DNA of 64,000 nt from an uncultured Clostridia bacterium. GTDB taxonomy: Bacteria; Bacillota; Clostridia; Christensenellales; CAG-917. Positions 1 through 64,000 of this stretch are shown here, piece after piece (within the stretch, counting starts at the first letter, position 1; every line of letters begins with the position of its first letter). The position numbers and the translations under genes were made by a program. Under the pieces are notes generated by a model. It was not told the origin of the DNA, searched no databases, and saw only the letters and a list, made by a program, of their open reading frames with translations. The stretch covers positions 98,855 through 162,854 of the forward strand of contig CAKQUV010000002.1 in the NCBI GenBank assembly GCA_934277615.1. The letters are read 5' to 3'.

Positions 1-155
1 ACTGTAGATAAGCGAAAGCACCCGCCAAAATCTATTCTGCGGGTGCATATAATAGAAATTGTTTTCCACCGATTTGACGGACGGAACGCTGCCCAGTATA
101 AGAGTGGTGCAATTGTCGTCTATGACGGGCGGAAACGGGTGTTTTACGTGTCTTA

Positions 156-1781
156 TCATTTTACGATATACACTTTGGTTTGGTGCTTTTCAAGTGCGAT
201 TTTCACCGTGCCGTCGCTCTCAATCGTTTCGTCAATCCATTGATTGCGCAAGGTGTAATGCGAGGCTTGTTTCATCGACACGTATTCGTCCTTGCAAAGC
301 GAGTTGAGGTTGAATTTGACGCTTGCGCCGTGCGAGGATTTGTTGAAGAAACAAAGGGCGGTAGAGCCGTCCGCAAGCGGCTTTGCAAGCACGTCCACGG
401 TGCCTTTTTTGACGCGTTTAGCCTGTTTTGCAAGCGAGTCTTGGTTGATTGCAATGAGGTTTTTATTGGTTACGATTTCCTTCACCTTGTCGCTCATATT
501 TCTCAAATCGTTGCCGAGAATGAGCGGCGAATTCATCATACACCAAAGCGAAAAGTGCGACACGTTCTGATTGTACGTCAACTTGCCGTTGCCCACTTCG
601 AGCATATCGGGATCGTTGTAGTGCCCTTTGCTCGAGTATTTGTAAAGTTTTACGGTATGCTCGTATATGAGCTTGATCCACCACCACCAAGGACGGATAT
701 CGGGAGTAGTACGCCACAAATTGCCTGCTTTTGCGCCCCAGTTGTACGGCTTACCCCAGCCCCATTCGCATATGGAGAAAACAATCGGTTTTTCCTTCTG
801 TTTGCGCTCTTTTGCAACTCTTGCGGTTGCGGCTTTGAGCGCGTTTCCCATACGCAGATATTGATACATTTCGCTGTCCGCATTTGATGTTACGGGATTG
901 AAAAGTTTGATTGTGTTCTTGCCTGCTTTGAGCGTTACGAGCACTTGGAAGCGCGCCGTAACGTTGAAACGCTTTTGCGGAGGGAAGAGAAGTTCGTATT
1001 GCTTGTCGTCGTTGATTTTGGCAATGAGGTATTTCTCGTAACTTCCGTGTTTTTTAATATTGACGGTAAGCACGTATTCGCCGTCCTCGTCCACTTCGAT
1101 GTTGTTGTAGGTGATAGAGCCGAGGTTTGCGTCAAGTCCGGACACGTAACTGCCGCTGGGAAGTTTGGTATCCGTCATGAATCTTGCAAGACCACCCAAA
1201 ACAGCGTTGTGAACGGAATATTCGATGGGATGTCCGTCAAATTGCGAAATGCTTATAGAATACACAAGCGGCGCATATTTGGACACGGGAATATGATGAC
1301 AATAGTCGTACTTAAAGTACTCGACGCCCCATTTTGCAAGCGTGTAAGCGTCGTATTGCTCTCTGCCGAGGCTTGCGGGCAAATCTTCGCAAGTGAGCGT
1401 GCCGTTTGAAGTGTATGCGCCAAGTTTCAAGCCCATTGCGTTGACTTTTTTGGCAAGGCTTTCGATGCCGCTTGGGAAAGTTTCGTAATCTCCGACAAGT
1501 TCGCCGTTTTCGTCGCGCAAAGAGGATTGCCAGCAATCGTCGAGATTGATATATTTGTATCCTGCCTCGATAAGACCATTGTCCTTCATCGCCTGCGCTG
1601 TTTCGAGAATTAGTTTCTCGTTTATGCGGTTGCGAAAGGTATTCCAACTCGACCAACCCATAGGGGGAGTGAGCGCAACGCCGTTGGAGTAGTCCTCCAA
1701 ATCGGGATTGACGCTTGTCGGTTTCTTCTTGATGAAGAGGGAGCGGATGTAGCAAAACGGACACATATTATTGCGTTTCAT
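156..1781 (-). CDS. alpha-galactosidase, glycoside hydrolase family 27-like
   Basis: 541-aa ORF with MGWSSWN and NLDDCWQ motifs typical of GH27 catalytic domains. AGGTGA Shine-Dalgarno (SD) lies before the ATG at 1781. Confidence 0.85.
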   Translation of the reverse strand: MKRNNMCPFCYIRSLFIKKKPTSVNPDLEDYSNGVALTPPMGWSSWNTFRNRINEKLILETAQAMKDNGLIEAGYKYINLDDCWQSSLRDENGELVGDYETFPSGIESLAKKVNAMGLKLGAYTSNGTLTCEDLPASLGREQYDAYTLAKWGVEYFKYDYCHHIPVSKYAPLVYSISISQFDGHPIEYSVHNAVLGGLARFMTDTKLPSGSYVSGLDANLGSITYNNIEVDEDGEYVLTVNIKKHGSYEKYLIAKINDDKQYELLFPPQKRFNVTARFQVLVTLKAGKNTIKLFNPVTSNADSEMYQYLRMGNALKAATARVAKERKQKEKPIVFSICEWGWGKPYNWGAKAGNLWRTTPDIRPWWWWIKLIYEHTVKLYKYSSKGHYNDPDMLEVGNGKLTYNQNVSHFSLWCMMNSPLILGNDLRNMSDKVKEIVTNKNLIAINQDSLAKQAKRVKKGTVDVLAKPLADGSTALCFFNKSSHGASVKFNLNSLCKDEYVSMKQASHYTLRNQWIDETIESDGTVKIALEKHQTKVYIVK

Positions 1782-1825
1782 ATTTCACCTGTTGTTGATT
1801 TTTTATAGCAAAAATTGCTTGATTT

Positions 1826-4738
1826 TTATTTGATTTTGGGTGCTTTTACGCGCATTTTTGCGTCGAGGCGTTCAAACTTGTTCTCTATGCTTTCGCCGTG
1901 TTCGAGCTTGATTTGATTCATAATCGCAACAAATCCCACGTACAAAACGGTAAGCACGGCGCATATCGCAAGCATGGCTTTGCCCATTTCCCACGTTACG
2001 TGATTATCGAGCTTGAAGAAAGTGCGCAAAAGCCCCACTACATCGATGACTTGCCCTTTGTAGTTGACGTTGATGGATATGAAGTACACGCCAACGAATA
2101 TAAACACCATAAGAAGATAGGTTACAAGGTTGAGCACGATAAGCCATTTGGACTTGTTCACCTTGTGTTTACGCTTTTTGACGGGTTCCTCGCCGTTTTT
2201 AATGCGTTCTCGCTCTTTCATAAGGTCGCTTATTCCGAAGAACGCTGACCAACTTGCAAGCCTTGTAGGCAAGGATACCTTGAAAAGGAGCAAGAAGCCC
2301 ACAAAAGTGATAACCCATATGAACACCGTCTTGGATTGCATATCCGTAAGGTCGGTGAGGAAGAATCGATTGCACAGTATTACGGCAATTGCGCCGAACA
2401 GCACCGTAATTCCGCCGGGTATAGCGTTTGACAGCACTTTTGGCAAGAATCTGCCCGTAACTCTGTCCGCATTGGGCTCGAGAGCAAGCACGACGGAGGG
2501 AATTCCGATTGTTACCGCGCCCATAATGGTGAGGTTTTGCGGAGTGAAGGGGAGTGGATCCACCACAATCATAAACAACAGCGCAAGCAGCGTGTTGTAA
2601 ATGGTTTTCATAATGTACAAGGCGGCGGAACGTTCAAGGTTGTTGATAGAACGTCTGCCCTCTGCCACAACTCTCGGCATAGAGGAAAAATTGCTGTCCA
2701 AAAGCACGAGCGAGCTTACGTTTTTCGCAGCGTCCGAGCCTGACGCCATAGCCACAGAGCAGTCCGCCTCTTTGAGCGCAAGCACGTCGTTTACGCCGTC
2801 GCCTGTCATCGCAACGGTATGTCCTGCCTTTTTGAGCGCCTTTACAAGCATAAGTTTTTGGTCGGGCAAAACTCTGCCGAAAATAGTGTATTTGGTTGCC
2901 GCCTCATACACTTCCTCTTCCGTTGTGAGGGTGGACATATCTATGATGTTGTCGCAATCTTCCAAGCCTGCGCGCATAGCAACGGCACGCACTGTTTGCG
3001 GGTTGTCGCCCGATATGACTTTGACCGTAACGCCCTCTTGTTTGAAGAATCTGAGCGTATCGGGAGCCTCGTCTCTTATCTTGTCGGTGATGTATACAAA
3101 ACTTTCTAATTTAAGCGATTTGGGCAATTCGTTGTCGCCGAATTTGTTTTTCGACGAGGCGATTACCATAACGCGATAGCCCTTTTGAGCCATCTCGTCC
3201 GTGGTATGCTCGAGAGCTTTGGTCTTTTTTCTGAACACAAATTCGGGTGCGCCTATGACATAGGATACGCCGTCTATTCTTGCGCCCGACCACTTGCGTT
3301 GAGAGGAGAACGGCACTATTTGCTCAACTTCTCCGCTTGACTCTACGTCTTGCACGTACGCGCGCAAAGCGTTTACGGTGGCGTTGTCGTCGCTAAGTGC
3401 GCTTGTAACGTTTTTGATAATCTGCTTAATCTGTTCTTCGTCGCGATTTTTGCTCGGCTCTATACCGTTTACGTCCATAGTGCCTTCCGTAATCGTACCG
3501 GTTTTGTCGAGGCAAAGCACGTCCACACGCGCCAAAGTTTCTACGCAATAGAGGTCTTGAGCAAGCGTTTTATGGCGTGAAAGACGTATAACGCTCACGC
3601 AAAATACCGTTGAAGAGAGCGCAACTAGTCCCGACGGAATCATGCCTATGACCGTCGCTATCGTGCCGAGCACGGTTGAAGAGAGGTGCTTGCTGATTTT
3701 GTAGCCGAGAAGGGTGGTGATGATTTTGTCCGCCTCCTCGGGGTTTTTCTGCAAGAAGAATTTGATGCAGAACAGCATAATTCCCAGCGGAACGATAATG
3801 GATGCCATCACCTTGACGATAAGCATAAGCGAGCGCCAAATCTCGCTGTTGGGCTTTTTGAAATATTTTGCGCCTGCGCTGATTTTGGATACGAAATTGT
3901 CCATACCGACGTGTTCAACCTGCGCTTTTGCGTTGCCGGAAACAACAAAACTTCCCGACATAATCTCGTCGCCAACGTTTTTGAGTATGGAATCCGGCTC
4001 GCCGGTAATAAGGCTTTCGTTGACCTCGATAGAGCCTTCCGTTACCACTGCGTCCGCGCAAATCTGGCTTCCGCTTGCAAGCAGCGTTATATCGTCCAGA
4101 ACAATGTCTTTTATGGCGATTTCCTTTTCCTCGCCGTCGCGGAGTACGGTTGCTTTGGGGGCGGATAGCAAGGAAAGTTTGTCAATCGTGCGCTTTGCAC
4201 GCAATTCTTGGAGAATACCCACCAAAGCGTTGAAAATAATGAGCAACATAAAGCTGAAATTGCCCAAAACCGTCAGAGGACTCTCGCCGGCGTCGACAAA
4301 GAAGAATATAAGAACCGCAAGAAGTATGAATACAAAATTGAAAAACGTAACGATGTTTTCACGCAAAATTTGCGCCACGCTCTTTGTTTTTACGTTTTGG
4401 TCGCCGTTGACCTTGCCTTGCGCAATGCGCTCGTCCACTTGCGATTGCGAAAGCCCTTTTTCGACGTCTGTTACAAAGCGCGACTCTTGCGCTTGTTCGA
4501 CGGCTTGAGTATCGGTATTTTCGGCGAAGTTCGCCTCGCCGTTTTCCTCATTCGAGGATATGACAAAATCGGGCGATTTTATATCGTCCTCGATTTGCTC
4601 GGCGTGCGCATTATTGCAATTTACCGAGGGGTTATCTTCTATGACTTCGCTCTCGACGTATTCGATGTCGGGCGCAGTTTTTTTGCGTTTTTTAGAGGGG
4701 GTTGGCATTCTCCGTCGTCCCTTTGCGATGGTTCGCAC
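1826..4738 (-). CDS. cation-transporting P-type ATPase (Ca2+/Mg2+-type, HAD superfamily)
   Basis: DKTGTITEG phosphorylation motif, ITGEPD actuator motif, MTGDGVNDVLALKEAD hinge and multiple TM segments. Start is ambiguous (GTG 4738 or ATG 4708). The N-terminal ~100 aa are acidic and disordered. Confidence 0.9.
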   Translation of the reverse strand: MRTIAKGRRRMPTPSKKRKKTAPDIEYVESEVIEDNPSVNCNNAHAEQIEDDIKSPDFVISSNEENGEANFAENTDTQAVEQAQESRFVTDVEKGLSQSQVDERIAQGKVNGDQNVKTKSVAQILRENIVTFFNFVFILLAVLIFFFVDAGESPLTVLGNFSFMLLIIFNALVGILQELRAKRTIDKLSLLSAPKATVLRDGEEKEIAIKDIVLDDITLLASGSQICADAVVTEGSIEVNESLITGEPDSILKNVGDEIMSGSFVVSGNAKAQVEHVGMDNFVSKISAGAKYFKKPNSEIWRSLMLIVKVMASIIVPLGIMLFCIKFFLQKNPEEADKIITTLLGYKISKHLSSTVLGTIATVIGMIPSGLVALSSTVFCVSVIRLSRHKTLAQDLYCVETLARVDVLCLDKTGTITEGTMDVNGIEPSKNRDEEQIKQIIKNVTSALSDDNATVNALRAYVQDVESSGEVEQIVPFSSQRKWSGARIDGVSYVIGAPEFVFRKKTKALEHTTDEMAQKGYRVMVIASSKNKFGDNELPKSLKLESFVYITDKIRDEAPDTLRFFKQEGVTVKVISGDNPQTVRAVAMRAGLEDCDNIIDMSTLTTEEEVYEAATKYTIFGRVLPDQKLMLVKALKKAGHTVAMTGDGVNDVLALKEADCSVAMASGSDAAKNVSSLVLLDSNFSSMPRVVAEGRRSINNLERSAALYIMKTIYNTLLALLFMIVVDPLPFTPQNLTIMGAVTIGIPSVVLALEPNADRVTGRFLPKVLSNAIPGGITVLFGAIAVILCNRFFLTDLTDMQSKTVFIWVITFVGFLLLFKVSLPTRLASWSAFFGISDLMKERERIKNGEEPVKKRKHKVNKSKWLIVLNLVTYLLMVFIFVGVYFISINVNYKGQVIDVVGLLRTFFKLDNHVTWEMGKAMLAICAVLTVLYVGFVAIMNQIKLEHGESIENKFERLDAKMRVKAPKIK

Positions 4739-4861
4739 ACATTTAATATTATAAATTATTATAACATAACTATAAAATATTACAATACAAAATATCCGCT
4801 TTTAGCGGCTTTTGTGCGTGTTTTTTGAATAATAGCTATTTTTTGAGCATATATTTTGCGT

Positions 4862-5527
4862 ATGAAAAGAAAAATTGTATTGATTTCGGTTGCAATACTC
4901 GTTTTGATATGCGCGCTCGCATGCTTTGTTGCTTGCAACAAAAACAAAAAACAAGAACAGTCCGACAACGTTTCGAGACTCACCGAGGCGTACTATGCGG
5001 GCGAGAGCGATACCTTCGCCGTATCCGTTGAAAAGGGCAGAAGAGAAAAGAATTTTATCGCAGACGGCACTGCAACGGATGTGGCGGATTTTTGCGAGAT
5101 AAATATCCAACCTCTCAAAACCAACGAATACGAAAAAATCACCTATGTTTTGAGCGGACAAGACAGCACGCTTTCGGGTGAGTTGACAGGCGGTACTTTC
5201 GGCGAATTTACGGCATCTATCGCGTTGGATTTTGTTCCCGACAAGATTACGGTGTCGGCAGGCAAGGAGCAAAGCGAGATTGATTTATGCTCTGTTTTAG
5301 ACGGTGCGCTCACCTCGCAAGACGTCATAAATATTGCCAAAAAAGAGTTCAAAGAAAAGATTGACGCAGAGTATTCCGAGGGCAAAGCCGACCGTGAAAT
5401 TTACGTCAAACTCATCACCGCCGACCGCACCAATTATTACTATTACGTGTCTTTCATCGGCGACGGCACGGACTACTGGGCAATGCTTGTAGACATCAAG
5501 ACGGGCGCAATCGTGTCGAAGAAATAA
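4862..5527 (+). CDS. putative lipoprotein, unknown function
   Basis: MKRKIVLISVAILVLICALACFVAC signal peptide with lipobox Cys. The track start at 4856 is TTG; the ATG at 4862 is preferred. No clear SD. Confidence 0.6.
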   Translation: MKRKIVLISVAILVLICALACFVACNKNKKQEQSDNVSRLTEAYYAGESDTFAVSVEKGRREKNFIADGTATDVADFCEINIQPLKTNEYEKITYVLSGQDSTLSGELTGGTFGEFTASIALDFVPDKITVSAGKEQSEIDLCSVLDGALTSQDVINIAKKEFKEKIDAEYSEGKADREIYVKLITADRTNYYYYVSFIGDGTDYWAMLVDIKTGAIVSKK

Positions 5528-5547
5528 AAGGATAGGCAAAGCCGACC

Positions 5548-6240
5548 TTAATTAATAATTAATAATTACGGAAGGCATAGCCTTATCTGAACGCACACTC
5601 ATTCGTAGTCTACTTATAAATGGTATATGCTTATTCGAAGTTGGAGGCGCAAGGCGCCGACCGCACCGAGCGTCGAGCTTGCGTCACACACAAGGCTTTT
5701 AGCCACAATTGTCACTCGTGCCAATTGCTTGCTTTTTGCCTTGGTGCTCCTTCTTTCCTTCACACAAAAGACTGCGCTTTCATCTTATATATTGCGCTTT
5801 CGTTCGCTTGTCTTTTGTGTGTGGAAGCCTTGTGGGTGCAGTACAAGCGACTGCGCAGTGTTGTTGCGTAGCCGGCGCACAAAGCGAAGTGGCATAATGA
5901 GAGGAATGTCCCTATCTATGCGCGTGCCGTAAGGAGCGAAGCGACGGAATAGCGATTGCTACGAAGTCAATCGCGTCGTGTGTCCCCCTGCGGAGCAGTT
6001 CCGTGGGTTCCCTCAAACGAAGTGCGGAGGGGGAACGGAATATGGGCGCGACGCGTTAAGCAACACATCCGGTGAATGTGTTGTAGCCAAAGCGAACGAG
6101 GCGGATTGCGGTGCGCAAACGCCGAAGTCCAAACACCGTGAGGAAGGGGGGGGAAAAAAAGTTGCATTTAATAGTATTTTTAGAAATACCGGCGTGTCCG
6201 GAAAGATGGGGTTATTGCATTTAAGGAGTTACGACGCACT
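5548..6240 (+). repeat. mosaic hairpin-rich intergenic element, copy 1 of 3 (~0.7 kb)
   Basis: Starts with a TTAATTAATAATTAATAATT leader 20 nt after the upstream stop. Long blocks are near-identical to 56936-57535 (same strand) and 33361-33887 (reverse complement). Examples: GCTTATTCGAAGTTGGAGGCGCAAGGCGCC, GCGCGACGCGTTAAGCAACACAT...GAATGTGTTGTAGCCAAAGCGAACGAGGCGGATTGCGGTGCGCAAACGCCGAAGT, CCGGCGTGTCCGGAAAG. Confidence 0.75.
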
Positions 6241-6282
6241 TTATTTTACTGTTTTCTTACGCACTAAACGACTTTTGCTCAT

Positions 6283-6312
6283 AAAAAAAACGCTCCAGAA
6301 AGAGCGTTTTTT
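6283..6312. terminator. bidirectional intrinsic terminator (upstream lipoprotein unit / hup)
   Basis: A8 - CGCTC cagaaa GAGCG - T6 hairpin between convergent genes. Confidence 0.7.
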
Positions 6313-6330
6313 ATTGTTGTATCAAAGTAA

Positions 6331-6603
6331 TTAGTTGAACAAATCTTTGAAAGCTTTGCCGAATTTGACGACCGGTGCTTTGCTTGCTGCGATCGTGATG
6401 GGTTGCTTGGTGAGAGGATTGAAGCCTTGTCTTTCCGCTTTTTCTTTTACTTCGTAGGAACCGAAGTTTGCGATTGCGACCTTGTCGCCTGCCTTCAATG
6501 CTTCTGCGATGACTGCGGTATATGCGTCAACTGCTGCTGTTGCGTCCTTGATGGAAAGATCGGCTTTTGCTGCCACTGCTTTGATAAATTCTGTTTTGTT
6601 CAT
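6331..6603 (-). CDS. hup: HU family DNA-binding protein
   Basis: 90-aa product MNKTEFIKAVA...GFNPLTKQPITIAASKAPVVKFGKAFKD is a typical HU. AAGGAGG SD precedes the ATG at 6603, so the longer track ORF (to 6681) is rejected. Confidence 0.92.
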   Translation of the reverse strand: MNKTEFIKAVAAKADLSIKDATAAVDAYTAVIAEALKAGDKVAIANFGSYEVKEKAERQGFNPLTKQPITIAASKAPVVKFGKAFKDLFN

Positions 6604-6953
6604 ATTAGACCTCCTTGGGGTTATGCTGACATTATAGAGGAAAACCGCACGCTTTGCAATACCTTTTTTCATTTTTGCCACTGAATAGTGGAATTATAAG
6701 CAAATTTTAAGAATTGCCGCCGAGTATTTATACAAATGTATCGATATTTTGGCACTGATTTGTCAAAAATATAGACAGGAAAGGGAAAATGCAAATCCGA
6801 GCGGCGCAATAACACCGTGAGAACGTATCGAAACCTGCGGCAAAACAGTCAAAACGGCAGGGAAGAGCTTAAAAAGCGCGTTTCAAAATCGCAAACTTGT
6901 CTTGTATTTGACAATATAGGATATTTGTATAGTTTACTCACTAACTTTTGGTA

Positions 6954-6982
6954 TTTACAACGCACGCGAGGTTTGATATAAT
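6954..6982 (+). promoter_or_regulatory. sigma-70-type promoter for the aminotransferase gene
   Basis: TTTACA (6954-6959), 17-nt spacer, extended -10 TGaTATAAT (6974-6982). Confidence 0.5.
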
Positions 6983-7017
6983 TTTAGTAATAAAAAACAT
7001 CTTTTCGGAGGTAAATT

Positions 7018-8640
7018 ATGGCAAACGGCTACGGCATTTCCAAATGGGAAGACGCAAAGCAAATCAATAAAGAATTGAAGAATTTGACAGACCAACCGAT
7101 TTATTGTGTGTCTGAGGAAAATCTCAAACAAATTTTGGAACATTTCAACACCAAATGTGCAAAATCCAAAGAGATTACCACTGAGGCGAAGAAGTATATC
7201 CCGGGCGGCGTTCAACACAACCTCGCTTTCAACTTCCCCTTCCCGATGTGTATGGAAAAAGCCGAAGGCGCATATTTGTACGACCGTGACGGCAATCAAT
7301 ACATTGACTTCCTTCAAGCAGGCGGCCCGACGATTTTGGGCAGCAATTTCCCTGCGGTAAAAGAAAAAGTGTTTGAACTTCTCAACACTTGCGGTCCTGT
7401 AACAGGTCTTTTCCATGAAGGCGAACTTCTCCTTGCAAAGAAGATTAGCGAATTGATGCCCGCTTGCGAAATGTTCCGTATGCTCGGCTCCGGTACAGAG
7501 TCCGTTATGGCGGCAATCCGTGTGGCACGTTGCGCAACCAAGAAAAAACGCATCATCAAAGTCGGCGGCGCATATCACGGCTGGTCGGATCAAATGGTTT
7601 ACGGTCTTAAGATTCCCGGAAGCAGACAATTCCTCGAATCTCACGGCATCCCCGGCTCCTACAAGACCACGGACGAAGTCAGACCAAACGACCTCGGCAT
7701 GCTCGAAGCAATGCTCAAACGCAACGTCGCAAAGGGCGGCACGGCAGCTGTTATCGTAGAACCTGTCGGTCCCGAATCCGGTACTCGTCCAATCGATTTC
7801 GATTACAACGAGAAAGCAAGAATTCTTGCCAAGAAATACGGCGCATTGTTCATCTTCGACGAAGTTGTTACAGGCTTCAGAGTCGGCGTACACGGCGCGG
7901 CAGGCTACTTCTTCGGCGACAAATACAAAGTTGACGATACTCCCGTATTTATCGACGGCAAGCCGTGGATCATCCAAGACAAGAAACTCGTTGACGGCAA
8001 AGTCGTCAAATTCAAACGCCAAGGCACGGGCAGAGATATGTATCCCGACCTCACGGTATTCGGCAAGATCGTTGCAGGCGGCTATCCGGCAGCAGGCGGC
8101 GTAGGCGGCAAGAGGGAATACGTCAGCCTTATGGCGGCAGGTCTTGCAGGTATGGGCAAGAAAGCATACGTCGGCGGAACGCTCGCTGCAAACCCGCTCA
8201 GCTCTTATGCAGGATACGTTGCGATTTGCGAAATCGAGAAGAACAACGCTTGCGAAATCGCAGGTCGTGCAGGCGATCGCCTCGCAGCAGGTCTTAAACA
8301 ACTCATCAAGAAGTACAATCTCCCGTACGTCGTTTACAACCAAGGCTCCATCGTTCACCTCGAGTGCACGGGCGCAATGAGTTATGACTTCAGCAATATG
8401 TGCTTGCTCGGATCCGTCATCCCGATGCTCAAGAAGAAACCCGAAATGCTCCGCAGAAAGGTTGCTATGGAACAAATGGGCGCGGCATATATGGCAAACG
8501 GTATCGTTACGCTCGCAGGCAGCCGCCTTTACACCTCAATGGCAGACACTGACGAAATCATCGACGAGGCACTCCGCCGCTTCGACAACGTGTTCAAGAA
8601 CGTTGTAAAATGCGAGGACGCATCCAGATTTGAAAAATAA
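7018..8640 (+). CDS. class-III PLP-dependent aminotransferase / glutamate-1-semialdehyde aminomutase-like
   Basis: GGAYHGW, FIFDEVVTGFR and a Schiff-base lysine context PDLTVFGKIVAGGYP. GGAGG SD. Carries a ~45-aa insertion (KYKVDDTPVFIDGKPWIIQDKKLVDGKVVKFKRQGTGRDMY) before the lysine motif. Confidence 0.85.
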   Translation: MANGYGISKWEDAKQINKELKNLTDQPIYCVSEENLKQILEHFNTKCAKSKEITTEAKKYIPGGVQHNLAFNFPFPMCMEKAEGAYLYDRDGNQYIDFLQAGGPTILGSNFPAVKEKVFELLNTCGPVTGLFHEGELLLAKKISELMPACEMFRMLGSGTESVMAAIRVARCATKKKRIIKVGGAYHGWSDQMVYGLKIPGSRQFLESHGIPGSYKTTDEVRPNDLGMLEAMLKRNVAKGGTAAVIVEPVGPESGTRPIDFDYNEKARILAKKYGALFIFDEVVTGFRVGVHGAAGYFFGDKYKVDDTPVFIDGKPWIIQDKKLVDGKVVKFKRQGTGRDMYPDLTVFGKIVAGGYPAAGGVGGKREYVSLMAAGLAGMGKKAYVGGTLAANPLSSYAGYVAICEIEKNNACEIAGRAGDRLAAGLKQLIKKYNLPYVVYNQGSIVHLECTGAMSYDFSNMCLLGSVIPMLKKKPEMLRRKVAMEQMGAAYMANGIVTLAGSRLYTSMADTDEIIDEALRRFDNVFKNVVKCEDASRFEK

Positions 8641-8650
8641 TCGATAAAGC

Positions 8651-8681
8651 GTTGGCGCACGATTGTGCGCCAACAATTTTA
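8651..8681 (+). terminator. weak hairpin / possible attenuating terminator
   Basis: GTTGGCGCAC gatt GTGCGCCAAC followed by AATTTTAT. Confidence 0.4.
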
Positions 8682-8764
8682 TGTTTGCTTTTTTTGCAAT
8701 GTTTGGTATAATATTGCAAAAGGCAATAATATATCATTGCAATAAGCAGTTTTAGGAGAATAGT

Positions 8765-10015
8765 ATGAACGAATTGATTGTTTCCAACATCAACAAATAC
8801 GCCCGTATGCTTGCGGAAAAGAAGTATTTGCAAAGCGGTTTCATAGCGGTCAAGGAAGACGACGGCATCGTCATCACAAAGCCGAGAATAGATTATTCCG
8901 ACGTCAAAGAAGACGACGTCGTGTTTGTCAACGACAAGAATATCGAAAGCTTGGAAGGCAACTTCCGCGCTGCAGCGGTGATTTTGTTCTGCGCAATCCG
9001 CCAAGACAAAAAGGCAGGAGCGGCGGCAATCGTCGATAGCGACAGCACTGTTGAGTTTTCAAAGAAGAGAAAGACCATTATGCCTATCCTCGACGATTTG
9101 GCGCAAGTTTGCGGCATATCTATCAAATGCGCAGGCAAGAACGTAGCATCCGACGTCGTAGCGGCACTCAGCGGACAACGCAACGTATGCTTGCTTCCCG
9201 AGGCAGGCGCAGTCGTTACGGGGCGCACGCTTGACGAAGTGTTTACGGCAACTCTCGTTCTCGACAAGGCTTGCAACATCGAGCTTTTGACGGAAAGCAA
9301 GGGCGGCACTCAACACATGGGCGCGCTTGACGCTTTGCTCGAGCATGTCGTGTTCAAACTCAAATATTCCAAGACCAACCAAAAACAACAAAAAGCGGCA
9401 GAGAGCGGTGAGGCTGCGCAAGCAGAGGAAAAACAATCCGCAGTCGTCAGCGACGAGGACAAGAAGATAGCGCAAGACATCAAGGACGCAGGCGAGAGAT
9501 TGCTTGACGAAAACCTTGTTCAAGGCACTTGGGGCAACATCGCAGTCCGCATTGACGACCAATATATGTTCGCAACTCCGTCCGGCATCGATTACGTCAT
9601 GCTCCAACCCGAGCAAATGGCAAAGGTCAATATGGAAACCCTTGAGTGGACAGGCACCAACAAAGCCACCAGCGAAAAGGGCATCCATGCGATTTTGATG
9701 AAGAACGACAAGAACATCAACGCAACAATTCACACTCATCCGTTCTACGGCTGCGCGCTTGCGGCAATGTGCAAATCCTTGCCCGTTCCCGAAAAATATC
9801 AAGACGTTCTCGGCAAAGAGATTCCTTGCGCCAAAGCAGCGCTTCCCGGCACAGGCTCACTCGTTAAAAACGTTGCGGCGGCAATCGGCGACGCGCCCGC
9901 ATGCTTTATGGGACATCACGGCGTAATCGTAAGAGGCAAAGACCTTGACGACGCATTTGCAATCTGCAGAGCTCTCGAGGACGCTTGCCGCGATTACCTC
10001 ACGGAAGAGAACTAA
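8765..10015 (+). CDS. tandem class II aldolase/adducin-domain protein (degenerate N-domain plus catalytic C-domain)
   Basis: The C-terminal half has SEKGIH, HTHPFYG and GHHGVIVRG, i.e. the Zn-binding His set of FucA/AraD/MtnB-type enzymes. The N-terminal half has the same fold pattern but lacks the His triad. An acidic/Q-rich linker joins them. AGGAGA SD. Confidence 0.75.
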   Translation: MNELIVSNINKYARMLAEKKYLQSGFIAVKEDDGIVITKPRIDYSDVKEDDVVFVNDKNIESLEGNFRAAAVILFCAIRQDKKAGAAAIVDSDSTVEFSKKRKTIMPILDDLAQVCGISIKCAGKNVASDVVAALSGQRNVCLLPEAGAVVTGRTLDEVFTATLVLDKACNIELLTESKGGTQHMGALDALLEHVVFKLKYSKTNQKQQKAAESGEAAQAEEKQSAVVSDEDKKIAQDIKDAGERLLDENLVQGTWGNIAVRIDDQYMFATPSGIDYVMLQPEQMAKVNMETLEWTGTNKATSEKGIHAILMKNDKNINATIHTHPFYGCALAAMCKSLPVPEKYQDVLGKEIPCAKAALPGTGSLVKNVAAAIGDAPACFMGHHGVIVRGKDLDDAFAICRALEDACRDYLTEEN

Positions 10016-10031
10016 TTGTAAAACAGTTAAT

Positions 10032-10060
10032 AAAAAAAGCACACTTCGGTGTGCTTTTTT
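10032..10060. terminator. bidirectional intrinsic terminator
   Basis: A7 - GCACAC ttcg GTGTGC - T6. Confidence 0.8.
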
Positions 10061-10064
10061 ATTA

Positions 10065-10170
10065 GTGATATCGTGCTTCGCACGGTGATATTTGCGCAAA
10101 GCGCAAGTGATATTTTTTGCTTACGCAAAAAGTGATATTGCACCTGCGGTGCAGTTATGGAATATTCCAT
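10065..10170 (-). repeat. hairpin/ATATCAC array A (4 units plus GGAATATTCC palindrome)
   Basis: On the minus strand: ATGGAATATTCCAT, then TGCACCgcaGGTGCA-ATATCAC, TTTTTGCgtaaGCAAAAA-ATATCAC, TTGCGCtttGCGCAA-ATATCAC, CGTGCgaaGCACG-ATATCAC, then the terminator. Same architecture as 20599-20707 and 23741-23863. Confidence 0.8.
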
Positions 10171-10411
10171 TAGTGCACGCAGTGCGCCTAACGTTGCTCG
10201 TAGGCAGGCGGAGCCGTAGTTTATAACTCCACGAAGAATAATTGTGGGCATCAACTGTCTATCCGAGCAACCGCCGAGCCGCCTCAAGGTTGCGAGACCT
10301 TACGCAAAAAGCAAGGCTCCGCTTGCTTTTTTGTAGGACGTTTGCGCCTAAATATGTGTCAAGTTATCTCGTAGAGATAAGTGACACGTGTTTAGCATTC
10401 GGCGCAAGCTG

Positions 10412-11302
10412 TTATTCAACGCTTTGATTGTCTTCAACTATTTCTTCAACAGTTTCCTTGATTTCTTCTTCAACGTTTTCTTCTGCTTGAGTTTCCTCTT
10501 GAGTGTTTTCTGTGTTTTCTTCTTTCACGTCGCTGTCTTGATTGATTTCAACGTCGGAATTTGCAATTTCTTCAAGGTGCGCGGTTTCTTCTTGAGCTTT
10601 TTGTTTTTTCTTCTCACGTCTTATCTGGAGCACTGCAAACAAAGCACAAAGTGCGATACCTACAAACAAATATCCCGATGCGATATTGAATGACGGCATT
10701 GCAAAGCCGAGAATGACTGAAAGTACAACGATAATAGCAATCGGGAATACCGCGAGTTTGATGTTCTTCACAACGTATTTTCCGCCGAGCGAGCCGAAGA
10801 GCGCGTAAACGACGCAAGTAAATGCCGGGGTAATCCAAGGTGTATTGCGTATTGCCGTTTCAACGTTGCTAAGTGCAAGAATAAGGACAAATACTGCAAT
10901 GATAACCGTTGTTACAAGCGTGCTTGTCGCAACGGAGAGGGTGGAGACCACTTCGTTTTCTTCCGTGCCGAGTTTCGTACCGCAAATCTCTTGCGCTTTT
11001 ACAACGCAGGGAATTTTGAGATTGGACAGGTTGCCCGTGATAAAGGCAAGATATGCGCTGTTTACGCCAAGCATTGGCGAATAAATCACAGGTTCAACCA
11101 CACCGGAAAGGAAGTTGATTATAAACGGAATCAAAACCGCACTCGATCCCATAACCGTCATATCGGGTTTCACGTCGTAATAAAGACAAATTGTCGTTGG
11201 TACGGCGAAGAAGATTGCAAGTGCAAAAAACATCCAAATTTTGCCTATGATGTGCGATTTGAGGTTATAATCCATAGAAACTTTAACTCTTTCTTTTGCC
11301 AT
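10412..11302 (-). CDS. polytopic membrane protein, unknown function, acidic C-terminal tail
   Basis: About 6-7 predicted TM helices. GAGGTG SD. Starts 11 nt after the upstream membrane gene. The last ~65 aa are E/D/Q/N-rich. Confidence 0.7.
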   Translation of the reverse strand: MAKERVKVSMDYNLKSHIIGKIWMFFALAIFFAVPTTICLYYDVKPDMTVMGSSAVLIPFIINFLSGVVEPVIYSPMLGVNSAYLAFITGNLSNLKIPCVVKAQEICGTKLGTEENEVVSTLSVATSTLVTTVIIAVFVLILALSNVETAIRNTPWITPAFTCVVYALFGSLGGKYVVKNIKLAVFPIAIIVVLSVILGFAMPSFNIASGYLFVGIALCALFAVLQIRREKKKQKAQEETAHLEEIANSDVEINQDSDVKEENTENTQEETQAEENVEEEIKETVEEIVEDNQSVE

Positions 11303-11313
11303 AATTCACCTCG

Positions 11314-12159
11314 TCAAGCGGACAATGCCCAGCCGTATTTGTTCGCGCAGTAACTGATTACGCCCACTACGAACATAGCGATAAGCATAGATACGGGAGT
11401 GGAGAAACTGTCAAGCCACTTCCATTTTGCTTTGTTGATAAGTACGTCGCAAACGTACATACAAAGCATAGCGATAATGACGGCGATGAAGTTGTAGTAC
11501 CCGTCAACAAAAGCGATTTTGTGAGTTATCGTTTCGACGCTCATAGCAAGGTATCCGATAACCATACCGATAAATGACACTTGGAATACGAGATCGCCTA
11601 TATTTATATTGCTCTTTTTGTTTCCGCCCGAAGTATTTGCGAGGAGTTTGCCGATTTTGGGTTGGTACAAGCGGTAGAAGAAAAGAACTTCCACGCCACC
11701 GCTCATAATTGCAATCGTCATAATCATAGCCATCGTCGCAAAGTCTTGCGCGGTCATACCGCGTGCCAAAAGCAATTCCATAGAACCTTTTTGTATGATT
11801 TTGCCGTTTTCGACTATTTCGGTAAGACCTATCGCAACGCCGTCAGCCATTTGCGTTTCGTATTGAAGAGAACCGACAACGGAAAGTCTTATTGCGGGGA
11901 ATGCGATTCCGAGCGTGCCGATAAGCGTAACCACGCCCAGCGCGATGCCGAGACCTGGGAGTATAGAAAATGTTGCCGAAGTCGTTATGACCTTTTTGAT
12001 TTTGTTGGATTCGATGCCCAATTGTTTTGCTCTTTTAAGCGCAGACAACATGTAGTAAAGCGACAAAGCAAGGATAAACGCAAGCACCACGCCGTACAAT
12101 ATGTAAACGATTGGGTCGTTTAGAGAAAATTCCCTCGCTCCTATTGCGTTTGCAAACAT
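11314..12159 (-). CDS. polytopic membrane protein, unknown function
   Basis: 281 aa with multiple TM helices and an AAGGAGA SD. Forms a two-gene unit with 10412-11302, divergent from the folate operon. Confidence 0.7.
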   Translation of the reverse strand: MFANAIGAREFSLNDPIVYILYGVVLAFILALSLYYMLSALKRAKQLGIESNKIKKVITTSATFSILPGLGIALGVVTLIGTLGIAFPAIRLSVVGSLQYETQMADGVAIGLTEIVENGKIIQKGSMELLLARGMTAQDFATMAMIMTIAIMSGGVEVLFFYRLYQPKIGKLLANTSGGNKKSNINIGDLVFQVSFIGMVIGYLAMSVETITHKIAFVDGYYNFIAVIIAMLCMYVCDVLINKAKWKWLDSFSTPVSMLIAMFVVGVISYCANKYGWALSA

Positions 12160-12285
12160 AAGCAGTCTCCTTTAATGTTATTTTAATAATATAGAACAAG
12201 TATAAACCACATATTGACATTTGTCGATTGTTTTTTTCTTGCAAAGAGAAATATAACGTCCGAGCGTAATCATTGTACAATTTTG

Positions 12286-12314
12286 TTGATTTGCAAAAGG
12301 AATGGTGATAGAAT
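12286..12314 (+). promoter_or_regulatory. promoter of the folate operon
   Basis: TTGATT (12286-12291), 17-nt spacer, TGaTAGAAT extended -10 (12306-12314). Confidence 0.5.
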
Positions 12315-12326
12315 AAATATATCAAT

Positions 12327-12417
12327 CGGAAGTAGTAGGGTATTGCGCGTTAAGTGCCGTGCGAACGTGGAGTGTCGGCGGACGAAGGGTTTTCCCGCGG
12401 TGCAATGCTCACTCCAG
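12327..12417 (+). promoter_or_regulatory. THF (tetrahydrofolate) riboswitch, THF-I / folT-motif class
   Basis: GGAAGUAGUAGGGUAUUGCGCGUUAAGUGCCGUGCGAACGUGGAGUGUCGGCGGACGAAGGGUUUUCCCGCGGUGCAAUGCUCACUCC. It shares the recalled hallmark blocks GUAG, GCGUUAAGUG, GUGUCG, ACGAAG, GCGGUG.AAU and a closing CUCC/GGA P1. It sits directly upstream of folC. Confidence 0.75.
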
Positions 12418-12470
12418 ACTTCACATATTACCGAAAGGTTTTTTGCGAGTACTTCCCGAGGAGGTGCTTT

Positions 12471-13790
12471 TTGTTTTATCAAGAGGCGATTGACTACATC
12501 AAGAATATAGAAAGAGCGGGCTCCGATTACGGCTTGGAGCGTATGCGAGAGCTTTTGGCGTTGCTGGGCAATCCCGACGACAAACTCAAATTCGTGCACG
12601 TTGCAGGCACCAACGGCAAAGGCTCCGTTACGGCGTATCTCACAAGTGCGCTAAAAGAGGCAGGTTATAGGGTGGGCACTTACAATTCTCCATCCGTTTT
12701 CCGATACAACGAAAGATGGCTCATAGACGGCAATCCCCTGTGCGACGAGGACGTGGCGCGCTATATGACGATTGTAAGAGAGTGCATAGAGAGCGAAAAA
12801 CAGCTGCGCTCTGCGTTCGGCATTGGCGATTTCAATCCCACCGCATTCGAGATAGAAACAGCGGTTGCAATGCTTGCCTTTTTCGATAAGGAATGCGATA
12901 TATGCGTTCTCGAAGTCGGACTTGGCGGAAGATGGGACGCGACAAATGCAATTTCTCAAAAGGAACTTGCCGTTATAACTCCAATAGGTCTTGACCATTG
13001 CGCGATTTTGGGCGATACGCTCGGCAAAATTGCAAGCGAAAAAGCGGCGATAATCAAGAAAGACTGCGTAACCGCAGAGCAGTGCGACGAGGTGATGAAA
13101 GAGATCTATCACCCATACGTATTTGACGAAAACTGCAAGAGAATCGACATAAATTCCAACGTAATTTTGTGCAAAAAAGCAAAACTTATCGAGCAGAATA
13201 TAGACGGGCAAACGTTTGAATACGACGGCAAAACATACCATATTTCAATGCTAGGCGCACACCAACTAGTCAACGCGTCTATAGCGATTTGCGCCCTTCA
13301 AACGCTTGGCAAAAAGCATTGGAATATCCCCGATGAGGCTATCAAGAAAGGGCTTGCCGATACCGTTTGGCACGCACGCTTCGAAGTGGTTAAAAACGCA
13401 AAAGAGAGGTTTAATATATCAATTCCGCAAGATAAAACGCTTGTTTTTGACGGCGCGCACAATCCGCACGGCGCAGCAACGCTTGCCAACGCAATCAAAG
13501 ATTTGTTTCCTGACAGACGCGTACATTTGGTTGTGGGCATGCTCAAAGACAAGGACGTGGACGGCGTATGCGCGATTGTCTGTCCGCTCGCAAAAAAGGT
13601 GAGCGTCGTTACTCCCACATCCCCAAGAGCAATGGACAAAAGCAACCTTATCAAAATCGCGAGCAAGTATTGCGAAAATTGCGACGAGCAAGACAGTGTA
13701 AAGGTCGGAGTGAAAAACGCGCTTGACGGAGATTGCGACGTCGTGATACTTTGCGGTTCGCTCACGCTTTTTGCCGATATGAAAAAGTAA
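12471..13790 (+). CDS. folC: bifunctional folylpolyglutamate synthase / dihydrofolate synthase
   Basis: VAGTNGKGS P-loop and Mur-ligase-like layout. The preferred start is TTG 12471, 6 nt after GGAGG (12460-12464). The track start 12354 lies inside the riboswitch. Confidence 0.85.
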   Translation: MFYQEAIDYIKNIERAGSDYGLERMRELLALLGNPDDKLKFVHVAGTNGKGSVTAYLTSALKEAGYRVGTYNSPSVFRYNERWLIDGNPLCDEDVARYMTIVRECIESEKQLRSAFGIGDFNPTAFEIETAVAMLAFFDKECDICVLEVGLGGRWDATNAISQKELAVITPIGLDHCAILGDTLGKIASEKAAIIKKDCVTAEQCDEVMKEIYHPYVFDENCKRIDINSNVILCKKAKLIEQNIDGQTFEYDGKTYHISMLGAHQLVNASIAICALQTLGKKHWNIPDEAIKKGLADTVWHARFEVVKNAKERFNISIPQDKTLVFDGAHNPHGAATLANAIKDLFPDRRVHLVVGMLKDKDVDGVCAIVCPLAKKVSVVTPTSPRAMDKSNLIKIASKYCENCDEQDSVKVGVKNALDGDCDVVILCGSLTLFADMKK

Positions 13791-13820
13791 CAAGTAAATA
13801 TAAAAACACAAATAACAAAA

Positions 13821-14060
13821 AATTAATAACAAAAAATTAATAATTAATAATTGCGGGTGGGCGTTGCCCACACCCGAGCAAAAGTCGTCGCTGTGGCAAA
13901 GATAACTCACAAGTTCATTGTCTACTGCCACGCTAGCCTTATTGCTCTGCTACCGCGCAACCGATATACGATCAGTATAGCATGGACAAGAATTCGTACC
14001 ACAGTTCCGCTATATCGCTTGCTTGGTGTATTTGTGGAGTATTCCGCAGCTAGAAAATTT
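13821..14060 (+). repeat. mosaic hairpin modules filling the folC-folE spacer
   Basis: AATTAATAAC..AATTAATAATTAATAATT leader, then GGGTGGGCGTTGCCCACACCC (same hairpin as 56970-56990) and a degenerate GTGGAGTATTCCGC palindrome. Confidence 0.5.
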
Positions 14061-14096
14061 AATAGTCAGTCTATAAAAGAGGTCAAGCATATAACT

Positions 14097-14654
14097 ATGA
14101 GCAGAGACATTGACAAAAAAAAGATACAATCGGCGGTGAGAGATATTCTCGTCGCAATAGGAGAAAATCCCGACAGAGAAGGGCTCAAAGACACGCCCGA
14201 CAGGGTAGCGCGTATGCTCGAGGAACTTACGGCAGGATACGATGAGAGCGTGTCGGGGCATTTGTCAAAGACTTTTGACGAGAGCGGAAGCGCGATTGTG
14301 GTAGAGCGAGATATCGATTTTTCGTCCACTTGCGAGCATCACCTTATGCCTTTTTTCGGCAAGGTGCATATTGCCTACGTTCCAAGCGGCAAAGTGGTCG
14401 GGCTTTCCAAACTTGCAAGAGTCGTTGACGTCTTTGCCAAGAGATTGCAACTGCAAGAGAGGCTCAACGCACAGATTGCGGACGCGATTTACCAAGAACT
14501 TGCGCCCAAGGGCGTTATCGTGGTTGTGGAGGCTCAACACACTTGCATGACCGCACGCGGAGTGAAGAAAGTCGGCTCGAACACGCTTACTTATGCCGTA
14601 AGAGGCGAAATTGACGACGCAGTCAAGGCAATGATGCTCGGAGGCGCGCAATGA
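14097..14654 (+). CDS. folE: GTP cyclohydrolase I
   Basis: 185 aa with [24 protein letters not shown] and RLQLQERL motifs. ATG 14097 is preferred over the track start 13851, which reads through the repeat region. Confidence 0.92.
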
Positions 14655-15454
14655 AAGGGGATAGAGTTTACGATTTGCACGTAAGGAACAAAGTTTTTAC
14701 GAGCGGAACGCACGTTATGGCGATTCTCAACGCAACGCCCGACAGTTTTTACGAGGGGAGCAGACATCGTTTCGATGCGGTTGAAACTGCAAAAAAGTTT
14801 ATCGAACAAGGAGCGGAGATTATCGACGTGGGCGGACAATCCACAAGACCCGGCGCTGCAAAAGTCGGCTCTTTGGAAGAGATGTCAAGGGTATTGCCCG
14901 TAATCGAGCAAATCCGCGCGCAATTTCCCGACATCCCAATAAGCGTTGATACATTTTATCCCGACGTTGCCGCAAGCGCAATCGACGCCGGCGCGGATAT
15001 GATAAACGACGTAAGTTGTCTAAAATACGACGGTATGGCGCAAGTTATTGCCGAAAAGGGCGCGTCCGTTTGCGTTATGCACGACAGGCGCGACAGCAAG
15101 ATAAAAGACTTGTTTTTGGACAAAGAAACAGGGCTTGCTTCCGCAGTGGACAAACTGTTGAAGTGTGGCGTGGCAAAAAACAAAATCTTGCTTGACGGCG
15201 GAATAGGATTCAACAAAAACAACGACGAGGACTGGCAACTTTTGAACGGCTACGACAAGCTCGTCGATATGTTTGACGAGTATCCGTTTTTGCTCGGCAC
15301 GTCGCGCAAGTCTATGTTCGGAGGTGAAGTGGGAGGTAGACTTTCGGCAACTCTCGACAGCACCGTGCTTGCTGTAAAACAAGGCGTTTTGTTCGTGCGA
15401 GTGCACGACGTCAAGGAAAACGCAATGGTCATCAAGTGCTATTCGAAGGTGTGA
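14651..15454 (+). CDS. folP: dihydropteroate synthase
   Basis: [24 protein letters not shown] and GIGFNK motifs. ATGA start/stop overlap with folE. Confidence 0.92.
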
Positions 15455-15455
15455 T

Positions 15456-16262
15456 ATGGACGTTATTGTTTTGAAAGATTTTGAAGTAACGGCATGCCAC
15501 GGAGTCAATCCCGAAGAGAAGGTAAATCCGCAAAGATTTTTGTTTACGGCAGAGATTTTTACGGATTTTTCAAAGTGCGCCAAAAACGACGATTTGACGC
15601 AAACCATAAGTTATAGCGCCGTAAAAAAGACTTTAAAGTCCTTTTGTGAAAACAACTGCTTTGATTTGATAGAAACTCTTGCCAAGAGAGGCGCGTCGCT
15701 TTTGCTAAAAACCTACCCCCTTGCAAGCGGTGTGAAACTCACCGTCAAAAAGCCCGACGCACCTATGAGCGGTGTTTTCGATTACGTCGCGGTAAGCACG
15801 GAACTTTGGTGGCATGAGGTTTATCTCGCGCTCGGATCAAATATGGGCGATCGCAACGCATACCTCGATTTTGCGATAGACAGATTGAAGGCGGACGACA
15901 ATTTCAAGGACATCGAAGAAAGCGGGAGAATGCAGTCCGCACCATATGGCAACGTCGCAACGGATACCTTTGTCAACAGCGCGGTGAAGTGCAAGACTTT
16001 GTATACTCCTCACGAGTTGCTCGATACGATTATGCAAATAGAAAAGGGCGGAGACCGCGTTCGTAAAGAGAGATGGGGCAACCGCACTCTCGATATCGAT
16101 ATCTTGTTTTACGACGATTTGATAATAGAGGACGACGATTTGTGCGTACCGCACATCGATATGCAAAATCGCGAATTTGTATTGAAACCTCTTTGTGAAT
16201 TGTGCCCCAACAAAGTGCATCCGCTTTTTAATAAACGTATCATTGAACTAAAAACGCACTAA
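15456..16262 (+). CDS. folBK: fused dihydroneopterin aldolase / 6-hydroxymethyl-dihydropterin pyrophosphokinase
   Basis: N-terminal FolB-like domain (CHGVNPEEK...ISYS). C-terminal HPPK domain (LALGSNMGDR, RWGNRTLDIDILFY). The last codons (KTH-stop) lie inside the palindromic element 16250-16375. Confidence 0.9.
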   Translation: MDVIVLKDFEVTACHGVNPEEKVNPQRFLFTAEIFTDFSKCAKNDDLTQTISYSAVKKTLKSFCENNCFDLIETLAKRGASLLLKTYPLASGVKLTVKKPDAPMSGVFDYVAVSTELWWHEVYLALGSNMGDRNAYLDFAIDRLKADDNFKDIEESGRMQSAPYGNVATDTFVNSAVKCKTLYTPHELLDTIMQIEKGGDRVRKERWGNRTLDIDILFYDDLIIEDDDLCVPHIDMQNREFVLKPLCELCPNKVHPLFNKRIIELKTH

Positions 16263-16375
16263 ATCGCGCCTAACTTCGGCAGAGCCGTCCGATTGCCAAC
16301 TCATTTACGTTTAGTAAATTAGGGTTGCCACTCGGACAGCTCTTTCTTGTTATGCATCGATTTATCGCGTTTTTT
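16250..16375 (+). repeat. ~125-bp imperfect palindrome with attC-like geometry, copy 1
   Basis: AAAACGCACTAAATCGC-GCCTAAC(16268-16274)-ttcggc-AGAGCCGTCCG...CATTTACGTTTAGTAAATTAGGG...CGGACAGCTCT-ttctt-GTTATGC(16349-16355)-ATCGATTTATCGCGTTTT. Overlaps the folBK stop codon. Confidence 0.8.
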
Positions 16376-16510
16376 ATTAACTTTTATAAACTTATCTTTT
16401 ACTATAATATGGCATTTTTGCTTCAAATCAATTGCCTATTGCACATATTATCCACATATGTTATCATATCAGTGTAATAAAACACATTGTGTTCAAAAAG
16501 AGGAGAAAAT

Positions 16511-17014
16511 ATGAGGATAATTATTAAGCAAAAGTATTTCACAATCGGTAACAAATTCAAAATCACGGACGAAAACGACGCCGTCGTGTTCTTTGCCGTG
16601 CGCCAGTTTGACAGAATTATGTCAAACGTCGTGTTGTTTGACAAAAACGATACGCCCCTTTTGCGTGTGCAAGCGGAACTCAAAAAGTTTTTTACAACCT
16701 ATTTCGAGGTCAATGACGCTTACGGCGCAAAACTCTTTGCCATTGACGAAAAATTGCCGTTTTTCTGCTTTAAGCGCGCCAAGACCGTTGGCAATATCGA
16801 CGTCAAAATCAAGTGCGGACCAATACATATGAAAGCGTATATTTCGGACGGTAAAGGTTCTTACGACAAAACGCCCGTCGTGCGTGCCCGCAAAAAGATT
16901 TTAAGCATTGCCGACACCTACGTCGTGGATATCGACGATGCGCGAATTCGTTCGGAGTACGGTGCTGTCATTGGCATCTGGTATGATTTAATCAAACATA
17001 ACAAAACGCACTAA
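16511..17014 (+). CDS. LURP-one-related / YxjI-like (tubby C-terminal-like fold) protein
   Basis: MRIIIKQKYFTIGNKFKITDENDAVVFFAV... pattern of the PF04525-type family. AGGAGA SD before ATG 16511. Ends in KTH-stop encoded by repeat copy 2. Confidence 0.6.
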   Translation: MRIIIKQKYFTIGNKFKITDENDAVVFFAVRQFDRIMSNVVLFDKNDTPLLRVQAELKKFFTTYFEVNDAYGAKLFAIDEKLPFFCFKRAKTVGNIDVKIKCGPIHMKAYISDGKGSYDKTPVVRARKKILSIADTYVVDIDDARIRSEYGAVIGIWYDLIKHNKTH

Positions 17015-17125
17015 ATTGCGCCTAACTGCGTCAAGTCAGTCCGCCCGTCAACTCATTTACGATTAGTAAATTAGGGTTGCCGTTCGGACAGCCTTTCCTT
17101 GTTATGCATCGATTTATTGTGTTTT
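17003..17125 (+). repeat. ~125-bp imperfect palindrome with attC-like geometry, copy 2
   Basis: AAAACGCACTAAATTGC-GCCTAAC(17020-17026)...CATTTACGATTAGTAAATTAGGGTTGCCGTTCGGACAGCC...GTTATGC(17101-17107)-ATCGATTTATTGTGTTTT. Same strand and same 88-nt AAC-to-GTT box span as copy 1. Confidence 0.8.
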
Positions 17126-17186
17126 GCGTAAACTAAATTCAAATTCTACACAAAACAAAAAAACGATTACAATAAATTCAAATAAA

Positions 17187-17216
17187 ATAAAAGCCCGACG
17201 TCGTCGGGCTTTTTTA
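17187..17216. terminator. bidirectional intrinsic terminator
   Basis: AAAA-AGCCCGACG/CGTCGGGCT-TTTTT. Confidence 0.8.
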
Positions 17217-17234
17217 TATGGTAATTTCAATCTA

Positions 17235-18362
17235 TTAAATACTAAAAATACTTATCGTTCCTACCGTGTTGAGAATAAGCAACGTTACGTAGGTTACGTA
17301 TCCGCAAAGAAGGAGTATTCCTTGCCAACGTTTGAACTTGCCCATAATCAAAGCGGGGATAAGCGCAAAGCCTGCAACCGCGATGCAGAAGGGGAAGTCA
17401 ATCGTAAGCGATTGTGCGTCGACGGGGAGAGGTTGTCCCGTTTTGCCGAGCGTGATAAACGTACAAAGGGGGAGTATCAATGAAAGGTCGATGATGTTTG
17501 CGCCGATGATGTTGCCCACGGACAAATCCGCTTTTTTCTTGACGATTGAGGTGATAGCGGTGACGAGTTCGGGCAAAGACGTGCCGACTGCAAGGATTGT
17601 AACGCCGATGATGCCTTCGGGCACTTTCAATTTTCTTGCGAGCGCCGCGCCGTTGTCGCACATAAGTTGCGCGCCCACGAAAATGGTTGCCGCACCGAGG
17701 ATAAAGACGAAGATATTCTTTGCGATATCCTTTCTTTCAATCACCATACCCGTCTTTTTGAGGGTGATTTTTCTTGCTTCTTTCTTCTCAAAATAATCAA
17801 ACAAAATGCCGTTGCCTTTGGGGCTGTTTTCCTCGATTGATTCTATGCCCTTGTCGTTGAGAAGCAAATCGGAGTGTTTTTTTGCGCTGATGATGTTTTC
17901 GATGAGGAAAATGACGAACATCGCAAGGATAATGATTGCGTTCCACCAGTTGAAAGAGCCGTTGGAGCTCAAGCCCCACAAAAGTGCGATGGTTGCAAGC
18001 AAAATGCAGACTTTTGCAACGTAATCTTTGCGTTTGAGGGTAGGTGCGATAAACACGAGCGAGAAAGCCATAATAAGCGCGATATTGCAATTGACGGAAC
18101 CCACAGCGTTTCCGATTGCCATGGATGCCTGACCTTGCGCCGCCGATATGCTCGACACCAAAATCTCGGGAATAGTCGTTGCAACGCTGACTATCGTCGC
18201 GCCGATAATAAACGTCGGAATACCCGACACTTCCGCAATCCAGCTTGCCGCGTCGACGAACCAATCTCCGCCTTTGACGACAAACAAAATGCCGAGCGCG
18301 AGAAGGATGATATACGTAGCCATGCCGTTGCCTTCCATCATACCCAAAAGCGAACTTGTCAT
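17235..18362 (-). CDS. Ca2+/Na+ (CaCA family, YrbG-like) antiporter
   Basis: Two alpha-repeats (GATIVSVATTIPE...GNAVGS and AVGTSLPELVTAI...GNIIGANI). AAGGAGAG SD before ATG 18362, so the track start 18404 is rejected. Confidence 0.85.
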   Translation of the reverse strand: MTSSLLGMMEGNGMATYIILLALGILFVVKGGDWFVDAASWIAEVSGIPTFIIGATIVSVATTIPEILVSSISAAQGQASMAIGNAVGSVNCNIALIMAFSLVFIAPTLKRKDYVAKVCILLATIALLWGLSSNGSFNWWNAIIILAMFVIFLIENIISAKKHSDLLLNDKGIESIEENSPKGNGILFDYFEKKEARKITLKKTGMVIERKDIAKNIFVFILGAATIFVGAQLMCDNGAALARKLKVPEGIIGVTILAVGTSLPELVTAITSIVKKKADLSVGNIIGANIIDLSLILPLCTFITLGKTGQPLPVDAQSLTIDFPFCIAVAGFALIPALIMGKFKRWQGILLLCGYVTYVTLLILNTVGTISIFSI

Positions 18363-18426
18363 ACATTCTCTCCTTGTGCGTTGCGCACCGCTTAAAACTA
18401 ACACTTTTTCTGCACAAAGTCAATAC

Positions 18427-18456
18427 AAAAAGAAAAACCGCTTATAAATAAGCGGT
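18427..18456 (-). terminator. intrinsic terminator of mscL
   Basis: Minus strand: CCGCTTA ttta TAAGCGG followed by a T-run. Confidence 0.7.
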
Positions 18457-18483
18457 AAATCTTTTTCCGTAAATCCGATAGGA

Positions 18484-19116
18484 TTATTCCTTGTCTGCTT
18501 TTTCCTCGAGAAGAGCGGTTGCTTTTTCGACTTGTTGCGCTTTGAGAAGGTCGCGGATTTCGCGGAGCAAATCGTCGGTCGATTCGGGTTTTGCAGCCTC
18601 TGCCGCCGCTGCTGCTTCTGCGTCTGCCTTTGCTTGCGCTTCGTCGCGAGCCGCTTTGATTGCTTTGAGTTCTTTTCTGGTGGGAACTTTGCCTTTGATG
18701 GTCGCTTTTTCTTCGTCGGTGAGCGATTCGAGGAACTTGGTATCTCTCTTAAGTCCTGTAAATCCGCCTTTAACCGAGTTGATAAGTTTGATGATTGCAA
18801 ACAAAACAAGGGCGGTAAGCAAGAACGTGATAATTGCGCTAATAACTGCGCCAAAGTCCATAATGACGGCTTCTTTTATGACCGTGCCTGCCTCGTCTAC
18901 GACAGGATTTCTCAATACGACTTGCAAGCTTTTGCCGTCGCCAAGAGGAATCATATTGATGAGCGGTTGGAGAATACCTTTGACAAGTGCGGTTACTATT
19001 GCGGTAAACGCACTGCCGATAATCATACCAACGGCGAGATCGAGAACACTGCCTCTGTTGATGAACGCTTTAAACTCTTTCCAAAGTTTGAATTCGGGTT
19101 TCTTCATTTTCTTCAT
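18484..19116 (-). CDS. mscL: large-conductance mechanosensitive channel with ~75-aa charged C-terminal extension
   Basis: FKAFINRGSVLDLAVGMIIGSAFTAIV signature with two TM segments. AGGAGA SD. Confidence 0.9.
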   Translation of the reverse strand: MKKMKKPEFKLWKEFKAFINRGSVLDLAVGMIIGSAFTAIVTALVKGILQPLINMIPLGDGKSLQVVLRNPVVDEAGTVIKEAVIMDFGAVISAIITFLLTALVLFAIIKLINSVKGGFTGLKRDTKFLESLTDEEKATIKGKVPTRKELKAIKAARDEAQAKADAEAAAAAEAAKPESTDDLLREIRDLLKAQQVEKATALLEEKADKE

Positions 19117-19228
19117 TGCTGTTTTCTCCTACGTTGATGTCAAAATAATAATACTTATCGTATTTTAAGTCAAGAAAATCGTCCGAATTAAGCGCAATCG
19201 CAAAATTTTCTCTTATTTTTCAAAGTGG

Positions 19229-19257
19229 TTGACAGCGGTAAGGCGCAAGTGTACAAT
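19229..19257 (+). promoter_or_regulatory. promoter of the thiT leader
   Basis: TTGACA (19229-19234), 17-nt spacer, TACAAT (19252-19257). Confidence 0.6.
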
Positions 19258-19260
19258 AAT

Positions 19261-19336
19261 GTTTGCTAGGGGTGCCGAAAGGCTGAGATGATACCCTCAA
19301 ACTTGTGAGATAATCCTCGCGTAAGGAAAGCAAACT
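19261..19336 (+). promoter_or_regulatory. TPP (THI-box) riboswitch
   Basis: GUUUGC-UAGGGGUGCCGAAAGGCUGAGAUGAUACCCUCAAACUUGUGAGAUAAUCCUCGCGUAAGGAAA-GCAAAC. Contains the CUGAGA, ACCC and AUAAU...GCGUAAGGAA hallmarks, closed by a GUUUGC/GCAAAC P1. Confidence 0.85.
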
Positions 19337-19393
19337 ATAGTAATATTGTTTTTCACTCAAGTTCCCCCAAGCAAGTTTTGGAGGACTTTTTTT

Positions 19394-20572
19394 ATGGATA
19401 TCGAGACTTTGAGCGACAAACTGCAATACGTCGCGCTCTATCTTGCCGTGGCAATCGTGGCGGCGTTTATTGTGGTCGGGCTTCTCGTTTGGTTCAAGAA
19501 ACGCGACAAATTCGCCGATTTCAAAAAATACGCCGTCGGCATCGTAACGGGCTTTGCCGTAACAATGGTGGTCGTGTTTGCTTACGTCAAGTTTCAATGC
19601 AATCTGGGCGATATGCAAGCCAAACTCTTTTACCCCATTCTCGCAACGCTCATAACTGTGGTCGCAGGCGCAATCGCAATGCTCGTAAGCTCGCTTTTCA
19701 GCAACAAAGCGACAAAGATTTCCTTTATCGTAACGGCATTAGCGGTGCTTGGATGTTTTATCGCCACAATGGTGCTTATGGCGCAATACTACGGCGATAT
19801 TGCGGAGGATTATCCGTCCGCAAACCTCGTTGGCATGATTGTATCCGCAGTCGTGTTTATGGTGATAATGGTCGTTATGTGGTTTGTAGGGGACAAGCGC
19901 AAGATGAGCGACACTCGCTCTATCGTTTATGGCGCAATCTCAATCGCACTTTCCTTCGCGCTCTCGTACGCACGCATTTTCAAACTTCCTCAAGGCGGCT
20001 CCGTAACGTTCGCAAGCCTCCTTCCGCTCATGGTGTATTGCTGCATGTTCGGCACGAGAAGAGGTCTTATCGTATGCACGATATACGGCGTTTTACAAGC
20101 GCTACAAGACCCGTACATAATTCACCCGATGCAATTCTTGCTCGATTATCCTCTTGCATTCGGTCTTATCGGCGTAAGCGGCATATTTATGGAGAAGGGC
20201 GTATTCAAGGATAAAAAAGTCGTTGCATTCCTGCTCGGCGGCGTTATCGCAGTCGTATTGAGATACGCATGCCACGTATGCTCCGGCGTCTTTGCGTTTG
20301 CCGACTATGCCGACCTCGATAAGTACAACACCGCAATCGCATACAGCATGGCGTACAACTCCTTCGCTTTTGTGGATATGCTCATCGCTCTCGTCGCAGG
20401 CAGCGTCTTGTTTGCTTCCAAATCCTTTACGGCGCTTATGCAAAAGTCAAGCGACTTGAACAAGGCGGCGGAAGTCGCACCCTTGCAAGAGGTTGAGGAT
20501 GACGAACCCGTTGACGAAATCGACCGTCAAATCATCGAAAGCCAAAAAGCAGACGATGAAAGTCAAAATTAA
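19394..20572 (+). CDS. thiT: ECF-type thiamine transporter S-component ThiT fused to an extra N-terminal multi-TM region
   Basis: The C-terminal ~200 aa match the ThiT/YuaJ pattern (ISIALSFALSYARIFKLPQGGSVTFASLLPLM...). About 190 extra N-terminal residues carry ~5 TM helices. Acidic C-tail. GGAGGA SD. TPP riboswitch lies upstream. Confidence 0.8.
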   Translation: MDIETLSDKLQYVALYLAVAIVAAFIVVGLLVWFKKRDKFADFKKYAVGIVTGFAVTMVVVFAYVKFQCNLGDMQAKLFYPILATLITVVAGAIAMLVSSLFSNKATKISFIVTALAVLGCFIATMVLMAQYYGDIAEDYPSANLVGMIVSAVVFMVIMVVMWFVGDKRKMSDTRSIVYGAISIALSFALSYARIFKLPQGGSVTFASLLPLMVYCCMFGTRRGLIVCTIYGVLQALQDPYIIHPMQFLLDYPLAFGLIGVSGIFMEKGVFKDKKVVAFLLGGVIAVVLRYACHVCSGVFAFADYADLDKYNTAIAYSMAYNSFAFVDMLIALVAGSVLFASKSFTALMQKSSDLNKAAEVAPLQEVEDDEPVDEIDRQIIESQKADDESQN

Positions 20573-20598
20573 TAGTTAATAATTATTAATTAATAATT

Positions 20599-20707
20599 GT
20601 GGAATATTCCACAACTTGCGCCTATGGCGCAAATATCACTTTTTGCGTAAGCAAAAAATATCACTTGTGCGTAGCACAAATATCACTGCACGAAGTGCAA
20701 TATCACT
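20599..20707 (+). repeat. hairpin/ATATCAC array B (4 units plus GGAATATTCC palindrome)
   Basis: GTGGAATATTCCAC, then TTGCGCCtatGGCGCAA-ATATCAC(20633), TTTTGCgtaaGCAAAA-ATATCAC(20658), TGTGCgtaGCACA-ATATCAC(20680), GCACgaaGTGC-ATATCAC(20700). Lies between the thiT stop (plus an AT-rich leader) and the terminator. Confidence 0.85.
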
Positions 20708-20730
20708 GTTCCATTTTAAATAAACAAATC

Positions 20731-20758
20731 AAAAAGCACGGGCGAGCCGTGCTTTTTT
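20731..20758. terminator. bidirectional intrinsic terminator
   Basis: AAAAA-GCACGG gcgag CCGTGC-TTTTTT. Confidence 0.8.
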
Positions 20759-20870
20759 GTTAGAAAGGTTTGAAAACGATGAATTGTTTTACGCTATATA
20801 TACAATCGCCGCTTTGTCTTTATTGGGATTTTCCAAAAAAATTCGATTTTTCCAAAACTTTTTCAAAAAA

Positions 20871-21473
20871 TCAGAATTTGATGTATCGGAATACAAAAAC
20901 GCCGCCCAATTTGACGTTGATATGTATCTTTCCGCCAAGCGATACGTTGCTCAGCCCTCTCGAATCGCAAGAAGTCAATATCAGCTCGTCAAGTGGGTAT
21001 TCGAGATTTCTAGAGTCCGTTACAAGCGCTTTTTCGCCGTAGGGCAGTATGGATATAGTTTCGCCCTTTTGAGTGGACATATCAAATTCGCCCTCGACGT
21101 AATATATATCGAGCCCGTCCTCTTCGGCTTTGACTTTCATCCCGAGATTGTGAGCAAGGCGCATAATGGCAAGGTTGCAAAGCACGTGGTCTTGTCGTCC
21201 GCCGGTAACGCCGTACAGCACGATTTCGTCCGCGCCGAGGTTTTCTTTGGCGTAATACACGGCAAGTTCTCCGTCGCTTGCGTCCTTGTGCGTGTCGTGT
21301 TTAACAATGGGAATATCGACGTCGGAAGGCATTTCGAGAGAGTCGAAGTCGCCCAAAATAACGTCGGCGTCAACGGGGCATACGCTGTATCCTCCGTCGC
21401 AACAAAGCACTTTGTCGGCTTTGATTTTTCGTTTGATTTGATGTCCGCAGTTAAGTACAATTGCAACTTTCAT
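20871..21473 (-). CDS. thiN: thiamine pyrophosphokinase
   Basis: CCDGGY, ILGDFDS, THKDASDGELA and GVTGGRQDH motifs. ATG 21473 lies 7 nt after TGcTATAAT, so the mRNA may be leaderless. Alternative ATG at 21500. Confidence 0.85.
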   Translation of the reverse strand: MKVAIVLNCGHQIKRKIKADKVLCCDGGYSVCPVDADVILGDFDSLEMPSDVDIPIVKHDTHKDASDGELAVYYAKENLGADEIVLYGVTGGRQDHVLCNLAIMRLAHNLGMKVKAEEDGLDIYYVEGEFDMSTQKGETISILPYGEKALVTDSRNLEYPLDELILTSCDSRGLSNVSLGGKIHINVKLGGVFVFRYIKF

Positions 21474-21571
21474 AAGCACATTATAGCACAAATTCCGCAT
21501 TTCGTATTGAAAAGTTATATTTTTATGTTTATAATATATTATTATCTCAATTTATATGCGAGGACAAGGCT

Positions 21572-22495
21572 ATGAAAGAGTTTAAACTCAAAAGTTTTGA
21601 CAACACCGAGATTTATTGCAGACTTTGGGATGAAGTTGACAATCCCAAGGGCGTTATCCAGCTCGTACACGGCATGAGCGAGTACGCAGGCAGATATGAC
21701 GAATTTGCCAGATACCTCAATTCGAGAGGATATATCGTGTTCGGCGACGACCACCGCGCGCACGGACTCACCGAAACGGACGAAAACAGAGGCAAACACC
21801 CCGGCAATATCTTCAAAAAAACGTTGCAAGACGAGTTGTTTTTCCGCGAGTGGCTCAAGAGCAAGTACGATTTGCCAATCTTCCTTATGGGACACAGCTA
21901 CGGCAGTTTCCTCTCGCAAGCGTTTGCAGAGCAAGGCACGGACGTCAAGGCAATCGCGCTCGTAGGCTCGGGACATATGAGAGCCTTGTTTACGTTTGGC
22001 AAAATCGCCGTTGCGCCCGTATTCCTCGTGGCACGCAATTGGCGCCCTCGCATAGTCAATTGGGTGAGCGACAATATGCAACACTACAAGGGCGACAGCG
22101 GGAAATTGCAATGGGCAAACAGCGTAAAAGAAAGACGTGAACAAGTCATGGCAGACAGACTCGCTCATCAAAATATGAGCGTCGGCTTTGACTACTATAT
22201 GATGAAAGAAACGTCCAAATTGTACGGCAAAAAAGCGCGTGCCAAACTCAATCCAGCAACCGTCATCGGTCTTTTCTCAGGCGATGCCGACCCCGTGGGC
22301 AATATGGGCAAGGGCGTCAAGAAACTCGACAAATTTTATAGAGCCAACGGCATCACTACGGAACTTCACCTCTACAAAGGCGCAAGACACGAAGTGTTTT
22401 ACGATTGGTGCGGTGCACAAATGCAAAAAGACGTTGCCGATTTCTTTGATAAATTCATCATCTATCAACAAACCAGCATAGACGATTTGGTATAA
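21572..22495 (+). CDS. alpha/beta hydrolase (lysophospholipase / monoacylglycerol lipase-like)
   Basis: HGMSEYAGRY and the nucleophile elbow GHSYGS. Confidence 0.8.
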   Translation: MKEFKLKSFDNTEIYCRLWDEVDNPKGVIQLVHGMSEYAGRYDEFARYLNSRGYIVFGDDHRAHGLTETDENRGKHPGNIFKKTLQDELFFREWLKSKYDLPIFLMGHSYGSFLSQAFAEQGTDVKAIALVGSGHMRALFTFGKIAVAPVFLVARNWRPRIVNWVSDNMQHYKGDSGKLQWANSVKERREQVMADRLAHQNMSVGFDYYMMKETSKLYGKKARAKLNPATVIGLFSGDADPVGNMGKGVKKLDKFYRANGITTELHLYKGARHEVFYDWCGAQMQKDVADFFDKFIIYQQTSIDDLV

Positions 22496-22508
22496 AAATT
22501 GGTGTGAT

Positions 22509-23444
22509 ATGGAAGTCAGGATACCTTCGGGTTTCAAAATAGGTCATTACGACGACGAATACACGGGCGTAACCGTCGTTCTTTCAGAGAGCGGCGCAAC
22601 GGGCGGCGTTGACTGTCGCGGCGGCGCCCCCGGCACGAGAGAAACCGACCTTTTGCACAATGAAAAAATGATGCAAAAAGTCAACGCAATCGTGCTTTCG
22701 GGAGGCTCGGCATACGGGCTTGCCTCCACGTGCGGAGTTATGGAATACTTGCGTCAAAAGGGCGTTGGATACAAGAGCCTCGGCAAAATCGTGCCTATCG
22801 TTTGCGGTGCGGTTTTATACGACCTCAATCAAAAGGAATATCACTATCCAACCGCAGAATACGGACTTAAAGCCTGCGAAAATGCTTCAAAAACCACCGT
22901 TTTTGGCAATATCGGCGCAGGTAAGGGCGCAACCGTCGGCAAAATCCGCGGCATCAAAAACGCATGCAAGAGCGGTATCGGCGCGGCAACGGAAAAGGTG
23001 CTGGGCGTTACCGTAACGGCAATCGTCGCAGTCAACGCAATGGGCGATATCGTCGATGATGAGGGAAAAATCATCGCAGGCGCAAAAGGCAAAAACGGAG
23101 AGTTTATCGACACCGAAAAATGCCTTGCCGAGGGCGACGTGCTCAAACTTGCGTTTGGCACCAACACCACGATAGGATGTATTCTCACCGACGCAAAACT
23201 AGACAAGGTGGACGTCAATAGGCTTGCAAGCATTTCCCACAACGGACTTGCAAGAGCAATCCGTCCCGTGCATACCATGTACGACGGCGATACAATGTTC
23301 TGCCTTGCAAGCGGCAAACGTCCTGTGGCAAATCTTGCAGTGCTTCAATCGGCAGTCGTCCGCGCCACACAGCGCGCCATTCAAAACGCCGTTGCCGCAA
23401 CAACAAATTATGATGTGATATACGATGATGACGAAGAGGAGTAA
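22509..23444 (+). CDS. P1 (S58, DmpA/BapA-like) family aminopeptidase
   Basis: GVTVVL...GGVDCRGGAPGTRETDLL, SGGSAYGL and the self-processing GTNTTIG motif. Confidence 0.8.
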   Translation: MEVRIPSGFKIGHYDDEYTGVTVVLSESGATGGVDCRGGAPGTRETDLLHNEKMMQKVNAIVLSGGSAYGLASTCGVMEYLRQKGVGYKSLGKIVPIVCGAVLYDLNQKEYHYPTAEYGLKACENASKTTVFGNIGAGKGATVGKIRGIKNACKSGIGAATEKVLGVTVTAIVAVNAMGDIVDDEGKIIAGAKGKNGEFIDTEKCLAEGDVLKLAFGTNTTIGCILTDAKLDKVDVNRLASISHNGLARAIRPVHTMYDGDTMFCLASGKRPVANLAVLQSAVVRATQRAIQNAVAATTNYDVIYDDDEEE

Positions 23445-23740
23445 AAATTAATAATTGATGGTGGAACACCCACATCCGAACGAAAATAAATATGGAATAT
23501 TCCATATGTCATTCCGCCAATGTCGAGTGAGAAAACTTGCTTGCAAGGGTTTCCGAACGACGATATTTTTGAAGTGATTGAAATTGCATTTATGCAAAAA
23601 AAGCCATAGGCTTGCGCTATTAGCGCACAATCACTGTGGGAACGAAGTGACCGTGGGAATCTAGCGTAGCGAAATGCGCCTGCGGCTAGATTGCCACGCT
23701 TGCGCTCGCAATGACGAAAGGGTGGGATACCCACACCCGA
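23445..23740 (+). repeat. mosaic hairpin modules (AT-rich leader, GTGG..CCAC hairpins, GGAATATTCC palindrome)
   Basis: AAATTAATAATT directly after the stop, then GGTGGAACACCCAC, ATATGGAATATTCCATAT (23490-23507), AAGCCataGGCTT, GCGCtattaGCGC and GGGTGGGATACCCACACCC. The same module types occur at 5548, 13821, 20569 and 56936. Confidence 0.55.
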
Positions 23741-23863
23741 ATGGAATAATCCACAACTGCGGCAACGCCGCAATATCACTTTTTGCGAAAGCAAAAAATA
23801 TCACTTGCGCAAAGCGCAAATATCACTGCGCCCACGGCGCAATATCACTCGCACGAAGTGCGA
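23741..23863 (+). repeat. hairpin/ATATCAC array C (5 hairpins, 4 linkers)
   Basis: ATGGAATAATCCAC, then TGCGGCaacGCCGCA-ATATCAC(23773), TTTTGCgaaaGCAAAA-ATATCAC(23798), TTGCGCaaaGCGCAA-ATATCAC(23820), TGCGCCcacGGCGCA-ATATCAC(23842), TCGCACgaaGTGCGA. Ends 9 nt before the ATG of the radical SAM gene. Confidence 0.85.
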
Positions 23864-23872
23864 ACATACATC

Positions 23873-24994
23873 ATGAACATCAGCATAATGCTAAAACCCG
23901 CGTCGTCAAATTGCAATTTGCGATGCAAATATTGTTTCTATCACTCGCTGTCGGAATGTCGCGAGATGCCTTCGCGCGGAATTATGAGCGAGGACACCCT
24001 GCGCGATGTTCTCAAAAAGGCGTTTGATTTTGCGGGTAACGACCACGTTATGCTGTCCTTTCAAGGCGGCGAACCTTTGCTTGCAGGCAAGGAGTTTTTT
24101 GTCAAACTTCACCAAATCGTGCGCGAACTCAACGTCCGCCGTGCGCCCGTGCATATAGGAGTGCAAACCAACGGAACGCTCATCGACGAGGAGTGGTGCG
24201 CCATATTCAAACGTGGCGGATATCTTATCGGACTTTCGCTTGACGGCGACGAAGAGGCAAACCGTCTTCGTATTGACGTAGGCGGGCAACCAACCTTTGA
24301 GCGAGTGTTGCAAAGTGCCAAATTATTGCAAAAATACGGCGTGGAATTCAATATTCTCACGGTGCTCACCAAGCAAGTGGCAAATAGGATAGACGATATA
24401 TACGCTTTTTTCAAAAAGCAAGGTTTTAAGCATTTGCAGTTTATCCCTATGCTCAAACCTCTTCGTCTTGACGAGAGCGGACAGCCTATATCCACCGAAA
24501 CGTACTCAGAGCCTTTTCCGAGCGAGAGCGAAAACTATTCGATGTCAAGCGACGATTATTTCGAGTTCTTGCAAAAGTGCTTTGCGCAGTACACCAAGGA
24601 TTTTGCAAGGGGCAGTTATACATCAATACGCCAGTTTGACAATTTCGTGCGCCTCGCGCATTTTGAAAACGCCGAGCAATGCGGTATGGAAGGGCATTGT
24701 TGCCACCAATTCGTCATCGAAGGCGACGGAGAGGTCTATCCGTGCGATTTCTATTGCATAGACTGCTACGATATGGGCAATATCAAGGGCACCGACTTTT
24801 TCGAGCTATCCAAGCACCCGATTGCCGTCAAGTTTATCAAAGAGAGTATGATAGTAGAGGACAAGTGCAAGCAATGCAGTTTCTTTGCGATGTGCAAAAA
24901 CGGTTGCAAGCGCGAGCGTATCGACATCGACAAATGCTCCGCCTACAAGAGGTTTTTCCCCCTTGCGTTGCCCTATATGAAACGCATGCGCTAA
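23873..24994 (+). CDS. radical SAM/SPASM enzyme, anaerobic sulfatase-maturating enzyme (anSME)-like
   Basis: KPASSNCNLRCKYCFY (CX3CX2C) near the N-terminus and C-terminal SPASM cysteines (CKQCSFFAMCKNGC). The track N-terminal extension (23783) reads through the repeat array and is rejected. No SD. Confidence 0.85.
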   Translation: MNISIMLKPASSNCNLRCKYCFYHSLSECREMPSRGIMSEDTLRDVLKKAFDFAGNDHVMLSFQGGEPLLAGKEFFVKLHQIVRELNVRRAPVHIGVQTNGTLIDEEWCAIFKRGGYLIGLSLDGDEEANRLRIDVGGQPTFERVLQSAKLLQKYGVEFNILTVLTKQVANRIDDIYAFFKKQGFKHLQFIPMLKPLRLDESGQPISTETYSEPFPSESENYSMSSDDYFEFLQKCFAQYTKDFARGSYTSIRQFDNFVRLAHFENAEQCGMEGHCCHQFVIEGDGEVYPCDFYCIDCYDMGNIKGTDFFELSKHPIAVKFIKESMIVEDKCKQCSFFAMCKNGCKRERIDIDKCSAYKRFFPLALPYMKRMR

Positions 24995-25047
24995 TAATTT
25001 GCGCCGAATGGAATAATACGTATAGAAGAACAAGGGAGAGGGGAGAT

Positions 25048-25582
25048 ATGCCAGACTTTTTTCCGAAAAATATTTTGAAAAAATGCAAATTGCTCTTTTC
25101 AATATTGAAGTGCGATAGTTTGGACAACGAGCAGTGCACGGTGTGGTGCGTCGACGGTGAGGACGTGTCGATACCGTACCGAGTGAAGTGCAAAGTGTTG
25201 TCCGATTTTGGATACAAGTTGCTTTCCAAAACGCAAAAAAATCGCATATTTGTGCGTGTTGACGAGAAATCACGACGGAAAAGTGAGAGGAAGAGCGGTC
25301 AAACAACTGCTTTCCGACTTTGACGAATATCCCGTTTGGGTATATCCGTATATTCTCAAATTGTGCGACGAGTACGTCGAGAATATTCTAAAATGCATTT
25401 ACGACGCACTGCCAAAACTCGATAACAAGCATTTTAGGCGCATTGTAATCGAAAATATGTCCAATATCAAGCTCGGCTATGAGCGTATGGTGAGTTATTG
25501 GAACGCGTACTATCGTGCCGATTATTGCAATATCGACGATTACGTCGGCAAAAAGATATACGACGCATTGCTCAATCCGTAA
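25048..25582 (+). pseudogene. HEAT-like-repeat hypothetical protein interrupted by a frameshift at an A7 run
   Basis: ATG 25048 has a GGGAGAGGGGAG SD. The frame switches at A7 (25235-25241), and removing one A gives a continuous 177-aa ORF. The downstream frame has no ATG/SD of its own (track start 25208 is TTG). Confidence 0.5.
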
Positions 25583-25632
25583 AGCGCGCCTTGCAAACTT
25601 ACCAAACTCGCAAATAAGAAAACTCCACATGT

Positions 25633-25671
25633 AAAAAGAAACGGCGGATAAAATATCCGTCGTTCCTTTTT
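25633..25671. terminator. bidirectional intrinsic terminator
   Basis: AAAAAgaa-ACGGCGGATA aaa TATCCGTCGT-tcc-TTTTT between convergent genes. Confidence 0.6.
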
Positions 25672-25698
25672 ATAGAAAAGGGGAGAATTGGTTATCTT

Positions 25699-28287
25699 TT
25701 ATTTTTTGGACGATACCACGATTTCGCCGTTTACAGCGTCCACCACAATGGTGTCGCCCTCGTCCATATTGCCTTGCAAGATTGCTCTTGCCACCTTTGT
25801 TTCCACGTTGCTTTCGATATAACGCTTCAATGGCCTTGCGCCGAAGGTTACGTCGTATCCGCCGTCAACGATGAGGTCTTTTGCGGATTGCGTGACTTCC
25901 AATTTGAGATTTTGCTTTTCAAGACGGTCGGAGAGTTTCTTAAGCAAGATGTCGATGATCTTGTACACGTTTTCTCTCGTGAGCGGAGTGAAGAGTACCG
26001 TATCGTCAAGTCTGTTGAGGAACTCGGGGCGGAAGGTTTGTTTGAGCAGTTTGTCGATTTGCTCTTTCGCCTCTTCTTTGATGTTGCCGTCCTTGTCGAT
26101 GTTGTCCAAAATTACGTTGCTACCGAGGTTGGACGTCAAGATGATGATTGTGTTCTTGAAGTTTACCGTTCTGCCTTGGCTGTCCGTAATTCTGCCGTCG
26201 TCAAGCACTTGGAGCAAGATGTTGAATACGTCGGGATGCGCCTTTTCGATTTCGTCGAATAGCACCACTGAGTAGGGCTTTCTTCTCACAGCCTCGGTGA
26301 GTTGACCGCCCTCGTCGTAACCTACGTATCCCGGAGGCGCACCTATAAGACGCGATACGCTGAATTTTTCCATATACTCCGTCATATCGATACGCACGAT
26401 GTTGCGCTCGTCGTCAAAGAGATAGGATGCCAGCGTTTTTGCAAGTTCCGTCTTGCCGACGCCCGTCGGACCGAGGAAGAGGAAGGAACCGATAGGACGA
26501 TTCTCATCCGAAATGCCCGCACGCGAACGGATAACCGCCTCGCTCACCGCCTTGACCGCCTCGTCCTGACCGATAACTCTCTTGTGAAGTTCGTCGGAGA
26601 GGTGGAGCAGTTTCTCTTTTTCGCTTTCCATAAGTTTGGTTACGGGGATACCCGTCCACTTTGCCACGATTTTTGCGATTTCGTCCGCGGTAACCTCGTC
26701 ACGGAGAAGTGTAGTGCCGTTTGCGGATTTCTTTTCCGCCTCTTCCAATTTCTTGGTGAGGGCAGGCAGTTCGCCGTATTGCAATTGCGCCGCTTTGCCG
26801 TAGTCGCTGCGACGTTTCGCTTCTTCGATTTGAAGATTTACACGGTCGATTTCGGCTTTGGTGTCTTGCACGCTATTGATTTCTTTCTTTTCGTTTTCCC
26901 ATTGCGCTTTCATTTCGTTGAACTTGTCGTGAAGTTCCGAAAGTTCTTTCTTTATGCTCTCTCTGCGATCGACGGACAATTTATCCGTTTCTTTTTCAAG
27001 CGCCATTTCCTCGATTTCGAGTTGCATAATCTTACGGCTGATAACGTCCATTTCGGTGGGCATGCTATCGATTTCCGTACGAATCATTGCGCACGCCTCG
27101 TCCACAAGGTCTATAGCCTTATCGGGGAGGAATCTGTCCGTGATGTATCTGTCGGAAAGCGTAGCCGCCGCAACAAGCGCTTGGTCGTGAATGCGCACGC
27201 CGTGGAAGATTTCGTATCTTTCTTTCAAACCACGCAGTATTGCAATAGTGTCCTCAACCGTCGGTTCGTTGACCATAACGGGTTGGAAACGCCTTTCGAG
27301 CGCAGGATCTTTTTCAATATATTTGCGGTATTCGTCAAGCGTTGTCGCGCCGATGCAGTGGAGTTCGCCCCTTGCAAGCATAGGTTTCAAGAGGTTGCCT
27401 GCGTCCATGCTGCCTTCCGTCTTGCCTGCGCCGACAATGGTGTGAAGCTCGTCGATGAAGAGCAGCATTCTGCCGTTTTGCTTCTTGATTTCGGTAAGAA
27501 CGGCTTTGAGTCTTTCTTCAAATTCGCCTCTGTATTTTGCGCCTGCGATAAGCGCGCCCATATCGAGAGCAAAGATGTGCTTGTCTTTAAGGCCTTCGGG
27601 AACGTCGCCTCTTACGATACGTTGCGCAAGCCCTTCCGCAATAGCGGTTTTGCCGACGCCAGCCTCACCGATAAGCACGGGGTTGTTCTTGGTCTTTCTC
27701 GAAAGAATACGTATAACGTTTCTTATTTCGTCATCACGACCTATGACGGGATCGAGCTTGCCTCTTGCCGCTCTTTCCACCATATCGTGTCCGTATTTGT
27801 TAAGCACGTCGTATGTGTCCTCGGGGCTATCGTTTGTTACTTTTGAGGTTTTAACTTGCGAAAGTGCGTCCATAAAGTCCTTTTTTGTAACTTTGCACTT
27901 TGCAAACGCATTTTTAAGAGCGGTTGTGGGATTGTCGAGAATAGCCTCGAATATATGTTCAACGCTCACGTAATCGTCGCCGTTCTTGCTTGCGATTTTT
28001 TCCGCTTGAGAGAGCATAAGCGACGCATCTTGGCTGAGATACACTTCGCCTGCGCCGTCGCCCGTAACAGACGAGAACGAGGATATAATCTTTTCGATTT
28101 CGCGCAAAAGCGCAGGTGCGTCGCCGCCGCATTTGGTTACGAGTTTGGGGATGAGCCCCTCATCGTCGTCCAAAAGCGCATAAGCGATGTGCTCCTTTGT
28201 CAGTTGTTGGTTGTGCCTTTCCAGGGCTATATTTTGCGCTCTGTTGATTGCGTCGAGCGCCTTCTTTGTAAATTTGTTGGTGTCCAT
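25699..28287 (-). CDS. clpB: ATP-dependent chaperone/disaggregase ClpB
   Basis: 862 aa with two AAA+ modules (GEAGVGKT and GPTGVGKT), a long middle coiled coil and an N-terminal Clp repeat domain. AAGGAGG SD. Confidence 0.95.
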
Positions 28288-28354
28288 ATCAAAAACCTCC
28301 TTTTCAATATGTTATACTTGATATCAGGTGCTTGGCAATCTTTTTCTTTGACTG

Positions 28355-28381
28355 TTAGCACTCTTTATCTTCGATTGCTAA
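28355..28381. promoter_or_regulatory. CIRCE operator (HrcA binding site)
   Basis: TTAGCACTC-N9-GATTGCTAA against the consensus TTAGCACTC-N9-GAGTGCTAA (1 mismatch). It abuts the -10 of the clpB promoter. Confidence 0.7.
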
Positions 28382-28408
28382 TTATAGCACGCATTTTTCA
28401 TTTGTCAA
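28381..28408 (-). promoter_or_regulatory. clpB promoter
   Basis: Minus strand: TTGACA (28403-28408), 16-nt spacer, TGcTATAAT (-10 at 28381-28386). Confidence 0.6.
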
Positions 28409-28430
28409 TAGATTTTTGACTATTTTTTGC

Positions 28431-28470
28431 AAAAAAAATCAAGCCTTGCGATATAGCGACGCAAGGCTTG
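28431..28470 (-). terminator. intrinsic terminator of the TetR gene
   Basis: Minus strand: CAAGCCTTGCG...CGCAAGGCTTG followed by T8. Confidence 0.7.
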
Positions 28471-28497
28471 AAAAGTTATAGATATTTTGATGGCTAT

Positions 28498-29079
28498 TTA
28501 TTGTTTTTTCACAAAATAATGAGCGGCGATAGGGCAGGATGCGTATGAGATAAACTCTTCCTTTGAGTATTTTTCCGGGTTGTCTATGCACCAAAGCGCA
28601 GTGCTGAGCATGCCGCCGGCAATGAAGTTTGCGATGAACTGCAGAGGCACTTTTATCTCATACGTGTCCTTGTATTTGGACAACTGATACTTGACGGAGT
28701 GCGCGATTGAGTCCTGAATGGTGCTCACCACTTTGCCGCCACGATTGTTCTTTATGATGTTTGCGATGTGATTGTGTTGGTCGAAGAAGAAATCCACCGC
28801 CATAATCATCAACGAGTTGATAGTTTCATTGGGTGTTGTGAGTTTTGTGTCCTTGGTAAACTTGGCGTAAAGGTCGTCCTTAAGTTCCTCTAGCGCAAAC
28901 GAGAGAAGGTGATATTTGTCCTCGAAGTGCGCATAGAACGTCGCGCGATTGACCATTGCCTTGTTGCAAAGGTCTATGACGCTGATTTTTTCGATGGACT
29001 CTTCTTCCATCATATCGAGCAGCGTGTTGGACAGGAGTTTCCTCGTACGGATAATCCTCAAATCTTCCTTGGTCGTCAT
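28498..29079 (-). CDS. TetR/AcrR family transcriptional regulator
   Basis: N-terminal HTH (ISVIDLCNKAMVNRATFYAHFEDKYHLL). 193 aa. Divergent from the ABC exporter pair. Confidence 0.85.
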   Translation of the reverse strand: MTTKEDLRIIRTRKLLSNTLLDMMEEESIEKISVIDLCNKAMVNRATFYAHFEDKYHLLSFALEELKDDLYAKFTKDTKLTTPNETINSLMIMAVDFFFDQHNHIANIIKNNRGGKVVSTIQDSIAHSVKYQLSKYKDTYEIKVPLQFIANFIAGGMLSTALWCIDNPEKYSKEEFISYASCPIAAHYFVKKQ

Positions 29080-29309
29080 ATTTGTGTCCCCTTATTTGTA
29101 TTGACGTATGTATTATTACACAAAAACGCGATTTTGTCAAGATATCTCACACGTGTGCCGATACAAGACAATTCATTCGAATATACATGCGATATTCCAT
29201 GCAAGCGCGCCAAGGCGCAAAACAACTTTTATTTTTGTCGAATTTTAGGAGCACGACATATGGAATATTAAAATAAAAATTAATATGTACATTATTTTTT
29301 TATAATTGG

Positions 29310-29338
29310 TTGACAATTGTTTTCAATAATTGTAAATA
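29310..29338 (+). promoter_or_regulatory. candidate promoter with overlapping imperfect palindrome (possible TetR operator)
   Basis: TTGACA (29310-29315), 17-nt spacer, TAAATA (29333-29338). The palindrome ACAATTGTTTTCAATAATTGT spans the spacer. Confidence 0.4.
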
Positions 29339-29393
29339 GAATAGTGAGAACAGAATTATAGACAGTATCGCATTTCGCGATTTTCAGGTGATT

Positions 29394-31247
29394 ATGGCAC
29401 AAGAAAGAATTAAAACTCCAAAATCCAAAGGCGGATGGAAGAAGATGGCAGGGTGCATCGGCGAATACAAGGTGCCCACGATTTTCACATCCGTTTTGGT
29501 GGCGTGCGAGGTGTTGTTCGAGGTCTTTATACCGCTCATAATGGCGCAAATCGTCAACGTCGGCATGGACACAACGATAGACTCGTTCACCTTTACGATT
29601 GAACTTGGCAAAATCAAATGGATTTGGTTTACGCTTGCGGACAGAAAGATGTTCATCCTGGCGTGCGGCGGACTTATGATTGCAATGGCGCTCATATCTC
29701 TTTTGTTCGGCGTAACGTCGGGCAGACTTGCCGCAAAAGCGTCCACGGGTTTTGCAAAGAACTTGCGCAAAAAGCTCTTTTACAAAATTGAGAATTTCTC
29801 CTTTGCAAACCTTGACCGTTTCAACACCGCAAGCCTCGTTACAAGACTTACGACGGACGTAACCAACATACAGATGTCCTATCAGGTTGTATTCCGTATG
29901 CTCGTTCGCTCTCCGGTTATGCTCATACTCGCCATCTGCATGGCGGTATCCATAAGCCCGGATTTGTCCGTAATATTCGCAGTCGCTTTGCCGATACTTC
30001 TTATCGGTATCATCATCGGCGTAAAAGTCGTTTTCCCGAGATTTGAGAAAATGCTTCACAAGTACGACGATATGAACGAGTCCACGCAAGAAAACCTTAT
30101 CGGTATCCGCGCGGTCAAAGCGTTCGTAAGAGAGGACAACGAGATTGCCAAATTCAAAAAAGTCAGTTCCACCGTTCAAAAATTGCAGTTGTCGGCAGAG
30201 CGCATTATCGTCATCATGTTCCCGTTTATGCAACTTCTCGTCTACGGATGCTTGATTTGCGTGGCGTGGTTCGGCGGCAACGATATCATTATCGGCAAAA
30301 TGCATCTTGGCGATTTCACGGCGTTTTTGAGCTACATAATGCAGATTCTGATGTCGCTTATGATGGTCGCAATGGGCTTTATGACCATCGTTATGTCGCG
30401 CGCTTCGCTTGACCGTATCGTCGAAGTTTTGGACGAAAAGATCGACATCGAGGACGGCGAGAACGCTCAGGACATCCAAGTCGCAGACGGCAGTATAGAC
30501 TTTGACAACGTGGATTTCTCTTATTCCAAATCGCCGGACGTTCTCAATCTCGAGAATATCGACCTTCACATAAAGAGCGGCGAAACGATAGGAATCATTG
30601 GCGGCACGGGTTCGGCAAAAACCACGCTCGTGCAACTTATACCTCGTCTTTACGACACGCTTGACGGCGAAGTAAAGGTTGGCGGAGTCAACGTCAAGGA
30701 TTACAAACTTGACAATTTGCGCTCGGCAATCGGCATGGTGTTGCAAAAGAACGTGCTTTTCAGCGGCACAATCAAGCAAAACTTGCTTTGGGGCAACCCG
30801 AACGCAACGGATGAGGAAGTTGAGCACGCAGCCAAAGCGGCGCAAGCGCACGATTTTATCATGTCTTTCCCCGACGGCTATCAGACGGAACTCGGACAGG
30901 GCGGCGTCAACGTATCAGGCGGACAAAAGCAACGTCTTTGTATTGCGCGCGCGCTTTTGAAACATCCCAAAATTATGATTTTGGACGACTCTACTTCAGC
31001 AGTCGATACCGCAACCGACGCAAAGATAAGAAGCGGTCTTAAGAGCGAATTCGGCGATACCACCGTTATTATAATCGCGCAGCGTATATCTTCCGTTGAG
31101 AACGCGGACAGAATTATTGTCATGAACGACGGCAAGATTGACGCAATCGGCACGCATGAAGAACTTATCGCAACCAACAATATCTATCAAGACGTATATA
31201 ATTCCCAAAAGAAGGGATCGGACGAGGAGGTGAGCGTTAATGCCTAA
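29394..31247 (+). CDS. ABC exporter, fused permease/ATPase (type I exporter half-transporter A)
   Basis: Six-TM domain plus an NBD with GGTGSAKTT Walker A, SGGQKQR signature and ILDDSTSAVD Walker B. Alternative GTG start at 29388. Confidence 0.9.
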   Translation: MAQERIKTPKSKGGWKKMAGCIGEYKVPTIFTSVLVACEVLFEVFIPLIMAQIVNVGMDTTIDSFTFTIELGKIKWIWFTLADRKMFILACGGLMIAMALISLLFGVTSGRLAAKASTGFAKNLRKKLFYKIENFSFANLDRFNTASLVTRLTTDVTNIQMSYQVVFRMLVRSPVMLILAICMAVSISPDLSVIFAVALPILLIGIIIGVKVVFPRFEKMLHKYDDMNESTQENLIGIRAVKAFVREDNEIAKFKKVSSTVQKLQLSAERIIVIMFPFMQLLVYGCLICVAWFGGNDIIIGKMHLGDFTAFLSYIMQILMSLMMVAMGFMTIVMSRASLDRIVEVLDEKIDIEDGENAQDIQVADGSIDFDNVDFSYSKSPDVLNLENIDLHIKSGETIGIIGGTGSAKTTLVQLIPRLYDTLDGEVKVGGVNVKDYKLDNLRSAIGMVLQKNVLFSGTIKQNLLWGNPNATDEEVEHAAKAAQAHDFIMSFPDGYQTELGQGGVNVSGGQKQRLCIARALLKHPKIMILDDSTSAVDTATDAKIRSGLKSEFGDTTVIIIAQRISSVENADRIIVMNDGKIDAIGTHEELIATNNIYQDVYNSQKKGSDEEVSVNA

Positions 31248-33210
31248 AACAAAGAAAAACACGGCAAATCCCGCAATGCACGGCAAGAATTTCCGCGCCC
31301 AAAGCCCGTCCAAGACTTTCAAGCGAATACTAACTTATCTCAAGCCCTACACGGGTATGTTGATCGGCGCGTTGATTTGCATGATCGCAAACGTCGTCTG
31401 CAACATCGCAGGCACGTTTATGCTCGGCTCCGTCATTGTCAACAACTACATTCTTCCGCTTGCGTATAAGTTTAATAACTTGGTGACAACCGACCCCGAC
31501 ATCATTGCAAGGTCTGCGGAAATCACCATTCAGAACTTCGGCGGCATAGTCGGCGTTATGGCGGCAATGTACGTCGCCGGCGCAAGCTTGCACTATGTAT
31601 ATAACTACATCATTGTAAAAGTTACTACTCAAGTGCTTCAAAACGTCCGCGACGAGATGTTTGAAAAGATGGAAAAATTGCCCATTCGCTACTTCGACAC
31701 TCACACGCACGGCGACATAATGAGCCTTTACACCAACGACACGGACACTTTGCGCGAGTTGCTCTCCAACGGCATCCCCAACCTCATATCCAACGTTATG
31801 ACGATAGTGGGTATGTTCATCGCAATGATGGCAACGTCGTGGGTGCTTGCGCTTTGCTCAGTCGCAATGATAGTCGTTATGCTGTTTATAATGAAGTACA
31901 TCGGCGGCAAGAGCGGCAAGTATTTTGTCGGACAACAACGCCAGACGGGCGCAATCAACGGCTTTATAGAAGAACATATCGACGGTATGAAGGTTGTCAA
32001 AGTGTTCTGCCACGAGGACGCGGAAAAAGAAGATTTCGACGGTTTCAACGAACGTCTTTTCCACGATTCCGACAAAGCGCACAAATACGCAAATATCTTG
32101 TTCCCGATTATGGGCAACTTGTCCTACGTATCTTATGCAATCACCGCAATCGTCGGCACGATTTTGGCAATAAGCGGTACGGGCGCGGTGGCGCTTTCCT
32201 GGGGCGGTTTGGTATCCTTCATGCAGTTCTCTCGTCAATTCAGCAATCCGCTTGCGCAAATCGCTCAACAAATGAACGGCGTTCTCATGGCGCTTGCAGG
32301 AGCGGAACGTATCTTCGAGCTTATCGACCAAGAACCCGAAAAAGACGAAGGCTACGTTACTTTGGTCAACGCAAAAGAGGACGAGAACGGCAACATTGTC
32401 GAAACTCCCGAATATACGGGTATGTGGGCTTGGAAACACTTCCACAAAGCGGAAGGCACAACCACCTACGTCAAGTGGCAAGGTAAAGTGCAGTTTGATG
32501 ACGTAACGTTTGGATACGTGCCTGAAAAGACCGTGCTCAAACACGTTACCATGTACGCATTGCCCGGACAAAAAGTCGCGCTTGTCGGCTCAACAGGCGC
32601 AGGCAAAACAACCATAACCAACCTTATCAACCGCTTCTACGACGTGGAGGACGGCAAGATAAGATACGACGATATCAACATCACCAAAATCAACAAGAAC
32701 GATTTGCGCCGCTCCATGGCAATGGTTTTGCAGGATACGCACCTTTTCACGGGTACCGTTGCGGACAATATCCGCTTTGGCAAACTTGACGCAACTGACG
32801 AGGAAGTTGAAAACGCCGCAAAACTCGCCAATGCCGACTATTTCATCCGCCACTTGCCCGAGGGCTATAACACAATGCTCACAGGCGACGGCGAGAATTT
32901 GTCGCAAGGTCAACGTCAGCTCCTCGCAATCGCGCGCGCGGCAATTGCCAATCCGCCCGTGCTTATTTTGGACGAGGCAACCAGCTCCATCGACACTCGC
33001 ACCGAGAAACTCATCGAGCAAGGCATGGACAAACTCATGCAAGGTCGCACCGTCTTTGTCATCGCCCATAGACTTTCCACCGTCCGCAACGCCGACGTTA
33101 TCTGCGTTCTCGAACACGGTGAAATCATCGAACGCGGCAATCACGAGCAGTTAATCGCTAAACGCGGTAAGTACTATCAACTCTACACCGGCGCTTTCGA
33201 ACTTGAATAA
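31240..33210 (+). CDS. ABC exporter, fused permease/ATPase (half-transporter B)
   Basis: GSTGAGKTT, SQGQRQL and ILDEATSSID motifs. 8-nt overlap with the upstream half-transporter gene suggests a heterodimer. The stop codon lies inside palindromic element copy 3. Confidence 0.9.
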   Translation: MPKTKKNTANPAMHGKNFRAQSPSKTFKRILTYLKPYTGMLIGALICMIANVVCNIAGTFMLGSVIVNNYILPLAYKFNNLVTTDPDIIARSAEITIQNFGGIVGVMAAMYVAGASLHYVYNYIIVKVTTQVLQNVRDEMFEKMEKLPIRYFDTHTHGDIMSLYTNDTDTLRELLSNGIPNLISNVMTIVGMFIAMMATSWVLALCSVAMIVVMLFIMKYIGGKSGKYFVGQQRQTGAINGFIEEHIDGMKVVKVFCHEDAEKEDFDGFNERLFHDSDKAHKYANILFPIMGNLSYVSYAITAIVGTILAISGTGAVALSWGGLVSFMQFSRQFSNPLAQIAQQMNGVLMALAGAERIFELIDQEPEKDEGYVTLVNAKEDENGNIVETPEYTGMWAWKHFHKAEGTTTYVKWQGKVQFDDVTFGYVPEKTVLKHVTMYALPGQKVALVGSTGAGKTTITNLINRFYDVEDGKIRYDDINITKINKNDLRRSMAMVLQDTHLFTGTVADNIRFGKLDATDEEVENAAKLANADYFIRHLPEGYNTMLTGDGENLSQGQRQLLAIARAAIANPPVLILDEATSSIDTRTEKLIEQGMDKLMQGRTVFVIAHRLSTVRNADVICVLEHGEIIERGNHEQLIAKRGKYYQLYTGAFELE

Positions 33211-33331
33211 GCCCCACAACGGCAAATAACTGCGTCAGAGCCGTCCGCCCGTCAACTCATTTACGCTTAGTAAATTAGGGTTGCCGTTCGGACGGCTTTT
33301 CCGCGCTCTTCATCTCAATATTGGCTTATTC
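33205..33331 (+). repeat. ~125-bp imperfect palindrome with attC-like geometry, copy 3 (right box decayed)
   Basis: GAATAAGCC...AAATAAC(33224-33230)-tgcgtc-AGAGCCGTCCGCCCGTCAACTCATTTACGCTTAGTAAATTAGGGTTGCCGTTCGGACGGCT...GCTCTTC(33305-33311)...GGCTTATTC. The outer arms GAATAAGCC/GGCTTATTC pair. Confidence 0.75.
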
Positions 33332-33360
33332 GCGCTCGAAAGATAAAGTATTGTCATAAC

Positions 33361-33887
33361 TCCTCAAAATACAATAACCCCCTCTCTCCGGACACGCCGG
33401 CATTTCTCGAAACAACTATTAAATGCAATTTTCCCTTTCCTCAAGGTGTTTGGACTTCGGCGTTTGCGCACCGCAATCCGCCTCGTTCGCTTTGGCTACG
33501 ACACATTCACCGAATGTGTCGCTTAACGCGTCGCGCCCATATTCCGTTCCCCCTCTGCGCTTTGCTTGAGGGAACCCACGACGACCGCGCAGCGGGGGAC
33601 AACTCGACGCGATTGACTTCGTAACAATCGCTATTCCGTCGCTACGCTCCTTACGGTACTCGCATAGAAAAGTATCGTTCTCTTGTTATGCCACTTCGCC
33701 TGCGTGGCGGCTGCGCAACAAAATGCCACGCATTCTCGTACTATTCATCAAGCTCGACGCTCGGTGCGGTCGGCGCCTTGCGCCTCCAACTTCGAATAAG
33801 CACATTCCGTTAATAAGTACTCTCCGAATGAGTGTGCGTTTGGATAAGGCTACACCTTCCACAATTATTAATTATTAATTATTAATT
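33361..33887 (-). repeat. mosaic hairpin-rich intergenic element, copy 2 of 3 (inverted, lacks the ~180-nt internal module)
   Basis: The reverse complement aligns with 5548-6240 and 56936-57535, including the AT-rich leader (33863-33887). The module GCGTCACACACAAGGC...GTACAAGCGACTGCGC is missing. Confidence 0.75.
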
Positions 33888-33908
33888 CAAATATAACCTA
33901 ATCCTATC

Positions 33909-33937
33909 TTGAAAACACATTACACCTATGCTACAAT
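33909..33937 (+). promoter_or_regulatory. promoter of a probably leaderless mRNA
   Basis: TTGAAA (33909-33914), 17-nt spacer, TACAAT (33932-33937). The ATG at 33944 is only 6 nt downstream and has no SD. Confidence 0.5.
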
Positions 33938-33943
33938 ACTTTT

Positions 33944-34396
33944 ATGAAAGTTCGCATTTACATGACAAAACTTCATCAACAATGGACGTATGGCGAGAGG
34001 GTAGATCTTGTGCCTTATCTTGACGGTGAGGATGATGAAATTTTTGAATATGCCGTGCCTGATAGCGGCTTTGCAATCATTCTCAAAAACGGATATACTT
34101 ACGACGTTGTGGACACCGAGCAAGACGCGATTGACAAGATAGGCTACATCTATCGCAATTACGAAGTTGCGCAAAACAGCTGCGACAAGTGTTACATCTC
34201 CCGAGATAACACAAAAAAACGCTACAAAACCCCTGCAGAGGCGCAAACAGATGGCGAGTACGATTATGTCTACGTTCCGCAAGGGATGTATTTCCTCACC
34301 AAATTCGGGAAAATCCTTGCAATCGGCAAAACCGAGGATGAAATGACGGAAAAGATGTACGAGCATTACCGTGCCAAATACACTTATTTGTGTTAA
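33944..34396 (+). CDS. hypothetical protein (150 aa)
   Basis: Clean ORF with acidic/aromatic-rich composition and no recognisable motif. Confidence 0.5.
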   Translation: MKVRIYMTKLHQQWTYGERVDLVPYLDGEDDEIFEYAVPDSGFAIILKNGYTYDVVDTEQDAIDKIGYIYRNYEVAQNSCDKCYISRDNTKKRYKTPAEAQTDGEYDYVYVPQGMYFLTKFGKILAIGKTEDEMTEKMYEHYRAKYTYLC

Positions 34397-34455
34397 GATG
34401 GCAAGAGTCGGCAATAATTTATTAAAAATATCAAATAATTGAATTTAGAGCGAAT

Positions 34456-34788
34456 ATGATTACAAGAATGAAGAACATATCCAAAGCGGAAGTCTTGACT
34501 CTCAAAGAGCAGGTGTCATATCAGGAAGGGCAGGTTGTCAGCAAGACGCTTGCGCAAAACAGCGCGGTCAGCGTAACCTTGTTTTCTTTTGACAAAGGAG
34601 AGGAGATAAGCGCGCACAAGTCCGGCGGCGACGCATTTGTAACCTGTCTTGACGGGGTGGGAAAAATCACCATCGACGGCAAAGAATACATCTTGCACGA
34701 GGGCGAAAGCATTGTTATGTCGGCAGGTCATCCGCATGCGGTTTTTGGCGAAGAGCGTTTCAAAATGCTCCTTGTCGTCGTATTCTGA
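34456..34788 (+). CDS. cupin domain protein
   Basis: 110 aa with a G(X)5H..E...G and H-containing second motif pattern (EEISAHKSGGDAFVTCLDG...SAGHPHAV). Confidence 0.7.
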   Translation: MITRMKNISKAEVLTLKEQVSYQEGQVVSKTLAQNSAVSVTLFSFDKGEEISAHKSGGDAFVTCLDGVGKITIDGKEYILHEGESIVMSAGHPHAVFGEERFKMLLVVVF

Positions 34789-34820
34789 CACAATCATCTC
34801 AATGTTCCGCAAATTCACAA

Positions 34821-34851
34821 TAAAAGCGCACTCGTTTGAGTGCGCTTTTAA
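34821..34851. terminator. bidirectional intrinsic terminator
   Basis: AAAA-GCGCACTC gttt GAGTGCGC-TTTT. Confidence 0.75.
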
Positions 34852-34870
34852 AATTGTTGACTACTACAAA

Positions 34871-35800
34871 TTAGGAAAGCTTTGCGCCGTCTTGTTTAAG
34901 TTCATATACCATTTCATAAACCGTGTCGTCGATTTTGAAGGGCTCTTCGATTTTGACAAGAACGTTTTTGAGATTCCAGCCGTGGTAGGATACGTTGTTC
35001 ACCGCATAGTAGAGAGTTTGCGACATTCCGGCAACTTCGGTGGCTCTTGAAATCACCGTCTTGTAGCATTCGATGCCGTTGTCTGCATATTCGGGATTGT
35101 TGGCGGTGAAGTCGTTTTTGACTTTCACGGTTTCGGAAATGCTTGCAGTGAGGTTGACGCTTTGAGCCTCGTTTGCGGATACTAGCGGCATTGCAAACGA
35201 GAAAGACATGGAGTTGCTAAACGTCGAGAGCGTGCGCAAAGATTGATGAAATTCGTTATTGTCGAAATAGCAAGTGGCTTTGAACGTAACTGTGCCGGTG
35301 CTTTTTTCACCCTCAATCCAACGCTCGTAATTGAAGTTTTTCCCGTCCGAATAATTGGCTTGAAGTCTGAATTTTTCAACGTTGCCCACCGTTTGCACGC
35401 GGTATGAAGCGTGGGGAACCATATAGCCGGAACCGTCGATGAGGTTGAAGTAGCAGCCTGTCTTATAAACCGTTTGGTTTTCGCCTTCGCCGACTGTCAA
35501 AACACCGCTGACAAGCACGCCGCGGCTGACGTTTTGAAGTTCGCCGTTGCCAAAATCATTTACGGTGCTGCCTGCGTCGTATGCGTCGAGCTTGACAACG
35601 TAAGTGCCGTTGTACTCGTCGAGACGCGCGCCGGTTGCCTTGTTTTTGGCGTATACGACGTAACTGAATTCCTCATGATTGTGGTCGTTGAGGAGATTTA
35701 CCAACTGTCCTTGCGGAGTGGCGTTGTTGCAAGCGACAAGAGATATTGCCGATATTGCCACGATTGCGATGACGATTAAACTGAGAAATACTTTTTTCAT
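34871..35800 (-). CDS. putative lipoprotein, unknown function
   Basis: MKKVFLSLIVIAIVAISAISLVAC signal/lipobox at ATG 35800. The track N-terminal extension to 35932 is rejected. Confidence 0.7.
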   Translation of the reverse strand: MKKVFLSLIVIAIVAISAISLVACNNATPQGQLVNLLNDHNHEEFSYVVYAKNKATGARLDEYNGTYVVKLDAYDAGSTVNDFGNGELQNVSRGVLVSGVLTVGEGENQTVYKTGCYFNLIDGSGYMVPHASYRVQTVGNVEKFRLQANYSDGKNFNYERWIEGEKSTGTVTFKATCYFDNNEFHQSLRTLSTFSNSMSFSFAMPLVSANEAQSVNLTASISETVKVKNDFTANNPEYADNGIECYKTVISRATEVAGMSQTLYYAVNNVSYHGWNLKNVLVKIEEPFKIDDTVYEMVYELKQDGAKLS

Positions 35801-35972
35801 AATGCAATTATTATAACATAAAAATAAGTTACCGCAACTGTTCGGGCATCGAAAATGCGCCGAATTTGCGAAATTTGCAAAAAATTTTGCAAAAAACAAA
35901 TAAAAATTGTTAATTTTTATTTGTTTAACCAATGGGATTGAAATGGTACATAAAGGGTGATATACTTAAATT

Positions 35973-38900
35973 ATGAAAATAATTATGTCCAATACGTCGG
36001 AGGGAGCATACCTCGGCGTGCTCAATCAGCTCAAATCAAATCTTGACGGGAAAAGCCAAAACGTCGTCATTGCGCCCGACAGATTCACCGCATCGGTAGA
36101 GAGGGGGCTTATATCCTCTTTGGGCGTGGAAAGCACGTTCGGAATAGAGGTTATGTCCTTTACTCGTCTTGCCAACAAACTTATCGGCAACGACATCAAA
36201 AAGTGTCTTACCCCCGAAGGCTCGGTTATGCTTATAGGCAAGGTGATATCCGACCTTCGCGACGAGCTTGTCTATTACAAAAAAGTGGCGATGACGGAAG
36301 GCTTTGCGAGCGAACTTTACGCCGCTTTGACCGCAATCCGCAACAGCGGCGTTTCATCCGAGGACTTGCTCAAAGCCTCGCAAAAATCGAGCGCGTCGCT
36401 CAAGGCAAAAGCAAGAGATATCGCACATGTATACGAGGGCTATCTCAAAGCGCTCGAGGGCAAGCACAGCGATTCGTCAACAAGGCTTTACGCGCTTGCC
36501 GAGTACATAAAAAATCATCCTGATTGCGTTGCAACAACCAACTTTTATTGCACGGATATTTATGATTTTTCCGCACCCGAACTGGAAATAATCAAAGGGC
36601 TATGCGAGAGCGCGCTCTCGCTCACGATAGGCATTACGTCGGGGTATGACAATCCCAACAAGCGAATTTATCCCGACAACGTGCGCAAAAAGCTTGAAAA
36701 TCTGTGCAGCGGAAGAGTGCAAACGGAAAGGTACGATATCGCCTTGCCGCCTCAAACGGACGCAATATCCAAAAAATTGTTTGCCTATATTTCCACAAGC
36801 GCGGAAGAGAAAGTCGACAACGACGGCAAAGTGATTTTGCGCTCGGCAAAGGACAGGCGCGATGAAGTAACTGCGCTTGTCTGCGACGTCGTGGCAGCGG
36901 TAAGAGAGGGCGCGAGATACAGAGATTTCGAAGTGTACGTAAGCGATATGGACGCTTATGAGGCGGAGCTTAAATCCGCATTCGAAAGATATGATATTCC
37001 GTACTTTCTTGACAAAAAAGAACTGCTTTCCGAGCAGACGAAAACCAGATATATCCTTGACGCAATCGCTTGCGTAAGGAGCAATTTCCGCCGCAGAGAA
37101 GTTGTGGATTTTGCAAAGAATCCGGTGTTTTACGCAAGGCTGGAAGGCGGTCTGGACGAAGTTTTTGTGTTTGAAAACTACTGCCTGCAATTCAATATAG
37201 AGTATATCCCTTTGGGCTCGGAAAACAGATTCGAGCGCACGAGCGAAAACAAGTATTTTGCAAGAAACAAGCAAAATGCAAGCTTTATCTATGCAAAATG
37301 CGACGATAAAGACGTTATTTTGGATAATAGTGTAGAAAACGTCATACCCGAGAGAGTGCGAAAAGCGGTCGTTGAGTGCCTAAAAGAGTACGACTTCAAA
37401 AGTAAGACCAACAATATCCGCGCTTTCGTAAAAGCAACTCGCGAGATGTCCGAGAAGGCGGACGTATATTACAAAAAGCATATAGACAAACTTGCCGCGT
37501 CCGGCGAATACTTCAAAAAGGTTGCAGAGCAAGTGGACGACAAGATAAACGCCGTGCTTGACGAGATAGAAAACGTGCTGGATTACGAAACCGACATTAC
37601 GGGATTCGAGAGCGTGTTTAAGTCTATGCTCAAAACTCTCAAAATCGCGCTTGTGCCGACATATCTCGATTGCGTGTTTGTCGGCGACGCTGACAGTAGA
37701 TTTAGCGGAAAAGGAAACATTTACGTGCTTGGAGCCAACAACGGAAAATTGCCGCGCACGAGCGGAGGCGGCGTTGTCATCACGCCAAAGGATGAGCAAA
37801 CTCTTTGCGCTCTGGGCGTTGACATATATCCGAGCGAAAGGCAAAAAGTGCTCACCGAAATGTATTCCGTTTGCGACCTTATGAAAAAGCCCAAAAGACA
37901 ACTTGTGGTGAGCTATGCCGAAAGCGGCGACGGCGGTGCGCTGCGCCCTTCGACGATTATATTCGAACTGCAAAATATGCTTTGCCAAAACGGCAAGCCG
38001 CTGGAAATCGAGAGGGCGGACTTCGAGCATTATCGCACGCTCGAGGGCTTTGACGACAAAAAGATTTCGTCGGTGTTTGCAACGAATAAAGGCTGTTCGG
38101 ACGAGGTTATGCGCAATCTTTTCGCAGACAGAACGGACTCAAACAACGGATGTGTTTTTGCATCCGCAAACGAGTTTGTAAGCGACGTCGACAAGGCGAG
38201 AATGAAAAAGGCGCTGACCGTTCCCGAGCGCATATCCGTTGACGGCGACGCATACTTCGAGGGCAGCACGAGCGTTAGCAGGTTGGAAACATTTTACGGT
38301 TGTCCGTACGCGCATTATTTCAACTATATATTGTCGCTTAGACGTCGCAAGGACGGCAAATTCGAAGGCACGGAAAACGGCACGATTCTGCACTACGTTC
38401 TCGAGCGGTTTTTCAAGGACGTACGAGATGGCAAAATCGACGATAATTCCGACTTGAGAAAGCTTGCATACGCATATTTTGACGGAGCGATAAAGGAAAA
38501 CGGATTCGAGGTGCTCTTGGAGAAGGCGGACACGGGAAGATTGTTGTCGCGTGTGCGCGACGAGGGCGCAAAACTCATAACCGACCTGTATGAAATCCAG
38601 AAGCGGTCCTTGTTCCGTCCGTATTTGCTAGAGGCAAAGATAGGAGAGGGCGAAATATTGCCTATGTCGCTTGACCTCGGAGATAAAAAGGTTAAACTAA
38701 AAGGCACGATAGACAGAGTCGACGTATTGGACGATAAGTTTATAATCATCGATTACAAGACATACAAGAGCGCGGATTTGCCGCTCAAGGAACTGTATTG
38801 CGGGCAAAAGATACAATTGTACGTGTACATGCGCGCGGTGGAAAAGAGCACGGGCGGAAAACCGAGCGGAGTGTTTTATTTTCCCATATTCTCGAGTTTC

Positions 38901-39287
38901 ACGGACGAGGACGGCACGAGATACAAATACAAAGGTCAAGCCTCGGACAGCATGGAAACGCTCGGGCAGATAGACAACATTGCGGATACGGATCCGCAAA
39001 AGTCAATCGTGCCTTGCAAAAAAGACAAGAAAGGCGCGCTTGCAACGGGCGGCGTGCATTTGTCCGTCGCGCAATTCGATTTGCTGGGAGATTACGCTGT
39101 CGAAATCGCAACCAAAGGCGCAAGCGAGATTGCAAACGGGTATATCAAACCCTCGCCTATCGCCAAGGAAAAGTGCAAGAGATGCGATTTTGCAAGCATA
39201 TGCGCTTACAAGGAAAAATTTGAGAGAAAAGCGCCCAAAGTGAAAGGCATAGAAAGTTTTGAAAAGGAGGGAGAGGAAAATGAGTGA
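35973..39287 (+). CDS. addB: helicase-nuclease AddAB, subunit B
   Basis: 1104 aa. C-terminal RecB-type nuclease with Fe-S cysteines (CPYAHYF ... CKRCDFASIC). Immediately precedes and overlaps addA. Confidence 0.9.
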   Translation: MKIIMSNTSEGAYLGVLNQLKSNLDGKSQNVVIAPDRFTASVERGLISSLGVESTFGIEVMSFTRLANKLIGNDIKKCLTPEGSVMLIGKVISDLRDELVYYKKVAMTEGFASELYAALTAIRNSGVSSEDLLKASQKSSASLKAKARDIAHVYEGYLKALEGKHSDSSTRLYALAEYIKNHPDCVATTNFYCTDIYDFSAPELEIIKGLCESALSLTIGITSGYDNPNKRIYPDNVRKKLENLCSGRVQTERYDIALPPQTDAISKKLFAYISTSAEEKVDNDGKVILRSAKDRRDEVTALVCDVVAAVREGARYRDFEVYVSDMDAYEAELKSAFERYDIPYFLDKKELLSEQTKTRYILDAIACVRSNFRRREVVDFAKNPVFYARLEGGLDEVFVFENYCLQFNIEYIPLGSENRFERTSENKYFARNKQNASFIYAKCDDKDVILDNSVENVIPERVRKAVVECLKEYDFKSKTNNIRAFVKATREMSEKADVYYKKHIDKLAASGEYFKKVAEQVDDKINAVLDEIENVLDYETDITGFESVFKSMLKTLKIALVPTYLDCVFVGDADSRFSGKGNIYVLGANNGKLPRTSGGGVVITPKDEQTLCALGVDIYPSERQKVLTEMYSVCDLMKKPKRQLVVSYAESGDGGALRPSTIIFELQNMLCQNGKPLEIERADFEHYRTLEGFDDKKISSVFATNKGCSDEVMRNLFADRTDSNNGCVFASANEFVSDVDKARMKKALTVPERISVDGDAYFEGSTSVSRLETFYGCPYAHYFNYILSLRRRKDGKFEGTENGTILHYVLERFFKDVRDGKIDDNSDLRKLAYAYFDGAIKENGFEVLLEKADTGRLLSRVRDEGAKLITDLYEIQKRSLFRPYLLEAKIGEGEILPMSLDLGDKKVKLKGTIDRVDVLDDKFIIIDYKTYKSADLPLKELYCGQKIQLYVYMRAVEKSTGGKPSGVFYFPIFSSFTDEDGTRYKYKGQASDSMETLGQIDNIADTDPQKSIVPCKKDKKGALATGGVHLSVAQFDLLGDYAVEIATKGASEIANGYIKPSPIAKEKCKRCDFASICAYKEKFERKAPKVKGIESFEKEGEENE

Positions 39288-42200
39288 TACTATCGTTACA
39301 AGCATAAATCAGGCAAGCGAAAAACGCCTCGAAGTGTTGAAAGACGACAGCGGCAAACTTCTTCTCACGTCTGACCAAAAGAAAGCCGTGCTGGAAAGAG
39401 GACGTATTCTTGTATCCGCTTCGGCAGGCTCGGGCAAGACCTCGACGATGGTCAAGCGCATAATTCTGATGATATCCGAGGGCGCGTCCTTAAAAAATAT
39501 GCTTATTTTGGTGTATAACAACGCCGCCGCGGACGAACTCAAAGAAAAACTACACCAGGAACTTTTTCGCGTGGCGTGCGCGTCGAGCGGCGAGCAGAGG
39601 GAGAGATTCAGACAAGAAATAGACGATATGGCATTTTGCCATATTTGCACCATTCACGCGTTTTGTCAATCGCTCATAAGAGAAAATTTTGACAAGCTCG
39701 GTTTGTCGCCCACTTTCGAGGTGCTGGACGAGAGCGCGCACGCAACGTATATGAACAAGGCTCTCGACAACGTGATTGCCGCATATACGGCGGAAGGGGA
39801 CGAAACTTTTTGCAAACTTGTGGACGTGTTTTCCCAATCGAGGAAAGAGGACAATCTCAAAAGCAATATTATAAGGCTTTATAACCTTGTGGAAATACAG
39901 CCCGATTCCGATGACTTCAAAAAATGCGTTGCGGAGTGCTACGACGACTTTGAAAACAGTAAATTCTTTTTGATTCTGAAGGATTATTATACCAAATTCT
40001 TTGCAAAAGCCAAAGCCGCTTTCGAGAACGCAAGGGAGAGACTTGTCGCAATGGACATAGCGTCGGTGAAGTATATCGACAGCGTTACGAACGCCGTTTA
40101 TACATGCGATGCAATCCTCAAAGCAAAGGACGTGAAGAGCATGTGCAGCATTGCTTACGCATACGAAAAACCGCGCGCCACGCTCAGCACAAAAGCCTCC
40201 GACGAAGAAAGGGAACTTATTGGTTACGTCAAGGAGTATTACAAACAATTCGACGACGTTGTAGAGGAGCTTGCGTCGCTTTACTCAAAGTATGATTTGC
40301 TCAAAGAATATCACAAACAAAACGGCGAGTTTGTCGGCAAACTGGTAGAAGCGGTGTTCAAATTTTCCGACGAGCTTGCCATGCTTAAAGCGCAGGATAA
40401 CGTGCTGTCTTTTGAGGACTTGCAGCACAAGGCTATGCAACTTTTGAGCGAGGACGACACGCTCAAAAACGCTTTCGACGCCGTGTTTGTCGATGAGTAT
40501 CAGGACGTCAATCCAACGCAAGAGGCGATTATATCCAAACTTGTCAAGGACGAGTGCTTTATGGTGGGCGACGTCAAGCAGAGCATATACGGCTTCCGTC
40601 TTGCAGATCCGTCCATATTCATTTCTAGGCAGAAGAGGTATGCGGATTTCGGCGCAAGCGAGGGACAAAACATCTTTTTCAACCATAATTTCCGCAGCGC
40701 ATACGGAATACTGTCCTTTGTCAACGGCGTTTTCGACTCGGTTATGACGGAGGAAAATGCGGACATCGATTACAAAACTGACGCAAGATTCGAGCTTAAA
40801 GACATACCGCCCGTAAACATCGAGGACGTGTCGCCCGAGGGATACGTGCAGGTGCATCTTTTTGCAAAAAACAAGGCGGAAAGCGAAGTTGCAAGCGGAC
40901 TTTACGACATAGTAAACGCTGAGAGCGACGATGACGACGAGGGCGTATGCCCTGAGGGCGAATTTATCGCAAACGAGATAAAGACGCTTGTCGGCAGGAT
41001 GAAAGGTACAAACGCCGACGGCAGCGGAAAGTATATAGGATACGGCGACATTGCCGTGCTTTTCCGCTCTCGTTCCAACGGTGCAAAGCGTATTGTGGAA
41101 ACGCTCAAAAAAGAGGGTATTCCCGTCAACGAAGGGGCGTTCGGTCAATCTGCGTCTTTGCCCGAAAGAGAGCTTGTCAGCTTTTTGAGGGTGCTTGACA
41201 ATCCTCGTCAAGACGTGGCTTTTGCAGGGTATTTGCTGTCATTCTTTGGCGGATACAGCGAGGAAGAAGTGGCGAAAATCGCGCTTGAAGAGGGCGGCTG
41301 TTTTTATGACAAATTTCTCAAATACGCACTTAAAGACGACGTTTTGGCGCAAAAAGTGCGAGATACGGCAAAAACGATTGATAAATACAGACTCAAAGGG
41401 AGCTACCGCAACTTGACGGAACTTATGAACGGAATCGTGTGCGACTATCGCTATGACGCATACCTTATGCGTAGCGGAGAGGGCGACGTAAGCGGACTTA
41501 AGAGTTTTATTTCGGGCGCAGGCGTAAAAGACGGAATCACGCTCGGAAAATTCCTCGAGGACTATTGCGAGGGAGCGTCGGAGGGTGCGAGCGCAAGCGG
41601 CGGCGACAGGGTGGCAATATCCACATTCCACGGATACAAGGGGCTGGAAAATCCCGTTGTGTTTGTGGCGGATACGGCGTTCGGCTTCAATTACGAGTCG
41701 AGCACGGGCGATATGATTTCCACGGGCAAAGGGCTGACGTCCGCAAAAAATTCCAACGATAAAGGGCTTGTGGGAATGAACGCTTTTAATTTCGACGACA
41801 AGACCAAGAGCGCCGTTACGCTGTCTAAAATCGCAGTGGGCAAGTGCATAAAAGACAACCAACTCAAAGAGGAAATCAGACTGTTTTACGTGGCGTTGAC
41901 AAGAGCCAAACAGCTTATGTACGTAACCGCCACGGCAAGCGAGAAAAAGTGTGCGAGTTTCGGCGTTGCTCCGAGGCTGTTCGGCGCAGGGTGCGACCTC
42001 GATTTCCTGTCGGGCGCGATATTTGAAGGAAGCGTAAAAGCCACTGTATTCAAGCATAACGTCGAGGATGAAAAAGCGCAGGACTCAGAGGCGGAAAACG
42101 TCGTGTACGTTCCCGACGAGCATGTTGTGGCGACAATAAAAAAGTCGCAGAAATTCGTTTATCCGTACAAAGAGGCGACGACGCTTGCAATGAAGTACAG

Positions 42201-42759
42201 CGTGTCTGCGCTCGACAGCAAGGACGAGGACGCAGTTTGTTTGTTCAAAGACGCGGCAAAGAAGGGCAGCGCATACCACAAGGTTATGCAATATATCGAT
42301 TACTTTGCCGACGGTAAAGAGGCTGTCGAAGCGGAAATGGATAGAATGGTGCGAGAAAAACTTATAGACGAGGAAGAACGTGCGCTTGTCGAGTCTGCGG
42401 ACATTGCAAAGTGCCTTTGTAGCGAGATTATGCAAAAGGCAAAGAAGGCGTTGCTTTCGGGCAACGGTAAGTGCATGCGAGAGCAGGCGTTTATGATGTA
42501 CAAGCCCGCAAACGAGGTTAGCGACGATTTTTCCTCAAACGACAGGGTGCTTGTACAAGGCGTGGCAGACCTCTTTATCAATGACGAAGAGAAAATCATA
42601 CTCGACTTCAAAAACTCCGCTCTAAAAGACGAAGAATCGCTTGAAAAGTACAAAAAGCAACTTTATCTATACAAATCGGCAATTGAAAGCGCGATTGGTG
42701 CAAAAATAGATAAACTTGCTCTATATTCCTTCAAAACCGGCAAAACGTTGTATTTGTGA
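39280..42759 (+). CDS. addA: helicase-nuclease AddAB, subunit A (UvrD/Rep-type helicase plus nuclease)
   Basis: ASAGSGKTS Walker A, VDEYQDVNP, UvrD-like motifs and a C-terminal PD-(D/E)XK nuclease (GVADLF..ILDFK). GGAGGGAGAGG SD. 8-nt overlap with addB. Confidence 0.92.
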   Translation: MSDTIVTSINQASEKRLEVLKDDSGKLLLTSDQKKAVLERGRILVSASAGSGKTSTMVKRIILMISEGASLKNMLILVYNNAAADELKEKLHQELFRVACASSGEQRERFRQEIDDMAFCHICTIHAFCQSLIRENFDKLGLSPTFEVLDESAHATYMNKALDNVIAAYTAEGDETFCKLVDVFSQSRKEDNLKSNIIRLYNLVEIQPDSDDFKKCVAECYDDFENSKFFLILKDYYTKFFAKAKAAFENARERLVAMDIASVKYIDSVTNAVYTCDAILKAKDVKSMCSIAYAYEKPRATLSTKASDEERELIGYVKEYYKQFDDVVEELASLYSKYDLLKEYHKQNGEFVGKLVEAVFKFSDELAMLKAQDNVLSFEDLQHKAMQLLSEDDTLKNAFDAVFVDEYQDVNPTQEAIISKLVKDECFMVGDVKQSIYGFRLADPSIFISRQKRYADFGASEGQNIFFNHNFRSAYGILSFVNGVFDSVMTEENADIDYKTDARFELKDIPPVNIEDVSPEGYVQVHLFAKNKAESEVASGLYDIVNAESDDDDEGVCPEGEFIANEIKTLVGRMKGTNADGSGKYIGYGDIAVLFRSRSNGAKRIVETLKKEGIPVNEGAFGQSASLPERELVSFLRVLDNPRQDVAFAGYLLSFFGGYSEEEVAKIALEEGGCFYDKFLKYALKDDVLAQKVRDTAKTIDKYRLKGSYRNLTELMNGIVCDYRYDAYLMRSGEGDVSGLKSFISGAGVKDGITLGKFLEDYCEGASEGASASGGDRVAISTFHGYKGLENPVVFVADTAFGFNYESSTGDMISTGKGLTSAKNSNDKGLVGMNAFNFDDKTKSAVTLSKIAVGKCIKDNQLKEEIRLFYVALTRAKQLMYVTATASEKKCASFGVAPRLFGAGCDLDFLSGAIFEGSVKATVFKHNVEDEKAQDSEAENVVYVPDEHVVATIKKSQKFVYPYKEATTLAMKYSVSALDSKDEDAVCLFKDAAKKGSAYHKVMQYIDYFADGKEAVEAEMDRMVREKLIDEEERALVESADIAKCLCSEIMQKAKKALLSGNGKCMREQAFMMYKPANEVSDDFSSNDRVLVQGVADLFINDEEKIILDFKNSALKDEESLEKYKKQLYLYKSAIESAIGAKIDKLALYSFKTGKTLYL

Positions 42760-42778
42760 GAATTCACCGTATATTTAT

Positions 42779-42810
42779 GCGCCGTCGCAACCTTTGCGGC
42801 GGCGTTTTTA
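42779..42810 (+). terminator. intrinsic terminator after addA
   Basis: GCGCCGTCGCAA cctt TGCGGCGGCG followed by TTTTTA. Confidence 0.6.
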
Positions 42811-42952
42811 TGTTGCTGCAAAACGTATTGTATTCGTTGCAAAAACGCGCTTTTTGTCGCTCAATCGGCGGTTTATCGTGCAAAGACGATGCGTTATCCG
42901 TCGATGTGTTTGGAAATATTAAAAAAAGTTTTGCAATGTTTGGGATATTGTC

Positions 42953-42981
42953 TTGATTTTTTCTTATAAACTATGTATAAT
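42953..42981 (+). promoter_or_regulatory. promoter of the acidic-protein genes
   Basis: TTGATT (42953-42958), 17-nt spacer, TATAAT (42976-42981). The ATG of the track ORF (42973) overlaps the -10 box. Confidence 0.5.
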
Positions 42982-43011
42982 CTATTAGATACTAAATCGC
43001 GGAGGAATATT

Positions 43012-44679
43012 GTGGAATTTTTTGAAAAGGCATTCGCTTGGCTTGCAGACGTATCGTCCAAATTGCCTAAAATAGATTTTCAAATATTTTTCATCGTCGT
43101 AGCGGCGGTGCTTTTCGGGTTGGGTATCGTATTTGCGTTTACGTATCTCGGCTCAAAGAGTTTCAAACTTATCAAGGCTAGCAAGAAAATTCAAAAATAC
43201 CTCGAAGGCGTCGACGCCGTCGATGACGACAACGTGAGCGATTTTACAGCGCATTGTTTCTCTGCAAAAGCGCCTCAAGCGTTGCGCGACAGTTGGGTGC
43301 AATACCTCGGCGTGCGCTTTGGATATCCCAGCGATATCGTCAGCGACAAGAACGTCTATGACAAGACGGTCAAAAAGAACAAGGACTATCGCGCGGGCAT
43401 CTACATTTGCGTATCGCTTATTTTGCTTGCGGTGTTTGCGTTTTGGGGATACGGCACTCTCGATAAGACAGCCATCGGCGCAGTGCATTTCGTGAGTCTT
43501 GTGATTATCGGATTGATGTATCTTTTCCTCATCCTCATCAATCGTGCTCAGAACAAGCGTTGCCTCGAAGCTTTTGACGCAATGCAAGAAGACCTTGACG
43601 CAAAGGTGAATTTGCAAGTCGAGAAAAACTATGCCACGGATTCCTCTCCGCTTTCCGAACTTGCGGGTATGGTGGAAGAGATTATCGCACGCAACACGTC
43701 CAAGGCAATCGACATCGACGAAGAGCCCGAAGAGGTGGCGGAGCCCACTCCCATCGAGGCTTTGATAGAACAAGAAGAGAAAGGCGAGAGCGTTGAGGAA
43801 GAAACTTCTGTCGACGAGGCAGACGAGCCGGTTTCCGAGGATAAGGAAGAAGAGTCTGTGGATGAAGAAGCGGAACCCACGGAAGAAACTTCCGTAGAAG
43901 AAGCCGAAGAGGTTGAAGAAACCCCCGTTGACGCTGTCGAAGAGAATACGGAAGAGGTTGCGGACGAGGAAACGGACGAAGTTGTCGAAACCGAGCCTGT
44001 CGAAGAAGCCGTAAAAGAAACCTCGGAGGAAACCGAAGAAGAAAAGGCTGACGACGAAAACGTTGAAGAAACCATAGAGGAAAGCACCGAAGAGGAAGGA
44101 CTCCAAGAAGCGCAAGAAGACGCTGCGGAAGAGAACGCCGAAGAACAACCTCTCAAAGAAGAACAAGAGGATACTCTTGACGAGGCAGAGGCTCAAGAGG
44201 AAGTTGAAGCCGAGGAAATCGAGGAAGAAGTCCGAGAGGATGAAAACTCGGTCGAAACGAAAGAAGAGCCTATTGAAGAAATCGCAGACGATGACGTTCA
44301 GGAGGACGTAACAGACGAGTCCGAAGAGGTTGAAGAACAATCCGAAGAAGAAGTAGCCGACGAAGGCGACGCAGAAGCCGAAGAAGTCGAGGACGATTCA
44401 CAAGAGGACAACTCAGAAGAGAAAGCCGAAGAGGAGCCCGAGGTCGTTTACGTCGTAGACGGCGAGGATGAGGACGAAGAAGTTGTCAAACCTGCAAAAC
44501 TTGTCAAACTTCCCAATCTCGTTGATTATATGCTGACAAAGAATATGCCGAAGGCTATGAAGATTCAAATCGCAGGAATGCTCATCGGCACGTACAAGAA
44601 GTTTGAAAACAGCAAGGAAGACCGCAAAATCGTTGTGCAATGTCTGACGAAAGTTATGCGCGACTTGCAAGCAAACTGA
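43012..44679 (+). CDS. membrane-anchored, extremely acidic protein with conserved C-terminal domain (paralog 1)
   Basis: GTG 43012 lies 5 nt after GGAGGA. Three N-terminal TM helices, ~260 aa of E/D-rich low complexity, then a ~75-aa C-terminal domain shared with 44759-45511. Confidence 0.65.
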   Translation: MEFFEKAFAWLADVSSKLPKIDFQIFFIVVAAVLFGLGIVFAFTYLGSKSFKLIKASKKIQKYLEGVDAVDDDNVSDFTAHCFSAKAPQALRDSWVQYLGVRFGYPSDIVSDKNVYDKTVKKNKDYRAGIYICVSLILLAVFAFWGYGTLDKTAIGAVHFVSLVIIGLMYLFLILINRAQNKRCLEAFDAMQEDLDAKVNLQVEKNYATDSSPLSELAGMVEEIIARNTSKAIDIDEEPEEVAEPTPIEALIEQEEKGESVEEETSVDEADEPVSEDKEEESVDEEAEPTEETSVEEAEEVEETPVDAVEENTEEVADEETDEVVETEPVEEAVKETSEETEEEKADDENVEETIEESTEEEGLQEAQEDAAEENAEEQPLKEEQEDTLDEAEAQEEVEAEEIEEEVREDENSVETKEEPIEEIADDDVQEDVTDESEEVEEQSEEEVADEGDAEAEEVEDDSQEDNSEEKAEEEPEVVYVVDGEDEDEEVVKPAKLVKLPNLVDYMLTKNMPKAMKIQIAGMLIGTYKKFENSKEDRKIVVQCLTKVMRDLQAN

Positions 44680-44758
44680 TTTAAATATGTAAAAAAAAGT
44701 TCAGTCGGGGGACTTTACGAGCCGACGTTTCAATAAAATATAAGGTGAGGATTGAAAG

Positions 44759-45511
44759 ATGTTTGGAAAGAAGAAAAAACAGGCAAAACTTGAACAAGAG
44801 CAACGCGAAAAAGAACAACGCGAGTTGGAACTTGCTCAACAACAAGCGGCGCAAAGAGCGGCAGAGGCTGCAAAAGAGGAAGAAAACAACGGCAAGATTT
44901 ATCTTGAAAGCGAAATCATCGACGACGATGAGGACGACAATTCTCTTCCCAAAGAGTATGAGTCTATCGCTTATATTTTGAAACAAGAAACGGGCGAAGA
45001 TTTGCTTGCGCAACCCGTTGACGACGACGTGGAAGAAACTCCGCTCCAAGAAGTCAAAGAAGAAGTTGCGCCTGTCGAAGAAAAGGCTGAAGAGAAGGTT
45101 GAAGAACCCGTAGCGCAAGAGCCTGTAAAAGAAGAGGCGCCGACCGAAGAGACAGCCGAAGAAGATGTTGAAGAGACCGAAGAAGAGGCAGAAGAAGAAG
45201 TCGAGGAAGAGGCTGACAAAGAGGAAGCTCAAGAAAAGACCGAAATCGCGCCGCAAGAACAAAAAGAAGAAGTGGTGTATATCGTGGACGGTCCGAGCGA
45301 GGACGACGACGAGATTGTTAAACCTGCAAAACTTGTCAAACTCCCCAATCTTGTGGACTACATGCTCTCTCAAAACATGTCCAAACAAATGAAGATAAAC
45401 ATTGCGACGTTGCTCCTTTCCACGTACAACAAGTACAAGGATATCCCTGCGGAAAAGAAGATTATCATCCAATGTATGGCAAAGGTTATGAGATCTCTCA
45501 TTCAAGGCTGA
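44759..45511 (+). CDS. soluble acidic protein with the same conserved C-terminal domain (paralog 2)
   Basis: GGTGAGGA SD. K/E/Q-rich N-terminus, acidic middle, and a C-terminus VVYIVDG..DDDEIVKPAKLVKLPNLVDYMLSQNM.K.MKI.IA..L..TY.K......KKIIIQC..KVMR.L. Confidence 0.65.
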   Translation: MFGKKKKQAKLEQEQREKEQRELELAQQQAAQRAAEAAKEEENNGKIYLESEIIDDDEDDNSLPKEYESIAYILKQETGEDLLAQPVDDDVEETPLQEVKEEVAPVEEKAEEKVEEPVAQEPVKEEAPTEETAEEDVEETEEEAEEEVEEEADKEEAQEKTEIAPQEQKEEVVYIVDGPSEDDDEIVKPAKLVKLPNLVDYMLSQNMSKQMKINIATLLLSTYNKYKDIPAEKKIIIQCMAKVMRSLIQG

Positions 45512-45566
45512 TAGAATATCGATTTGACAAGATAGTACATTGGTTTTCAACAAATTTTAGCAATGG

Positions 45567-45597
45567 AAAAGCCCGAATATGCGTTCGGGCTTTTTTG
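45567..45597. terminator. bidirectional intrinsic terminator
   Basis: AAAA-GCCCGAA tatgcg TTCGGGC-TTTTTT. Confidence 0.8.
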
Positions 45598-45647
45598 ATT
45601 GCGTTTTTGCGATTTTTGCGGTATCTAACCGACTTGATTTGCGCAAG

Positions 45648-46601
45648 TCATTTGAGCATTTTCTTTTTGGCAAAAATGACGATAAGCGCGATGCAGATGG
45701 CAATGTTTATGCCGACGACAACCCAGAATCCCCACAGTTTGCCCTCGAAAGGAACGCCCGTATTCATGCCCCAAAGAGCCGCTATCATTGCAGGGGTATC
45801 GATGAGCAGAGTAAGCACTGTGAGCGTTTTCATGACAACGTTGAGGTTGTTGGAAATGATAGACGCATAGGTGTCCATGGTGCCGTTGAGAATGTCGCGG
45901 TAGATGTTGGACATCTCGATTGCCTGACGGTTTTCAATAAGCACGTCGTCCCACAAATCCTCGTCCTCTTCAAAGAATTTTATCATGCGAGGAAATTTGT
46001 CCAAAACGGCTGTGTTTGCACGCAGGGAAGTCGAGAAATAGACGAGTGATTTTTCAAGCGAAAGCATTTCCACAAGACCTTCGTTTTTCATCGCCTTTTC
46101 AAGCTCTGTCTGGACGCGTTGGCTTGCGCGGTCTATCTGTTTGAGGTATTGCAAATACTTCTTTGCGATGACGTATTGAAGTTGCAGTAAAAAGCGAGTG
46201 CGCTTGTGGATGTTGAAATCCTTGACGTATCTGCCTGCCATAAGGTCGTTGATGACGGACGTTTCGTTGAGGCACACGGTTACGATTGTGCTGTCCGTGG
46301 TTACGCAGCCGAAAGGCAGGGTGGCGTAGGTGTATTTATCGTCGTCCTCTTCCGTGATAGGAATGTCGGTAACGACCATCATAACGCCGTCGTCCTTTTC
46401 GCAGTGAGCGCGCTCTTCCGAGTCCAACGCGGCTTTGATATATTCTTCGGGTATTTTTGTACGCGAAGATACCAACTCGATTTCCTTGTCGGTCGGGTTG
46501 GACATATGCACCCATTGGTCGGTGAAGTCGTACTCCTCGGTGATTTCTTGCGGATCGACTTCGATAACGGATTTGTTGATTTTCTTGTAAACTTGGATCA
46601 T
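45648..46601 (-). CDS. corA: CorA family magnesium/cobalt transporter
   Basis: GMN signature (ALWGMNTGVPFEG) followed by the last TM helix. ATG 46601 is preferred over the track start 46625. Confidence 0.88.
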   Translation of the reverse strand: MIQVYKKINKSVIEVDPQEITEEYDFTDQWVHMSNPTDKEIELVSSRTKIPEEYIKAALDSEERAHCEKDDGVMMVVTDIPITEEDDDKYTYATLPFGCVTTDSTIVTVCLNETSVINDLMAGRYVKDFNIHKRTRFLLQLQYVIAKKYLQYLKQIDRASQRVQTELEKAMKNEGLVEMLSLEKSLVYFSTSLRANTAVLDKFPRMIKFFEEDEDLWDDVLIENRQAIEMSNIYRDILNGTMDTYASIISNNLNVVMKTLTVLTLLIDTPAMIAALWGMNTGVPFEGKLWGFWVVVGINIAICIALIVIFAKKKMLK

Positions 46602-46946
46602 AATCGGTTCTCCCGAGCATAGCAAAAGGCATTGCGTCGAGAGAACTCAAACGCGATGCTTATTGGTGGATTTGTTGACTACTTCCAGGGTCAGCGTCCA
46701 TAATTTTTGCACCTCTAAAACGTGTTTTGATACATTAAGTTTAACAAAAAAATCTTGCAGGCGCAACAAAAATGCGAAAATAAAAAATTTTTGTGTCGAC
46801 CGTGTTATTTTGTCGAAAATTTGCGCACTTTTTAGGAAATTTGTATAACAGTTTTTATATTATGTATTATTTTTTCTTGCAAAAAGGCGCACGTTTTGTT
46901 ATCATTATTGCAGTATAACAAAGAAATCTTTTAGGAGGAATTCTAA

Positions 46947-49592
46947 ATGGGCAAAAAATACGTTTATCAGTTTGCCGAAGGCAATGCAAAAATGCGTGAA
47001 CTTCTCGGCGGTAAAGGCGCAAACCTCGCAGAAATGACCAACATCGGTCTTCCTGTTCCTTACGGTTTCACGATTACGACGGAAGCTTGCACTCAATATT
47101 ATGAGGACGGCAAACAAATCAACGACGATATCAAAGCGGAAATCATGGAAAATATCGCCAAACTCGAAGAAAAAGCGGGTATGAAATTCGGCGATAAAGA
47201 GAATCCGCTTCTCGTCTCCGTTCGTTCGGGCGCAAGAGCGTCCATGCCCGGTATGATGGACACCATCCTCAACCTCGGTCTCAACGACGACGTGGTTGAA
47301 GTTTTGGCAAAGAAATCCGGCAACGCAAGATGGGCTTGGGACTGCTACAGACGTTTCATCCAAATGTTCTCCGACGTTGTTATGGAAGTCGGCAAAAAAT
47401 ACTTTGAGGCTCTTATCGACGAGCTCAAAGAGAGAAAGGGCGTTACTTACGACGTAGAACTTACCGCAGACGACCTCAAAGAGCTCGCAGGCAAGTTCAA
47501 AGCAGAGTATCAAGAGAAGATCGGCAAACCCTTCCCGTCCGATCCGAAGGAACAACTCTTCGAAGCTATCAAAGCAGTTTTCCGTTCTTGGGACAATCCG
47601 CGCGCAAACATCTATCGTATGGACCACGACATCCCGTACAGCTGGGGTACCGCAGTCAACGTACAAATGATGGCATTCGGCAACATGGGCGACGATTGCG
47701 GCACAGGCGTTGCATTCACACGTAACCCCGCAACCGGCGAACCCGGTCTTATGGGCGAGTTCCTTATGAACGCACAAGGCGAGGACGTCGTCGCAGGTGT
47801 TCGTACCCCGATGCCCATCTCCAAGATGGCTGAGGTTCTTCCGGAAGTCTATGTACAATTCCAAGACGTGTGCAAGATTTTGGAAAACCACTACAGAGAT
47901 ATGCAAGATATGGAGTTCACAATCCAACAAAAGAAACTCTATATGTTGCAAACAAGAAACGGCAAACGTACCGCAGCTGCTGCAATCCGTATCGCATGCG
48001 ACCTCATCGACGAGGGTATGATTACAGAGAAAGAGGCACTTTTGCAAATCGACGCAAAGACTCTCGACATGTTGCTCCACCCGCAATTTGACGCAAAAGC
48101 GCTCAAAGAAGCAGACAAGGCAAACGTGGTCGGCAAAGGTATCGCGGCATCTCCGGGCGCTGCGGCTGGTACAATCGTGTTCACCGCTGAAGACGCAGTC
48201 AAAGAAGGCAAGGCAGGCAAGAAAGTCGTCCTCGTCAGACTCGAAACTTCTCCGGAAGACATCGAAGGCATGAAATATGCACAAGGCATCCTCACCGTTC
48301 GCGGCGGTCAAACCTCTCACGCGGCGGTTGTTGCTCGCGGAATGGGAACCTGCTGCGTTTCCGGTTGCGGCGATATCAAGATGCATGAAGAAGAAAAATA
48401 TTTCGAGCTCGCAGGTAAGACCTTCCACGAGGGCGACGCACTCTCCTTGGACGGCTCCACGGGCAACATCTACGATATCATGATCAAGACTGTTCCGGCA
48501 GACCCCAACAGCGGTTATTTCGGAAGAATCATGAAACTCGCAGACAAATACAAAGCGCTCGGCGTTCGCACAAACGCAGATACGCCTGCTGACGCACAAA
48601 GAGCAGCTGAACTCGGCGCACAAGGCATCGGTCTTGTCCGTACAGAGCATATGTTCTTCGGTCCGGGCAGAATCGACAAGTTCCGTGAGATGATTTGCTC
48701 CGAAACCGTTGAAGAGCGCGTCAAAGCACTCGACGCAATCGAGCCGATGCAACAAGCAGACTTCGAAGGTTTGATGGAAGCTCTCAAGGGCATGCCTGTT
48801 ACCATTCGTTTCTTGGATCCGCCGCTCCACGAGTTCGTCCCCACGGAAGAGAAGGATATCGAGGCTCTCGCAAAAGCAAAAGGCAAATCCGTATCCGAAA
48901 TCAAGATTCTTTGCGACAGCTTGCATGAGTTCAACCCGATGATGGGCCACAGAGGATGCCGTTTGGCAGTTACGTATCCCGAAATCGCGGTTATGCAAAC
49001 CAAAGCGGTTATCAAGGCTGCTATCAACGTCCAAAGACGTCATCCCGATTGGAAAGTCGAGCCTGAAATCATGATTCCGCTCGTCGGCGAAGTCAAAGAA
49101 TTGAAGTATTGCAAGAAGACGGTTGTCGAAACCGCAGACGCAGTCATCAAAGAAAGCGGCGTTGACCTCAAATACGAAGTCGGCACGATGATCGAAATCC
49201 CCAGAGCGGCTCTCACCGCTGACGAAATCGCAAAAGAAGCCGATTTCTTCTGCTTCGGTACAAACGACCTTACCCAAATGACGTTCGGCTTCAGCCGCGA
49301 CGACGCAGGTAAGTTCTTGCCCAGCTACTATCAAGCAAAGATTTACGAATCCGATCCGTTTGCACGTCTTGACACAGTCGGCGTCGGCAAGCTCATGAAG
49401 ATGGCAGTTACGCTCGGCAAGGGCGCAAACAGCAAGTTGCACTGCGGTATCTGCGGTGAACACGGCGGTGATCCTTCTTCCATCGAATTCTGCCACGAAA
49501 TCGGTCTCGATTACGTATCTTGCTCACCGTTCAGAGTACCTATCGCAAGATTGGCAGCTGCACAAGCAAACATCAAGAACCCGAGAAACTAA
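46947..49592 (+). CDS. ppdK: pyruvate, phosphate dikinase
   Basis: 881 aa with GGKGANLAEM, the phospho-His loop GGQTSHAAVVARGMG and a C-terminal PEP-utilizer TIM barrel. AGGAGG SD. Confidence 0.95.
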   Translation: MGKKYVYQFAEGNAKMRELLGGKGANLAEMTNIGLPVPYGFTITTEACTQYYEDGKQINDDIKAEIMENIAKLEEKAGMKFGDKENPLLVSVRSGARASMPGMMDTILNLGLNDDVVEVLAKKSGNARWAWDCYRRFIQMFSDVVMEVGKKYFEALIDELKERKGVTYDVELTADDLKELAGKFKAEYQEKIGKPFPSDPKEQLFEAIKAVFRSWDNPRANIYRMDHDIPYSWGTAVNVQMMAFGNMGDDCGTGVAFTRNPATGEPGLMGEFLMNAQGEDVVAGVRTPMPISKMAEVLPEVYVQFQDVCKILENHYRDMQDMEFTIQQKKLYMLQTRNGKRTAAAAIRIACDLIDEGMITEKEALLQIDAKTLDMLLHPQFDAKALKEADKANVVGKGIAASPGAAAGTIVFTAEDAVKEGKAGKKVVLVRLETSPEDIEGMKYAQGILTVRGGQTSHAAVVARGMGTCCVSGCGDIKMHEEEKYFELAGKTFHEGDALSLDGSTGNIYDIMIKTVPADPNSGYFGRIMKLADKYKALGVRTNADTPADAQRAAELGAQGIGLVRTEHMFFGPGRIDKFREMICSETVEERVKALDAIEPMQQADFEGLMEALKGMPVTIRFLDPPLHEFVPTEEKDIEALAKAKGKSVSEIKILCDSLHEFNPMMGHRGCRLAVTYPEIAVMQTKAVIKAAINVQRRHPDWKVEPEIMIPLVGEVKELKYCKKTVVETADAVIKESGVDLKYEVGTMIEIPRAALTADEIAKEADFFCFGTNDLTQMTFGFSRDDAGKFLPSYYQAKIYESDPFARLDTVGVGKLMKMAVTLGKGANSKLHCGICGEHGGDPSSIEFCHEIGLDYVSCSPFRVPIARLAAAQANIKNPRN

Positions 49593-49610
49593 TCGAATTA
49601 TCGACTTTGA

Positions 49611-49638
49611 AAACAGCCGTTGCAAAACGGCTGTTTTC
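49611..49638 (+). terminator. intrinsic terminator of ppdK
   Basis: AAACAGCCGT tgcaaa ACGGCTGTTT-TC. Confidence 0.8.
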
Positions 49639-49697
49639 ATACCCGAAAGGCGTTGATTGAATGATTGCTACGGCTATTAACGCCGAATTTTGCAAAA

Positions 49698-50471
49698 ATG
49701 GAAAACGAAAATAAATACATTTTTATCTCGCACTCGCACGCCGATTTGGCAAAAGTGAGGCTGGTGCGCAATACGTTTGAGAATAGGGGATATGAGCCGA
49801 TTTTGTTTTATCTCCATTCTTTATCTGACGAAAACGAAATAACGGATTTGATAAAGCGTGAAATCGACGCGCGTCTTTGGTTTTGTCTGTGCGATTCGCA
49901 GAACGCAAGAAAAAGCCGTTGGGTGCAAAGCGAATTGAATTACGTGAAAGAACAGGGCAAAAGAACGCTTGCGACAATAGATCTTGACAAGATTGGTGCG
50001 CTTGGGGTTGCCGAACAATGCAGAATAGTAAATCTGACAGTCGACAGCTTTTCTCGTGCGAATACCGTGTTTTTGTCGTATATGAAAAACTCGGCGGTTG
50101 AGGCTAAAAAGATAGGAATGACTTTGGAAGAATTTGGATTTGACGTGCCGCTGTTGCATATGCATAATCAGCTATTTCAATGTTTTGAAGATAACGTAAT
50201 TGAAAGCAATATTGAGAAATGCGACTACTTTTTTATTGTGATAGGGCAAAATTGCGCAATCAACCATTGGGTTCTTAACGAGTGGTATTTGGCAAGGCAA
50301 TTAGGAAAAATTATCATTCCGATTTTTCTTGACAAAGAAGCACTTTTAAACACGCCCGGAGAGTTGTTGGAGTGGTCATATGTATTGTGGAATTTTGACA
50401 ATCCGATCGAATCGGTAAAAGCGTTGATAAACGTAATACCGATCGGCGATACGCGCCCCGTAAACGATTAA
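49698..50471 (+). CDS. tandem TIR-domain protein (two TIR_2-like domains, no other domain)
   Basis: Domain 1: YIFISHSHADL...WFCLCDSQNARKSRWVQSELNYV. Domain 2: VFLSYMKNS...YFFIVIGQNCAINHWVLNEWYLARQLGKIIIPIFLD. Both keep the (F/L)(I/L)S(H/Y) strand and the W-x-x-x-E motif. First ATG is 49698 (track start 49665 is TTG). No SD. AT-richer than its neighbours. Confidence 0.75.
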   Translation: MENENKYIFISHSHADLAKVRLVRNTFENRGYEPILFYLHSLSDENEITDLIKREIDARLWFCLCDSQNARKSRWVQSELNYVKEQGKRTLATIDLDKIGALGVAEQCRIVNLTVDSFSRANTVFLSYMKNSAVEAKKIGMTLEEFGFDVPLLHMHNQLFQCFEDNVIESNIEKCDYFFIVIGQNCAINHWVLNEWYLARQLGKIIIPIFLDKEALLNTPGELLEWSYVLWNFDNPIESVKALINVIPIGDTRPVND

Positions 50472-50667
50472 TCGTTGACGGCATGGAAAGCGTCGGAATT
50501 GTGTCATAATATCAGGGCATTTGACCTTAAAAGTTACCAAATATTAATCCATAGAGTTGTTATTAATATATATCATCAAATTTAACGCTAAAATAATGCA
50601 CGCGCATACGCACGCACGCATTTATATATTCGGATTGCGCGCCGCGTCTTTCGTTTTTCGGTTGCTC

Positions 50668-50819
50668 GGGGTATTTGCGCTGCCTGAGCGGAAGACAGAC
50701 GAGCGATAAATCCCCAAGACTGAAGAAGAGGAACGATAGGACGCAATAGAGAAATTTTTATCGGTTTATAAAAGACAAAATGTGCGTTATATCGACGGTT
50801 TTCGGGGCGCAAAATACCC
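50668..50819. other. long-range inverted repeat enclosing ~125 nt in an otherwise unexplained 400-nt non-coding region
   Basis: GGGGTATTTGCGC (50668-50680) pairs with GCGCAAAATACCC (50807-50819) with one bulge. An inner pair is CGATAAA (50703-50709) with TTTATCG (50756-50762). No convincing ORF. Confidence 0.35.
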
Positions 50820-50875
50820 ATCGTGTATTTGGTAAAAATTTTTTATTAAAAAAGTAAAATAGGGGCGATTTTCGT

Positions 50876-50905
50876 TTGACAGAGGCAGTTTTTTTTGGAT
50901 ATAAT
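50876..50905 (+). promoter_or_regulatory. xpt promoter
   Basis: TTGACA (50876-50881), 18-nt spacer, TATAAT (50900-50905). Confidence 0.55.
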
Positions 50906-51001
50906 GCCCATATCATTCAAGAGCAAACCAAATCGCAACGCACAACCGACGGGGGAAAAATTACCGTAACGCCACTAAATATTGTGGTAAAGGAGCGCGC
51001 T

Positions 51002-51574
51002 ATGAAGATTTTGGAGGAGCGCATCTTGAGGGACGGAAAAGTCCAGGCGGGCAACGTCCTCAAAGTTGGCGGATTTCTGAATCATCTTATCGACTATCAA
51101 TTGTTGGACGAGATCGGAAAGGAAATTTCTGCGCTCTTTTGCGGGCAAAAAATCACCAAAATTCTGACAATCGAAGCATCGGGTATAGCCATAGCTTGTG
51201 CAGCCGCACACTATGTCTGCGCACCGGTGCTTTTTGCTAAGAAAAGCAAGACCATAAACATATCCTCGGACTGCTACTGCGCCGAGGTTTATTCTTTTAC
51301 GCACCAAGTTTCCAAAATGATTATGGTGGAAAAAAGTTTTCTCACCAAAGACGACAAGGTGCTTATCGTCGATGACTTTTTGGCAAACGGCGCCGCTATA
51401 AACGGGCTTATGAGCCTTGTCGAGCAAGCCGGCGCGGAACTTGTGGGATGTGCAGTCGCAATCGAAAAAGGTTTTCAAGGCGGTGGCGACGAATTGAGAG
51501 CAAAGGGTATAAACGTCCAAAGCCTCGCGCTTATCGATTCTATGGACGACGGAAAAATCACGTTTAGAAACTAA
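51002..51574 (+). CDS. xpt: xanthine phosphoribosyltransferase
   Basis: MKILEERILRDGKV..GNVLKVGGFLNH and the PRPP-binding loop VLIVDDFLANGAA. AAGGAG SD. The track N-terminal extension starts at the -35 box and is rejected. Confidence 0.9.
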   Translation: MKILEERILRDGKVQAGNVLKVGGFLNHLIDYQLLDEIGKEISALFCGQKITKILTIEASGIAIACAAAHYVCAPVLFAKKSKTINISSDCYCAEVYSFTHQVSKMIMVEKSFLTKDDKVLIVDDFLANGAAINGLMSLVEQAGAELVGCAVAIEKGFQGGGDELRAKGINVQSLALIDSMDDGKITFRN

Positions 51575-51642
51575 CGCAATTTACGCCAAAGTGGCGTGAA
51601 TATAGAAAAATGCCGAAAAGGCAAAATTTTAAGGAGACACAC

Positions 51643-52905
51643 ATGAAAAAGAAAGTATTTGCAATGATTCTTTGCTTGGCTCTCGTAACCGCTTTGGTTA
51701 TCGGTTTGGTTGCTTGCAACAACGACGAAGACGCGAAAGAAATCGAATTGCCCGCTTATGACGGAATCGTCAATCCCGATTATTCCGGCGTAACGATCAA
51801 GAGCGATTTCAAGATTGGCGTCATCTGCTTGCACGACGATTCTTCAACTTATGACAAGAACTTTATCGACGCTGCAAAAAAAGCAATCTCCGAGCTCGGT
51901 CTCACCAGCGATAACATCATCTTCAAAACCAACATTGCGGAATCAAACAAGTGCAAAGACGCAGCAGTTGACCTCGTAGATGCAGGTTGCGACGTTATTT
52001 TTGCAGACTCTTTCGGCCATGAATCTTTCATTAAAGAAGTTGCGGCTGCCAATCCCGGTGTTCAATTCTGCCACGCAACAGGCGTTATGGCTGCTTCCAG
52101 CGGACTTGACAACTTCCACAATGCGTTTGCTTCCATCTACGAAGGTAGATACCTTGCAGGCGTTGCGGCAGGTCTCAAACTCAACGAAATGATTGCAAAC
52201 GGCACTATCAAAGAAAACGAAGCAAAAATGGGTTACGTCGGCGCATTCACATACGCAGAAGTTATCTCCGGTTACACCGCATTCTACCTCGGTGCAAAAT
52301 CCGTTTGCCCCAGCGTAACGATGGACGTTAAGTTCACGGGTTCTTGGTATGACCTCACCGCAGAAAAAACCACTGCAGAAGCTCTCATTGAGGGTGGTTG
52401 CAAACTCATCAGCCAACACGCAGACTCTATGGGCGCACCGTCCGCATGCGAGCAAGCAGGCGTTCCCAACGTGTCCTACAACGGTAGCACGTTCGTTGCT
52501 TGCCCCGACACTTTCATCGTTTCTTCCAGAATCGATTGGACGCCTTACTTCAAATACATCATCACTCAAACCGCACAAAACTTGGCAATCGACGACGATT
52601 GGACGGGCACTTTGGCAACGGGTAGCGTAGTTCTCACCAACCTCGGCGGAAAAGCCGCTGCGGCAGGCACGGTTGGCAAAATCGTCGAAGTGAGAAAACA
52701 ACTCGCAGAAGGCACTCTCCAAGTTTTCGACACAAGCAAATTCACGGTTAACAACGAAAAGGTTACGAGCTTCAAAGTTGACGGACAAGAAGTTATCGAA
52801 AACGGTATTTTCAAAGAATCCTTTGTCCGTTCCGCACCGTACTTCGAATACAAGATTGACGGAATTAATCTCCTCAACGTCGAATACGGCAAAAGCAACG
52901 ACTGA
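51643..52905 (+). CDS. BMP-family (PnrA/Med-like) nucleoside-binding lipoprotein of an ABC importer
   Basis: MKKKVFAMILCLALVTALVIGLVAC lipobox and BMP-type periplasmic binding fold pattern. AAGGAG SD at ATG 51643. Confidence 0.85.
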   Translation: MKKKVFAMILCLALVTALVIGLVACNNDEDAKEIELPAYDGIVNPDYSGVTIKSDFKIGVICLHDDSSTYDKNFIDAAKKAISELGLTSDNIIFKTNIAESNKCKDAAVDLVDAGCDVIFADSFGHESFIKEVAAANPGVQFCHATGVMAASSGLDNFHNAFASIYEGRYLAGVAAGLKLNEMIANGTIKENEAKMGYVGAFTYAEVISGYTAFYLGAKSVCPSVTMDVKFTGSWYDLTAEKTTAEALIEGGCKLISQHADSMGAPSACEQAGVPNVSYNGSTFVACPDTFIVSSRIDWTPYFKYIITQTAQNLAIDDDWTGTLATGSVVLTNLGGKAAAAGTVGKIVEVRKQLAEGTLQVFDTSKFTVNNEKVTSFKVDGQEVIENGIFKESFVRSAPYFEYKIDGINLLNVEYGKSND

Positions 52906-53003
52906 TTAAGAGTATATCTCGAGCATAGCGGAGCAAAAACTCCGCTATGCCGATTTATAGGCAAAAGCGCGTAAGGCGCATATTTTTATTTTTTGGAGAT
53001 AGC

Positions 53004-54770
53004 ATGGAAAATACTTATGCTGTACAAATGAAGGGGATTGCCAAGCGTTTTGGCAAGGTCGTGGCAAATAGCAACGTCGATCTTGACTTGCGCAAGGGTG
53101 AAATCTTGTCTTTGCTCGGTGAAAACGGCAGTGGTAAGACTACGCTTATGAATATGCTTGCCGGCATTTATTATCCCGATGAAGGTGAGATTTTCGTAGA
53201 CGGTAAAGAAGTGGTTATCCGCTCGCCCAAAGACGCTTTTGACAATCATATCGGAATGGTGCATCAGCATTTCAAACTTGTGGACGTTTTTTCTGCCGCC
53301 GACAATATTATTCTCGGTGAAAAAGAAGCCAAATTGTCCTTCAAAGACGAAAAACAAAAGGTCGTTGATGACACTATTGCCAACAACGCAGAGTGCGACG
53401 AGTACGAAAAGGAAGAGCACCCCGGCGTTCTTTCATATCTCACCGCACCAAAAAGAATTACCGATAAAGAACTCAAAAAGCGTATTTCGCTCCTGCCTTG
53501 GACGAGATTTGCAAGAAGCGTAAAGTTCAATTGGCTCAGAAAGAACCGCGCAAACGATTTGCAAGGCATTGCCGACAAATACGGGTTCGATATCGACTTA
53601 AAGAAGAAAATATACGATATGTCTGTCAGTGAAAAGCAGACTGTCGAAATCATAAAAGTTTTGTATAGAAAGGCGGATATTCTCATTCTTGACGAGCCTA
53701 CCGCCGTTCTCACTCCGCAGGAAATCACGAAACTGTTTTCCGTTATGCGCAAAATGAAAGAGGACGGAAAGTCCATTATAATCATCACGCACAAACTTAA
53801 CGAAGTTATGGAAATCAGCGACAGAGTGGCGGTGCTACGCAAGGGCGAGCATATCGCGACCGTCGAAACCAAAGAAACGAGCGAAAAGCAACTCACCGAA
53901 ATGATGGTCGGCAAAAAGGTTGATCTCAACATCGAAAGAGCCACTCCGCACGACGTTGAAGACAGACTTGTCGTAGAACATCTCACCGCACTTAATCACG
54001 ATGGCGTAAAGGTGCTTGACGACGTTTCTTTCACGGCGCGCTCGGGCGAAATCCTCGGTATTGCGGGTATCGCGGGCAGTGGTCAAAAGGAACTTTTGGA
54101 ATCCATTGCGGGACTTCAAAAACTCAATACGGGCGACATCATCTATTATGACCCCGCAAAAAACAACGAGAAAGTGGATTTGCGCTCCAAGACTCCCGTG
54201 CAAATAAGAGAACTCGGCGTAAGACTTTCCTTCGTTCCCGAGGACAGACTGGGCATGGGACTTGTCGGCAATATGGACATCACGGACAACATGATGCTCC
54301 GCTCCTACAGAAAGGGCATTCCGTTCTTCCTTGACAGAAAGAATCCCAAAAAACTTGCGGAAAAGATTGTCGATGAACTTCATGTCGCAACTCCGAGCAC
54401 ACAAACTCCCGTCCGTCGTCTTTCGGGCGGCAACGTGCAAAAAATTCTCGTCGGACGCGAAATCGCGGCTGCTCCGACCGTGTTTATGGCGGCGTATCCA
54501 GTACGCGGACTGGACATCAATTCGTCTTACACCATATATCATCTTCTCAACGAACAGAAAGAAAAGGGCGTTGCGGTCATCTTCGTCGGCGAAGATCTTG
54601 ACGTGCTTATCGATCTTTGCGACAGAATTATGGTTATATGCGGCGGCAGAATCACGGGCATAATCGACGGCAGACGCGCGATAAAGGAGCAAATCGGCTC
54701 GTTGATGCTCGGCAGAGAATCCGCAACGGAAAATATCGACAAGGAGGCAGCGCAAGATGAAACAAAATAA
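53004..54770 (+). CDS. ABC transporter ATP-binding protein with two NBDs (nucleoside/sugar importer type)
   Basis: GENGSGKTT Walker A, a second NBD (GIAGSGQKE, LSGGNVQK). NBD1 carries a ~60-75-aa insertion before its signature (MSVSEKQ). Confidence 0.9.
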   Translation: MENTYAVQMKGIAKRFGKVVANSNVDLDLRKGEILSLLGENGSGKTTLMNMLAGIYYPDEGEIFVDGKEVVIRSPKDAFDNHIGMVHQHFKLVDVFSAADNIILGEKEAKLSFKDEKQKVVDDTIANNAECDEYEKEEHPGVLSYLTAPKRITDKELKKRISLLPWTRFARSVKFNWLRKNRANDLQGIADKYGFDIDLKKKIYDMSVSEKQTVEIIKVLYRKADILILDEPTAVLTPQEITKLFSVMRKMKEDGKSIIIITHKLNEVMEISDRVAVLRKGEHIATVETKETSEKQLTEMMVGKKVDLNIERATPHDVEDRLVVEHLTALNHDGVKVLDDVSFTARSGEILGIAGIAGSGQKELLESIAGLQKLNTGDIIYYDPAKNNEKVDLRSKTPVQIRELGVRLSFVPEDRLGMGLVGNMDITDNMMLRSYRKGIPFFLDRKNPKKLAEKIVDELHVATPSTQTPVRRLSGGNVQKILVGREIAAAPTVFMAAYPVRGLDINSSYTIYHLLNEQKEKGVAVIFVGEDLDVLIDLCDRIMVICGGRITGIIDGRRAIKEQIGSLMLGRESATENIDKEAAQDETK

Positions 54771-55980
54771 AGAACCGTTGGTGCATCTTGTAAAAAGAGA
54801 TAATATCGAGCCTTGGAAACCTTGGGTAATCAGGGCGGCAACCATAATCGGCGGCTTGATTTTCATCTGCTTGCTCTGCTTTGCGGAATTGAAAGTTTCG
54901 CCCTTCAAAGTCATCAAATATATGTTTGTCGGCGCATTCGGCAGCGAACACAACATTCTCGTTATGTTTAGACAAATGTCGCTGTTGCTCATAATTGCGC
55001 TGGCGATAACTCCCGCTTTTAAAATGCGATTTTGGAACATCGGCGCGGAAGGTCAAGTGCTTATCGGTGCGTTCGGCGCGTGCGCATGTATGTTCTATTG
55101 CGGAGGCAAAATGTCCAATGCGGGACTTATCGTGCTTATGTTCGTGGTATCTATCGTGGCAGGCGTTATATGGGCGGTTATTCCCGCGCTTTTCAAAGCG
55201 AAATGGAACACCAACGAGACGCTTTTCACGCTTATGATGAACTATATCGCACTTCAAGTCGTGCTTTATTTCATCAAGGTTTGGGTGCCGGGCGGATCGG
55301 GTTCGCTTAATCCCATCAAATACGGCAATCTTCCGCAGATTGCGGGCGGTGATTATTATTTCAGTATGATTTTTGCCGCGGTCATCACCGTTGCGATGTT
55401 TTGCTATTTGCGTTTCAGCAAGCACGGCTATGAAATCACTGTCGTGGGCGAGAGCGTGAACACGGCAAAATATATCGGTATCAACGTCAAAAAAGTAATT
55501 ATAAGAACACTCATTCTGTCGGGTGCGATTTGCGGTATAGCGGGCTTCCTCATCGTTGCGGGCATAGACCACACGATAAGCAAAGACACCGTCGGCGGTC
55601 AAGGATTTACGGCGGTTTTGGTAAGTTGGCTTGCGCAATTCAACCCTATTGCAATGGTTTTCACGTCATTCCTCGTTGCATTTCTCACTCGCGGAACGCA
55701 AGAAGTTATGACGAGCAGCGGTATAACCAACAACTTCTTTGCACAAGTCGTTACGGGTATAATGTTTATCATTATACTTGCAAGCGAGTTCTTGATAAGG
55801 TATCAAATCGTGTTCAGAAAGAAGCATAAAGACTCAATCGACAGTGCAGAGCCCGCGCAAGATACGAATGTGGCAGCCGATACGGAAAACGCGTCGAACG
55901 AGCCTATCGCCCAAAGCGCACAAGAGGAAGAGATTATTGCCGATAGCGTCGAAAACTCGACCGAGAAGGGGGTAAACTGA
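54757..55980 (+). CDS. ABC transporter permease (BMP-type importer), acidic C-terminal tail
   Basis: Multi-TM protein. AAGGAGG SD. Overlaps the ATPase gene stop. The last ~55 aa are acidic. Confidence 0.85.
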   Translation: MKQNKEPLVHLVKRDNIEPWKPWVIRAATIIGGLIFICLLCFAELKVSPFKVIKYMFVGAFGSEHNILVMFRQMSLLLIIALAITPAFKMRFWNIGAEGQVLIGAFGACACMFYCGGKMSNAGLIVLMFVVSIVAGVIWAVIPALFKAKWNTNETLFTLMMNYIALQVVLYFIKVWVPGGSGSLNPIKYGNLPQIAGGDYYFSMIFAAVITVAMFCYLRFSKHGYEITVVGESVNTAKYIGINVKKVIIRTLILSGAICGIAGFLIVAGIDHTISKDTVGGQGFTAVLVSWLAQFNPIAMVFTSFLVAFLTRGTQEVMTSSGITNNFFAQVVTGIMFIIILASEFLIRYQIVFRKKHKDSIDSAEPAQDTNVAADTENASNEPIAQSAQEEEIIADSVENSTEKGVN

Positions 55981-55981
55981 T

Positions 55982-56935
55982 ATGTTCGTAAAATTTTTGT
56001 CAAGTGCAATCAGATTGAGCGCGGTGTTCCTTTATGGTTCTACGGGAGAAATCATCGTGGAAAAGGGCGGACATCTCAACCTCGGTATTCCCGGCATTAT
56101 GAGCGTCAGTGCGGCGGTAAGCGTGCTTGCGGAATATTCTCTCATCAAGACCATGGGGACAAGTGCTCCCGCGCTTTTGGTGCTTATACCGATAATAGTT
56201 GCGTTTTTAGTCGGCGCGATTATGGGCTTCCTTTACAGTTTTCTCACCGTTACGCTTCATTGCAATCAAAACGTTGTTGGTCTTGCAATGACCACTCTCG
56301 GCGTAGGCCTTGCGGGCTACTATATGACGGGTGCGGGCGCAAAGATAATGATCGTCGCAAGAGCGAGCAAGTATTTTATCAAATTGTTCGACGTTCAGGG
56401 CGGCGGTGCGTTCTCGCAAATATTCCTCTCACACGGTGCGTTGGTGTATCTTGCAATTATAATCGCAGTCGTTGCTCAAATCGTACTTAGCAAGACGAGA
56501 ACGGGACTCAACCTCCGTGCCGTGGGTGAAAATCCCGCAACGGCGGACGCGGCGGGCATCGACGTCACCAAATACAAATACGTGTCATCTTGCGTAGGTT
56601 GCGGTATTTCGGGCTTGGGCGGTCTCTTCTGTGTTATGGACTATATGGGCGGAAACTGGGAATATGTCCTTGAAGGCTTTGGATGGCTCTCTATCGCACT
56701 CGTTATCTTCACGCTTTGGAAACCCGCATTGTCCATACTCGGATCAATAATTTTTGCGGGTTTGTACATCGCATCGTCGTACATAAAAGGCATTTCGTTT
56801 GCGCAAATCGAGCTTATCAAGCTTTTGCCGTACGTCGTCACAATCCTCGTGCTCGTCATCACGAGTATGATAAACAAGAGAGAAGCACAACCGCCGGCGG
56901 CACTCGGCATGTCTTACTTCCGAGAAGAGAGATAA
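55982..56935 (+). CDS. ABC transporter permease (BMP-type importer)
   Basis: Multi-TM protein that starts 1 nt after the upstream stop. Confidence 0.85.
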   Translation: MFVKFLSSAIRLSAVFLYGSTGEIIVEKGGHLNLGIPGIMSVSAAVSVLAEYSLIKTMGTSAPALLVLIPIIVAFLVGAIMGFLYSFLTVTLHCNQNVVGLAMTTLGVGLAGYYMTGAGAKIMIVARASKYFIKLFDVQGGGAFSQIFLSHGALVYLAIIIAVVAQIVLSKTRTGLNLRAVGENPATADAAGIDVTKYKYVSSCVGCGISGLGGLFCVMDYMGGNWEYVLEGFGWLSIALVIFTLWKPALSILGSIIFAGLYIASSYIKGISFAQIELIKLLPYVVTILVLVITSMINKREAQPPAALGMSYFREER

Positions 56936-57535
56936 AAATTAATAATTAATAATTAATAATTAATAATTGCAAGTGGGCGTTGCCCACACCTAAATGAAGC
57001 TTATTCGAGGCGTTCTTATTAACGGAATGTGCTTATTCGAAGTTCGAGTCGCAAGGCGCCGAGCGAATAAGCGCCGAGCTTGCGTCACACACAAGGCTTT
57101 TAGCCACAATTGTCACTTGTGCCAATTGCTTGCTTTTTGCCTTGGTGCTCCTTCTTTCCTTCACACAAAAGACTGCGCTTTCATCTTATATAACCCACTA
57201 TCGTTCGCTTGTCTTTTGTATGTGGAAGCCTTGTGGGTGCAGTACAAGCGACTGCGCCGTGTTGTTGCCTAGCTGGCGCACAAAGCGCAGTGGCATAACA
57301 AGGGGGCGATACCTATTTATGCGAGTGCCGTTGTCTCCCCCGCGAGCGACGAATAATATTGTAGAGAATTATCCCTAACCGAGTGGTCGGGCGCGACGCG
57401 TTAAGCAACACATTCGGTGAATGTGTTGTAGCCAAAGCGAACGAGGCGGATTGCGGTGCGCAAACGCCGAAGTGGACATGCCGGCGTGTCCGGAAAGAGG
57501 GGGCACATTGCATTAAAGAAGTTACGATGCACCCG
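56936..57535 (+). repeat. mosaic hairpin-rich intergenic element, copy 3 of 3 (~0.6 kb)
   Basis: (AATTAATAATT)n leader right after the stop, then GTGGGCGTTGCCCAC, followed by modules ~95% identical to 5628-5897 and 6046-6130. Confidence 0.75.
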
Positions 57536-57544
57536 AATTACAAA

Positions 57545-57576
57545 CAAAAAAAGCCCGTTAGATACGGGCTTTTTTG
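57545..57576. terminator. bidirectional intrinsic terminator
   Basis: A7-AGCCCGT taga TACGGGCT-TTTTT. Confidence 0.8.
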
Positions 57577-57599
57577 ATATTCTAATCAAACAATTTCAT

Positions 57600-59012
57600 T
57601 TATTTCAACTTGCCGAGACCGATGGAATAACCTTGCGCTTTGCCGAGTTGTTTTGCGGTCTTGGTGTCGAGAATCTCAACGCAACGGATAAACGTACCGA
57701 TTTGTTCGCACATAAGGTCGAGGTTGAATTTGTCCATATGGTGATTGTCCGCAATCGAGCAGAGATAGTCGGGAGCGGTTACAAGCGCGATTTCGGGAAT
57801 ACGCTTATTGAAGAGCGGTTGACCTTCGCCGAAATGGAGCATATTGTGTCCGCGCAAAGTGAGCGTGCGCACGTTGTCGCGCTCTTTGATTGCCTCGTAA
57901 TAGATATCGTCCATAGTCTTGTTGCCGGTGTACACGAGTTCCACGTCAATGGGATTGGTCATCTTATACACGCCGTCAACGTCCTTCCATTCCGTGCAAC
58001 CGAGGTGTTCCACTGCGCAACCCGCAACGGCTTTCAGACCGCCTTTTTTGCCTTTCCACACTTGCTTGTTGTCGGCAAGGAATTTGGAAGTGGCTTGGTC
58101 CGTACCCGTACGGAAAGAGGGAAGACGGAAATGCCCCGTTACAAACGCGAAAACAAGGTTTCTATCCGTGGGATTTTGTTTAAAATACTTCATCATCGGC
58201 AGTATTCCGATCGCGCCGTTTTCCTCGCAGAAATTGCATCCGTCGGTGTGCGTGTTGACAATGATTGCCTCGTTTGTATCCTTCTTGCCTTTGAGCACGG
58301 CATAGAATGATTCCGTGTGCGCTTTTTCATATTTTCCGACAAGTTTCAAAGTGGCGGTTTTGTGTGCTTTTGCGGCGTCTAACACGGTTTTCCCGTCTGT
58401 TTGATTCACCCACACCATAGGCACTTTGAGATAGTGCAAAATGAAATTGAGCACCTGTCCTTCCACCATTTGATCGGACATATCTTCCCAAATGCAAATC
58501 ATGCCTTTCATACCCGAGAGTTGCGCCGCCCAGAAGGTGAGCAACGTCTTTACGAAGGATGTGCTGACGGGACCTCTGTAACTCTTTTCGATTTCAAGGT
58601 CGGCAGGGTAAGATTTGCGTTTATCGAAAGCGATTTTACTGCTGATTTTGGACAAATTTTTGATGTGGCAAACGGCAATTTTGCCTCTTGCTCTGGCAAA
58701 GCCGAGAGGGTGATTGCCCACTTCCACAAGTTTGCCGCAAACGCCGTCTTTATCTGTAAGTCCGCTGTAGGGGAAGGGCGAGGAAACGTGCACTTCTTTG
58801 CCGTCGACGGTCAATGCGCACTCGTCGCAAGTCCAACGCTGAAACTCGTACGGCGTTGTGTGAATTTCATATCCCATTTCCGTTATCTGAGTCTTTATCC
58901 ACTTGCAGAACTCGTTTTGAGCGTCCGTGCCTGTGAGTCGAACGCCAAAAGCGTTCATAGTGTCCATATCTTGCGCGATTTTTTGCGCGTTGCAATATTT
59001 TTGAATATCCAT
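57600..59012 (-). CDS. M28-like / PA-domain metallopeptidase-family protein (function uncertain)
   Basis: 470 aa with an AGGGGG SD. Weak M28-type metal-ligand patterns (NTHTDG, CEENG, TGH). Assignment rests on motif resemblance only. Confidence 0.45.
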   Translation of the reverse strand: MDIQKYCNAQKIAQDMDTMNAFGVRLTGTDAQNEFCKWIKTQITEMGYEIHTTPYEFQRWTCDECALTVDGKEVHVSSPFPYSGLTDKDGVCGKLVEVGNHPLGFARARGKIAVCHIKNLSKISSKIAFDKRKSYPADLEIEKSYRGPVSTSFVKTLLTFWAAQLSGMKGMICIWEDMSDQMVEGQVLNFILHYLKVPMVWVNQTDGKTVLDAAKAHKTATLKLVGKYEKAHTESFYAVLKGKKDTNEAIIVNTHTDGCNFCEENGAIGILPMMKYFKQNPTDRNLVFAFVTGHFRLPSFRTGTDQATSKFLADNKQVWKGKKGGLKAVAGCAVEHLGCTEWKDVDGVYKMTNPIDVELVYTGNKTMDDIYYEAIKERDNVRTLTLRGHNMLHFGEGQPLFNKRIPEIALVTAPDYLCSIADNHHMDKFNLDLMCEQIGTFIRCVEILDTKTAKQLGKAQGYSIGLGKLK

Positions 59013-59191
59013 AAAATACCCCCTGATACTTATAATTTCATTTTAATGCCAAAACCTGAGTGTGTCAACCCCGATTGTATACAAACGTATGATATCGTGC
59101 CATAACTTATAAAATGCATAGAAAAGGGACATTTTATCGAAAATACGTTGCGTTTTGACAGTTTTATCCTGCGAAATTCGATACAAAGGTA

Positions 59192-59220
59192 TTGAAAACC
59201 AAAAAACAAAGTGTTATAAT
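59192..59220 (+). promoter_or_regulatory. promoter of the hyp-like operon
   Basis: TTGAAA (59192-59197), 17-nt spacer, TGtTATAAT extended -10 (59212-59220). Confidence 0.6.
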
Positions 59221-59241
59221 ATATATCTAAAATAGGTAATT

Positions 59242-59916
59242 ATGGACTTAATTCGAACAATCGAACTGAAAAGGACTATCCTCGAAGACAACGACGCCGA
59301 CGCAAACAAACTGCGCTCGGAGCTTGACGACGCGCGCGTTTATTATATAAACGTTATGTCCGCTCCGGGCAGCGGCAAAACGTCTTTGCTTGTCAAACTT
59401 ATCGGCAAGCTCAAAGACAAATGCGCTGTGGGAGTTATGGAGGCAGATATAGACGGCGACGTTGACGCGTACACCGTACGCGAGGCAGGAGCGCAGTCAA
59501 TCCAGCTTCACACGGGCGGAATGTGCCACCTCGACGCGGATATGTCGCGTCAAGGGTTCAAAGAGTTCGGTACCAAAGAAGATATAGTGTTTTTGGAGAA
59601 TATCGGCAATCTCGTATGTCCTGCCGAGTTCGACACGGGCGCGCACCTCAAAATGGCGTTGCTCGCAATCCCCGAGGGCGACGACAAACCCCTCAAATAC
59701 ACGTTGATGTTTTCAAGTTGCGACGTGCTGGTTATCACCAAGATAGATACGGCAAAATACTTTGATTTCGACGTGGAAAGTTGCAAAGAACATCTTGCAA
59801 AAATCAATCCGAACGCAAAAGTTTTCGTCGTATCGTCCAAGACGGGCGAGGGCGTTGACGCGCTTGCGGATTGGATTTACGGCAAATACAGCGAATGGAA
59901 TGAGGCGTTGAAATGA
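59242..59916 (+). CDS. hypB: HypB-type G3E-family nickel metallochaperone GTPase, copy 1
   Basis: APGSGKTSLL P-loop, GGMCHLDA (CH motif), ENIGNLVCPAEFD and ITKID. Lacks a His-rich or CXXCGC N-terminus. Confidence 0.85.
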   Translation: MDLIRTIELKRTILEDNDADANKLRSELDDARVYYINVMSAPGSGKTSLLVKLIGKLKDKCAVGVMEADIDGDVDAYTVREAGAQSIQLHTGGMCHLDADMSRQGFKEFGTKEDIVFLENIGNLVCPAEFDTGAHLKMALLAIPEGDDKPLKYTLMFSSCDVLVITKIDTAKYFDFDVESCKEHLAKINPNAKVFVVSSKTGEGVDALADWIYGKYSEWNEALK

Positions 59917-60593
59917 GAGTTATATCCGTAAAAGAAAGCGTATTTTCAAACAATGACAAGGTTGCGGATTCCCTCAGAGCGTCGCTCAAGGCGCAAGGCA
60001 CGTTTATGCTCAACGTGATGTCTTCTCCCGGCAGCGGCAAAACAACGCTCCTTACGAGGCTCATTCGCGACATGAAACAGACGCTCAAAATAGTGGCGAT
60101 GGACGTTGATATCGAAACGGACGTAGACGCAAGGCGCATTGCCGAGAACGCAGGCGTGGAAAGCGTGCAAATTCACAACGGCGGGCTTTGCCACATAGAC
60201 GCGCAGATGGTTGCGGACGCACTGGCTCAGGCGGATTTTCCCAAATCCGACCTCATCGTGCTTGAAAACATCGGCAATCTTGTATGTCCTGCCGAGTTCG
60301 ATACCGGCGCGCACCTCAATATGATGCTTTTGTCCGTGCCGGAGGGCGACGACAAACCTTTGAAATATCCGCTCATGTTTGAGAAGTGCGACGTCGTGGT
60401 GGTAACCAAAATCGACGCGCTCGAAGCATTCGACTTCGATATGCAAGCGTTTGAGAAACACATTAAGAATCTAAACAAGAACGCACAGATTTTCCCCGTC
60501 AGCGCAAAGACGGGCGAGGGCGTCGACTTGTTGGAGAATACATTGTACAAAAAAATAAAGTTTTTCGGTAAAGGAGAAAACATCAATGGCTGA
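59913..60593 (+). CDS. hypB: HypB-type G3E-family nickel metallochaperone GTPase, copy 2
   Basis: SPGSGKTTLL, GGLCHIDA, ENIGNLVCPAEFD and VTKID. ATGA overlap with copy 1. Confidence 0.85.
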   Translation: MRVISVKESVFSNNDKVADSLRASLKAQGTFMLNVMSSPGSGKTTLLTRLIRDMKQTLKIVAMDVDIETDVDARRIAENAGVESVQIHNGGLCHIDAQMVADALAQADFPKSDLIVLENIGNLVCPAEFDTGAHLNMMLLSVPEGDDKPLKYPLMFEKCDVVVVTKIDALEAFDFDMQAFEKHIKNLNKNAQIFPVSAKTGEGVDLLENTLYKKIKFFGKGENING

Positions 60594-63447
60594 GATGAGC
60601 AAAGCATTTGTGCCCAAGTATATGGGAGAAGCAAATCCGAGTGAGAAAATCCTCAAATTGGCAAGAAAAATCACGGACTGCATCGATCACAAGATCAAAG
60701 GCGTGACAGCAAACGATCCCGAGTATTGGGGACTTCGTTGCCTCGTAACCGACGAAATGGCAGACGTCGCACTCACGATGAAAGTGCGCCATCACTACAC
60801 GTTCGAGCAAATGTTGAAGCTCAATCCGCAATACAAAGCGGAAGATCTTCAAAAACTTCTCGACGAGATGAGCCACGTAGGGCTTTTGGAATACGATTAT
60901 GGCGACAATTACGACAAGAACGGTCCCATCAAGGGCGCAAAACGCGTGCGTCGTTATTGCCTTCCCATGTTCGTTCCGGGTTCTGCGGAATTTACTAACA
61001 TGATCAAAAAGCAACTCGACGATCACCCCGAGCTTGCAATGTTCTTTGAAAGAATGACATATTTGCCTTTGACCATGGTTACGCCTATGGTTCCGGCAGG
61101 CGGCGCAGGTATCGGTATGCACGTTATCCCCGTTGAAAAGGCAATCGAGATGGAAAACGGCACTATGGACATCGAGCACATTTCTTACTGGCTCAAAAAG
61201 TATGAAGGACACCTTGGCGTAGGTATCTGCTCTTGCCGTTACGGCCGTGCAAAACTCGGCGAAGGCTGCGGCGACAGCTGCGAAGAGTGGTGTATCGGTA
61301 TCGGCGATATGGCTGATTACTGCCGCGAAACCGGCAAAGGCCGCAATATCACATACGATGAGGCAATGCAAATTCTCCGCAACGCAGAGAAGAACGGCTT
61401 TGTTCACCAAATCACCAACATCGACGGCGAAAACAAGATTTTCGCAATCTGCAACTGCAACGTCAACATCTGCAACGCATTGCGTACGTCGCAACTTTTC
61501 AATACGCCAAATATGTCCAGAAGCGCATACGTGGCGAAAGTCGAGAAAGACAAATGCGTGGCTTGCGGCAAGTGCGTAGAGTATTGCCCTGCAGGCGCTG
61601 TCAAACTCGGTCAAAAACTTTGCACCAAGCAAGGCGAAATCAAATATCCCAAACACGAACTTCCCGACAACCTCAGCTGGGGTCCGGACAAATGGGATGA
61701 GGATTACAGAGATAAAAACCGCATCAACTGCTATGAAACAGGTACGTCGCCCTGTAAGGTCGCTTGCCCTGCGCACATTGCAGTCCAAGGTTATATCCGC
61801 AAAGCAAAAGAAGGCAAATATCAGGAAGCGCTTGCTCTCATCAAGAAGGACAACCCGTTCCCGGCAATCTGCGGCCGCGTCTGCAACAAGCGTTGTGAGG
61901 CTGCTTGCACGAGAGGAACCATTGACGAGGCAGTCGCAATCGACGATATCAAGAAATTCATCGCAGAGCAAGATTTGCATGCGGAAACCAGATACATACC
62001 CGAAGTGGTCATTCCGTCCAACGTTGACAAACAATGGTCGCAAAAGATCGCAATCATCGGCGCAGGTCCTGCAGGTCTTTCTTGCGCATACTATCTTGCA
62101 ACCAAGGGTTACAAACCCACCGTCTTTGAAAAGAACGAGAAACTCGGCGGTATGCTCACTTACGGTATTCCGTCCTACAAGCTCGAAAAAGACGTTATCG
62201 AGGCAGAAATCGACGTTTTGCGTGAACTTGGCGTCGAATTCAAGACCGGCGTAGACGTCGGCAAAGACGTAACGATTCCCCAGCTTCGCGAACAAGGTTA
62301 CAAAGCGTTCTACGTTGCAATCGGTTGCCAAGGCGGCAGATTGCCCGGAGTTCCTGGCGAGGACGCAATCGGCACGGATATGGCGGTTTCCTTCTTGCAC
62401 AAAGCAACTGAGAACCATGACAGAAAGATGAACGGCGCAACCGTCGTCATCGGCGGCGGCAACGTTGCAGTTGACTGCGCACGTACGGCTGTTCGTTTCG
62501 GCAGCGACGTTGTCGGTATGTATTGCCTCGAATCTCGCGACACAATGCCTGCAAGCAAGAAAGAAGTTGAAGAAACTCTTGCGGACGGCATCACCGTCAA
62601 CAACGGTTGGGGCCCCAAGGAAATCCTCAAGAACGAGGACGGCACCGTCAAAGCGGTCGTATTCAAGAAATGCCTCAGCGTTATCGATCCTGTTACAAAG
62701 AGATTCAATCCTCAATATGACGAAAACGACACCATCACCGTCGAGGCTCAAAACGTCATCTTTGCAATCGGTCAAACGGTTGTTTGGGGCGACTTGCTCA
62801 AAGGCACCAAGGTTGAGTTCCATCACGGCAATTATCCTGTCGCAGACTCTCTCACTTATCAAACGGCAGAGCCCGACATCTTCGTCGGCGGCGACGTGTA
62901 CAGCGGACCGAAGTTTGCAATCGACGCAATCGAGGCAGGTAAGAACGCGGCTGTATCTCTCCACAGATTCGTACAACCGGGCACGAGTATGACCATCGGT
63001 CGCAATCGTCGCGACTTCATCGAGCTTGACAAGAACAACATTGTCATCGACAGCTACGACACGGCAGGCAGACAAGAAGCAAAAGAACTCGACGGCGACA
63101 AACACTCCTTCAGAGATTTGCACGGCACTCTCACTGCAGAGCAAGTGCACACAGAGGCGTCTCGTTGCCTCGGCTGCGGCGCAAGCGTCGTAGACGAGAA
63201 CAAGTGCATCGGTTGTGGCGTTTGCACCACCAAGTGCGAATTTGACGCAATCCACCTCCACAGAGAACATCCCGAATGCTCGACGATGGTACGCAGTGAA
63301 GACAAGTTCAAGAAGATCTTGCCGTACGCTATCAAACGTGGATTCAGAATCGTCTTTGGCAAAAAGACCGCCGAAGAAAAAGCGTCTCAAAAGAAACACA
63401 AAGAGTACGTAAAAGCAACCAAAAAAGCCAAAAAAGCAAACAAATAA
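60586..63447 (+). CDS. 953-aa multidomain Fe-S flavoprotein (Cys-rich N-domain, 4Fe-4S ferredoxin, GltD-like FAD/NAD(P) oxidoreductase, C-terminal 2x[4Fe-4S])
   Basis: CSCRYGRAKLGEGCGDSCEEWC and CNCNVNIC clusters. CVACGKCVEYCP, then a GltD-type CPAH...CGRVCNKRCEAACTR and IAIIGAGPAGLSCA dinucleotide fold. C-terminal CLGCG...CIGCGVCTTKC. The start overlaps the hypB copy 2 stop. Confidence 0.8.
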   Translation: MAEMSKAFVPKYMGEANPSEKILKLARKITDCIDHKIKGVTANDPEYWGLRCLVTDEMADVALTMKVRHHYTFEQMLKLNPQYKAEDLQKLLDEMSHVGLLEYDYGDNYDKNGPIKGAKRVRRYCLPMFVPGSAEFTNMIKKQLDDHPELAMFFERMTYLPLTMVTPMVPAGGAGIGMHVIPVEKAIEMENGTMDIEHISYWLKKYEGHLGVGICSCRYGRAKLGEGCGDSCEEWCIGIGDMADYCRETGKGRNITYDEAMQILRNAEKNGFVHQITNIDGENKIFAICNCNVNICNALRTSQLFNTPNMSRSAYVAKVEKDKCVACGKCVEYCPAGAVKLGQKLCTKQGEIKYPKHELPDNLSWGPDKWDEDYRDKNRINCYETGTSPCKVACPAHIAVQGYIRKAKEGKYQEALALIKKDNPFPAICGRVCNKRCEAACTRGTIDEAVAIDDIKKFIAEQDLHAETRYIPEVVIPSNVDKQWSQKIAIIGAGPAGLSCAYYLATKGYKPTVFEKNEKLGGMLTYGIPSYKLEKDVIEAEIDVLRELGVEFKTGVDVGKDVTIPQLREQGYKAFYVAIGCQGGRLPGVPGEDAIGTDMAVSFLHKATENHDRKMNGATVVIGGGNVAVDCARTAVRFGSDVVGMYCLESRDTMPASKKEVEETLADGITVNNGWGPKEILKNEDGTVKAVVFKKCLSVIDPVTKRFNPQYDENDTITVEAQNVIFAIGQTVVWGDLLKGTKVEFHHGNYPVADSLTYQTAEPDIFVGGDVYSGPKFAIDAIEAGKNAAVSLHRFVQPGTSMTIGRNRRDFIELDKNNIVIDSYDTAGRQEAKELDGDKHSFRDLHGTLTAEQVHTEASRCLGCGASVVDENKCIGCGVCTTKCEFDAIHLHREHPECSTMVRSEDKFKKILPYAIKRGFRIVFGKKTAEEKASQKKHKEYVKATKKAKKANK

Positions 63448-63456
63448 GAGGTAATT

Positions 63457-63801
63457 ATGCACGAGTTAGGAGTGGTTTTTCACATTGCGGACATAGTGAG
63501 CGACGTCGCTCGCAAGAACAACGCGTCCAAAATTGCAAAGGTCGTCATGCAAATCGGCGAGGTTTCCACCGTCGTCAACGACCAACTCATCGATTGCTGG
63601 AATTGGAACGCCAACCGCACCGTCCTTCTCAAAGGTTGTAAAATAGAAGTGGAAACCATTCCTGCCGTCACCTATTGCGAGGATTGCAAAAAAGAGTATC
63701 CCACCGTTCAATACGGCAAAATTTGCCCCTACTGTGGCAGTGAGCATACTTATCTTTTGCGAGGGAACGAAGTCCAAATCAAAGAAATCCTCGTGGAATA
63801 A
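63457..63801 (+). CDS. hypA: HypA-type nickel insertion / zinc-finger metallochaperone
   Basis: MHELGV N-terminus (MHE nickel site) and a CEDC...CPYC zinc site. 114 aa. The stop lies inside palindromic element copy 4. Confidence 0.85.
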   Translation: MHELGVVFHIADIVSDVARKNNASKIAKVVMQIGEVSTVVNDQLIDCWNWNANRTVLLKGCKIEVETIPAVTYCEDCKKEYPTVQYGKICPYCGSEHTYLLRGNEVQIKEILVE

Positions 63802-63923
63802 GGGCTCAAATAGCGAATAACTTCGGCAGAGCCGTCCGCCCGTCAACTCATTTACGCTTAGTAAATTAGGGTTGCCGTTCGGACGGCTCTTTCTTGTTCT
63901 TCATCTATTTGAGCTCTTATTCT
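63797..63923 (+). repeat. ~125-bp imperfect palindrome with attC-like geometry, copy 4
   Basis: GAATAAGGGCTCAAATAGC-GAATAAC(63815-63821)-ttcggc-AGAGCCGTCCGCCCGTCAACTCATTTACGCTTAGTAAATTAGGGTTGCCGTTCGGACGGCTCT-ttctt-GTTCTTC(63896-63902)-ATCTATTTGAGCTCTTATTC. Confidence 0.8.
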
Positions 63924-64000
63924 ATTGCGCATTAGTCAAAGCTTCTTGTGCATCAACTCACGTACGTACTAGTACGTTAGGGTTGCTGCCCAAGGGGCTT

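What the first reader, a model, noticed from the sequence alone, without database searches (positions are those of the whole stretch)
20599..20707. Arrays of covarying GC hairpins separated by an invariant AATATCACT linker (three copies, always sense to the flanking genes)
The loci are 20599-20707 (+), 23741-23863 (+) and 10065-10170 (-). All three share one architecture: a GGAATATTCC-type palindrome, then 4-5 short hairpins, each followed by the constant single-stranded word (A)ATATCAC(T). Linker spacing is 25/22/20-22 nt.

Hairpin order is conserved but stem sequences differ with compensatory changes. Unit 1 is TGCGCC/GGCGCA vs TGCGGC/GCCGCA vs TGCACC/GGTGCA. Unit 3 is TGTGC/GCACA vs TTGCGC/GCGCAA. 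Loops are GNRA-like or triloops (GTAA, GAAA, GTA, GAA).

Arrays A and B lie between a stop codon and the intrinsic terminator of membrane-protein genes (the 10412 gene and thiT), so they would be transcribed as 3' UTR in the AUAUCACU sense. Array C lies between a peptidase gene and the radical SAM gene.

Covariation plus consistent transcriptional orientation argues for a structured RNA. Candidates are a protein or sRNA sponge presenting four AUAUCACU sites, or a 3' UTR stabiliser. An orientation-specific DNA element with iteron-like spacing of about two helical turns is also possible. I know of no described motif with this design.
Basis: seen in the sequence. Interest (0 to 1): 0.78.

Follow-up and report, generated by a model that had tools for sequence, protein, structure and literature searches.

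The report
Gut-1-type hairpin repeat arrays
The three hairpin arrays are real, but they are borderline copies of an already catalogued, uncharacterised motif (Rfam Gut-1), and they behave like a dispersed, gain-and-loss intergenic repeat of gut Clostridia rather than a regulator of the neighbouring genes.

Summary
There are three arrays of 4-5 short GC hairpins joined by an invariant (A)ATATCAC(T) linker, at the stated coordinates.

The novelty claim does not hold. All three match Rfam RF01706 (Gut-1 RNA motif, Weinberg 2010) at 46.3, 49.9 and 42.0 bits. Sister copies elsewhere pass the cut-off.

The family is widespread in gut and rumen Clostridia MAGs and is multi-copy, with at least 10 copies per assembly. 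Its units are modular: 119 units are built from about 29 stems. In Oscillospirales it forms a bipartite inverted element, of which Rfam models one arm.

At all three window sites, close relatives with conserved gene order lack the array. One relative carries a different repeat at site A, and one carries the array in the opposite orientation at site B. No transposase or other recurrent gene lies nearby.

Best reading: a REP/BIME/BOX-like mosaic, probably mobile, intergenic repeat whose hairpins matter in single-stranded form. Whether that form is RNA or DNA is unresolved. Any UTR effect on thiT or the radical SAM gene is probably incidental.

The parts
20565..20599 (+). AT-rich (TTAATAA)n..TTG module that starts at the thiT stop codon. 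It is a repeat module that precedes array A.
   Evidence: Other copies lie at 5549, 13818, 23442, 33861 (inverted) and 56921. It is 95% conserved together with the head and units 1-2 in non-orthologous L117. It is absent from the empty site in L249/L251.
20597..20614 (.). Head palindrome TTGTGGAATATTCCACAA of array A (core TGGAATATTCCA at 20600-20611).
20616..20707 (+). Array A: four hairpins (20616-32, 20640-57, 20665-79, 20687-99), each followed by ATATCAC (20633, 20658, 20680, 20700).
   Evidence: It matches Gut-1 at 46.3 bits on the minus strand, 20628-20708. An orthologous copy is in L264. The array is absent in L247, L294, L249 and L251.
20731..20757 (.). Bidirectional intrinsic terminator shared by thiT (+) and the thiamine pyrophosphokinase gene (-). 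It is host sequence, not part of the repeat.
   Evidence: It is conserved in relatives that lack the array.
23742..23864 (+). Array C: head TGGAATAATCCA, four linker-terminated hairpins and a fifth hairpin (23849-23863). The whole block is an insert relative to L247/L294.
   Evidence: Gut-1 at 49.9 bits on the minus strand. L247 and L294 read ..cacacccgaa|catatttattcaa..ATG where the window reads ..cacacccgaa|TGGAAT...gtgcgaa|catacatcATG. In L249/L296 the two genes overlap with no spacer.
23493..23504 (.). A fourth TGGAATATTCCA palindrome that has no array.
23501..23665 (.). A 165-nt companion module between the extra head and array C.
   Evidence: It is 87% identical to L031 but inverted there relative to the array. 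It also sits next to a head in L280.
10065..10169 (-). Array B: head at 10158-10169, four hairpins, and linkers at 10132, 10107, 10085 and 10065.
   Evidence: Gut-1 at 42.0 bits on the plus strand. Orthologous site: L271/L280 have the same orientation, L262 the opposite orientation, and L254 has no array.
10171..10300 (-). Companion repeat module ('module X') upstream of the array B head.
   Evidence: The same ~110-nt sequence precedes the heads in L258, L275, L278 and L284.
10027..10057 (.). Bidirectional terminator-like hairpin between the aldolase gene and array B.
   Evidence: Read from the sequence. The simple scan did not list it.

Best explanation
The arrays are copies of a dispersed, modular, non-coding repeat family of gut Clostridia. 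This is the family Rfam lists as the 'Gut-1 RNA motif'. It behaves like the REP/BIME elements of enterobacteria or the BOX elements of pneumococci.

A unit is a short GC-rich hairpin plus the 7-9-nt word (A)ATATCAC(T). Units are strung into arrays and combined with other modules: a palindromic GGAATATTCC head, an AT-rich stop-codon module, and larger repeats. The arrays are gained, lost, inverted and reshuffled in intergenic DNA, typically next to terminator hairpins or just upstream of start codons.

Shown: family identity, multi-copy dispersal, modular reshuffling, presence/absence at orthologous sites, and lack of a linked protein gene.

Inferred:
- The hairpins are kept because the element acts or spreads in single-stranded form, with the ATATCAC strand favoured, judging from the GNA/GNNA loops.
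- Spread depends on a trans-acting enzyme or on recombination at the linkers or heads.
- Once inserted in a UTR, the hairpins may incidentally stabilise or insulate the host mRNA.

The arrays are not dedicated regulators of thiT, the membrane protein gene or the radical SAM gene.
For: Family identity:
- Gut-1 matches at E = 2e-8 to 5e-7 for all three arrays.
- Sister copies score above the cut-off: L102 66.8 bits, L117 52.7, and six more at 50.4-52.3.
- The seed alignment of the original paper contains the same bipartite GUGAUAU/AUAUCAC elements.

Dispersal:
About 100 hold hairpin arrays, nearly all from gut or rumen Clostridia MAGs.
- Two metagenome assemblies each carry at least 10 copies on different contigs.

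Modularity:
- 31 distinct arrays hold 119 units built from about 29 stems in varying order.
- The partner modules vary, and one is inverted between genomes.

Gain and loss at orthologous sites with conserved synteny:
- Site A: array in the window and L264, a different ~390-nt repeat in L247/L294, and nothing in L249/L251.
- Site C: a 123-nt insert bounded by direct CGAA, absent in L247/L294, while the genes overlap in L249/L296.
- Site B: absent in L254, opposite orientation in L262.
- There are no arrays in 69 kb of relatives' orthologous DNA.

Other points:
- L117 shares 95% identity over about 110 nt with array A while the flanks are unrelated.
- No recurrent neighbouring gene and no Y1 transposase was found.
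- Adjacent arms are always inverted in one arrangement, 27 of 27, and the bipartite element has a fixed polarity after gene or tRNA 3' ends, 21 of 23.
Against: - No mobilising enzyme, autonomous parent element or convincing target-site duplication was found. There is one 4-bp CGAA case, which could equally be a microhomology deletion.
- The hairpins are strongly maintained, and loops are biased to GNA/GNNA on one strand. This implies selection on a single-stranded form and is equally expected of a functional RNA.
- Some copies are conserved at orthologous positions across species: L017/L040/L062 after a tRNA, and L264 for array A.
- Many type II arrays end 30-90 nt before a co-directional start codon, which could reflect a 5' UTR function.
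- Gain versus loss cannot be polarised without a phylogeny.
Confidence: 0.6

Rival explanations
1. The array is a cis-acting structured RNA in UTRs. Transcribed in the AUAUCACU sense with the neighbouring mRNA, the tandem stable hairpins would block exonucleases or set processing sites at the AU-rich linkers. That would stabilise or insulate the transcript, or tune translation when the array sits just upstream of a start codon. This partly overlaps the main explanation, as a domesticated or incidental effect.
For: - Array A lies between the thiT stop codon and its terminator.
- Array C ends 8 nt before the radical SAM ATG, so it must lie in that mRNA's leader.
- About a dozen type II arrays end 30-94 nt before a co-directional start codon.
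- GNRA-like and GNA loops with C-G closing pairs predominate in this sense.
- There is strong covariation.
Against: - Close relatives with the same genes lack the arrays, or carry other repeats in their place.
- The flanking genes are unrelated housekeeping genes.
- In the bipartite form one arm is always antisense to the other, and many elements sit after a terminator and before the next promoter.
- G-U pairs are almost absent: 1 cell, and GT 22 against AC 19. The terminator control shows this test is weak.
Confidence: 0.2
2. The array is a trans-acting small RNA or a sponge, which is the Rfam annotation and the first reader's idea. An independent transcript would present four copies of a single-stranded word to titrate a protein or an sRNA.
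For: - Rfam types Gut-1 as an sRNA, and Weinberg 2010 rated it 'certainly RNA' on covariation.
- The linker is invariant while the stems vary.
- In the Rfam sense the RNA fold is 9 kcal/mol more stable, through G-U pairs that extend the stems.
Against: - No promoter was found by the simple sigma-70 scan at array B, and only weak 9-of-12 matches lie in the AT-rich module upstream of array A.
- The family has many copies per genome, with reshuffled units, both orientations, and presence/absence between close relatives.
- Loop bias points to the strand opposite to Rfam's.
- Linker variants (GUUAUAU, GUGGUAU, GUGAAAU) do not preserve the G-U stem extension.
Confidence: 0.08
3. The array is a double-stranded DNA protein-binding site (iteron, centromere or recombination-site like). 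The ATATCAC words, spaced about two helical turns apart, and the palindromic head would be bound by a DNA-binding protein.
For: - Spacing is regular at 20-25 bp.
- The two arms are inverted and symmetric.
- The head palindrome sits at module junctions, and a flanking module is inverted between genomes.
- Several L arms abut a -35 box.
Against: - A duplex-binding model does not explain why every spacer is a hairpin kept by compensatory changes, nor the strand-biased loops.
- Spacing varies from 16 to 27 bp across the family.
- There is no adjacent rep, par or recombinase gene.
Confidence: 0.07

Closest known systems
Gut-1 RNA motif (Rfam RF01706; Weinberg et al. 2010, Genome Biol 11:R31, PMC2864571)
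   Same: Both are tandem short hairpins with variable, covarying stems, separated by GUGAUAU/GUGAAAU words. Both come from gut Clostridia-type sequence. Sister arrays with the same head pass the Rfam cut-off, and the seed alignment contains identical linkers and the bipartite form.
   Different: The window copies score 42-49.9 bits, below the 50-bit cut-off. They carry a GGAATATTCC head instead of the GCGAATATA centre and lack a second arm. The Rfam model covers three hairpins of one arm only and is oriented opposite to the loop-favoured strand. The published description gives no function and no statement that it is a multi-copy repeat.
REP/BIME elements of Enterobacteria and Pseudomonas (with RAYT transposases)
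   Same: Both are short GC-rich palindromes in many intergenic copies, mostly at gene 3' ends. Both are assembled with other motifs into mosaics and found in both orientations. Both vary between close relatives, and the hairpin matters in single-stranded form.
   Different: Here the conserved part is the linker and the stems are highly variable, which is the reverse of REP. There is no GTAG-type tetranucleotide and no RAYT was found. Units are in tandem in one orientation within an arm rather than alternating.
BOX elements of Streptococcus pneumoniae (boxA-boxB(n)-boxC); also RUP, SPRITE and Correia elements
   Same: All have a modular head, a variable number of repeated hairpin-forming units and a tail. 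All are dispersed in intergenic regions of a Gram-positive genome, often co-transcribed with neighbours, and have no coding capacity.
   Different: There is no sequence similarity. BOX units are 45-nt near-identical copies, not 13-19-nt hairpins with different stems. No terminal inverted repeat or target duplication is established here.
IS200/IS605-type single-strand 'peel and paste' ends
   Same: Both have a strand-specific hairpin next to a short conserved word and lack obvious terminal inverted repeats. Loop types (C-GNA-G) are known, from my own knowledge of the literature and not tested here, to give very stable DNA mini-hairpins.
   Different: No TnpA or other HUH gene lies near any copy. 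The arrays hold 4-5 units, not one hairpin per end. No conserved target word lies at the left boundary.

Membership tests
Rfam Gut-1 (RF01706) | Covariance-model score at or above the curated gathering score of 50 bits | tested here: not met
   A scores 46.3, C 49.9 and B 42.0 bits, with E-values from 2e-8 to 5e-7. Sister arrays of the same architecture score 50.4-66.8, so the window copies are borderline or divergent members.
Rfam Gut-1 (RF01706) | Three tandem hairpins with covarying stems separated by GUGA(A/U)AU words | tested here: met
   The alignments to the model cover positions 1-77 in full. 16 of 25 pairs show double changes in 26 arrays.
Rfam Gut-1 (RF01706) | Expressed as a small non-coding RNA in the modelled orientation | not testable with these tools
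   No expression data are available. Loop bias favours the opposite strand, while the RNA fold energy favours the modelled strand.
REP/BIME | Many dispersed intergenic copies of short palindromes combined into mosaics | tested here: met
   At least 10 copies per assembly. All copies examined are intergenic. The partner modules and their orientation vary.
REP/BIME | Conserved hairpin sequence with a 5' GTAG-like tetranucleotide and a cognate RAYT gene in the genome | tested here: inconclusive
   The stems are variable and no GTAG is present. Whole genomes could not be searched.
MITE | Terminal inverted repeats, a target-site duplication and a related autonomous IS | tested here: inconclusive
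   The bipartite form has inverted arms. One filled/empty pair shows direct CGAA. The window copies have no second arm, and no parent IS was found.
Plasmid-type iterons | Identical direct repeats bound as duplex DNA next to a rep gene or origin | tested here: not met
   The spacers are variable hairpins. The arrays are chromosomal, multi-copy and flanked by housekeeping genes.
Type III toxin-antitoxin RNA repeats (ToxI-like) | Near-identical tandem repeats directly upstream of an endoribonuclease toxin gene | tested here: not met
   The units differ in sequence, and the downstream genes are diverse or absent.

The most novel reading that the evidence does not exclude
The arrays are built and reshuffled unit by unit by a so far unknown strand-specific recombination or transposition system. 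That system would recognise the ATATCAC word next to a DNA hairpin, with the GGAATATTCC palindrome as a joining site. This would make 'Gut-1' a new class of cassette-like modular mobile DNA in gut Clostridia rather than an RNA gene. The bipartite form could be a mobile terminator or insulator that targets the 3' ends of tRNA and protein genes.
Probability: 0.15. Interest if true: 0.75.

Novelty: new member of a known kind. Interest (0 to 1): 0.38.

Why it matters
This finding corrects the record more than it opens a new field. A motif that has sat in Rfam since 2010 as a gut-only 'sRNA' with no function turns out to be one arm of a larger, oriented, bipartite element. It belongs to a multi-copy mosaic repeat family spread over Christensenellales and Oscillospirales.

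That affects genome annotation, because these copies fall just under the Rfam threshold. It affects how covariation is read, because modular repeats give compensatory patterns without being RNA genes. It also bears on strain typing and assembly of gut Clostridia.

If the units prove to be moved by a linker-specific single-strand enzyme, it would be a REP/RAYT-like system in Firmicutes with an unusual 'constant linker, variable hairpin' logic.

Tried and rejected
- CRISPR-like array: rejected. There are no spacers and the units are 13-19-nt hairpins.
- ToxI-type antitoxin: rejected. The units are not identical and there is no toxin gene.
- Plasmid iterons or an origin: rejected. The arrays are chromosomal, multi-copy and lack a rep gene.
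- Head palindrome as a DnaA-box or Rex/CRP-like operator: only a resemblance from memory (L101 has TTATCCACA). Not tested and not used.
- Promoter inside the bipartite centre (TANAAT): the best -35 candidates lie 20 nt away, so it was not pursued.
- Neighbour-gene clustering of 407 ORFs within 3 kb of arrays: only generic ABC ATPases recur, plus a small protein in 4 loci (judged from its sequence to be four-helix-bundle-like; no family search was run). No candidate partner emerged.
- Genes lying between separated arms: ordinary housekeeping genes.
- tblastn with IS200 and IS608 TnpA: no hits.
- Viral contig scan: 120 pattern matches, but only 2-3 are real arrays, so there is no phage link.
- Same-strain contigs: identical sequence, hence uninformative.
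- Wobble-pair test for RNA versus DNA (with the terminator control): GT is about equal to AC in the arrays, but the control shows only 43 against 26, so the test is not decisive.
- Pairing of S-arm with L-arm linkers into stacked four-way junctions: possible on paper. However, the window copies lack a second arm, and linker variants were not tested for covariation.
- Rfam search of the ~650-nt companion repeat: no match.

Full report
**1. What is in the sequence**

Each starts with a short palindrome: TGGAATATTCCA at 20600-20611 and 10158-10169, and TGGAATAATCCA at 23742-23753. After CAAC or TAAC come four hairpins of 13-18 nt, each followed by ATATCAC, with spacing 25/22/20-22. Array C has a fifth hairpin.

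ATATCAC occurs 22 times in the window against 4.9 expected, and no shuffle of 100 reaches that. Twelve of the 22 lie in the three arrays. The head palindrome gives 8 matches against 0.59 expected, and there is a fourth copy at 23493-23504 with no array. Array A folds into exactly the five local hairpins with z-scores of -4.6 to -6.6, on both strands and with RNA or DNA parameters.

**2. It is a catalogued motif**

A permissive Rfam scan of array A gives one strong match: Gut-1 (RF01706), 46.3 bits, E = 2e-8, full model length, on the minus strand. Array C gives 49.9 bits and array B 42.0 bits, again on the GUGAUAU strand. The curated cut-off is 50 bits, which is why the default scan of the window showed only a THF riboswitch.

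Arrays with the same head elsewhere pass the cut-off. L102 scores 66.8 bits and L117 52.7 bits. Six more hits among 16 metagenome loci score 50.4-52.3.

Gut-1 was described by Weinberg et al. 2010 (PMC2864571) from 43 human-gut sequences. It was rated 'certainly RNA' on covariation and typed as a non-coding RNA. The only comment was that it is detected only in human-gut environmental sequence and in no sequenced organism. The authors' seed alignment contains GUGAUAU linkers and, in the flanks, the AUAUCAC arrays too. The claim that no described motif has this design is therefore wrong, although nothing is known about function.

**3. Distribution and full anatomy**

About 100 of these loci hold real hairpin arrays. 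Nearly all are gut or rumen MAGs of Oscillospiraceae, Acutalibacteraceae, Christensenellales and unclassified Clostridia. Only 2-3 of 120 pattern matches in viral contigs are real arrays.

In Oscillospirales the usual form is a bipartite element of about 230-260 nt. Read in the direction of the upstream gene, it consists of:

- a long outer hairpin, often a genuine terminator;
- CAGTTATAT;
- a 'short arm' of 3-4 hairpins joined by GTGATAT (this arm is what Rfam models);
- a centre, GTTnnGGCGAATATA;
- a 'long arm' of 3-4 hairpins joined by ATATCAC.

Adjacent arms are always in this inverted arrangement (27 of 27). The short arm faces the 3' end of an upstream gene or tRNA in 21 of 23 cases, and 8 of those 21 are tRNAs. 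The outer TTATATTCGCC is complementary to the centre GGCGAATATAA, and the two covary: TCTATTCGCC with GCGAATAGA, AAATAAATCC with GGATTTATTT, and GATATGAACC with GGTTCATATC. The long arm often abuts a sigma-70-type promoter, for example ATATCACTTGACT-17-TATAAT.

The window copies are the Christensenellales variant. They have one arm, homologous to the long arm (position 2 is always TTTT(T)GC..GCAAAA(A)). The GGAATATTCC palindrome sits where the bipartite form has its centre.

**4. Which strand, RNA or DNA**

Among 231 distinct hairpins, loops read on the ATATCAC strand are strongly biased. The counts are C(GAA)G 36, C(AAA)G 17, C(GTA)G 16, C(GCA)G 15, and GCAA/GTAA/GAAA 27. The complementary forms are rare: TTT 4, TAC 2, TGC 1. 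G.A mismatches number 31 against 7 C.T. In the Christensenellales set, GNA/GNNA-type loops number 49 against 11 of the complementary type, while AAA (13) and TTT (11) are balanced and flip within one stem type. In the bipartite form the favoured strand differs between the two arms.

Against that, as RNA the Rfam strand folds 9 kcal/mol better. U.G, A-U and U.G pairs can extend each stem into the linker. Linker variants do not preserve this extension.

Stems change almost only from one Watson-Crick pair to another. In 26 arrays, 16 of 25 pairs have double changes and only one cell is G-U. Across the larger set there are 22 G.T against 19 A.C in 1421 pairs. A control set of 125 terminator-like hairpins from the same loci gave 43 against 26, so this test is too weak to decide.

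From general knowledge, C-GNA-G triloops are unusually stable as DNA, and loops such as GATA and GTTA break the GNRA rule for RNA. I treat this as a lead, not a result. RNA versus single-stranded DNA remains open.

**5. Behaviour at orthologous sites**

Using the thiamine pyrophosphokinase and aldolase proteins as anchors, I recovered the same gene neighbourhood from relatives at 64-95% protein identity.

- Site A (thiT stop codon to terminator). The window and L264 have the AT-rich module, head and array. L247 and L294 (90% identity) have the AT-rich module followed by a different ~390-nt repeat, and then the same flank and terminator. L249 and L251 (80% and 71%) have nothing there.
- Site C. 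In L249 and L296 the S58 peptidase stop overlaps the radical SAM start. L294 has the AT-rich module, a CGGAATATTCCG head and companion modules but no array. L247 has the companion modules without the array. The window has a 123-nt head-plus-array block inserted between ..cacacccgaa and cata.., bounded by direct CGAA.
- Site B. L254 (91%) has two plain terminators and no array. L271 and L280 have arrays in the window's orientation but with other units and other companion modules. L262 has an array in the opposite orientation between the same terminators.

No arrays or heads occur in 69 kb of relatives' orthologous DNA. Conversely, L117 shares 95% identity with array A over about 110 nt (AT-rich module, head, units 1-2) while the flanks are unrelated.

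**6. Modularity and copy number**

A metagenome scan for head plus first linker returned 37 loci, of which about 30 are real arrays and 6 are unrelated false positives. Two assemblies each carry at least 10 copies on different contigs of equal coverage.

Thirty-one distinct arrays contain 119 units drawn from about 29 stems. The units show positional preferences: TCGCAC at position 1 in 8 of 8, TTTTTGC at position 2 in 11 of 12, and TTGCGC at position 3 in 8 of 9. The order is otherwise shuffled and the loops vary. The three 'covarying' versions of unit 1 in the window (GCGCC, GCGGC, GCACC) are each recurrent unit types found elsewhere.

The modules that precede heads also vary. They include the AT-rich all-frame-stop module; a ~110-nt module (window 10171-10300, also in L258, L275, L278 and L284); GTGACCGTGGGAATCCAGCGTAGCGAA; and the 3' end of a ~650-nt non-coding repeat (L263, L279). 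A 165-nt module next to array C is inverted in L031.

**7. No linked gene**

All-against-all clustering of 407 ORFs within 3 kb of arrays gave no recurrent partner. The largest cluster is generic ABC ATPases, in 8 loci. A small protein follows the long arm in 4 loci; I judged it four-helix-bundle-like from its sequence alone and ran no family search on it. Genes lying between separated arms are housekeeping genes.

**8. Interpretation**

The combination of features is the profile of a mosaic intergenic repeat family of the REP/BIME or BOX kind. Those features are many dispersed copies, mosaic modules, both orientations, unit reshuffling, near-identical copies at unrelated sites, and gain or loss between close relatives with conserved synteny. 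It is not the profile of a gene-specific riboregulator or a single sRNA gene.

Maintained hairpins and strand-biased loops show that a single-stranded form matters. That could be for spread (recognition of hairpin plus linker by a trans-acting enzyme) or for an effect in transcripts (an exonuclease barrier or an insulator).

B sits beyond a terminator-like hairpin of the 10412 gene. These positions are best seen as tolerated insertion sites. I put 0.6 on this reading, 0.2 on a primarily cis-RNA function (which partly overlaps), and under 0.1 each on a trans sRNA or sponge and on a duplex protein-binding array.

The unusual aspects are the 'constant linker, variable hairpin' logic, the fixed polarity of the bipartite form after tRNA and protein-gene terminators, and the covarying long-range complement. 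These keep a 0.15 chance that a new kind of modular mobile DNA system lies behind it.

**9. Verdict**

The feature is real. It is a borderline member of a known but uncharacterised family. Interest is moderate to low (0.38), mainly for re-interpreting Rfam Gut-1 as one arm of a dispersed repeat.

Noticed in passing
window 5549-6222, 33367-33881 (inverted), 56934-57503; also L247/L294 site A, L263, L279: A ~500-650-nt non-coding repeat is present in three copies at 82-99% identity. It is itself mosaic: one ~150-nt block is present in two copies only. It starts with the AT-rich module plus a YGGAAG..TTATCCRAACG hairpin and ends with GCCGGCGTGTCCGGAAAGAGGGGG..GGAGTTACGACGCAC. It has no ORF over 118 aa and no Rfam match at E<0.01. 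In relatives it occupies the thiT site instead of array A, and in L263 and L279 a head plus array follows its 3' end.
   Followed up: partly
window 5549, 13818-13874, 20565-20599, 23442-23482, 33837-33885 (inverted), 56921-56990: An AT-rich (TTAATAA)n..TTG module lies at or just after stop codons in at least two copies (the thiT and S58 peptidase stops). By its 7-nt period it should give stop codons in all frames on both strands, though I did not check this frame by frame. It is always followed by a hairpin and appears to be the 5' module of several repeat types.
   Followed up: partly
window 23501-23665 vs L031: A 165-nt intergenic module is 87% identical between two Christensenella-type genomes but inverted relative to the adjacent array. 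It is flanked by the palindromic head on one side, which raises the possibility of site-specific inversion.
   Followed up: partly
L006, L008, L021, L096 (and L100): A small conserved ORF (MSDSILRDKSKDFAK..QLLRSGTSIGAN..) lies directly after the long arm of bipartite elements in several species. From the sequence alone it looks like the four-helix-bundle / 23S rRNA intervening-sequence protein type. No family search was run.
   Followed up: no
window 12329-12422 (+): A THF riboswitch (62.1 bits) lies upstream of the 12354-13790 ORF region. It is conserved next to site B in L262, L271 and L280.
   Followed up: no
window 23872 (radical SAM/SPASM gene start): The start codon has no recognisable Shine-Dalgarno sequence, and a hairpin ends 8 nt upstream. 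In relatives without the insert, the gene is translationally coupled to the S58 peptidase gene (ATGA overlap). The insertion therefore broke a coupled pair.
   Followed up: partly
window 43797-45460: This is a long region of imperfect GAAGAA-rich repeats. It was not examined further.
   Followed up: no
L102 1900-2190: An entire head-plus-array element is tandemly duplicated with a 154-nt period. The contig is labelled Butyrivibrio crossotus but carries Christensenella-type repeats, so mis-binning is possible.
   Followed up: no

Follow-up and report, generated by a model that had tools for sequence, protein, structure and literature searches.

The tandem-TIR gene found downstream of ppdK in the window (the whole 64-kb stretch of DNA that was analysed) encodes a protein of 257 residues in which two TIR domains occupy one chain, both carrying a glutamate at the catalytic position. 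It represents a large family of stand-alone tandem-TIR proteins of ~260 residues that has apparently remained undescribed so far, and sequence comparison with its close relatives indicates that in this lineage the core of the C-terminal TIR is exchanged for a deeply divergent allele. We tentatively read the protein, at somewhat less than even confidence, as a self-contained single-gene TIR NADase immune module with predicted activity, which would constitute a new variant of the single-gene TIR-like defences. The gene and its parts are as follows:

49698-50471, + strand: tandem-TIR gene, ATG to TAA, 257 aa
49698..50060, + strand: N-terminal compact TIR domain, aa 1-121 (TIR_2 43.7 bits, ThsB_TIR 29.7 bits)
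50061..50468, + strand: C-terminal TIR domain, aa 122-257 (TIR_2 39.3 bits)
50082..50377, + strand: core of the second TIR, either replaced or hypervariable (296 nt, aa 129-227, GC 0.378)

The presence of two TIR_2 domains, proposed in an earlier sequence-only reading of this DNA, was borne out when each half was scanned alone against Pfam TIR_2 (PF13676), both scores separately exceeding the gathering cut-off of 28 bits. The protein scores 34.3 bits against ThsB_TIR (cut-off 21.2), its only cross-match to the TIR effectors of CBASS and kindred systems is CAP12-PCTIR_TIR at 17 bits, below cut-off, and the identity between its N- and C-terminal halves is 23% (E 1e-6). The motifs named in that reading lie at residues 9 (FISHS), 75 (WVQSE), 125 (FLSYM) and 191 (WVLNE), and both halves keep the W-x-x-x-E glutamate as claimed, namely the candidate catalytic residue E79 of WVQSE (nt 49932-49934) and E195 of WVLNE (nt 50280-50282). 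An AlphaFold model of the protein (pLDDT 78.7, pTM 0.61) contains two alpha/beta units, and Foldseek matched the TIR domains of SARM1 and SPARTA with a probability of 1.0 via the N- or C-domain (for SARM1 at a target-normalised TM of 0.65-0.67) and returned BcmB and DNPH1, two TIR-like N-glycosidases, as well; a search of BFVD returned only generic TIR-like or deoxyribosyltransferase folds (E>1e-3). In the family profile the C-domain aligns to the solved TIR NADases Cat1 (its best PDB sequence match, 8e-8), AbTir, TIR-1/SARM1 and plant TIRs, and its glutamate coincides with the catalytic glutamate of TIR-1/SARM1 (DWVHKEL) and of the plant TIRs (SSWCLDEL), while the N-domain glutamate aligns with SLWMPWEL of 8btn_B.

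The protein had been called an orphan, a description that is apt insofar as it has no partner, but not with respect to its relatives, for a profile search recovered 622 cluster representatives (clusters at 50% identity) at E<=1e-30, mostly of 250-270 aa, the match running unbroken through both domains. TIR_2 and ThsB_TIR match all 15 family members tested. Among genomes the family occurs in 78 of 185,579 GTDB species, spread over many phyla and including one archaeon, the taxa being mainly uncultured gut and rumen anaerobes with free-living taxa also represented. No relative was found in IMG/VR, and tblastn gave no match in PLSDB plasmids or GenBank phages; a phage or plasmid origin was rejected on these empty searches. 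Literature searches on tandem or two-TIR bacterial proteins yielded no description of this family. Over 113 cluster representatives E79 is conserved in 100% and E195 in 89%, and the near-invariant positions of the N-TIR comprise F9, S11, H12, S13, D16, R21, R24, N25, E28, P34, L39, E55, I56, R59, F62, S67, S73, W75, V76 and E79; mean column entropy is 1.65 for the N domain vs 2.78 for the C domain. At three C-TIR positions that the family conserves, the window allele carries another residue (D132S, G176D, S189N), and its second domain may therefore be catalytically weakened.

Across 50082-50377 there is no nucleotide similarity to the related loci L001, L016 or L017, whereas both flanks are 85-94% identical, and the breakpoints of the core are the same in three genomes. 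In syntenic orthologues the core shares 33-34% aa identity, as against 90-95% for the N part and 97.5% for ppdK. The N part shows a dN/dS of 0.07-0.15 relative to the orthologues, and the core a dN of 0.70-0.75 with saturated synonymous sites; the type-B cores are for their part under purifying selection (dN/dS 0.19). A metagenome scan returned only type-A (the type carried here), type-B and frameshifted alleles, and a search for the donor of the type-A core in a collection of 5.8 billion proteins found nothing above 40-46% identity outside the same species. In one sister lineage the N-TIR is interrupted by a frameshift, which appears in two independent assemblies, and the gene is therefore dispensable. 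An identical 257-aa protein is encoded on 12 contigs, those listed coming from several different samples, and a 99% variant also exists. The earlier suggestion of an acquired islet makes the gene look too recent: no fewer than four related genomes, with flanks 86-94% identical at the nucleotide level, have the TIR gene behind ppdK, so it is not a recent insertion, and its foreign look resides mainly in the 296-nt core.

The lower GC content of the gene was correctly noted, for at 0.408 it is the lowest among the 43 window ORFs (window GC 0.471), and its GC3 is 0.465 vs a typical 0.52-0.64. A preference for TTA and ATA codons can be seen, TTA accounting for 3 of 28 Leu codons (10.7%, vs 1.9% pooled) and ATA reaching 35% (vs 23% pooled), though these counts are small and their support weak. 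The gene does come after the ppdK terminator hairpin, and the absence of an SD upstream was likewise confirmed, the best match to AGGAGG being 3/6; no consensus promoter precedes the gene. Two hairpins occupy the interval:

49608..49639, + strand: terminator hairpin behind the ppdK stop codon, with a stem of 14 bp and a GCAA loop, then UUUUC
49649..49684, + strand: second, weaker hairpin, directly before the TIR start codon

RNA folding of 49593-49700 gives -35.8 kcal/mol (z-score -5.07). The sequence of the ppdK terminator hairpin is found in L017 as well; the second hairpin is not conserved there.

Downstream, the non-coding region described earlier exists, but measures 531 nt (50472-51001) rather than 400, and it can no longer be called unexplained, being largely accounted for by the promoter and leader of xpt:

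50472..50681, no strand assigned: species-specific non-coding stretch with a GC-rich alternating purine/pyrimidine hairpin at 50596-50621
50682..51001, + strand: xpt promoter and leader (roughly 90 nt) with the region upstream of them, belonging to xpt and not to the TIR gene

Among related loci, the first of these stretches is matched only where the 257-aa protein itself or its variant of 99% identity is encoded (L008-L011, L094), and it contains a terminator-like hairpin on the minus strand. The second includes a perfect TTGACA-18-TATAAT promoter at 50876-50905 and is 89% identical to L001 4267-4583, located between MatE and xpt, so that in L001, the only relative having xpt nearby, the shared 320 nt stay immediately in front of xpt and are separated from the TIR gene by MatE. 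A special conservation of the gap was rejected, its 89% identity being equal to that of the flanking genes, and the possibility that the gap preserves remains of MatE, a gene of L001, was dismissed when tblastn found nothing. The idea of a system with an RNA component finds no support, as Rfam gives no match in the gap, the shared part goes with xpt, and the region 50682-51001 is absent from L016 and L017. A purine riboswitch or other known RNA was sought with Rfam at an E-value threshold over 49400-51200, where only a chance snoRNA match appeared. In the window as a whole, the Rfam gathering scan reports only a THF riboswitch at 12329-12422.

The absence of the usual partners, first stated for the flanking 5 kb, holds throughout the window and in 76 homologous loci. 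The 64-kb window contains no ThsA, SIR2, SLOG, Macro, STING, pAgo or CD-NTase, and its reverse transcriptase signals are only generic or marginal (RTasHel 1.8e-29, among the hits to AddA-type helicases; RT_XIII 6.6e-4). Further defence-model matches in the window were set aside: those to GajB, Cas4 and mad probably stem from AddA/AddB and ABC ATPases, because they vanish once those six ORFs are excluded, and a match to pVip (3e-19) was treated as generic and probably belongs to ORF 23783-24991, since this is the sole window ORF with a CxxxCxxC radical-SAM motif (a second such motif lies near its C-terminus). The neighbours of the TIR gene in the window include xpt (purine salvage) and a Bmp-type nucleoside ABC transporter, and the adjacency to xpt is not conserved among relatives. 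Across the homologous loci no neighbour family is present in >5 of 76, with the exception of further TIR genes, which adjoin family members in 13. Housekeeping genes make up the overwhelming majority of the 143 immediate neighbours; TIR_2 alone recurs (in 12), and no SIR2, SLOG or Macro is found among the families represented in two or more of them. This neighbour scan, which was not designed as a test of defence-island enrichment, shows none. In individual loci a relative lies beside a type I-C CRISPR-Cas system (L002), or in an island with a type I restriction R subunit, Gabija-like genes, a PLD nuclease, a tandem TIR and RyR (L036), and RyR-domain genes flank family members in four loci; phage RyR-domain proteins are known to bind or degrade 2'/3'cADPR (PMC13232231). 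Three sets of genes that lie beside remote homologues and were considered as partners, the 351-aa and 307-aa genes of L002, the 167-aa and 75-aa genes of L012 and the MORN-TIR gene of L015, were rejected, having no counterpart in the window and recurring only in their own lineage or at variable distance.

The near-invariant N-TIR, the swapped and variable C-TIR and the lack of a conserved neighbour are consistent with the self-contained sensor-plus-effector pair suggested earlier, though they do not prove it. In the proposed single-gene immune module the conserved N-TIR would be a constrained catalytic or assembly partner, and the variable C-TIR an arms-race-exposed surface that may serve trigger recognition or escape from a phage inhibitor. 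Since the active site of a TIR NADase is built at the BE interface, where two TIR domains meet (PMC12847820), the tandem could represent a ready-made pair, which would be activated by trigger-induced oligomerisation. Activation would lead to NAD+ cleavage, which may end either in abortive infection through NAD+ depletion or in a cADPR-type product. The absence of SD and consensus promoter and the strong terminator before the gene may hold this potentially toxic protein at a low level. Counted in favour of an immune role is the arms-race signature, i.e., the disparity in identity between N part (90-95%) and core (33-34%), and further points in its favour are the defence genes beside some relatives and the RyR neighbours in four loci. 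Counted against it are the absence from phages, plasmids and IMG/VR, which is unusual for mobile defence genes, the housekeeping neighbours, the dispensable, frameshifted gene of the sister lineage and the altered C-TIR consensus positions; a housekeeping enzymatic role would account just as well for the extreme conservation of the N-TIR across phyla.

Several known systems offer partial parallels. Evangelion (Eva01) and Swarozyc are single-gene DUF4062/TIR-like defences in which a diversified C-terminal part follows a conserved TIR-like core (10.64898/2026.06.25.731849). The tandem-TIR gene resembles them in being a single gene, in joining a conserved compact N core to a diversified C-terminal part (in those systems required for sensing), and in the core motif pattern F(~10) ... 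E(~80) Y, here F9, E79 and Y82. It differs from them in that its core is TIR_2, with DUF4062 (PF13271) reaching 23.2 bits against a cut-off of 24.7 over profile positions 2-51 of 82 and matching weakly in only 4 of 15 family members, in that its variable part is itself a TIR with its own glutamate rather than a domain-less AUX, and in being chromosomal and not found on plasmids or phages, whereas Evangelion and Swarozyc are plasmid- or mobile-borne. SpbK, a TIR abortive-infection protein of the Bacillus subtilis element ICEBs1 that is activated by trigger-driven TIR self-association via the BE interface (PMC12847820), is a stand-alone TIR NADase uniting sensor and effector in one polypeptide, as is predicted here. 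However, SpbK senses through a non-TIR domain at its N-terminus, which binds the phage portal, whereas here both halves are TIR, and SpbK is located on a mobile element; the PADLOC spbK match is weak (6.7e-5). Finally, the TIR fold is shared with effectors of CBASS, Pycsar, SPARTA and type III CRISPR (TIR-SAVED, TIR-STING, TIR-APAZ, Cat1), but the protein is without SAVED, STING, CARF or APAZ, and no cyclase, pAgo or CRISPR gene is present in the window. A bolder conception, which we regard as unlikely in its full form, would see in the family single-polypeptide TIR immune receptors of a new class, with an invariant catalytic or assembly N-TIR, a C-TIR acting as an exchangeable recognition or decoy module, a composite BE-interface active site within the chain, and a host RyR cADPR-degrading enzyme as an off-switch in some lineages. 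The C-TIR core would then be swapped between alleles by recombination, like the sensor or integrated-decoy modules of other immune receptors.

An unlikely but credible alternative is that of an orphan or split Thoeris sensor, in which two fused ThsB-like TIRs act as the signal generator and the effector is encoded elsewhere in the genome. As in ThsB, TIR_2 and ThsB_TIR are found together with a catalytic-position glutamate, and ThsB models give the best defence matches in PADLOC (E 1e-10 to 1e-11), with ThsB_TIR present in 15/15 members tested. Thoeris loci often contain several thsB genes (10.64898/2025.12.03.692087), recalling those relatives that sit among several TIR genes (13/76 loci), and the RyR-domain genes adjacent in four loci, encoding potential cADPR-binding or -degrading proteins, speak for the same reading; roughly 30 types of Thoeris effector are now known or predicted. 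Unlike ThsB, the family has two TIRs per chain and an unusually conserved first domain, and the NCBIfam Thoeris models remain far under cut-off (16 bits vs 220). Neither the window nor the 76 loci contain an adjacent effector (SIR2-SLOG, Macro-TM, caspase-like, DUF2270 etc.), no effector-like family recurs beside the gene in those loci, and no known effector lies within the 64 kb that represent the part of the genome covered. Moreover, Thoeris is defined by an operonic TIR-effector pair, and for this reason stand-alone TIRs were discarded by the latest survey.

It is rather improbable that the protein is a non-immune enzyme or regulator, such as a chromosomal NAD+/nucleotide N-glycosidase or signalling enzyme whose conserved N-domain reflects a fixed substrate. 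Such a role would agree with a conservation of >=95% at 20 or more N-TIR positions in taxa ranging from Clostridia to Bacteroidales and Chloroflexi and including an archaeon, with the mostly housekeeping neighbours and the absence of family members from mobile-element collections, with structural matches to BcmB, DNPH1 (Foldseek) and viral nucleoside 2-deoxyribosyltransferases, and with the position of the window gene beside xpt and the Bmp-type nucleoside ABC transporter. It is harder to reconcile with the patchy distribution (78 hits among 185,579 species), the pseudogene in a sister lineage, the atypical GC and poor translation signals and the variable adjacency to xpt, and a housekeeping enzyme would not be expected to have its second domain replaced like a cassette from one close relative to another. 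Highly doubtful is the notion of a decaying or neutral remnant, in which the type-A second domain is degenerate and the gene barely expressed: the three lost C-TIR consensus positions, the lack of SD or promoter behind a strong terminator and the frameshifted allele of a relative would suit it, but the intact identical protein on 12 contigs (several samples among those listed) and its 99% variant, the strong purifying selection on the N part and the retention of E195 and of the fold argue against decay. A host- or competitor-directed TIR effector, whether Tcp-like or an inter-bacterial toxin, is very improbable, for although this is a gut organism and TIR domains of gut bacteria are known to act as NADases that make cADPR variants (PMC9092222), no N-terminal extension, secretion-associated domain or recurrent adjacent immunity-like gene was detected, and the family spans free-living and gut taxa as well as an archaeon.

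The most recent systematic survey of TIR immunity in bacteria explicitly excluded stand-alone TIRs, which also receive no system call from partner-based tools; the present family alone amounts to hundreds of 50%-identity clusters in hosts rarely tested for defence. The 296-nt allele swap provides a natural experiment, in that two second-domain cores are found on the same N-domain and could be compared directly for a change in specificity. If its function as a single-gene TIR immune module is confirmed, the protein would show how two TIRs in one chain divide the work between them, and would extend the logic of a conserved core plus a variable module, as in Evangelion, Swarozyc and SpbK, to a case in which the variable module is itself a TIR.

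The gene at 49698–50471 (forward strand, ATG start, TAA stop) encodes a 257-residue protein characterized by its tandem TIR architecture, its conserved glutamates, the lack of a conserved neighbouring gene, an asymmetry of conservation between its two halves, and an allele swap within the second of these. Pfam TIR_2 matches the full protein in two stretches (6e-22), and when scanned apart both halves exceed the gathering score of 28 bits, residues 1–121 with 43.7 bits and residues 122–257 with 39.3 bits; the first half also clears the ThsB_TIR cut-off. The β-A and W-x-x-x-E motifs pointed out in the sequence-only reading are all found, at residues 9 (FISHS), 75 (WVQSE), 125 (FLSYM) and 191 (WVLNE), and an identity of 23% between the halves (E 1e-6) is in keeping with an ancient internal duplication. 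An AlphaFold2 model using 15 homologues as input (mean pLDDT 78.7, pTM 0.61) contains two consecutive α/β units, for which a Foldseek search of the PDB returned the SARM1 TIR, the SPARTA TIR-APAZ, and the TIR-like N-glycosidases BcmB and DNPH1, each with probability 1.0. Thus, with domains, motifs, composition and expression signals checked, the descriptive part of that reading is confirmed.

Conservation is distributed unevenly along the chain. Among 113 representatives, more than 20 positions of the first domain (N-TIR) are conserved at 95% or above, including F9, S11, H12, D16, R21, R24, N25, E28, P34, L39, E55, I56, R59, F62, S67, S73, V76 and E79, and mean column entropy is 1.65 for this domain versus 2.78 for the second (C-TIR), which retains only the generic TIR signature F125, S127, Y128, D132, G176, S189 and E195. 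The solved TIR NADases align to the C-TIR, namely Cat1 (8e-8), AbTir, C. elegans TIR-1/SARM1, plant TIRs and ThsB, with the catalytic glutamate aligned in each, and for the N-TIR the PDB offers a single, weak relative (8btn_B). The window allele departs from the C-TIR consensus at D132S, G176D and S189N, and keeps E195.

The protein is not the orphan it had been taken for. A word-indexed search gave only 19 matches; with an exhaustive profile search, 1.84 billion cluster representatives yielded 4,417 at E≤1e-10, of which 622 also reached E≤1e-30. The best 150 of these are mostly 250–270 residues long and align over profile positions ~8–253 as a single stretch, so that the two-domain architecture is common to most of them. 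Five giant proteins, P0023 (2023 residues), P0024 (1773), P0030 (2208), P0097 (1426) and P0148 (876), carry 5–7 stretches matching the profile and are thus multi-TIR repeat proteins. With each GTDB species represented by one genome, the family was located in 78 species, mostly gut or rumen Clostridia (Christensenellales-like, Oscillospiraceae, Lachnospiraceae), with further hosts among Bacteroidales, Anaerolineales, Verrucomicrobia, Acidobacteria, Actinobacteria, one alphaproteobacterium and one Methanobrevibacter; an identical protein lies on a Hadza gut contig of 194,831 bp. Searches of IMG/VR, GenBank phages and PLSDB plasmids turned up no relative. NCBIfam holds no model for the family, full-text literature searches turned up no account of tandem-TIR proteins in bacteria, and stand-alone TIRs were discarded from a systematic TIR survey of 2025.

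The proposed absence of the usual partners is borne out by PADLOC and Pfam searches over 44 window ORFs, which revealed no SIR2/SLOG, Macro, STING, pAgo or CD-NTase, and only generic or marginal reverse transcriptase signals (RT_XIII, 6.6e-4; RTasHel, 1.8e-29, standing among helicase-type matches attributed to AddA). These ORFs are of housekeeping type: AddAB, ClpB, folate biosynthesis, ABC transporters, ppdK, xpt and a Bmp nucleoside transporter. The folate cluster comprises GTP cyclohydrolase I, a pterin-binding enzyme, HPPK and FolB, and a THF riboswitch lies at 12329–12422 (62.1 bits). Elsewhere, adjacent paralogues at 42973–44679 and 44759–45511 are rich in Glu/Asp over long low-complexity regions and have in common a conserved C-terminal segment (VKPAKLVKLPNLVDYML...), neither having a Pfam match on record. 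The ORF at 23783–24991 (403 residues), the only one in the window with CxxxCxxC motifs (two, at residues 44 and 321), is consistent with a radical-SAM enzyme; PADLOC pVip matches (3e-19) likely come from it, and probably reflect generic radical-SAM similarity rather than a viperin.

The family at large shows the same lack of linkage. When every ORF within 5 kb was clustered across 76 homologous loci, no neighbour family occurred at more than five, and the only recurrent item was further TIR genes (13 cases); HMM scans of 143 immediate neighbours found TIR_2 12 times and everything else at most three times, with no Thoeris-type effector domain among families present in at least two of them. The protein is of the TIR_2/ThsB_TIR class and lacks the operonic effector that defines Thoeris; dependence on an unlinked Thoeris effector retains some limited probability. 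A role outside immunity, as an enzyme acting on NAD or nucleotides, is doubtful, although the extreme N-TIR conservation and the housekeeping contexts speak for it. Individually viewed contexts are indeed mostly of this kind (recO ... ruvA; gmk ... nadD; spoVT), with two exceptions: one relative adjoins type I-C CRISPR-Cas, and another lies in a tight same-strand island (locus L036, 14–8027) with a type I restriction R subunit, a Gabija-like pair (AAA_15/OLD-TOPRIM and UvrD helicase), a PLD nuclease and a RyR gene. Small RyR-domain (PF02026) genes adjoin family members, on the same strand and close or overlapping, in four Bacteroidales/Clostridia loci; none was found in the window.

RyR-domain genes beside family members
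L036, 7737–8027, strand of the tandem-TIR gene
L068, 7904–8209, strand of the tandem-TIR gene
L085, 8450–9109, strand of the tandem-TIR gene
L093, 3361–3678, strand of the tandem-TIR gene

Composition and expression signals largely agree with what had been described. The GC content of the gene (0.408; GC3 0.465) is the lowest among listed window ORFs (window 0.471), and the suggested codon bias holds for TTA (3/28 leucines vs 1.9% pooled) and only mildly for ATA, both on small counts. No SD precedes the ATG, and a consensus scan of the DNA separating it from ppdK found no sigma-70-like promoter. The sole other ORF with comparably low GC3, at 10412–11302 (GC 0.425, GC3 0.431), may be another foreign gene.

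Signals flanking the tandem-TIR gene
49608–49639, 14-bp hairpin after the ppdK stop, the terminator that the gene directly follows
50876–50905, perfect sigma-70 consensus promoter of xpt (TTGACA-18-TATAAT)

The non-coding region downstream exists, at 531 nt (50472–51001) rather than 400, and is largely explained by xpt, which starts with ATG at 51002 behind AAGGAG and has a leader of ~90 nt within 50876–51001. In L001, a related chicken-gut contig, an opposite-strand MatE gene separates the TIR gene from xpt, and 50682–51001 is 89% identical to the MatE–xpt intergenic DNA, an identity equal to that of the flanking genes; in that contig this conserved part therefore goes with xpt, and it is absent from two further related loci, L016 and L017, which have unrelated DNA downstream. 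The first 210 nt are species-specific, with no MatE remnant. Rfam yielded no match in the region, purine riboswitch included. Nothing supports the suggestion that a TIR system has an RNA component here. A GC-rich alternating purine/pyrimidine hairpin (GCACGCGCATACGCACGCACGCAT, 50596–50621) scores as a minus-strand terminator, and L001 has a similar motif at the equivalent place.

The three related loci are 86–94% identical to the window in nucleotides from ppdK through the TIR gene to 50081, similarity then becoming undetectable until 50378; ~47051–50081, which spans the greater part of ppdK and then the TIR gene's N part, is 94% identical to ‘Christensenella sp. UBA767’ (L017). The intervening core (50082–50377, residues 129–227) has a GC content of 0.378 and, outside the same species, no database relative closer than 40–46% identity.

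Divergence along the locus (type B, the relatives' allele)
N part: amino acid identity 90–95%; dS 0.43–0.62, dN 0.04–0.06
Core: amino acid identity 33–34%; dN 0.70–0.75, synonymous sites saturated
Type-B cores among themselves: dN/dS 0.19
ppdK: amino acid identity 97.5%
ABC ATPase: amino acid identity 96%

Saturated synonymous sites within sharp boundaries point to recombination with a deeply divergent allele, or to its long retention, and not to mere relaxed constraint. An N-TIR frameshift (LWFWTVRFPERK...) is common to L017 (~7190) and the independent metagenome contig L096 (662–999), so that a sister lineage carries a real pseudogene allele and not an assembly error; that the window gene is itself decaying is improbable. 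The proposed acquired islet survives in its low GC and fails as a recent arrival, the relatives sharing the gene after ppdK; because the DNA 3′ of it differs genome by genome, the gene rather marks a synteny break. A convergent, 36%-identical family member at the ppdK 3′ end of a more distant Clostridiales (L028, 6884–7780 and 8130–10826) hints that insertions may recur in this flank.

Among known systems, the single-gene systems Evangelion and Swarozyc (10.64898/2026.06.25.731849), with a conserved TIR-like core and a diversified C-terminal region, appear closest in their working to the window protein, as does SpbK (PMC12847820). The window protein belongs to neither kind (DUF4062, 23.2 bits vs the 24.7 cut-off), and differs in that its variable part is itself a TIR and that no mobile element was found to carry its gene. 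That the protein is an effector aimed at a host or competitor is most improbable. The likeliest reading, if a tentative one, is a self-contained TIR NADase module with division of labour, in which the invariant N-TIR would serve for catalysis or assembly and the variable C-TIR would present a surface under conflict-driven diversification. As a TIR NADase site is made up jointly by two TIR domains that meet at the BE interface (PMC12847820), the tandem could supply the pair in one chain, firing upon trigger-induced oligomerisation, with NAD+ depletion or a cADPR-type product as its putative output. The RyR genes beside relatives hint at the latter: phage RyR-domain proteins bind, sequester or cleave 2′/3′cADPR (2026 preprint, PMC13232231), and copies encoded by a host next to TIR genes might serve as off-switches or sensors.

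Follow-up and report, generated by a model that had tools for sequence, protein, structure and literature searches.

Within the window (the whole 64,000-nt stretch of DNA analysed), four ORFs in the order hypB1-hypB2-isrA-like-hypA are tightly coupled and form one unit behind a near-consensus promoter. All four ORFs of the original prediction were recovered, and the features of the locus are as follows:

59192..59220, + strand: sigma-70-type promoter (TTGAAA-17 nt-TATAAT, extended -10 TG), by consensus match only
59242..59916, + strand: hypB1, HypB-type G3E nickel GTPase, 224 aa (TIGR00073, 232.6 bits)
59913..60593, + strand: hypB2, second HypB paralog, 226 aa (TIGR00073, 234.3 bits)
60586..63447, + strand: isrA-like gene, 953-aa Fe-S flavoprotein of the IsrA 'clade 9' family, by domain matches and motif spacing
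60640..60900, + strand: winged-helix-like subdomain, about residues 20-105 (AF2 model, Foldseek)
61150..61485, + strand: Cys6 subdomain, about residues 190-300, candidate nickel or Ni-Fe-S site (invariant residues)
61555..61587, + strand: ferredoxin-type motif CVACGKCVEYC (C324, C327, C330, C334; Fer4/Fer4_6, residues 316-338)
61726..63270, + strand: GltD/NfnB-like electron-input module (DPD domain II with two [4Fe-4S], FAD and NAD(P)H Rossmann folds, C-terminal ferredoxin motif C874-C884)
63457..63801, + strand: hypA, nickel metallochaperone, 114 aa (PF01155, 107.9 bits)
63805..63913, no strand assigned: dispersed ~100-bp palindromic repeat directly past the hypA stop codon, with a terminator-like hairpin (63874-63887) and a T-rich tail

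The hypB2 start codon overlaps the hypB1 stop codon (ATGA), the isrA-like gene overlaps hypB2 by 8 nt and hypA begins 10 nt past the flavoprotein stop codon, preceded by the Shine-Dalgarno sequence AAGAGG. The promoter, positioned 22 nt upstream of the hypB1 start, matches the consensus at 11 of 12 positions and is the top + strand site within 58900-64000, in keeping with the strong promoter originally proposed for the operon. The palindromic element noted earlier after hypA is likewise real, being one copy of a repeat with ~45 matches elsewhere in the MAG (70-97 % identity), and it probably marks the operon end. The operon is flanked by dispersed repeats.

The HypB pair and HypA

HypA and HypB insert nickel into [NiFe]-hydrogenase, and into urease in Helicobacter. 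Both HypB proteins exceed the TIGR00073 cut-off (121.2 bits) and share 51 % identity with one another. Each retains the GSGKT, G-G-x-C-H, ENIGNLVCP and TKID motifs (in HypB1 at residues 43, 92, 119 and 166, the second reading GGMCH), and each is of the short type also found in H. pylori, with neither a His-rich nor a CxxCGC N-terminus and no N-terminal high-affinity site. HypA exceeds the PF01155 cut-off (28.9 bits) and carries an N-terminal MHE and a zinc site composed of two CxxC motifs, CEDC (residue 74) and CPYC (residue 90). The chaperone families are therefore those of known HypA/HypB systems, with metal-binding and GTPase motifs intact; however, the locus differs from hydrogenase-associated systems in its two divergent tandem HypB paralogs, in a HypA that falls under the NCBI equivalog cut-off (TIGR00100, 79.4 versus 88.1 bits) and in lacking a large subunit, HypC/D/E/F or urease context, the presumed client here being the flavoprotein.

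In the HypB tree, HypB1 falls inside a HypB1-type clade (support 98/86), while HypB2 belongs to a separate HypB2-type clade (99/99), all nine of whose members are in tandem with a HypB1-type gene. HypB1 and HypB2 appear from this tree to be an old, co-inherited pair, which is new in the present analysis, and the paired clades are compatible with the HypB heterodimer suggested previously. The two tandem hypB genes are the only G3E GTPase genes in the MAG and its four nearest near-complete relatives. Together with the one hypA, they are the only genes for nickel chaperones in this gut bacterium.

The 953-aa flavoprotein and its relation to IsrA

Residues 375-894 of the flavoprotein are GltD/NfnB-like (PF14691, 82.8 bits; PF07992, 103.2 bits; PRK12771, 423 bits; C-terminal Fer4), with nucleotide-site motifs GAGPAG at residue 492 and GGGNVA at residue 623. 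The top PDB sequence matches were NfnB-like modules and NfnA/NfnI/GltD, and residues 375-800 align with the NfnB/GltD/dihydropyrimidine dehydrogenase module (PDB 5jca, 4ylf, 9n5u, 9bov; E values 1e-59 to 1e-87). Two [4Fe-4S] clusters, FAD and the NAD(P)H site are shared with these modules, whereas residues 1-315 have no equivalent in the NfnB/GltD proteins, which also show no link to nickel chaperones.

Residues 1-315 returned no Pfam, NCBIfam or PDB sequence match. The AF2 pLDDT is 81-97 over residues 11-100, and a Foldseek search with the winged-helix-like subdomain returned MarR/wHTH-type folds only, all weak (E value ≥ 0.076); some family members also give weak Pfam matches to TrmB/MarR/HVO_A0114 in this subdomain. 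In the Cys6 subdomain, C215, C217, R218, C236, H274, C289, N290, C291 and C296 do not vary across 53 sequences with identities as low as 35 %, and these columns, like the ferredoxin-type motif C324-C334, are also invariant in 11 cluster representatives. This subdomain has no Pfam family match, and its model (mean pLDDT 78) matched no PDB fold, a result new in the present analysis; confidence in the structure models is moderate (pLDDT 67 and 78).

The spacing of the flavoprotein motifs (CxC at 215, 74 residues to CNC at 289, 35 residues to the ferredoxin motif CxxCxxCxxxC at 324) equals that of C180/C182, C254/C256 and the ferredoxin motif at 289 in IsrA, and the six invariant Cys match the published IsrA Cys6 'cluster V'. 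Judged by length, domain order and motif spacing, the 953-aa protein is a predicted member of IsrA 'clade 9'. Kronen et al. 2023 (mSystems, PMC10134865) described this clade together with the Cys6 site and the linkage to HypA/HypB, and already proposed nickel insertion at the Cys6 site; neither the linkage of the flavoprotein with HypAB nor the idea of nickel at Cys6 is therefore new. IsrA itself is a putative isoprene reductase of Acetobacterium wieringae ISORED-2 (VUZ27132.1), where isoprene co-induces IsrA, HypA and HypB in a strain without [NiFe]-hydrogenase, and among 988 IsrA homologs HypA is near in ~73 % and HypB in ~56 % (PMC10134865). In Pelotomaculum with isoprene, hypA was up 373-fold and hypB 585-fold.

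In both proteins, an N-terminal region of ~270-310 aa that lacks annotation carries two CxC motifs and six clustered Cys and is followed by a ferredoxin motif, DPD domain II, a FAD/NAD(P) domain and, at the C-terminus, a further ferredoxin; both genes have hypA and hypB as neighbours, and neither host has a [NiFe]-hydrogenase. The likeness between the present protein (953 aa) and IsrA (901 aa) is one of motif spacing and architecture. In contrast to the isr operon, the present locus has two hypB genes rather than one and a single hypA, and it lacks the 350-aa ferredoxin paralog of the N-domain, for which a search across the MAG returned nothing. The hosts also differ, A. wieringae being an acetogen with CODH/ACS and LarA, whereas the present host is a gut Christensenellales-like MAG without either. 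Isoprene is the putative substrate of IsrA; nothing points to it for the present flavoprotein.

Linkage of the flavoprotein gene with hypA and hypB

Homologs of the flavoprotein are about 900-980 aa long. Across 80 named loci from Bacillota, Bacteroidota, Spirochaetota, Actinomycetota and Mycoplasmatota, hypA lies beside the flavoprotein gene in 72, most of the other eight contigs being too short to tell, and hypB lies within the fetched flank in about 60, directly adjacent in most of those. Clustering of flanking ORFs returned HypB and HypA as the only widely shared neighbours, and the linkage still holds in a different family within the order, at N-domain identities as low as 36 %. Gene order varies (hypB-X-hypA, X-hypA-hypB, hypB-hypA-X, or hypB several kb off); Pseudobutyrivibrio loci have flavoprotein homologs without an adjacent hypB, and one paralog (G001:C15) lacks both chaperone genes. 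Some variant Lachnospiraceae/Oscillospiraceae loci additionally encode a CooC-like ATPase, which has a CxC motif, together with a CdhC-like protein; each of the two is associated with the assembly of Ni-Fe-S clusters.

No hypCDEF or hydrogenase genes were found in the window, downstream of it or in the MAG, as had been noted for the region in view. The MAG is only 64 % complete; hence, claims of absence rest on its relatives, namely 41 genomes of the genus (28 at least 90 % complete), which are related rather than independent samples. These 41 genomes returned no match to PF00374, PF00346 (NiFe large subunit), PF03063 (CODH/prismane), PF01924 (HypD) or PF09861 (LarA), and urease alpha was absent from the five nearest. 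[FeFe]-hydrogenases are present in the genus; they do not use HypAB. Each of the 39 strong hypA matches for which a flavoprotein gene was detectable shares a contig with that gene, within ~3 kb of it; in G051, a 76 %-complete genome, hypA occurs on a short contig. A true hypA is also missing from the six genomes that lack the flavoprotein, and flavoprotein paralogs usually bring their own hypA (G042, G046, G047, G052 and G055). This is, then, a lineage in which the flavoprotein is the only visible HypAB client, an observation new in the present analysis.

The 20 kb past the window encode a TetR regulator, a Nik/Opp-type ABC importer, a TPR protein, a citrate/ArsB-type transporter, a serine dehydratase and BipA. 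The importer components match Nik models best, all below curated cut-offs, and the importer is divergently paired with the TetR regulator, not with NikR. A Nik-like binding protein is encoded in 24 of the 41 genomes, never in those without the flavoprotein, and usually lies on the hypA contig, 3-6 kb away; the importer is missing from 11 flavoprotein-bearing genomes. The linked putative Nik-like transporter is also new in the present analysis.

The flavoprotein as a candidate nickel client

Taken together, we consider it reasonably probable, from sequence comparisons, that HypAB are dedicated to the IsrA-type flavoprotein and that a nickel or Ni-Fe-S centre resides at its Cys6 site; the chaperones probably load nickel into the flavoprotein itself. 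The original prediction had offered two alternatives, and the one in which the chaperones serve the Cys-rich N-domain is supported, because hypA, and usually hypB, flank the gene in the named loci and no hydrogenase cluster follows downstream. NAD(P)H would reduce FAD in the GltD/NfnB-like module, and electrons would then pass through four [4Fe-4S] clusters (two in DPD domain II and one per ferredoxin motif) to the N-terminal site of six Cys (C215, C217, C236, C289, C291 and C296) near H274, R218 and N290, where an unsaturated, probably hydrophobic substrate would be reduced. HypB1 and HypB2, acting GTP-dependently and possibly as a heterodimer, would with HypA insert nickel into or beside this site to give the Ni or Ni-Fe-S centre; the importer, ~1.5 kb downstream, may supply the nickel, and the TetR regulator between it and hypA may sense the substrate. 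A Cys-rich site of suspected nickel content at the end of an Fe-S wire is reminiscent of the CODH C-cluster and ACS A-cluster; however, CODH/ACS employ CooC/AcsF maturases rather than HypAB, and the N-domain resembles neither CODH nor ACS in sequence or fold.

Alternatively, Cys6 might bind just a further Fe-S cluster, ordinary or unusual but all-iron, since CxC motifs ligate a plain [4Fe-4S] in ferredoxin:thioredoxin reductase, according to the IsrA authors (PMC10134865). On such an account the flavoprotein would still be the HypAB client, receiving another metal (e.g. zinc), or a metal at another site, or help with folding or assembly only; HypA has a structural zinc site, and the invariant H274 and other invariant polar residues could make a separate site. 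We regard this as rather unlikely, as both HypB proteins keep the Cys-His...Cys nickel ligands and HypA its MHE nickel motif, many members of the genus have a linked Nik-like importer and the variant loci encode the CooC-like and CdhC-like proteins.

The other original alternative, an electron-transfer partner of a hydrogenase encoded beyond 64000, is unsupported. In its broader form, HypAB would serve a [NiFe]-hydrogenase, CODH or urease encoded elsewhere, with the flavoprotein as a non-nickel, NAD(P)H-linked electron partner; this would agree with the textbook role of the chaperones, with the C-terminal two thirds being an NfnB/GltD-type module, a type joined to other catalytic subunits in complexes of known structure, with the incompleteness of the MAG and with the [NiFe]-hydrogenases of some carriers, e.g. 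Pelotomaculum. However, no such genes lie directly downstream or anywhere in the 20 kb past the window, the 41 genomes lack the NiFe large subunit, HypD, CODH/prismane and LarA and the five nearest lack urease, hypA tracks the flavoprotein gene copy by copy, and A. wieringae ISORED-2 is likewise without [NiFe]-hydrogenase structural genes, making this account very improbable and, for the sampled genus, close to refuted.

That the linkage has no functional meaning and reflects a selfish, mobile hypB-X-hypA cassette seems equally far-fetched: horizontal transfer is suggested by N-domains that are 60-70 % identical between loci of Bacteroidota, Spirochaetota, Actinomycetota and Bacillota, and Kronen et al. 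too suggested it for the isr operon (PMC10134865), and repeats border the present operon, but the association survives varied gene order, a pattern that indicates selection for keeping these genes together and not a fixed cassette; the genes are all intact and retain their catalytic motifs, and co-induction by isoprene has been reported.

The hyp operon and its IsrA-type flavoprotein

Our analysis confirmed the four genes at the coordinates where the original prediction had placed them, preceded by the best promoter match of the region.

Features of the hyp operon (window coordinates)
59192–59220, + strand: promoter, TTGAAA-17-TATAAT with an upstream TG
59242–59916, + strand: hypB1, encoding HypB
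59913–60593, + strand: hypB2, encoding HypB; ATGA overlap with hypB1
60586–63447, + strand: 953-aa ORF (the flavoprotein); 8-nt overlap with hypB2
63457–63801, + strand: hypA; start 10 nt past the flavoprotein stop, AAGAGG ribosome-binding site

Both HypB proteins scored above the TIGR00073 equivalog cut-off of 121.2 (HypB1: 232.6 bits; HypB2: 234.3 bits). They share 51 % identity, and each retains GSGKT, G-G-x-C-H, ENIGNLVCP and TKID, thus carrying the P-loop, the Cys-His...Cys metal site and the NKxD-type guanine motif of HypB. HypA returned 107.9 bits on PF01155 (cut-off 28.9) and possesses the N-terminal MHE nickel motif and a CEDC/CPYC zinc site; on TIGR00100, it scored 79.4, under the equivalog cut-off of 88.1. 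Judged by sequence, this is a divergent HypA, and the combination of an easy Pfam pass with a sub-cut-off TIGR00100 score would fit a HypA subfamily that is divergent and client-specific. A dispersed palindromic repeat of ~100 bp (63805–63913), holding a terminator-like hairpin, lies directly 3′ of the hypA stop.

Residues 375–894 of the flavoprotein were identified by Pfam and NCBIfam as a GltD/NfnB-type electron-input module that combines a DPD domain II (two [4Fe-4S] sites) with Rossmann folds for FAD and NAD(P)H and a ferredoxin motif at the C-terminus. In the PDB, this module found its best sequence matches in NfnB-like modules fused to formate dehydrogenases and in NfnA, NfnI and GltD. 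Residues 1–315 returned no match in Pfam, NCBIfam or PDB sequence searches, the last of these recognizing the ferredoxin motif only, and a Pfam search of ten diverse family members at E values up to 5 likewise found no family for the N-domain. Alignment of diverse homologs revealed six Cys residues that are invariant across 53 sequences (C215, C217, C236, C289, C291 and C296; the Cys6 site), together with an equally invariant H274, R218 and N290, while the other N-terminal Cys residues of the window protein (C228, C232 and C246) vary among homologs. An AF2 model of residues 1–380 (pLDDT 67) comprised a confident winged-helix subdomain at ~20–105, followed by an alpha/beta subdomain bearing the Cys residues; a second model, of residues 125–315, reached pLDDT 78. 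Foldseek comparison of two AF2 models, both of moderate confidence, with the PDB matched the winged-helix part alone, and weakly; the Cys-rich subdomain of these models returned no match (best E value 0.73, TM-scores below 0.2).

This organization is reminiscent of IsrA (VUZ27132.1), the 901-aa putative isoprene reductase induced by isoprene in Acetobacterium wieringae ISORED-2 (Kronen et al. 2023, mSystems, PMC10134865). In IsrA, ~270 unannotated N-terminal residues carry the CxC motifs C180/C182 and C254/C256 ahead of a ferredoxin motif at residue 289, and a Cys6 ‘cluster V’ ends a chain of four [4Fe-4S] clusters, accompanied by a DPD domain II and an FAD/NAD(P) domain (PMC10134865). The window flavoprotein has the same architecture (~270–310 unannotated N-terminal residues, ferredoxin motif, DPD domain II, FAD/NAD(P) domain and C-terminal ferredoxin motif), and its C215/C217, C289/C291 and ferredoxin C324 are separated by 74 and 35 residues, spacings identical to those of IsrA. 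Across 13 cluster representatives, the spacing of the Cys motifs is unchanged or shifts by no more than two residues, and homologs are 935–1002 aa long. The genomic proximity of hypA and hypB that characterizes clade 9, the IsrA type, was found at the window locus and in its relatives. From motif spacing and architecture, we infer that the flavoprotein is a member of clade 9.

The window locus is a clade-9-type homolog and not an isr operon. In A. wieringae, the isr operon consists of five isoprene-induced genes, namely isrA, two copies of hypA, a single hypB and the gene of a ~350-aa ferredoxin that is a paralog of the IsrA N-domain, whereas the window locus has one hypA, two hypB and no 350-aa ferredoxin paralog. 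Searching the MAG with the N-domain returned only the flavoprotein itself and the ferredoxin motif of a reading frame of 501 aa (C3:91845); in the related genomes G010 and G013, [FeFe]-hydrogenase (PF02906) matches fall on its orthologs.

Nickel clients and hyp genes in the genus

The original prediction had offered two readings of the operon, the first being that the flavoprotein is the electron partner of a hydrogenase encoded beyond the window. The sequence past hypA consists of ~1.5 kb of dispersed repeats, a TetR regulator on the − strand (positions 934–1488 of the downstream stretch L009; PF00440, TetR_C_8) and an ABC importer of five genes, which encode a pair of short ATPases, the SBP_bac_5 binding protein and two permeases, after which no hydrogenase, CODH or urease genes were found. 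The MAG, in which the window occupies C2:98855–162854, is incomplete (1.29 Mb, 18 contigs, 64 % complete), so that absence rests on its relatives; the sample comprised 41 genomes of the genus, the MAG among them, with a completeness of 90 % or more in 28. None of the 41 returned a match for the [NiFe] large subunit (PF00374; PF00346, group 4), CODH/prismane (PF03063), HypD (PF01924) or LarA (PF09861), and the five nearest genomes had no urease alpha. Judged by both large-subunit families and HypD, the large subunit plus HypC/D/E/F set that defines a [NiFe]-hydrogenase maturation system was thus not found in the 41 genomes sampled. Each of the five nearest genomes encodes three [FeFe]-hydrogenase genes; [FeFe]-hydrogenases do not use HypAB. 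We therefore rejected the partnership with an unseen hydrogenase, no hydrogenase, CODH or urease having been found downstream or genome-wide.

The second reading, a HypAB set dedicated to the Cys-rich N-domain, fared better, with no hydrogenase cluster downstream and a conserved linkage. The interpretation overall is partly supported, the evidence favouring dedicated chaperones and not a hydrogenase partner. The flavoprotein N-domain occurs in 34 of the 41 genomes. True hypA (E < 1e-20) is restricted to flavoprotein-bearing genomes, always on the contig of the flavoprotein gene and within ~3 kb of it, with the single exception of a short contig in a 76 %-complete genome; six flavoprotein-less genomes (G002, G006, G015, G017, G049 and G054) have no true hypA. 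Second flavoprotein paralogs, found in G042, G046, G047, G052 and G055, each bring their own hypA. Furthermore, neither the MAG nor its four nearest near-complete relatives encode any G3E GTPase other than the tandem HypB pair. The 41 genomes are mutually related, so the pattern is descriptive and not a statistical test, yet it is hard to reconcile with HypAB serving any other protein. The flavoprotein is very probably the client of HypB1, HypB2 and HypA.

The importer downstream of the operon may belong to the same system. Four of its five components found their best NCBIfam matches in nickel-import models (NikD, NikE, Opp5A_nikA and the Opp2B nickel permease), while Opp4C, an oligopeptide model, outscored the nickel models on the second permease; every match fell under its curated cut-off (e.g. 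NikE, 172.7 vs 332.6; NikA, 55.6 vs 393). A Nik-like binding protein is encoded in 24/41 genomes and never in flavoprotein-less ones, mostly on the hypA contig at a distance of 3–6 kb, and this linkage persists down to 51 % identity. The association is consistent with nickel supply. As 11 flavoprotein-bearing genomes lack the Nik-like binding protein and the divergent partner of the importer is the TetR regulator, not NikR, we hold this role with moderate confidence.

A link between the flavoprotein and conjugated fatty-acid hydrogenation was also considered. MCRA/oleate hydratase (PF06100) occurs in 6/41 genomes, on contigs other than that of the locus, and is absent from the MAG and its nearest relatives; this distribution gives the link no support in the genus, a result that does not extend to other lineages.

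Conservation of the linkage and the two HypB copies

A scan of species-representative genomes with a four-sequence N-domain alignment identified at least 591 loci encoding an N-domain relative, of which the best 80 were named. On the Bacillota side, these belong to Christensenella-like bacteria (UBA7588, 96 % identity), Erysipelotrichaceae, Lachnospiraceae (including Pseudobutyrivibrio xylanivorans DSM 14809 and P. ruminis), Oscillospiraceae and Acutalibacteraceae; further taxa among the best 80 are rumen Bacteroidales, Spirochaetia, Coriobacteriia and Anaeroplasmataceae. The conserved linkage of flavoprotein homologs with hypAB, on which the dedicated-chaperone reading depends, was borne out: hypA adjoins the gene in 72 of these 80 loci, most of the other contigs stopping too early to tell, and hypB lies within the flank in ~60, mostly directly upstream. 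Unsupervised clustering of all flanking ORFs returned HypB and HypA as the only broadly common neighbours; DUF5692 occurs in 15/80 loci, and the remaining neighbour genes are lineage-specific. The arrangement hypB-X-hypA is kept down to 36 % N-domain identity, being the same in the genus and in another family of its taxonomic order. Among 988 IsrA homologs, published neighbour frequencies are ~73 % for HypA, ~56 % for HypB, ~21 % for TetR and ~40 % for DUF5692 (PMC10134865).

Maximum-likelihood analysis of 84 HypB sequences from these loci placed the window HypB2 in a nine-member clade (support 99/99), each member of which belongs to a tandem hypB pair. Of the nine tandem partners, eight form a clade of their own (98/86), and the branching of the two clades is mirrored; the position of the Anaeroplasmataceae partner is unresolved in this tree. 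The pair is also found with flavoprotein genes at only 63–66 % N-domain identity (loci L048 and L103), indicating that the duplication is old and that both copies have been kept intact. Such an old pairing fits, and does not prove, a heterodimeric HypB. Other members of the genus have two hypB genes of different origin and arrangement.

Several loci depart from this arrangement. A 953-aa paralog in the related genome G001 (C15:6141–8840, locus L026; 48–51 % N-domain identity) has no hypA or hypB in the 16 kb around it; family members thus do not all keep chaperones of their own. In six Lachnospiraceae and Oscillospiraceae loci (L042, L047 from P. xylanivorans DSM 14809, L051, L076, L100 and L112), hypB is missing or displaced, and a conserved five-gene set lies ~1–6 kb upstream of the isrA-like gene. 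It encodes a CooC/MinD-like ATPase bearing the CxC motif GCYC, a pair of HGD-D proteins resembling 2-hydroxyacyl-CoA dehydratase, a BcrAD/BadFG activator ATPase and a protein of ~240 aa with a CdhC (ACS beta) match over the cut-off and a C-terminal CGSCGLQEIC motif. This CooC-like set may represent a different or extended maturation route. In G052, hypA beside the second flavoprotein paralog (C1:99486–99820) is split into two frames, and the flavoprotein gene of G022 (C18:1018–2176) is interrupted in frame by TGA and TAA stops; decay of these copies or faulty assembly may be the cause.

A DUF5692 membrane protein (PF18948, E value 1.8e-128) is encoded ~0.8 kb downstream of the gene in L089 (13721–14866) and in 14 other, mostly Bacteroidales, loci, in agreement with the published IsrA neighbourhood statistics; none was found near the window locus.

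A putative metal site and the surroundings of the operon

The hypothesis that nickel is delivered into the Cys6 site is already in the literature for IsrA-type proteins and is not new here. Kronen et al. proposed IsrA as the nickel target with cluster V as the nickel site, noting that A. wieringae ISORED-2 is without [NiFe]-hydrogenase genes (PMC10134865), and two 2026 preprints on Pelotomaculum describe strong isoprene induction of hypA and hypB. The additions made here are the HypB heterodimer idea and a lineage in which the flavoprotein is the sole apparent client. For the window protein, we judge the presence of nickel in or next to the Cys6 site to be about an even call. From domain order and the published IsrA model, NAD(P)H would donate electrons to FAD, and four [4Fe-4S] clusters would relay them to the N-terminal site. 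The TetR neighbour and the isoprene link of the family suggest a hydrophobic unsaturated compound as the substrate. The full proposal, in which IsrA-type proteins are a new class of Ni-Fe-S enzyme with a Cys6 site matured by HypAB without a hydrogenase, here through an obligate HypB1/HypB2 heterodimer, is put forward tentatively and with rather more doubt than belief.

Were nickel to reside in the Cys6 site, IsrA-type proteins would join the short list of nickel enzymes and stand beside hydrogenase and urease as a third class of HypA/HypB client. The locus brings no new concept; its value lies in a clean background free of hydrogenase, CODH, urease or LarA. As the genus has no other visible nickel client, the lineage would, if the proposal is true, be a minimal natural system for proof, and its defined chaperone set (HypB1, HypB2, HypA and possibly the Nik-like importer) suits heterologous reconstitution. 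Genes of this family abound in anaerobes of the gut and rumen, with thousands of near-identical metagenome sequences and >590 loci in species-representative genomes, so its substrate, perhaps a conjugated diene or other unsaturated hydrophobic compound, could matter for host-associated biohydrogenation.

Finally, the operon is bordered by a divergent ORF and by repeats. The ORF (470 aa, 57600–59012, − strand) returned no Pfam or NCBIfam match and is preceded by an 11/12 promoter-like site at 59068–59040 on the − strand. The Rfam search of the 1.5-kb spacer after hypA returned no match at E <= 1. The intergenic palindromic repeat next to hypA has ~45 matches elsewhere in the MAG at 70–97 % identity (e.g. 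C8:50859–50967 and C1:248517–248619); it is similar to REP/MITE-like elements and may also act as a terminator. A second repeat, modular, GC-rich, non-coding and up to ~470 bp long, occupies positions 400–900 of L009, shortly past the window edge (corresponding to 64045–64545), and has 66 matches in the MAG; partial copies at 57015–57082, 57389–57473 and 57481–57532 place its fragments on both sides of the hyp operon region.
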